Shown: piece after piece, positions 1 to 64,000 of the stretch
How the letters are laid out: each line of letters begins with the position of its first letter
Position numbering within the stretch: the stretch's first letter is position 1
Assembly (NCBI RefSeq): GCF_018350175.1
Contig: NC_058380.1
Coordinates: forward strand, 86,180,001 to 86,244,000
Direction: 5' to 3'
Length of the DNA: 64,000 nt
Source: Felis catus
Lineage: Eukaryota
The notes under the pieces: generated by a model
Database searches by the model: none
Seen by the model: the letters and a program-made list of their open reading frames with translations, nothing else
What the model was told of the DNA's origin: nothing
Program-made: the position numbers and the translations under genes

Positions 1-1
1 G

Positions 2-2961
<2,960 letters not shown>

Positions 2962-3132
2962 AACACAGAGAGAAGACCAATCCCCATCCCAGAAGTGGAC
3001 CATTGTGGCCATAGTCCCCTCTCTTTAATCTATAGGTGGCCTGGGGCAGCCCAGAGAAGAGGTCTATAAAAAGTGGATACCACAGGTTGGCACGGCACCT
3101 CTGTGAACCTGGCTGATGTGTGGGCATGGTGG

Positions 3133-4710
3133 TTAGGGGGGCAGGAATTCACTGAGGTCAGGGCCTAAGGAGGGCCGCTGGCTTCGTTCCCGGATGTGGT
3201 CCAGGAGCATGTCGGTGGCTCGCTCCAGCAACAGAGGCAGCAGTTCCTGCTCCGCGGCGGAGAAAGAGCCCAGCACATGGGCCTGCACTGTATCAGGGTG
3301 GGCGGGGCGCCCGATGCCTATCCGCAGCCTCGGCATTGCCTGTGGGGGAGCCAGAGGGGGACCCAGGGAGTTTCGATGCCCCGTGCGGGAGGCCCCCATG
3401 TTGGCCCACCACACCCAGGGCAGGGGCAAAGGGGCAGACTCACATGGGAGTTGAGACAGCTAATGCAGGAACGGACTCCGTTGTGGCCCCTTCAAGGGAT
3501 ATGGGAGGGACAATTAGTGCTTCCCTGGGTCAGCACCCTTCACCCCTCCCAGCCCAGGCTGGTGTCAGAGCACCCCTCTTCCCTGCCGAGACTGGGATCG
3601 GCACTCCTCCCCCCACTCCAACTGGGAGGCTGTCCTCCCTAGCCCACCTTGACCTGCTCAGGGCCTCACCTGGCGCTTCCCCCCAGCTTCACAGCCACTT
3701 TCCCCAGGGGCTTGTCCAGCTCATCATGCACCAGGTAGACCTCCTCAGCAGTCAGCCCAAACAGCTCCGCTTGGCACAGGGAAATGGTGGCCCTGGTTAC
3801 TGCCCATCTGCCCAGAGGGCGTTGTCCCGACTCACGGCTCTCGTGAGGAGGGGCCGCAATTGACCCCATTTCGCATATAAAGAAACTGAGATTCCCTTAA
3901 GTACCCGAGGCCAGAGGCAGCAATTGCAGCTCAACAGGCACCTGGAGGTGAAGAGATCTACCGCCGCCCCAGAATCCCTTCTCTGGCCCCTACGCCCTCC
4001 CGGCCGGCCCATCTCTGGTGCCCTTGACTCACCGGCCCGGGCCACGCTGCGCCCGCTGGCGTTCATGAGCCGCCGGGGCCGAAGCAGGACCAGCTGGGCA
4101 TCCTCGAGCGAGGCCACGGCGAGGTCGGCCGCGCAGCGCCGGTCGCGCGCCCAGGTGTCCGCCACACCCAGACGCCGCGCCAGGTGCCCCAGCACCGCCA
4201 AGCCCACGCTGTGCCGCGTGCCGGGCAGTCCAGGGTTCCCCAGACCGGCCACCTGCGGGCGGCACCGGGGAAACTGAGGTGCGACATCTCTCGCCGCCCT
4301 CTGGCTTACAGCGCCCCCTGGGACCCAAACCGGAGAAAGGGAAACGGAAGGCAGGGTAGAGTGAGGAAGGGGGGCCAGAAACCCCGGAGACGCCAGAAGG
4401 CTGAGTGCCCCGGGAGCTGAGTGGGCAGAGCGCCTGGAGCAGGAGCAGAGTTCCTGGAAGCTTACAGCCCGTCAGAATACTGGCCCCATTTTCCAGAGAA
4501 GATAACCGAGACAAGGAATTTGGGGGATGGTGTCTGGAGACAATGGCAGAACAGGAGCTAGCTAGGGCCCAGGAGCCCCTACGCCGCCGCGCCCCCGCCC
4601 CCGACGCCACTCACCAGCCACCGCTTCCCCGCGGGCCGGGGTTCCAGTGTGAGCACGCTCATGGCGCGACTCAACCACAGCGTAGTTCGCCGGCAGCAGT
4701 CTGGCCGCAT
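3133..4710 (-). CDS. PTRH1: Peptidyl-tRNA hydrolase 1 homolog
   Basis: complement join(4615..4710,4033..4252,3670..3769,3444..3489,3133..3339). Pth-family motifs [22 protein letters not shown] and RLRIGIGRP are intact. N-terminus is [18 protein letters not shown]. Confidence 0.95.
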
Positions 4711-4734
4711 GTCGCCCCCTTTCACGGTGTAGGC

Positions 4735-5210
4735 CCCGCGCCCTGACGTCAGTCAGGCCTCGACCAATCGCAGTGGCCATCCGTCCCCAGCGTCCAATCC
4801 CCGGGCGGGCCACGGGCCGCCATGCTCCTAAGGAGCGGAAGTAGCGGGGCGGCGGCTGAGCCCGAGCCTCCACTCATTCCGCGGCGCCGCGTCACAGTGT
4901 TCCTGTGGGGTTTCTTGTGGACTTGCGGAACCCTTGCGTGACCTCCGGATTGGGAGGAGGGAGGCTTGCTCTGGCCCCTGCTGTGGCCCTGCCTGGCTGC
5001 GGAAACCTGACAAGTCCTCTCCCTGATGTACCTCAGCCTGCCCCGCCCATAAGTTTGCTAACCTCTTCCGGGCTCTAACAACCCAGGGACCCCGGAGGCG
5101 TGGCCAGGGGGGCGGAGCCTGTGGGCGTCCTGGAGATGGTGCCTAGCAACGTCAGGGGTGGGCCTCGGGAGGTCCTCCCGGAAGGGAATTCAAAACAAAC
5201 TCCAGAGAGG
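4735..5210. promoter_or_regulatory. Bidirectional CpG promoter of PTRH1 and TTC16
   Basis: Head-to-head genes about 500 bp apart. Full CRE TGACGTCA 4744-4751, CCAAT 4764-4768 and 4794-4798, ETS CGGAAGT 4836-4842, GC boxes, RFX-like GGTGCCTAGCAAC 5138-5150. TTC16 exon-1 donor GAG|GTGCGT at 5209/5210. Confidence 0.75.
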
Positions 5211-5984
5211 TGCGTGAGAGGGTCGGGAGGGAAGAGACCGAGGCTGAGTTCTCAGGAAGGGTTTTAAGCACAGGAGAGGAGAGGCAGGATCGGTTGTGCC
5301 ATTCATTAAAGTCCCTGGCCGCTGCATAGAGAACTGAGGGCTTGGGACCTGTGTCCGGTGGGGAGTTCGGAGAGGTGGTCGGAGCTGGTGACCGGACAGA
5401 GATGGCATCGACCCAGACGAGAGGATGAGAGAAGAGAAGGGATCTAAGAGATCTTAAGGAAGTGAGGCAGACAGGACCCGAGGTGGACTCCCCGAGGTGG
5501 GAAAGCCTGGGGCAGGAAGTGCTCAATTTGGCCTGCTGGGCATGAGAGTCCCACAGGATAACCAGAGGGGCTGCAGGACCTCCTGGGCCTGCAGCTTGGG
5601 GCGGGGCCTCAGCTGGACACATTAAAGTGTTGGGTGTCAGGAGATGGATCTGGAACTGAGGGGAACCAGGAGGAGAGCAGAGGGCAGTGTGTGTACGAGA
5701 ACCCTGGCCCTTGACTTTGACCATAGGAGAGGGAGAGAAGCAGGACTGGAGAGAAATTGGAACATCCCTAAGGGGAAGGGGGCTAGGAGCGCCACCAGGA
5801 CCCAAACTGTTCTGGAGGCCTCCTACCAGCCTCATTTCCAGCCCTCGTCCATCCTGTAAAACACCTGAGGAGAGTGTGTCAGTGGAGCAGAGGTCATCTC
5901 TGAGGCCTCCCCCCAACTTGCTGTCCCTTGGTTCTAGGATGCTCTGGAACTTGACCCGGCTCCCTCACAGCACGTCTCAAAGCC

Positions 5985-8900
5985 ATGGGTGAATCCAGTC
6001 CCAAAGGGACCCTACAGCGCATCTTTGGGACCAGCCAGGTGTTCCAGAACATTGATGATGTAAAGCCAAAGGCCACGGGATTAACAGTGCCCCTCAAAGT
6101 CAGGGAGTAGTGAGTGACTATCTTATCCCAGGGTCCCAGGTTCCTACTCTGCACAGCCAGTGACATGCCCTACAGCTTTGGGTTGGTTACTCTCCCTCTC
6201 TGGGCTTCGGTGAACTCAACTGTATAACAGGGCTCTCCCACATCAGCAGATGAAGATGGTGGCCTGGATGAGCTCCAAGAAGGCCAGCCTCCTCTCCCTG
6301 GGTGTCTGTCTACCTGCCCAACCCTGTCTCTCCACCCAAGCCTCCCTCCTCCCAACCCACCTGCAGCTGCAGCTGTATGCCCTGGGCTGGCCAAAGTCAG
6401 GGCCAGCCCCTCTGCTTCCTGCCCCCCCCCCCCCACAGCTATCACCAAGGCCAGCAGTGCTTGGAGAGAGAGGACTGGGAGATGGCCGTGCTGTACTTTT
6501 CCCGCGCCCTCCACCTGAACTCCCAGCTGGTGAGCAGTGGGCATGGGCGGTTGCTGATACACACTTTGCCCTCACCGTTGAACCTGCCAGGCCCCTTCTC
6601 TCGGTCCCTTCTGGTAACTGAGCATCAGGCCTCAGCGGACGGTGGGGAGGGGACACAGCCTGGGTCCTCTCTCCCTCAGGTAGACTTCTATGCTTTACGC
6701 GCCGAGGCCTACATCCAGCTCTGTGACTTCTCCTCGGCCACCCTGAACCTGCGAAGGGCCTACTCCTTCCAGCCGGAGAACACCAAATACCTGGAGCGGC
6801 TTACCTTCGTCCTTTACCTGCAGGTGCCTGGGGCTGCCGCAGGCCCACCCAGGGCGCCCGCCTCACACCCAAGCCTGTTGGCTCTCCCTTCAGCTGTGGG
6901 GGTTTTCGTTGCTCCAGGGACCAGCTCCGCCTCTCTAGGGACCTTCTTGTCCCATCTGTACCTGCTGCCCCTCTCGTGGCCTCTCCCACCTCCAGAGCTG
7001 GGTAAAGTGTTTGGCAACATCGCCCAATGAGAGCTTTCTGCAATGATTACAGACAGTGGTCTCATTACAATGATTACCTGGGACTGATGAGCCTTTGAGA
7101 TACAGTGTGACCGGGGAACTAATTTTTTGGTTTTACTTAATTCATTAATTTAAATTTGTACAGCCACACGAAGCTGGTGGCTACTGTACTGGGCCACACA
7201 AACCTAGCGTCTAGGGAGGCTCAAGCACTAAAAAGCTAAGAGGATTCCCCATTCACAGTTCAAGACAAAAGTATTAAGTCATAAAATACCAACAAAGTCC
7301 AAGACTTGCTGTTTCTCTCTGTTCCTGTTTCTGTATTGCTGTCCCTCTCTTTTGTAATGTTTATTTATTTTTGAGAGAGAGAGAGAGAGAGCATGAACAA
7401 GGAAGGGGCAGAGAGAGGGGGGAGACAGAGAATCCCAAGCAGGCTCTGCATGGTCAGGGCAGAGCCTGATGCAGGACTTGAACTCACAAACCATGAGATC
7501 ATGACCAGAGCCAAAGTCGGACCCTTAACCAACTGACGCTGAGCCACCCAGGTGCCCCTGTATTGTGTTTTTGTCAACTGTATAATTCTCTTGCTGTGTC
7601 TCCCTAGCCCTGTATCTCTTTCCATCTCTGTCCCTGTCTCTCCATCTCTGTGTCTCTGTCCCCTGAATTTTCTCCTAGATCTGAAGGGCTGTGTCCCTGT
7701 CTCTTGTCTCTCTTCCCTCCTGCCCCAGTGGTGCCCCCTGCAACTGATAGGTGCTGCTGGGTTTCAAGCAGGAGTGACTCTCCGCTGTGTCCCCAGGGCC
7801 AGTGCCTGCTCGAGCAGTGTGCCTTCCTGGATGCCCTGAAAATCTTCTCTCAAGCCTCTGCACTCCAGCCCGAGAAAGCCAGCTTCCGTTACCGATGGTG
7901 AGTGCCCGGCATGTGTCCTTGTTCTCCTGGCAGCCCCTTCCTGCCCCTCTCGCCCGGCGGACAGAGTGCCTCTGCCCCCTACCCTCAGCATGGCCTGTCT
8001 CCTGGCCCTCAAACGGCACCAAGACTGCCTCTCGCTCGTCACCAAGGAGGTGCAGCTTGGCACGACCAATGCCGACGTCTACATCCTCCGGGCCAGGCTC
8101 TACAACTTCTTCCAGAAGGTAGAGCAGGGAGGGCAGGGCGAGGGTGGCCCTCCCCCTGCCTGGGTGCCTCCAGCATACCCTGTGATTACAGGAGGCCGCT
8201 AAGCTGTCCATGTGGCGGCGACACTGTCCTCTCCGGGCAGAGTCCCCAGCCGTCACTGACCACTCAGCATAGTTGTCCTGTTGTCACTCAGCTCTGGCTC
8301 TGTGCCAGGCCTGTGTCGGCCCTCAGAAACCCCAGGGTGAGAAACCTGTGCCATCCCTGCCTTTATGGAACTCACAGCCCAGGGGAGATGTCCTTAAGCA
8401 GATAATTGCACAAAGAATGATTTCACGAGTGTGGGGGCACCCAAGGATCCATTAGATAAGGCAGCCCTTCCTCCTCCCTTCCTTTGTCTTATTTTTTTTT
8501 AATGCTTATTTATTTATTTTGAGAGGGAGAGAGAGCATGAGCAGGGGAAGGCAGAATCCCAAGCAGGCTCCGCCTAGGTGCAGAGCCTGACGTAGGGCTC
8601 GAACTCACATAATATGAGATCGTGACCTGAGCTAAAACCAAGAGTCGGATGCTTAACCAACTGAGCCACCCAGGCACCCCCTTTCTCTCCTTATTTGCCT
8701 CAGTGAACATTTTAGGAGCCCTGCGCTGGGCATGGGGCCAGACAGTATAGGGAACAGCTTGGGGGCAAGGGAGACTTGGGGTCACAAGAGAGGAGGGGAC
8801 TGCAGGTATGAGAGGGCATCAGGCAGGGTCTTGTGAACTGAAGAGGACCCTGACTTCTTCCTGGGGAAGCAGAAGCCTCAAAGGGGAGCTCCCTGGGGCA

Positions 8901-11900
8901 GTGGGTTTTCAAAAGATCCTTTTGGCTCCCAGGTGGAGTTTGGGCTGGAGGGGCAGGTCAGGAGGCCGGGAGCCTGGGTGCCGTCCAGTTGGAGAGGAAG
9001 GTAGAAGGGAGGGTGGCCATGGGGGTGGCAGGAAAGGGGCAAGTCCCACAGTCCTTTGGAAGTCAGGAACAGAGACGGACGTGAGAGGGCTTGAGGGAAA
9101 GGGAAGGATCCAGAACAATGCCTGGTGTTCCTGCTTGGCCTGGTGCATGGGAGTGGGGGAACTCGGGGGGACGAAGGAAGGGCTGGGTGGGTTCACCTCA
9201 GTCACCAGGTGGTGCATCCTGGGGGTAGCCGGAAACCTGAGCCTCTCCGTGCTGGGGTCTGGGCTTCTGGGCCCCACAGTGACTCAGCGAGAGAGTCTCC
9301 TCCCGAGGCAGGAGACTCATAATTATTGTAATTATCAGTAATTGCTGACTGTGGGAGTTCAGCCCCTCCTGCCACCTCCACCTCTGTCATATGTACACAC
9401 CTTCAAAGCACTTGACCCATGCTCGTCTTTAAGACTCGAGGTAACCCCCTTTAGATACAACCCATTGTCCTCTTTTCACAGATGAGGAGCTGGGTCCAGA
9501 GGGCCTGTCCAAGGTCACACAGCCAGCTCTCATTGGTGCTGCCTTTGAACCCAAGCCCACCTGCTCCAAAGCCCTGTCCCTTGCCTCTGCCATCTTCCTC
9601 CTCCTGACTTCCGCTCGCACCTGGTGTCCACACTGTTTGCTGTGCTCACCCTCCAACCAATTACCCTACAGGCCACATAATGCTTGCTAAAACTGTTTGT
9701 TGACTCACTGACAGATTTGCTTACCCAGTGGAAGGTATTTGCCTGGGGATGTTTTCTGTTTGTGCCCAGGTCTGTATCTGTTCCTTGCCAGAGCAGTCTT
9801 GGGCTTAAAGGTCAGGGGAGTTGGGGAAGGCATGTGCGTGGGAGGATAGGGAGGAAATGACAGTCACGGTCAGGAGGACACACCCTCCACCCACCTCGAG
9901 TGGCTTTGAAGAAGTTCTCCAAGGAGGAGGCATCTGCAGCCCCATTCTATGGCAGAAACCACTCAGGCTGACCTGGCTCACCTGAGGTCACATCTGGAGA
10001 GGGACCAGCAGGGATGGGGCCTGGGATGGGATTTTCCCATAATGCTCCCTGCTTCCTTCATGAGGCAAAAAACAAAAGGCGGAATAGCAATGCAGGGGCA
10101 CTGAGGATGGGGGACACGGTGCCTGCCTGCCCAGAGAAAGGCCCCTATAGGCCCGGAGGTGTGCTTTCACCACGGGACAGGTCGGAGCTCAGCTGAGCCT
10201 GCGGCCCTGATGTCATCCTTGGCCCCCTGCAGCCCAGCCTCTGCTATCGAGACCTGCACAGAGCCTTGCTGTTGGACCCCAAGCACCCACAGGCCAAGGT
10301 GCTGCTCAAGATGATGGTGGACCAAGCCCAGCAGGCTCGCCAAGATGCCGGGATCCTAGCCGTGCAGGGCAAGCTTCACTACGCTCTGCAGCGCATCAAC
10401 TGTGCCATCGAGAACAACCCTCTGGATCCAGGCCTCTTTCTCTTCCGGTACTGTGTGGGGAGGTGCCCATCTTGGATCGTGCTGTGTGGACTCAGGAGAG
10501 GCCTTGATCCTCCCCAGGCTTCAGTTTCCCCATGTAGTCTCTAATAATCTTTCCCTACAACCCATTAGGGTCAAAGCTGGGGAGAAGGTTGTAGCTGCTC
10601 TCGCCCTTAGAGGAGGGGCAGGCAGCCGCCTCAGTTAACCTGGGAATTCTGGCCCCCCAGGCCTGCTGAGCATCCATGCTGGCAGGCTCAGCCCAGCTCA
10701 GTGGACAGGCTTGAGTTTGAATCTTCCCCCCGCCCAGGACTCAGTACACGATTTGGAGCCATTTAAGTTCCTTGAACCTAGGTTTGTGCATATAAACAGT
10801 GGGGTAAAACATCCGCCCCACATACAAAAAGGCCTTTTGTGTAGAGGTTGGCGTGCACCTGCTTCCCAAAAACAAAGGTGGAACAAACAAAGGTTTGAGT
10901 AAAACGAAACTACCAGTGACCAGCAGGTTATCCAAGTGGTAACCCAGAGCCCGCCCCACATCTAAGCTAGAGGCCGAGGAGGGGGGCCCTCACGCCACCT
11001 CCCCCGGTCAAGATGGTCCAGAGTGGCCAACAGTCTGGCTGGCCACCCCGGTTGGTGGGGGTGCCTTGGTCCTCATGCCCCTCCCCCGCAGGGGCATCAT
11101 GTACCGCCGCCTCTGGGAGTTTGACGCGGCTGTGGAGGACATCCTGAAGGCGCTGGACATGATGAGCGAGCACCAGGAGGACATCGCGCAGCAGGCGCAG
11201 CGGCAGCTGCTGCTGGCCTACAACGACTTCGCGGTGCACTGCTACATGCAGGGTGCCTACCAGGAGGGGGTGCTGCTGCTCAACAAAGCCCTCAGGGACG
11301 AGCAGCAGGAGAAAGGCCTGTACATCAACCGTGGGGGTGAGCGCCGGCTGCCCCTGCCCCTCGAAGTCTGGGCTGGCACTTGAGGCCCCCGAAGGAGGGA
11401 GGATGGGAGGAGGGAGAGAGCCTCAGTGCCCTGGGGACACACTTTGGGAAGTGCTGCCTTAGACAAGGGCTACAGTCTGTTCAAACTGCTGAGAATCAGG
11501 CTACTGGTAAAAGGTGCCCCGAGGCAAGGCAAACCTCGGCAGGCACCCTCCACCACCGGCAGGTGCCCTCCACCGCCCACGGGAGTTCGTAGCCACCAAT
11601 CTCAGAATCCCCTGGGGGTGGGGAAGCGGGGCTGGGGCTCCTGGGCACTGGGCTTGAGGACCCACTCAGCCCCCTGTCCCTGGGTCCCTGGGCCCCAGAT
11701 TGTTTCTTTCAGCTGGGCAACCTGACCTTTGCGGAGGCGGACTACCAGCAGGCGCTGGCACTGAGCCCACAGGACGAGGGTGCCAACATCCGCATGGGCC
11801 TGCTGCAGGAGAAGATGGGCTTCTGCGAGCATAGGAGCAGGTGCGTGACTTGTGGGCGGGACCCCGTGGCGCTGGGGGGCGGGGCATGGCTCGAGGCCGC

Positions 11901-14900
11901 CTGCCGGGACCCTGGGTCGAGATCCTCTGCTCTCCCAGGCAAGTTTTTGTGAAAAATTAGTCACTTTTTCCGGAATATTGTTATGGTAATTGCACTTTTT
12001 ATAAAATATCTCCAGTGTTCCGTGTGGGGCTTAAACTCAGGAACTGTGAGATCACCATCTGATCACCATCAGAGCCCTAACGGACTGAGCCACCCAGGCG
12101 CCCCTCCTATGTATATATTAACAATTAGTACCATTTTACAAAATGAAATAACGTTAAACTATCTTTTGACTTCCGATCTTATTATATATGCGACTATATC
12201 ATTCTTCTTTATTATTTGCATGGTATTCCATTTTATGGAAGTACCACAATTCATTTCTTTAGACAACTTTCTACTGATGAATATTTGGGCTGTTTTCTGG
12301 GATTTTTTTGTTGTTTGTTTGTTTGTTTGTTTGTTTTATACATAACATAATGAGCACCCAAGATATACATTTTCATGCATTATACTAGGAATGCCACAGT
12401 TAGATTGCTGGAAGCCAAATTGTGTTAAAGGGTGTGAACATTTAACATTTAAAAAAAAATTTTTTTTTCCAACGTTTATTTATTTTTCGGACAGAGAGAG
12501 ACAGAGCATGAACGGGGGAGGGTCAGAGAGAGAGGGAGACACAGAATCAGAAACAGGCTCCAGGCTCTGAGCCATCAGCCCAGAGCCCGACACGGGGCTC
12601 GAACTCCCGGACCGCGAGATCGTGACCTGGTTGAAGTCGGAAGCTTAACCGACTGCGCCACCCAGGCGCCCCTGAACATTTAACATTTTAAAACAATATC
12701 TTGGGACGCCTGGGTGGGTCAAGTCAGTTGAGTGTCCAACTCTTGATTTCAGCTCAGGTCTTGATCTCAACGGTTTGTGAGATTGAGCCCCACCTCCTTG
12801 GCTTCATGCTGATAGTGCAGAGGCTACTTGGGATTCTCTCTCCCTCTCTGTGCCCCTCCCCACTAGCACTGCCTCTCCCTTTCAAAAGAAATAAACTTAA
12901 AAAAAAAAAGAAAGAAAGAAAGAAAGAAAACCATAATATCCAATTGCTCTCCACAAATAGTAAGCTGCTGCAGACTTCCCCCAGGAAAGGAGTCTTGGTT
13001 TTCCCAATCTCCCTAGTGCCAGGTGTTAAGACTGTTTTCTTTTCTTTTCTTTCTTTTTTTTTTTTTAAAGACTATTTTCAACTCTGAGAATGCAGTAGGC
13101 AAAGAAACACTCTTGAGTTCATTTATGTTGCAAGTTTAAATGGCTAGTGCACTGCAGCACCTTTTGTGCGTGTTCATCATTATGGCTGGTCCCAACCAGA
13201 TTTTTTTTTTTTTTAAATGATAAATTGCTCTTTAAAACTTTTTGTTGTTGTTACAGAGTTCTTTGTAGGCTGGGAAAATTATTGTCTGCCTCTGTGGGAA
13301 AATATATTTCTCCTATTTATTAGCTTTCCTTTGTGGTGGTTTTGCTACTCGGTAATTTGGGATTAAATCGTAGTCAAATTAATTTTCTCCTTTTTAGCTC
13401 TTGGGTTTGTGACATTCTCAGAAGGGTCTTCCTTACCCGTAGATATTAAAAACATTCACTTAGAGGGGTGCCGGGGTGGCTCAGTCAGTTAAGTGTCTGA
13501 TTTGATTTTGGCTCAGGTCTTTTTTTTTTTTTCTTTTAATGTTATTTATCTTTGAGTGAGAGAGAGAGAGACACAGAGAGAGACAGAGAGAGACAGAGAC
13601 GGAGCATGAGCAGGGGAGGGGCAAAGAGAGAGGGAGACACAGAATCTGAAGCAGGCTCCAGGCTCTGAGCTGTCAGCACAGAACCCAGCGTGGGGCTCGA
13701 ACTCGTGAACCGCGAGATCATGACCTGAGCTAAAGTCGGATGCCCAACCAGCTGAGCCACCCAGGCGCCCCTGGGCTCAGTTCTTGATCTTACGGTTCTC
13801 GAGATGGAGCCCCACGTCAGGATCTGTGCTGACAGGCTGATAGCAAGGAGTCTGCTTGGGATTCTCTGTCTCTCTGCCCCTCCCCTCCCCCCACTTTCTC
13901 CCCCTCCCTCTCTCTCAAAATAAATAAGCTTTATTTAAAAAAAAAAAACATTCACTTATATTGGGGTCTTATACTAGCATTTAAGTGTTGGGGCCATTAA
14001 GAGTGTTACTGTTAGAAGAGCAGAGGGGCATGGTGGAGTTGGGGGAGCAGAGACCAGCCTGATTTTCCCCAGACTCCCCAATGGGGCCCAGCAATTGCTA
14101 TTTCCCTCCAGAGGGCCCAGCTCACAGCAGCCTGTGACCCACTGTGTCCTGCAGGCAGTTCCATAAGGCAGAGAGCCACTTCTCAGTGGCCATCCAGCAC
14201 AACCCCCGGAAGGCCCAGTACTACCTGCACCGTGCCAGGAGCCGGCAGCTCCTGCAGAACATTCTGGGGGCCCGCCTGGATGTTGCCACCGTCCTGCTCC
14301 TCAACCCCAAACAACCTAAGGTGGGTTCCTGCTGGGCCAGGAGGGCGGGCTCCAGAATCAATACCCACTGTTGCTTAAAGATACCCCTGTTCCCAGCAGT
14401 CTGGTTTCCTAGAAAATCTAACAGCGGCCAATGCCAAGCACTTACAGTGTGCCAGGTCCTGTTCTAGCCACTTCAACTTGCATTGCCATTTCCCCTCTTC
14501 AGCACCCCATGAGACAGGTAGCATTATTATCACCCCCAATTTGCAGGTGAAGAGGGTAGGGTTGGTTCAGAGAGGTCAGTTCCCTTGCCCCAGGGCACAC
14601 ACTTAGAGGCCAACCCCCCACAGGCTGGCTCCAGCACCTGCAGTTGGCTGGCCAGGTCAGGGTCAGTGTGCTCTCTTCCGGTAGGCCTCCTCACAGGCTC
14701 CTCCCAGTTCTGGAGCAAGAAGGTCTGGCCCTCTAAAAACCGCAGTTTGTAAACGCTTCCCACGTCAGCTCTGAGAAGGGCTCTGCAAGGGCAGGGCAGC
14801 GCCACACCCTTCGCCCCCTGCCCTGGCCCACACCCGGCTCTTTCCTGGCAGCTGCTCCCACTGATGGCCAACCTCTTCCCGGGCATGTCGGTGGAGGAGG

Positions 14901-17900
14901 TGCTCGGCAGCCAGGCGGCCCACCTGGCCAGGTTGCAGCTGGATCGGGTGTCGGAGAGCAGCCCGCAGGCTGGCATCCCTCAAGGCATCATGGGGCAAGT
15001 TCCTCAAGTGGGGACCTCGGGCCAGGAGCGGGAAATGGCCGGGGGTCAAGACTCCTCCTACCCCACTGCCTCCTCAGGCCCTTCTCCAGCCCCCGGGGCT
15101 GGTGGGCTGAGTCTGGCGGGGGGGGGGGGGGGGGGGGGGGGGGGCTTACCCAGCGCTCTGGGGCCATGGCTTGGCAGGCAGCTCAGGGAGCGGGAGCGAG
15201 AGCGCCACAAGGCACGGGCCCTGCAGCTCAGGTGGAAGCAGGAACAGCCTTTGGCCGAGACCTCTGAAGAGCTCAAGGCCACCACCCCCCAGACCCTGGA
15301 GGGAAAGCCAGAAGGTCCAAAAGAAGAAGCTGAGACCCCCCAAAAGGAGGAAAAACAGGCGAGTGTACCACATGCTGGGGCCTAGGGCCTGGAGGTCTGG
15401 GGGGAGCATACCCTAAGCCAGGGCTGAGGGATGCAGATTGGCTGGAGGCTGGCATCCGGGTCTGGCTCTGCCGCCACTCAGCTGTGTGACTCGGGCTGGG
15501 GACATTCTGCTCTGAGATGGGGATGGTACCAGTAAGGGGTACACCCCTGAGGAAGGGCACACGAGGATGTGGGCCCCTCACAAGGAGGCCTTCCCACACT
15601 TGGCCACGCTCACCTTCATAAATTCCGTGTGTGTTGGCTGTGCCAGGATTTTCTTAATTCTGCAATCCAGTTCAAAAAACTTTTTTATTGAATGTAATGT
15701 AAATATAGAAAAGTACACAAATCCTAAGGGAGCGAGCTGATGACTTTTCACAAACTGAATACACCCACGACACCATTATCTTTTGAAAGACCACATTCCC
15801 AGGCCCCCTGCAGGTCCCTCCCCTAGCCCAGTGCACCCCCAAGGCTGTCCTGACTGCTGACGTCACAAATGAACGTGTCTGTTCACGCCCGTGGACGGAT
15901 ACAGTGTGCCCGCTTGTCTGACTCCTTTCACTAAGCTTGTTGGTGAGATGCATCTAAGCTGACCGCTCATTCCCATCGCTGTAGAGAATTCCATCCTGTG
16001 GAAGCCCCACGATTTGTCCGCTCCGCTGCTGATGCGAGTACACTTGTGTTCAGAGGAAACGTTACGAATGAGTAAACGGACCACGAGCATCCCTTGCCAT
16101 AAACGGCAACAGCCAGCGCTAGTTTTTTAGCTCACGCCGCAACACACAAATGCAGAACTTTGATTTGTGTGCCCTCTGAAGTCATCGTGAGCTCCCTCCC
16201 TCGGGGCGAGGTAGAGCTAGCGCCTGCCCGTCCTCACTTCCATTCCCCTCAGCCTGCAGGCGTGAGTGGGTCGGAGGGGTCCAGCAGCCACACGCCTGGC
16301 TGTGGCGTCCTGCAGGCCCGGATTCAAGCCCCGCCTCTCTGCTTTCTTAGCTGCGTGTCCCGGGCAGGCTGCTGCGGCACCCGTAGCCTGGGTTTCTAGA
16401 CCATGAGAGGGTAGTTCCCTCCCAGATATGTGGGAGGATGAAATGGGAGAGGCATGTAAAGTGTAAAAACAGTCCTCCATTCTTCACTAGCTGTTCCCCA
16501 GGGCACAGCACTTCACCATTTACAGAAGCCTGTCCCACACTTGAACTCATTTGCCTTTTGAAACTGAGGCCCAAGCAGCTGCCCAAACACTCCCTTTCTC
16601 AGAGTGCCATGCCAGTCTGGTCTGCCCACTCCCCTTCCTGGCCAGTCTTAGCCTGTCCGTGTCCCACCCAGCCCCAACTGGGGACCCTTGCGGAACTCTA
16701 AGCTGCTGGTCTTCCTTCCAGAGCTGTGCCACTGGCCCACGGCCTCCCACAGCCGGTGACTGCCTTGCCTGTCTCCGCCCTAGGAGGAGAAGCCGAAGGC
16801 CGCAGCCAGCAAGGTGAGGTCCCTGTCCAACAGCTACCTCAGCCAGACCTCTTCAGGCTGCATCTTGGGCTGTAAGTCCCCAGCGCTCCTGCCGGCCCTG
16901 AGTACACCAAAGCGGCAGAGTGGGCCAAGGTCAGGGGTCAGAGACCCTCTGGCCCGTAGATGCTTCTGGGCTCTGCTTCTTACAGCTGTGTGACTCTAAA
17001 GCAGGAGTGAGGATGCTCGCTCTGCCAGGGGTGTGGTGAACCCTCAGGGAGGGCTGCACGAGGGGGGTCCTCACCGTCTCCCGCATATCCTACAGCCCTG
17101 GCCCGCCTGCAGGGCTTGGGTTGCCGAGGAGGGCTGGGCTGGTGTCGTCTGGCAGACCTTCCCCTTGGCCACGCAAGGCCTGTGGGGCAAAGGCAAGGGT
17201 GAGACGGACACCTCCTTTTCCTGGAGCTGTCTGCGAAGGGCAGCCTGACAGGTACCCTTGGCACATCCTTCCCAGTCAGGACCCTGTCCACCTCAGAGAC
17301 AGAGATGTCCACTACCTGCCAGGAATACAAGAGCACCTCGGGCACTGCTGTGACATCCTCAATCTCCTCACTGCTGAAGACTCAATCCTCAGACCTGTTG
17401 GAGAACGGGGAAGACCTAAAATTGAGCCACAGGCCCAGAGAAAACGAGGCCGCCCGGGGCCAGAGCCGGAGGCCCAGCCAGACCGCGGCCGCCCAAGGTC
17501 AGAGCCGGAGGCCCAGCGAGATGAAGGCCGCCCAGGGCCAGGGCCAGAGGCCCAGCAAGACGGAGGCTGCCCAGGGCCAGAGCGGTAGTTCCAGCGAGAC
17601 AGAGGCCACCCAATGCGCACGACGAAAGCCTAACAAAACCAAGGCCGCTAGGGGCCCAAGGCAGAGGTTCAGAAAGACCAAGGTTGCCCATGGCCATAGC
17701 TGGGGACCCAGTAAGGCTGCCACCCAGGGCCAGTGCTGGGGACTGATCCGAAGTCCCAGCAAGACCAAGGATTTCTATGATCCAAGTTGGAGCCCCAGCA
17801 GCACTGAGGCCACTCAGGGCCAATGCCAGAAGCCCAGCAAGACTGATGCTGCCCAGAGTTTGAGCCAGAGCACGAGCCCAGGTTCCAGCAAGACTGAAGT

Positions 17901-17913
17901 AACCAGGGCCTGA
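5985..17913 (+). CDS. TTC16: Tetratricopeptide repeat protein 16 (start codon uncertain; see findings)
   Basis: join(5985..6109,6439..6529,6680..6823,7797..7897,7989..8118,10233..10447,11092..11336,11699..11840,14155..14320,14852..14994,15178..15358,16784..16871,17276..17913). The exon-2 acceptor is at 5937/5938 and exon 1 ends at 5209. TPR peptides (VDFYALRAEAYIQLCDFSSA, YNDFAVHCY, GLYINRGDCFFQLG) and a Ser/Lys/Gln-rich repeat tail are present. Phases are consistent if the two GC donors are used. Confidence 0.9.
7350..7558 (-). mobile_element. Can-SINE (tRNA-derived carnivore SINE)
   Basis: Reverse complement of GGGGCACCTGGGTGGCTCAG head, (CT)n region and AAAATAAATAAA tail. Confidence 0.9.
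8491..8680 (-). mobile_element. Can-SINE
   Basis: On the + strand: T-rich tail, GAGAGAG, then ...GAGCCACCCAGGCACCCC head. Confidence 0.9.
12012..12104 (-). mobile_element. Short or truncated Can-SINE
   Basis: Ends in GACTGAGCCACCCAGGCGCCCC; only the tRNA-derived head is present. Confidence 0.7.
12451..12672 (-). mobile_element. Young feliform-type Can-SINE (SINEC_Fc-like) with a 16-bp target-site duplication
   Basis: CpG-rich, full-length copy. TSD TGAACATTTAACATTT at 12435-12450 and 12673-12688. Confidence 0.92.
12703..12930 (+). mobile_element. Can-SINE
   Basis: GGGACGCCTGGGTGGGTCAAGTCAGTTGAG head, CT-rich body, poly(A)/(AAAG)n tail. Confidence 0.88.
13464..13948 (+). mobile_element. Can-SINE interrupted by a nested antisense SINE
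   Basis: Head at 13464-13520 resumes at about 13772. Outer TSD AAAAACATTCACTTA at 13448-13462 and 13944-13958. Confidence 0.88.
13520..13771 (-). mobile_element. Nested feliform-type Can-SINE
   Basis: Complete antisense copy flanked by the degenerate duplication TTGGCTCAGGTCTT / TGGGCTCAGTTCTT derived from the host SINE. Confidence 0.88.
15118..15144 (+). repeat. G27 homopolymer in TTC16 intron 11
   Basis: 27 consecutive G. Confidence 0.9.
17441..17905 (+). repeat. Degenerate 39-bp (13-aa) coding tandem repeat in the last TTC16 exon
   Basis: Successive units include NEAARGQSRRPSQ, TAAAQGQSRRPSE, MKAAQGQGQRPSK and TEAAQGQSGSSSE, decaying towards the 3' end. Confidence 0.85.
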
Positions 17914-18144
17914 GCCTAAGTCTCAGAAAACCCCAGCCAGAAAAATCAAGGCTGGCCAGGACTCCAGCCCTAGCAGTTACATTGTTCTCTGGAGGGACCC
18001 TTCAGCCCCTCACTTCTTGCTGGGTATGGAATAGATTCTAACCCCCTTCCCCCACACACACACGCTCACTGGCACTCAGCAAACTAGCCTCCTTCCAGAG
18101 CAATTAGATACCTCAGCCAACATTCCTCTGGTCCCATGGCTAAG

Positions 18145-18175
18145 TTTATTGTGTTTGTTCTCTTATAAAATTAAA
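18145..18175. terminator. Opposed poly(A) signals of TOR2A (-, AATAAA 18145-18150) and TTC16 (+, ATTAAA 18170-18175)
   Basis: Hexamers lie downstream of each stop codon in a short AT-rich patch. Confidence 0.7.
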
Positions 18176-18662
18176 AACTTTGAAAACTAGGCCCAAGTGG
18201 CAGCTTGTGTCCGTCTGTTCACGGAGACTGAGAAGTCTCAGCTTGGCTTTACGATACTGGGACATAGGGTATGGAATGGAGGAATGAGAATACGGTGCCA
18301 GACCAAGGGGCCAAGAGGAAGACTGAAGAGGGAGGGAGCAGCCATGAGCCACAGTCCCTGAGTTACAATTCACATTTTAAGAAGGCTCAAGCTGGAGGGC
18401 AAGGTCAAGGCTCACTGAAGTTCTGGGGTCACCAGTGGTTTCCCTAGGGAAGGAAGCAAAGGCCAAGATGCCCTGAGAGCAGTTAAGAGGCCAGGGCCTG
18501 CCCTGGCCCCCTGGCCCATGGCCCGGCCAACATGCCTCCTCATCTTCACTTTGGACTCTGGGTCTCACTCTCCGGGAGGCTCAGGAAAAGAGTCCCTACT
18601 GAAGAGGCCCCAGGGCTCTCCTGCACAGCCTGGCCAGGAGGACAAGGGTGCCATCTAGAGAG

Positions 18663-22105
<3,443 letters not shown>

Positions 22106-22289
22106 GTAGCAAAAACTTGTGCGGCACCTTAAAACTTGCAAAGAGCCCTTTCTGTGCTCTTTTTTTCTTTTACACGATAAAAGAGCGCTCAGTAATATAG
22201 CTTTTGGTGAGCACCTACTACGTGCCATTAGTGTTAGGTGCCTTATAGATCATAACAGTGCCTGTCAGGAAGAGAAATAGTGATATTTT

Positions 22290-22405
22290 GGGGCGCCTGG
22301 GTGGCTTAGTGGGTTAAGCGTCGGAATCTTGATTTTGGCTCAGGTCATGATCTCACTAACAGTGCGGACCCTACTTAGGATTCTCTCTCCTCTCTCTGTC
22401 CCTCC

Positions 22406-22456
<51 letters not shown>

Positions 22457-22507
22457 ACTCTATTTCTCTCTCTCTTTTTCCCTCTCAAAATAAATAAACT
22501 TAAAATA
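22290..22507 (+). mobile_element. Can-SINE with (CT)n microsatellite
   Basis: GGGGCGCCTGGGTGGCTTAG head, long (CT)n, AAAATAAATAAAC tail, flanked by GTGATATTT duplications. Confidence 0.9.
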
Positions 22508-22976
22508 AGAGATGGTGATATTTCAATGAGATACAGGCAAAGTGTTTGACTCAGTAATCGATAAATGATTATTGACAATCTATTATGTATGAAACATGGC
22601 AGTCCCCTACCTAGCAGCTACTGTGCCCTAAGTGCTTGAACATCAGTCCTGAGGAACTGATCTTGTTATTGTCCGCATTTCGTTGAGGAGGAAATTGGGA
22701 TCCAAGGGATTAAGCCTCTTGTCCAAGGCCACCCAAGTCAAGCTGCTGCCAAAGATCTAATGCACTATGTTAGCCAGCCTCTCTTGGTCAAAGGATTTAG
22801 AAGGCAAAGGACCCCAGAAGTTTTGTATTCAGTGAACAGGCTCCACAGGTGTCCAGCCTGGCCAGGCATCGTTTTGATCCATATTGCCTACCTCCCCTAT
22901 CCATGGAATCAAAACAACTGCTTTCAGGGCCCTTCTTAGAGATTCCCTGCCCCAGCTACCCTACTCATGTGCACAT

Positions 22977-22977
<1 letters not shown>

Positions 22978-23010
<33 letters not shown>

Positions 23011-23019
23011 ACACACACA
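22978..23019 (+). repeat. (CA)n microsatellite
   Basis: About 20 CA units with one interruption. Confidence 0.85.
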
Positions 23020-23168
23020 AAGCCTTCTGGGGCCACTTCAAAGAAGTCCAGGTCAGGACACCCAGGTTCCAGCCTTCCTCATTCTGCGGCAGTGACCCAG
23101 GGGGAGTACCTTCTACCTCCAGTTCTCAATTTTCCAGAGGGAATTGGAATCCGAAATTTCAAAAAGCC

Positions 23169-23285
23169 CGGGTGCCTAGGTGGCTCAGTCATTGAGCATC
23201 TGACTTCAGCTCCGGCTAAGGGCATGATCTCAGAGTTTCTGAGTTCGAGTACCATATCAGGCGAGCATGAGCGGGTGAGCCCCGC

Positions 23286-23317
<32 letters not shown>

Positions 23318-23413
23318 TTCTGTCTGTCTCTCCCTCTCTCTCGGTCCGTTGTGAGATTCTCTCTCTCTGATCCTTGCTCACTTGCACTTTCTCTCTAAAA
23401 AAGAAAAAAAAAA
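23169..23413 (+). mobile_element. Older Can-SINE
   Basis: GGGTGCCTAGGTGGCTCAGTC head, (CT)n, A-rich tail. Confidence 0.8.
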
Positions 23414-23574
23414 GCACCCTTCCACCCCAAACATCTGAAATGCTTGGTAGTGCTTTTGTGGGAAACTTAGCTGGGCTCCCCCTTAGTAGGGGCTGCCCAG
23501 GATTTCTCCCACTGGTTGGAATTAGCCGTGTATCTCCACCACTGGTCTGTGAGCTCCACCAGGACTGGGACTGG

Positions 23575-23676
23575 GTTTTATTTATATTTGGGGCTCGAAC
23601 CCACGAACCACGAGATCATGACCTGAGGTGAAATCAAGAGTCTGACACTCAACCGAATGAGCCACCCAGGCGCCCC
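23575..23676 (-). mobile_element. Short Can-SINE
   Basis: Ends in GAGCCACCCAGGCGCCCC; GGGACTGG(G/A)TTTTA duplicated on both flanks. Confidence 0.78.
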
Positions 23677-23843
23677 TGGGACTGGATTTTAGTATTGGCT
23701 GTAACTCTGGCTCCTGGTAGAATCTGAAATGTCCCAGGGGCTAAGTATTCACCGTTGAATCACTTTTTCCCCTTTTCATCTGAGAAAAGATGCTTCCTTC
23801 CACCCCAGGGCCCCCTGAGAGACAGAAGAAAGAGTCATAAAAG

Positions 23844-23849
23844 TTTATT
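23844..23849 (-). terminator. SH2D3C poly(A) signal
   Basis: AATAAA on the minus strand about 410 nt after the stop codon. Confidence 0.7.
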
Positions 23850-24256
23850 ATATGAAAGAACGAACATGGCTTCTGTACATCTATTTACAGAACAGACAGA
23901 CATATTTACAACCAGGTGGAGGCCTTGGTGTCCGGCAGGTGCCCCGAGAAGAGTGAGGAGGTGTGAAGGCTCTCTCCTGGCTCGAGCACAGGGCACCTCA
24001 GCAGGAAGGGGAGAAGCAGAAGCTGGAGGGAGGGAGAGGGTTCCAGTTCTTCCTGAAGGGAGACTTGGCGGGCATGTAGCAGGTGGGACGGAGCCCAGGG
24101 TCCATGCAGGACCCTGGAAGTGCAACGGAGATCCTGGTTTGGGCCCAGAACATTCTTGGGCTGATCACAGTGTCTCTGGGGTGCTCTGGGGAAAGGTCTG
24201 TGCCCCCTCTGTCCCTGTTGCTGCCCGCAGCTGCAGAGGGGAGGGGTCCGTGGGGG

Positions 24257-53749
<29,493 letters not shown>

Positions 53750-53799
53750 CTTGGCGGGTCGTGTAAAGCCCCTGGCCAGCGGGCAAGTGGCCGCTCTCG

Positions 53800-54080
53800 A
53801 CTCCGGACATCAACGTTGAGGTTCTTCCCTCACCTCCCCTTCCCCTTTCTTGCACCCTCTTGCCGCTCGCTTCCTCTGTGTATTTTTAAACCAGTGAAAC
53901 TCCCACAGCTCCTCCCTCCCCATCCTCTCCACGGGGGCGGGCCAGGGCCTCCCCCACTCCGGGCCCCCATGGGCTGCCTCCTTGACCTTGGCTATGGCGG
54001 GGGGGGGGGAAGGGGGGCAGGGGGCAGACCACAAGCCCATGGGACCTGGAGGGCCTGGGGGGACAAACCACAGGCCCTGG
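53800..54080 (-). promoter_or_regulatory. Promoter of the SH2D3C long isoform
   Basis: TATA-like TTTAAAAATA 53881-53890, ETS GAGGAAG about 53870-53876, GC box, RUNX motifs at 54027-54033 and 54066-54072. Confidence 0.6.
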
Positions 54081-57000
54081 GAATGGAGCCCACTGGGTGG
54101 GGGCTGTGGGGGGGACCCGCTGACAGCTGTCAGGGGGTCTGGCCAGCGGCTGGAAGGGTGCTGGGAGCCAGGCCAGCCCACAGGGCAGTTTGTTCTAAGC
54201 CTCAGTGCCTGGGGAAGGACTGGGAGCAGTGAAGAGTGCTGTGGTTAGGCCTGTGGCCCTGGGGACCACCCAAACCCAAGTTCAAATCTTGGCTGGCTAC
54301 TTTGTCACCGTGTAATCCTGGCTAGGCCATTGACTTCCCTGAGCCTCAGTTTCCTCACTGTGAGCAGGGGGTATTTGCAATGCCCACCTCACAGGGTCCA
54401 GTTCGGTGTGAAGCCTGGCACAGAATCGGTGCCCACCAAGGCATGATCATTCCTTTTTAATCCAGGGGGACACGGTGGCGATTTGGTCCACCACACCCCT
54501 TATACTGGGATGGGGGGGATCTGGAGCACAGACGGGCAGAGGGAGTGCCCCAGGTCATCTGGCAGGTTGGTGGCACAGACAGGGCTACATCTCACCCTTC
54601 TAGACCCCTCGGCCCACAGTCTGATGCTTTTCCAGCCTACGTGTGTGTGTGTGTGTGTCACACGGGCAGGACAGAGATGAGGAAATGAAACTTCCCTACA
54701 CAGATTGTCCCAGACACCTGTGGAGGCTGTCAGCAGCTGCAGGGGTTGGGGTGGCCACAAGGCCAGGGGTTTCAAATCCCAGCTCGTGTACTGCGCATAA
54801 GTTACTCCTGCCTCTGAAGCCCCAGTCAACTGATCTCAAGAATGGGCACGAATGCAAGATACACAATTAACTCACAGAGGCTCCAGCACGATTGGACATT
54901 TTTGTCCTGGCCCCCAGGCTGGCAACCGAGCCTATGGGAGAGGGAGTCCAAGGGCAGATGGGGCCCCTCCTGCATCCTCAGCAAAAATAATGATGACTTA
55001 CGTCTTCTGATCAGTTAGTTCATTCCAGCCAGAAAGCTCAGTCCTTCTGTCCTAAGAGGTAGATGTTGTTTCTCTTGCCCCCATTTTACAGATGTGGAAA
55101 CTGAGGCTCCCCAAAAGTCAACTTACCTGGCATTAGGGCCTACTTGTCCAGCTATGGAGGCTGAGGTCCTAACTTCCACTCCTACAGCCCCAGAAACCCC
55201 CTGGCAGCTGGATGATGGGCCCTGGTGGGGGAAGCATCTGACTGAACCTTCTTAATGGGTTGAGAGGGAAACCGAGGCCCTGAGGGGAAAAGGGACACAG
55301 CCTGAGAGATCAAGACATCAGAGTCCTGCTCACAGACAGACCTGGATGGGAACAGTGTTCAAAGCTCACATGAAAGAATGAGGTTTCTCGGTCATGGAGT
55401 TGGGAAGAGAAGGTCCCTCTACTGAGCCCTGACCATGAACCTCCACAGATTGTCCGTTGAGTCCCTACGACCGACCTGTGAGGCGAATGCTGGTACTGTC
55501 CCATTTCACAGATGAGGCAACTGAGGCTAAGGAGGAGCAGAGACTAGGCCCCCAGGTGTCCTAGCTCCCAAGCCGGTGCTCCCTCCCTCCTCCAGTTGTC
55601 AGAAGAGAGAATAGGGCCAGTGGCCTGGCGGTAGTGAGGGGTCTTCCTCGTGGAAGGCAGCGGGTGGTTCCCCTTGGCTTCTCTCCCAGGAGGCAGTCCC
55701 AGGGACTTGGGCTAAGTGCTGGGTTTCTGTCACTCCCGCCTCACTGTGTGACCCTGCCCCAGACCCTTTACCACTTTGGGTCTCAGTTTCTATCTGTGAA
55801 ACAGGGTCAAAGTAGCTCCCAGTTCCAGGGGTTGCTGGGAGGATGAAATGAGAAAATGTGAGCCCAGGCTAGTGCACTGTGGCCTCAGCAGCCCCCCCCC
55901 TCCGCGCCATGGTTGTCGCTGAGGGATGGGGGTGGTTCAGGCCAGGGGCGGATTGGCATAGGCCAAGAAGACCCCAGGGGAGGGCACGTGGTGGGAGAGC
56001 TGGGAGCCCTGGCCACAGGGAGGCCGTGTTGCTGCAGGTACAGCGAGAGTGCTAGCTAGGCCCGTGCTGCCGCTGCCGTTGGCCCCGGGCGCCAGCGCAA
56101 TTGCCCGTCCCTGGGAGAATGAATGGGGCTCAGTGTGGCGGCTCCACTGAGCTCAGAGCCCCCTTTGTGCTGCCTTGAGTGGCCGTTGGGAGTGCGGCTG
56201 GGGACCTGCCGGCGGGTGGCTGTCCCCCAGGCCCTCCTCAGCCTGCGCTGGAGGCCGGCCCAGAGCAGCCCGCACTCCACAGCCCTGAACACACAAGTGC
56301 TTTCGCGCCTCCAGGCTTCGGCTTGGGCTGGACCCACACCCAGAATGCTGCTCTTCCCTCCACCGGCTGGAAGTTTTGCCTCTGTGCGGTCGGGGCTCCG
56401 GGTCCAGACTGAGCCATGGTGCCCCAGGGAACCCTCCTCTGGTTTCTGTCCCCTCCCTCCTGCCCCTTTCCCCCCATCTGTGACTCCCTTGCCCCCAGTT
56501 TGGCCAGGTACCATTAGGTCTCGACGTCACAGTCGAAGGCATTGGCCCCAGGCACATGAGATCATGCAGACCCCACGTGCATGATCTTGGGCAAGTCGTG
56601 TTACCTCTCTGAGCCTCGTTTTCTCCCTTCAGTAAAATGAGACCAATACAACATCCCTCACACGGTCCCGTGGCAGTGAAATAAAAGTTATACTGCGAGT
56701 ATTACCCATATTACATTCACTTGCGTCTTCACTTACATGTTCCAAACAGACCCCATGCCCCCTCAGAGGAGAATTTGCCTTCCACATGTGTATTGGCCCC
56801 ACGCCTGCCATAGGTCTTAGGCTTTCCCCGCCTCCATCCAGTTGTCTGGTACTGAGGCTGGTGACGAATGACCCTGGGTTTTGGAAGCAGAGACCTGGCT
56901 CTGAATCCCAGATTTACAGCTTCCTGGTTGTGTGGCCTTGGGCAGGGCACGTCACCACTCCGAGTCTCAGTTCCCTCTTCTGTAAGTTGGGCCCAATTCC

Positions 57001-59099
57001 AGCAACCTCCTAAGAGGGGAGCTGTAAAGCCCCAGGGAAATGACACGTATCAACACAGGGCCGGGTACAGAGTCAGCACCCAGCTGGTGTGGGCAGAATG
57101 TCCATGGTCTACAGGGCCGCAAGCATCACACTACAATCCTCTGCCCGGTGTCTCCCTATCCAGCACCCCTTTCTCTTCCCGGGACGTACGAGCAGCCAAG
57201 ATCAGCCCACCCATGAGCCTGTCTTCTCCTTCCCTCCCTATGCCCGCCCCCCCACCCCCCCCAACCTCATCCCTGCTCAGGGGAGGAAAACAGAAGGTCT
57301 AGGCCAGAGTCAAACAGCAGGCCAATGATTCCCTCTTCTACTCTGTGCCTCAGTTTCTCTGTTAAATGCCAGCGGGACCAGAGGCTCTCACAGAGTCCAG
57401 TCGGTTAGTCAGCAAACTGACAAACTGGCCAGTGCCTGGCTTTGCAGGCTTAGCTGATCCGTGGAGGCAGGAAACATTTTCCTCAAACTAGCAAATCAGA
57501 AGTCAGTCAGTGAGAAATCATTTCCAGCGAGGACCTCATTTCTTCGCCCTTCCACCTGGATGATCCGGGACCCCATGCCTGGACAGCGCGGGTGGCCTTC
57601 TGAAGAGTTCCCTACTGCTTCTGCCAAGGGGGGCGGAGGGCCCGAAGCTCTGAAGGGAAGTGACTGGCGGATGTTGGGGTTCAGGGCAGGGGTGGTGGGG
57701 TGGAGGTGACAACACCGGAACATCTGCTGAGGCGTCTGCCCACAGGATGTGACTTAGGGAGAGCTCGTGGGAAACAGGCAGGGGACCCATCCAGCCTGAG
57801 TCTGATGGTGGAGGCCACCCAAAACCATGGTAGGCCCCCAATACTACCATCCCCTCCCATACCCCCCGTGGGCACCCAGAATACCTAGGCCAGCGGTGCT
57901 CTGTCATGGCTGTAGCCTAACTCTGCCCACAGCCCAGACGGGTGGGGGCCCTGATATGGCTAAGTGCTTGGAGTTTGTGCCAGACTGACCTGGTTCAAAT
58001 CCCAATGTGGCTGCCGGTCAGCTGTTTGACCCTGGCCAGGGGATGTTGCCTCTGAGTCTCAGTGTCCTTATGTGTACAAGAGAGGTGATAGCAGTAGCCA
58101 TCTCATACAGCTGAGTGAGAATTAATTACCATAAAGTGCTGAATGTATGCTCTGGACCATTTATTTTGCCTCAACAAATTGTAATTGCTAGTTATTATTT
58201 TTTTTCCTCCTTGCCCTTCTCACCCCCAATTTAGCCAATGGCCTCCCTGCTTCCACAGTGCACCCATGAAGCTGATCCCAGATCATTCCCTGACATGTCT
58301 CCTGACTGCCTAAAACACTTGATGGCCTCACACTCCCCTCAGGAGGGGGCTCACTGCTGCTTGGCTGACCCTCGAGCCTCCGCCTCCCCCCCCTCCCCCA
58401 ACAGGGTCTCTTGGGACACCAGGATCACCAGACCTGCAAGGCCAAGCCATGGAGGATAAGACAGGAAACTGGGTGCCATTGAGGGGTACCACACTGCAGG
58501 TAGGAAGGTCCAGGGAATTAGGAAACAACAGGAGGGAGACTGCTGCAGCCACAGCCCTGGAGGGAGCTGGAAAGAGCCTCCAATATCACAATGTGGGTTT
58601 TCCTGAAGACAGAGGAGGTAGAAAGCACAGCTTTGCTGTGGGCTGATTGTTGAGTAGGGCTGGAGGAAAGATCAAGAGGCTCGTGAGCTGGGAAGATGAT
58701 CAGGAAGATGCTGGGGAAGGGGTGGAGTAGGAGAAGGGGGCATAGGGTCAGAGAAGATGGGTGGTGGGCATGGTGCCTGGCATGACAGCAGGCCTCAAAC
58801 GGCACCATTATTATATCCCTGGCCATACTGTAAACAGCCTGACTCAGAAGAATCTTCTTCAGACAGACCAGGTTCCAGTCCCAGCGCTGTCACTCTGACC
58901 TTGGGCAAATGACTTCACCTGTCTGAGTCTCAATATCCTCTTCTGTAAAATGGGTTAGTGATCCTGAGTATTGGGCGGTTGATTCAGGATTCAGCAGGAA
59001 CGCCCAGCAATTCCTGAGCACACAGGGGGTTCGGAGTAAATACTAGCTATTTTTGTAATTACTGACCCGGGGTTGACCAGCTCGGGCACAGCTGATGGG

Positions 59100-59513
59100 G
59101 GACCGGGCTCCTGTGGGCTTCATCCTTGACTCCCAGAGAACAGGGGTCCGGGACTGGAAGGCCCAGGCGTTGCTCTCTCGCCGCCTCCAGTGTCGCCGCG
59201 CCTCCTAGCGGCCGTCGGTTGCCATGTCAACGGCGGGTGGCTGGGACCCGGGGAGGTGGCGGCGGGGGCCGTTCTCTCCTCCCAGGACCGGAGGCCGCTC
59301 CCTCGGCGCCTCCCGCCTTCGCCTGTGGAGGGGCACTCTGAGCCAGGGAGAAAAGGGCTCTCCGCAGCAGCTGGCATGTGGGGGTAAACTGAGGCACGCG
59401 GCGAGGCGCCCCGCAGCCAGGTGTGGAGCTCGGGGCCCCACCTCCGAAGGCGGAGGAGGGGCCGCGGGCGGTGACGCGACGAGGGCGGCCGGCGGACAGC
59501 GGGCGAGCGGGCA

Positions 59514-59549
<36 letters not shown>

Positions 59550-60800
59550 AGGTGCGGCCGCGGAGGGTGGGAGGGAGGAGGGAGGGGGCGGGCGGAGGGG
59601 GAGGGGAGGGCGAGGCCGGGGCACCTCCCCCTTTATAACGCGCCCCCTCCCGGGCTCTCGGGCCGCCTCCTCGTCGGCTCTTTCCGTCTCGCCCCCTCGC
59701 CCGGCCGCCCCGGGCCCGGGCCCGGCCAGGGAGCCCCCAGGCCGCGGNNNNNNNNNNNNNNNNNNNNNNNNNNNNNNNNNNNNNNNNNNNNNNNNNNNNN
59801 NNNNNNNNNNNNNNNNNNNNNNNNNNNNNNNNNNNNNNNNNNNNNNNNNNNNNNNNNNNNNNNNNNNNNNNNNNNNNNNNNNNNNNNNNNNNNNNNNNNN
59901 NNNCACCGCCCCGAGNNNNNNNNNNNNNNNNNNNNNNNNNNNNNNNNNNNNNNNNNNNNNNNNNNNNNNNNNNNNNNNNNNNNNNNNNNNNNNNNNNNNN
60001 NNNNNNNNNNNNNNNNNNNNNNNNNNNNNNNNNNNNNNNNNNNNNNNNNNNNNNNNNNNNNNNNNNNNNNNNNNNNNNNNNNNNNNNNNNNNNNNNNNNN
60101 NNNNNNNNNNNNNNNNNNNNNNNNNNNNNNNNNNNNNNNNNNNNNNNNNNNNNNNNNNNNNNNNNNNNNNNNGGACCCGGAGCGGGAGCGGCGGCGGCGG
60201 CGGCGGCTGGGGGCGGCGGCGGCGGCGGCGGTGCACTGGAGGCGGCCATGGCAAAGCAGTACGACTCGGTGGAGTGCCCCTTTTGTGATGAGGTGACCAA
60301 GTATGAGAAGCTCGCTAAGATCGGCCAAGGCACCTTCGGGTAAGGCTGTACCCCCGGGGGACCGGGAGCCCTGGGCCTGCAACCCTCAGGGCCGACGTCG
60401 GGATGCCCAGGGCCGGGCCCAACGTGGTCGGGAGGCCACAGAGCACCAGACGTGTCCCCTGGTCTCTAGGCCGCGCCGCAGCCCGCCTGGGCCTGACGGA
60501 GCCGGCTGGCGGGGAGGAGCCTGAGGCCCGTGATGGGGGGCGGGGAGGGGTTGCAGAGAGGAGCTTGTGAGGGGAGCGGGCTCTCCAAGAGAAGCCTGGG
60601 TGAAGAGTCCGAGGAAAGGAAGTAGAGGCTTGGAGAGGGACCGCGGGTAGCGGGAGGATGGGGCGGGCAGAGTAGGCGAGTGCCCTGAGTGCCCGGCCCA
60701 GCCCCGCCCGGGGAATCCCTTTTTTCTGCCCTCCTCCTCAGGTGGGGGAGGGGCGGGCCCAGCAGAAACGGCCTGATGAAACCTCTTGGGTCCCCCCTCT
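59100..60800 (+). promoter_or_regulatory. CDK9 CpG island with upstream TATA-containing promoter (gaps 59748-59903 and 59916-60172)
   Basis: Dense CpG, TTTATAA at 59632-59638, near-perfect X-box GTTGCCATGTCAAC at 59218-59231. Confidence 0.8.
59514..59549 (+). repeat. (GGC)12 trinucleotide repeat
   Basis: 12 perfect GGC units. Confidence 0.9.
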
Positions 60801-63736
60801 CGGCCTGCAGGGAGGTATTTAAGGCAAAGCACCGTAAGACCGGCAAAAAGGTGGCTCTGAAGAAAGTGCTGATGGAGAACGAGAAGGAGGGGGTGAGTAC
60901 GGGCGGGGTGGGCGGGCCTGCCGTCTCCTCTCGGCTCGGGGTTGGGTTTCCACCCTGCTTCTGCTAGGGCTCTCACGTCGGGAATCAGCGTAGGTGTGGT
61001 AGTTTGGGAGTTTCCGTATTCCAGGGAATTTGACTTCGTAGTTCAATTTTTTTGTTCAAATGTTTTAGAGCCTTTGATGTTTCATTTTTAGGTAAATACG
61101 GTTGGGGCCAGGAGGGGGAGCTCATGCTTGCAGAGTGCGCCTCGGTTCCTCAAGTTAGGAAGCTTTTAAACACTCTGTCCTTAGCGTTTATTTTGCATAG
61201 CATAAAAAGAAATTCCATGCAGTGGCCTTCAAAGGGTGATTGGTACTCGGTTGTAAAGGAACAGCCCCCCCCTTCCATACATCAATTTAGCTGTCGTGCA
61301 GCTTCCCAGAGACCTGATTCTTAGCAAGGAAATGTCTTTGAATAGCTGTTTTTGTTCCCACCTAGTAAGTTAAACACAGGCATAGAGCTAAATTTAAGGG
61401 TTGAAGAAACTGTGGAGGCTGTGGTGACTAGCAGTGAAGTGTTAAGTGCCACTGTTTCAGTTCATCGTCTCAAAGCAGTTCCTCGAAGGTTGCGCACTAC
61501 TCTTAACACGCATTTTACAGATAAGACATCTGAGACTGCTGATCTCAGAGCCTGTCACCTTACTCTCTTTCCCAACCTGTGCCCCTTACCTGTGGAGCTC
61601 TTGGCTCGATCGTGAGTCTGTAGTTCACTCGCTCACCTTTGACCACCTCCTGTCTTTCTCCCACTCAGTTCCCCATCACAGCCCTGCGGGAAATCAAGAT
61701 CCTCCAGCTTCTAAAACACGAGAACGTGGTTAACTTGATTGAGATCTGTCGAACCAAAGGTAAGTTGTTTGGATCGGGTCTCCATCTTCAGGTGGGGAAA
61801 ATGAGGCTTACCCGTCCCAAGGCTTTGTTTGTAAAGTTGGAAGCGGACACGCTTAAATTGCCTCTTCTTAACCCAGACCTACCGACTGTGACTGCTTTCC
61901 CGGGTCCTTTCGTCATAGCTCTTGCTGCCCCGGGGCCTGCCACAGCACCCGGCCTGGAGGAGGCACTCAGCAAATAGTTGACCAGTGAAGGAATGCACAG
62001 CCGGATACCTGAGTGTCCGTGGGTTGGAGGGGTAGAAGCTGGCTGTGGGAAGCTAAGTTGCACATGGGGTTTTATACTTTCTTTTTCTCACCCCCTTGCC
62101 CGTTCTTCCCGTCTTAGCTTCCCCCTATAACCGTTGCAAGGGCAGCATATACCTAGTGTTTGACTTCTGCGAGCATGACCTTGCGGGGCTGCTGAGCAAC
62201 GTCTTAGTCAAGTTCACGCTGTCCGAGATCAAGAAGGTCATGCAGATGCTGCTCAACGGCCTCTACTACATCCACAGAAACAAGGTGGGGGGCAGAGTGG
62301 GGGAAGAGACCGAGGCTGGGGTTGGCCTCCGCTCCCACTGCAGGGTGGATGTGCCTGAAGGGCCCTCGGAAACCTGATCGAGCCGTCTTGTGCTTCCTGC
62401 AGATCCTGCACAGGGACATGAAGGCGGCTAACGTGCTCATCACCCGCGATGGGGTCCTGAAGCTGGCGGACTTCGGGCTGGCCCGGGCCTTCAGCCTGGC
62501 AAAGAACAGCCAGCCCAACCGCTATACCAACCGTGTGGTGACGCTCTGGTACCGGCCCCCGGAGCTGTTGCTCGGTGAGGACTCCCGAGCGGGCAGAGGG
62601 GGGCAGGGGCTGGGCACTTACCCGGCCTCAGTCCCCCACTGCCAGGGCTTCTTGAGCCGCCGGCCCTGGGGCATTGCGTCTCAGGAGGCCCTCGGGCTCA
62701 AGGGGCCCTCCTGGTGCGCTCTTCTTCCCAGGGGAGCGGGACTACGGCCCCCCCATTGACCTCTGGGGTGCCGGGTGCATCATGGCGGAGATGTGGACCC
62801 GCAGCCCTATCATGCAGGGCAACACCGAGCAGCACCAGCTTGCCCTCATCAGCCAGCTCTGTGGCTCCATCACCCCTGAGGTGCGTGGCCAGGCTGCAGG
62901 TCCCCAGGGTCCCACAGGGTGCAGAGATCTGGAAGTCCTCCTGGCAAGGGAGGAGTGGGGAGTGGAATGGAGGGAAAGCCCTGGAGAGGTGGCTGGTGGA
63001 GGGACAGGGCTGGTGGTCGTTAGAGCCACACGGGCAGTGTTCAGATCTCACCCCCATCGCAGTTCTGTGGCCTCGGGGAGGGCATTTGAATCCCTCACCT
63101 CAGGGCTGAGTTTTCTCCTGTGTGAAACAACTACGCCTGTGTCGGGCTTGGTGAAAATATCGTAGGTGACTTGGGTAAAAGGGTGTGGCGCTTGGTGTGT
63201 GTCAGGGACACAGTTACTGCTGCTTTCGCTTTGGAGAGGTCCGGTTCGTCCTCCAGGGGTGGTCTGGGAGCATCTGAGAGAAGTTTTAGTCTCTTCCGGT
63301 GTCCAACCAGTAGACAAAGCCACGCACCCCCCTGAATTGACGCCGTCCTCTCCCCATGCCTCCCGCCCAGGTGTGGCCAAACGTGGACAAGTACGAGCTG
63401 TTTGAGAAACTGGACCTGGTCAAGGGCCAGAAGCGGAAGGTGAAGGACAGGCTGAAGGCCTATGTGCGTGACCCCTACGCGCTGGACCTCATCGACAAGT
63501 TGCTGGTGCTGGATCCCGCACAGCGCATCGACAGCGACGACGCCCTCAACCACGACTTCTTCTGGTCTGACCCCATGCCCTCGGATCTCAAGGGCATGCT
63601 CTCCACCCACCTGACGTCCATGTTTGAGTACCTGGCGCCGCCGCGCCGGAAGGGCAGCCAGATCACCCAGCAGTCCACCAACCAGAGCCGCAATCCCGCC
63701 ACCACCAACCAGACGGAGTTCGAGCGCGTGTTCTGA
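60248..63736 (+). CDS. CDK9: Cyclin-dependent kinase 9 (42-kDa isoform, 372 aa)
   Basis: join(60248..60339,60811..60892,61669..61759,62118..62284,62403..62574,62732..62880,63371..63736) = 1119 nt. Motifs [24 protein letters not shown] and [14 protein letters not shown]; C-terminus [10 protein letters not shown]. Confidence 0.99.
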
Positions 63737-64000
63737 GGGCCGGCTGTTGGCGCTTTACATTAGGGCAGTTTTATTTTTTCTCCTGCTGTGTGACTTGCGT
63801 TGTGGAGGTTATGGGGCATTTGAGTTTTCCCTAGTGCTTTATTTTATTTGATCCCCACCCTGGGCACTGGGAACGCCAGCTGAGTGGACTGGAGGAAAGC
63901 TTTGGCTGAAAGCCCAGGAGGGCACTGGGGCTGCCTCCCCTGGTTCCCTGGCTTTCGAGATGATGACCAGAGGGTCTCCGTTTACTTTCAGACAGGAATG

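Follow-up and report, generated by a model that had tools for sequence, protein, structure and literature searches.

Loss of the ancestral start codon and a one-base deletion at the 5' end of TTC16 in the domestic cat, with probable use of an older ATG as the new start

Terminal lesions occur in conserved genes, and genes with at least 90% of their reading frame intact have been treated as conserved (Hecker et al. 2019, PMC6386725, in the portions available to us). TTC16 of the domestic cat is like these genes in that an N-terminal frameshift leaves 96% of the frame intact. It is also like the compensatory frameshift pairs described in the accessible sections of Biba et al. (2022, PMC8935012), since eight codons are re-framed in a less constrained part of the gene. 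A further likeness is to UCP1 of the elephant seal (PMC11050727), another carnivore gene with a one-base deletion near the start for which a downstream ATG was proposed as a rescue; according to the available part of that paper, the rescue failed on testing, the wild-type construct giving no detectable protein or activity. Felid COA1 (PMC8709867), as far as the available passages go, likewise carries changes that disrupt the gene, and alternative splicing has been proposed as a way round them.

Literature listings, which covered 30 of 49 TTC16 papers, and the openings of abstracts yielded no study of where TTC16 starts or of the gene in felids. The gene is unmentioned in the three main texts checked, so far as these were available (among PMC8935012, PMC11050727, PMC4914097, PMC8709867, PMC6386725 and bioRxiv 10.1101/2024.04.26.591110), and supplementary lists (the PMC6386725 datasets and the tables of the cheetah preprint) may name it. 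Here we describe TTC16 in a stretch of 64,000 nucleotides of domestic cat DNA, referred to as the window. We consider it probable that AAA at the old start and a one-base deletion framing the ATG at 5985 have together led to an 802-residue product in which the first 30 residues are swapped for eight and the TPR core is likely functional.

The 5' end of TTC16 in the window

TTC16 sits on the + strand of the window. Its exons 3-14, joined from the window, splice to an 802-codon open reading frame with zero internal stops, all acceptors being AG and all donors GT apart from two GC, which bears out an earlier statement that the downstream exons are intact. Similarity over the TPR core, the presence of TPR repeats and a single copy in a conserved neighbourhood were each found. 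The window matches the Felis catus X1 model without substitution across residues 76-590, its core is about 81% identical to human, Pfam TPR_1, TPR_2 and TPR_11 pass the cut-off in the leopard cat protein, and the seal ortholog is modelled as all-helical. Exon 2 and exon 7 each have one match in the genome, which indicates a single copy. The adjoining open reading frames resemble what we take to be CFAP157, PTRH1, TOR2A and SH2D3C, and TTC16 is presumably expressed in testis and ciliated cells. A metagenome scan with exon 4 left one locus from 594 pattern matches, at 56% identity; it was not a mammal-like relative and was set aside. The features of the region are as follows.

5136..5138, + strand: upstream ATG in strong context, 56 nt ahead of the old start, off-frame with respect to the old and new frames
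5138..5150, + strand: RFX X-box-like element with 1 mismatch to the consensus, overlapping ATG 5136 and shortly downstream of a GC box at 5110
5192..5194, + strand: AAA replacing the ancestral ATG, two adjacent base changes; Met in hyena, meerkat, fox and bear
5195..5209, + strand: last codons of exon 1, reading TNSRE as a fossil, followed by the donor GT at 5210
5938..6109, + strand: exon 2, of which 5938-5984 would now be 5' leader, with the old N-terminus still legible in the dead frame
5939..5992, + strand: overlapping upstream ORF of 17 codons, out of frame, with its stop just beyond ATG 5985
5985..5987, + strand: putative new start, an ATG in frame where the Pro and Trp codons formerly met, GCC ATG G, with G at -3 and +4
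5985..6008, + strand: eight re-framed codons MGESSPKG, identical in 8/8 felid species having such a model
6006..6009, + strand: site of the one-base (purine) deletion, placed by two-frame decoding of outgroup proteins
6060..6061, + strand: internal GT donor in exon 2, whose use removes 50 nt, bypasses the stop at 6061 and brings the ancestral frame into register with exon 3's main frame
6439..17913, + strand: exons 3-14, TPR solenoid and low-complexity tail, intact, with an in-frame fallback ATG at 6482

The initial annotation had read exon 1 as ending without an ATG and as now non-coding, and both points hold: the exon terminates AAA ACA AAC TCC AGA GAG (5192-5209) before the GT donor at 5210. 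Models of hyena, spotted hyena, meerkat and fox read E-F-M where the window has AAA, and the human N-terminus given in the initial annotation agrees, small differences aside, with human protein P0145. Among felids, the loss of the start codon at 5192 is documented for the window only. With T in position -3 and A in position +4, the ancestral start was probably weak in context by the Kozak rule.

In exon 2, the frame from 5938 reads DALELDPAPSQHVSKPWVNPVPKG, with a stop at 6061. This is the old frame, carrying DALELD...KPWVNPVPKG, and its now dead peptide is identical at 22-25 of 30 residues to five carnivore proteins. The frame of 5985 reads MGESSPKGTLQRIF..., and is closed upstream by TGA 5952. 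Its first ATG is that at 5985, where G in positions -3 and +4 agrees with the optimal Kozak context ascribed to it. The PKG of MGESSPKG is the same reading in the old and new frames. To locate the missing base we decoded outgroup codons by solving two reading frames jointly, which left a single solution for 21 of 22 codons; for mustelids, the main frame was taken from mink and the alternative frame from stoat, two different species. The decoded codons are CCA TGG at the Pro-Trp pair, followed by CCA AAG GGA GCC (mustelid) or CCA AAG GGG ACG (anteater). In the window the corresponding codons are CCA AAG GGA CCC, so that one purine is missing at 6006-6009, and the sequence is not, as had been proposed, one C short at 5998-6005.

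We found that alternative-frame isoform models of stoat (P0126) and tamandua (P0169) begin at the ATG equivalent to 5985, which indicates that this ATG is older than cats. Pro-Trp is retained in 56 of 74 non-felid mammal models, two of which were decoded to CCA TGG. By these comparisons ATG 5985 is an old latent codon brought into frame rather than one newly made. Two elements of a start turnover are found here: the ancestral start is lost in the window, and the new ATG is in frame, heads an intact open reading frame and is older than the frame change. Translation likely starts at ATG 5985, the putative start of the 802-residue protein. The frames and the intact open reading frame support an in-frame start at 5985, and the N-terminus is likely a net 22 residues shorter, as first suggested. 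N-myristoylation of MGESSP is unlikely by the consensus, given Glu after Gly.

Distribution among felids and the segment lost

The felid sample comprised 29 listed models from 12 species, with the largest cluster represented by 15 of its 38 members. The shifted TTC16 start is already annotated in database models across the cat family: the MGESSPKG start occurs in 11 of the 29 listed models and in 8 of the 12 species, covering both subfamilies (domestic cat, leopard cat, Geoffroy's cat, Canada lynx, jaguarundi, lion, leopard and jaguar). The other 18 start elsewhere, 13 at an intron-2 ATG and five further downstream; the cat X1 model itself starts inside intron 2. Neither DALELD nor KPWVN of the old N-terminus appears in any of the 29. 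Models of lion, cheetah and bobcat are flagged as low quality, with the correction site not visible. Exon 2 is unshifted in hyena, spotted hyena and meerkat. Given the felid-wide shifted start and the unshifted hyenas and meerkat, we infer that the deletion reached fixation on the felid stem, once that lineage had separated from hyenas and mongooses but before Panthera and Felinae diverged.

Runs of purines often give rise to erroneous one-base indels, which speaks for an assembly error or a variant private to one animal. We regard this as scarcely credible here. The identical shifted start recurs in eight felid species of both subfamilies, and all 167 sampled words of 4850-6560 are present in 14 of 24 listed sequencing runs, from 7 studies, although the sampled words are compatible with a second allele; 11 of these 14 runs are flagged as a possible source and 3 are not. 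For the deletion, an assembly error is refuted by the eight species and the runs from seven studies.

The AlphaFold model of grey seal TTC16, built on a 79-row alignment (mean pLDDT 85.5), gives pLDDT below 50 to the ancestral-type residues 1-26, a weak helix at 29-36 and TPR helices from 56. The lost segment of about 30 residues is thus predicted to be mostly disordered. Among 51 distant or divergent representatives 50 align, 3 of them from residue 22 or earlier and 13 from residues 23-40, and an IFG-S-like motif directly past the lesion, which the new start would keep, occurs in 11 of the 51. The lost KPWV-P-P has a mean top-residue share of 0.80 in mammals versus 0.88 in the first TPRs and is altered in several bats and a vole. 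Given its good conservation among mammals overall, losing it may come at a small functional cost.

Selection on felid TTC16

We applied constraint tests to proteins, using 36 rows on a fixed tree, with residues 9-500 as the core. Residues 1-74 of four intron-2-start models, the alternative-frame tails of jaguar and jaguarundi, and the tail repeats 651-689 and 791-802 were masked before counting. The ratio of core to tail rates is 0.32 in crown felids (about 27:44 changes) and 0.40 on the felid stem, compared with 0.41 in hyena plus meerkat and 0.12-0.62 in other carnivore groups. Equal rates in core and tail are rejected for crown felids (p 2e-6) and for the felid stem (p 8e-4). The crown felid ratio lies above that of the pooled caniform crowns (canid, ursid and mustelid) without differing from it significantly (p 0.14); it does differ once pinnipeds, whose tail alignment is poor, are included (p 0.019), and p is 0.08 when the comparison takes in every non-felid carnivore group. 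In intron 2, used as a control, there are 2 changes in 55 codons among 7 felids, a rate equal to that of the core; given so slow a control, the tail may overstate the neutral rate.

We also asked where the changes fall. Columns conserved in 49 non-carnivore mammals account for 3 of 23 variable felid core columns, against a neutral expectation of about 55%, CpG-weighted or not; this avoidance differs from neutral at p about 5e-6. On the felid stem they account for 2 of 19. The corresponding counts elsewhere are 6/40 in mustelids, 5/29 in pinnipeds, 7/41 in hyena plus meerkat, 1/8 in ursids and 5/10 in canids. Cat breaks 6 of 273 conserved columns and other carnivores break 4-10. Pfam TPR scores of the leopard cat fall below those of hyena, and a reading of lower felid scores as erosion is not borne out, the conserved-column breaks being within the carnivore range. 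About 4.4 nonsense changes would be expected in a neutral core and none is present in the models (p 0.013), which were pre-selected as open.

Across 8 felids, exon-2 codons 2-41 have changed once, against 5.3 or 1.5 expected, a weak result (p 0.03 or 0.57, depending on the yardstick). In exons 3 and 5 the alternative-frame models yielded three synonymous changes and one at a first position, too few for dN/dS, and in exon 14 first-position changes are about as many as third-position ones.

What would mark a unitary pseudogene is absent: no lesions of the ORF body occur in the window, and the protein-level tests go against neutrality. Our data suggest that, on balance, purifying selection on felid TTC16 likely continues, with mild relaxation possible, and that pseudogenisation of the cat gene is unlikely. 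The initial annotation had preferred a gene that is not decaying over early pseudogenisation, and the core/tail ratios of 0.32-0.40, the avoidance of conserved columns and the intact open reading frame side with it; relaxed selection across the whole gene, which it had named as contrary evidence, is not seen at the protein level in either the core/tail ratio or the conserved columns.

Start choice and comparison with known systems

ATG 5939 falls inside exon 2, with A at -3 across the splice junction and C at +4, and its ORF overlaps 5985. ATG 5136, if transcribed, heads a 42-codon ORF. The two are in one frame of the spliced leader and both stop at 5990-5992, past ATG 5985, in agreement with the overlap described initially. 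Two off-frame upstream ATGs in adequate or strong context, overlapping the start at 5985, count against its use. The equivalent of ATG 5136 is in frame in models of hyena, meerkat, fox, dog and camel. We also weighed, and rejected, a third lesion in felids, one within exon 1 that would have pushed ATG 5136 off frame. The register in cat agrees with that of canids to one side, and to the other with that of hyena, meerkat and camel; on peptides alone, this suggests insertions in those lineages. The out-of-frame state of ATG 5136 in cat is therefore probably ancestral and the indels elsewhere lineage-specific. Since ATG 5136 overlaps the X-box-like motif, its region may be promoter rather than leader, and the X-box-like element likely explains the conservation of the surrounding stretch; the pattern has 1 match in 4300-6200 and 25 in the 64-kb window, and is weak alone. 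Both upstream ATGs look like old by-products, 5939 of a D-A codon junction and 5136 of the X-box-like element.

The internal donor at 6060 reproduces the cat models X3 and X4, and a meerkat model uses the same position. The 50 nt it removes and the one-base deletion sum to 51, leaving the old frame open into exon 3. ATG 6482 in exon 3 is in frame with strong context, and ATG 6055 is in frame via donor 6060. Given donor 6060 and ATG 6482, neither lesion alone needed to be null. The initial annotation had described two mutually compensating lesions; AAA at 5192 and the deletion in exon 2 are both real, and "mutually compensating" overstates their relation. The order of the two is not readable from the sequence, and either could have come first.

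With the old ATG weak in context, leakage of scanning ribosomes to the strong ATG 5985 is plausible and might already have been under way before the deletion. The deletion in exon 2 would then have made this leaked initiation the main product, and donor 6060 would still have allowed an in-frame product from the old ATG, which, by then mostly a decoy, could be lost. The ORF from ATG 5939, overlapping 5985, would lower output, and might in principle tune translation as the initial annotation had proposed. A bolder version is that one deletion turned an age-old decoy ATG into the start of TTC16 in the ancestor of all living cats, with the conserved donor as a bridge by which the old frame stayed productive for as long as the old ATG lasted, and that the leftover overlapping upstream ORF sets a cat-specific lower or regulated level of a probable cilia or sperm protein. 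We hold this to be unlikely as a whole; if true, it would exemplify a "frameshift plus start swap" class that compensatory-frameshift screens filter out.

TTC16 might instead be functional and mainly started downstream, at ATG 6482, at ATG 6055 via the internal donor or at ATG 6250 in intron 2, with 5985 merely the first in-frame ATG that annotators chose. Most listed felid models begin elsewhere, ATG 6482 has strong context, ATG 6055 is in frame with donor 6060, and the overlapping upstream ORFs would suppress 5985. We nevertheless think this unlikely: starting at 6482 would truncate the first TPR helix, the near absence of changes in exon-2 codons 2-41 speaks weakly against it, and the intron-2 models of different cats read exon 3 in differing frames, so that they resemble annotated retained-intron transcripts. 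Initiation in the old frame at CTG 5944, a non-AUG codon with G in both the -3 and the +4 position, rejoining the main frame via donor 6060 or by a -1 slip at C CCA AAG, would fit the frame being open into exon 3 with that donor and the resemblance of the dead-frame peptide to carnivore proteins. That resemblance is equally the expected remnant of a late-stem lesion, the donor route deletes the deeply conserved RIFG motif, and the C CCA AAG heptamer is present in unshifted outgroups too, which makes this reading very improbable.

A fixed hypomorph or an early pseudogene, yielding little protein under partly relaxed selection, would fit the two overlapping upstream ATGs, the slightly raised core/tail ratio of crown felids, the low intron control, the three low-quality felid models and the leopard cat TPR scores. 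Felid changes nevertheless avoid conserved columns as those of other carnivores do, and the core lacks the nonsense changes expected under neutrality, so we judge this quite improbable, less so than the non-AUG start and more so than a downstream one. The preferred reading, in which ATG 5985 opens a shortened and still constrained protein, would make the shifted start a felid synapomorphy. TTC16 would offer a dated, clade-wide case of surviving start loss plus frameshift, in which outgroups still display the latent ATG as well as the splice bypass. The 18 listed felid models that start elsewhere, and cat X1 in intron 2, are a caution for annotators. The impact is modest: TTC16 is without established function in the literature found, the lost piece is predicted to be disordered, and N-terminal start shifts are known and tolerated.

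The comparison with the systems introduced above sharpens on the differences. Unlike the terminal-lesion genes of PMC6386725, as described in the parts available, cat TTC16 has a nameable replacement start that derives from an old out-of-frame ATG, and the event can be dated to the felid stem. Unlike the compensatory frameshift pairs in the accessible text of PMC8935012, it has one indel, and a switch of start codon brings the frame back; it does not fit a pCFM, there being one coding indel and ATG 5136, at 56 nt, fitting neither frame. In contrast to elephant seal UCP1, as far as that paper was available, the downstream ATG has strong context and the coding sequence is apparently still constrained. 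COA1 is a different gene, lost in cheetah, and start capture by frameshift is absent from the passages of PMC8709867 at hand. The nearest parallel is in TTC16 itself: Canis (models P0199 and P0203) lost the same ancestral ATG, reading E-F-V. Unlike cat, Canis lacks the exon-2 frameshift and has an in-frame ATG 19 codons upstream, and by these comparisons its loss is independent of that in cat. Cat TTC16 is probably a felid-wide start-site turnover of a known, tolerated kind, with a traceable mechanism.

Possible repeated turnover of the TTC16 start and N-terminus

In dogs, wolves and jackals (Canis models P0199 and P0203), we found that the ancestral TTC16 start is occupied by Val, with an in-frame Met upstream. 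Both elephant seal models (Mirounga P0015 and P0030) begin with an unrelated N-terminus. These protein models suggest that the start of TTC16 may have turned over several times within Carnivora. Distant TTC16 relatives (P0248, P0255, P0263, P0266 and others) share an F-x-T-A-V-S-E-E motif upstream of RxFGSS, which occupies the place of the mammalian KPWV-P-P motif. An earlier, single replacement of the N-terminal segment thus seems to have taken place.

Annotated starts in the upstream CpG island and in intron 2

4500-4900, between TTC16 (+ strand) and a - strand gene: CpG island, CpG observed/expected 0.8-1.0
6250-6438, TTC16 intron 2 (+ strand): ATG with open frame, the first coding exon in many database TTC16 models

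The CpG island is likely a promoter common to TTC16 and its - strand neighbor, which we take to be PTRH1, and several non-felid TTC16 models start at an ATG like that at 4822 inside it. The intron-2 first coding exon is probably an annotation artefact. Since the poly-C tract at approximately 6424-6436 of this intron varies between cats, models with the intron-2 start enter exon 3 in differing frames.

Downstream introns, exon 14 repeats and a metagenome match

15115-15146, TTC16 intron after exon 11 (+ strand): long G run

The donor sites that follow exon 11 and exon 12 of TTC16, in two successive introns, are GC (14994-14996 and 15358-15360). The copy number of GQS-RRPS-like repeat units in exon 14 (17450-17620) differs between mammals, and the cheetah model contains 13 additional residues there. 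A metagenome contig (L002, 2501-2644) carries a TTC16-like exon with 56% identity and equal exon length (48 codons), matched with exon 4.
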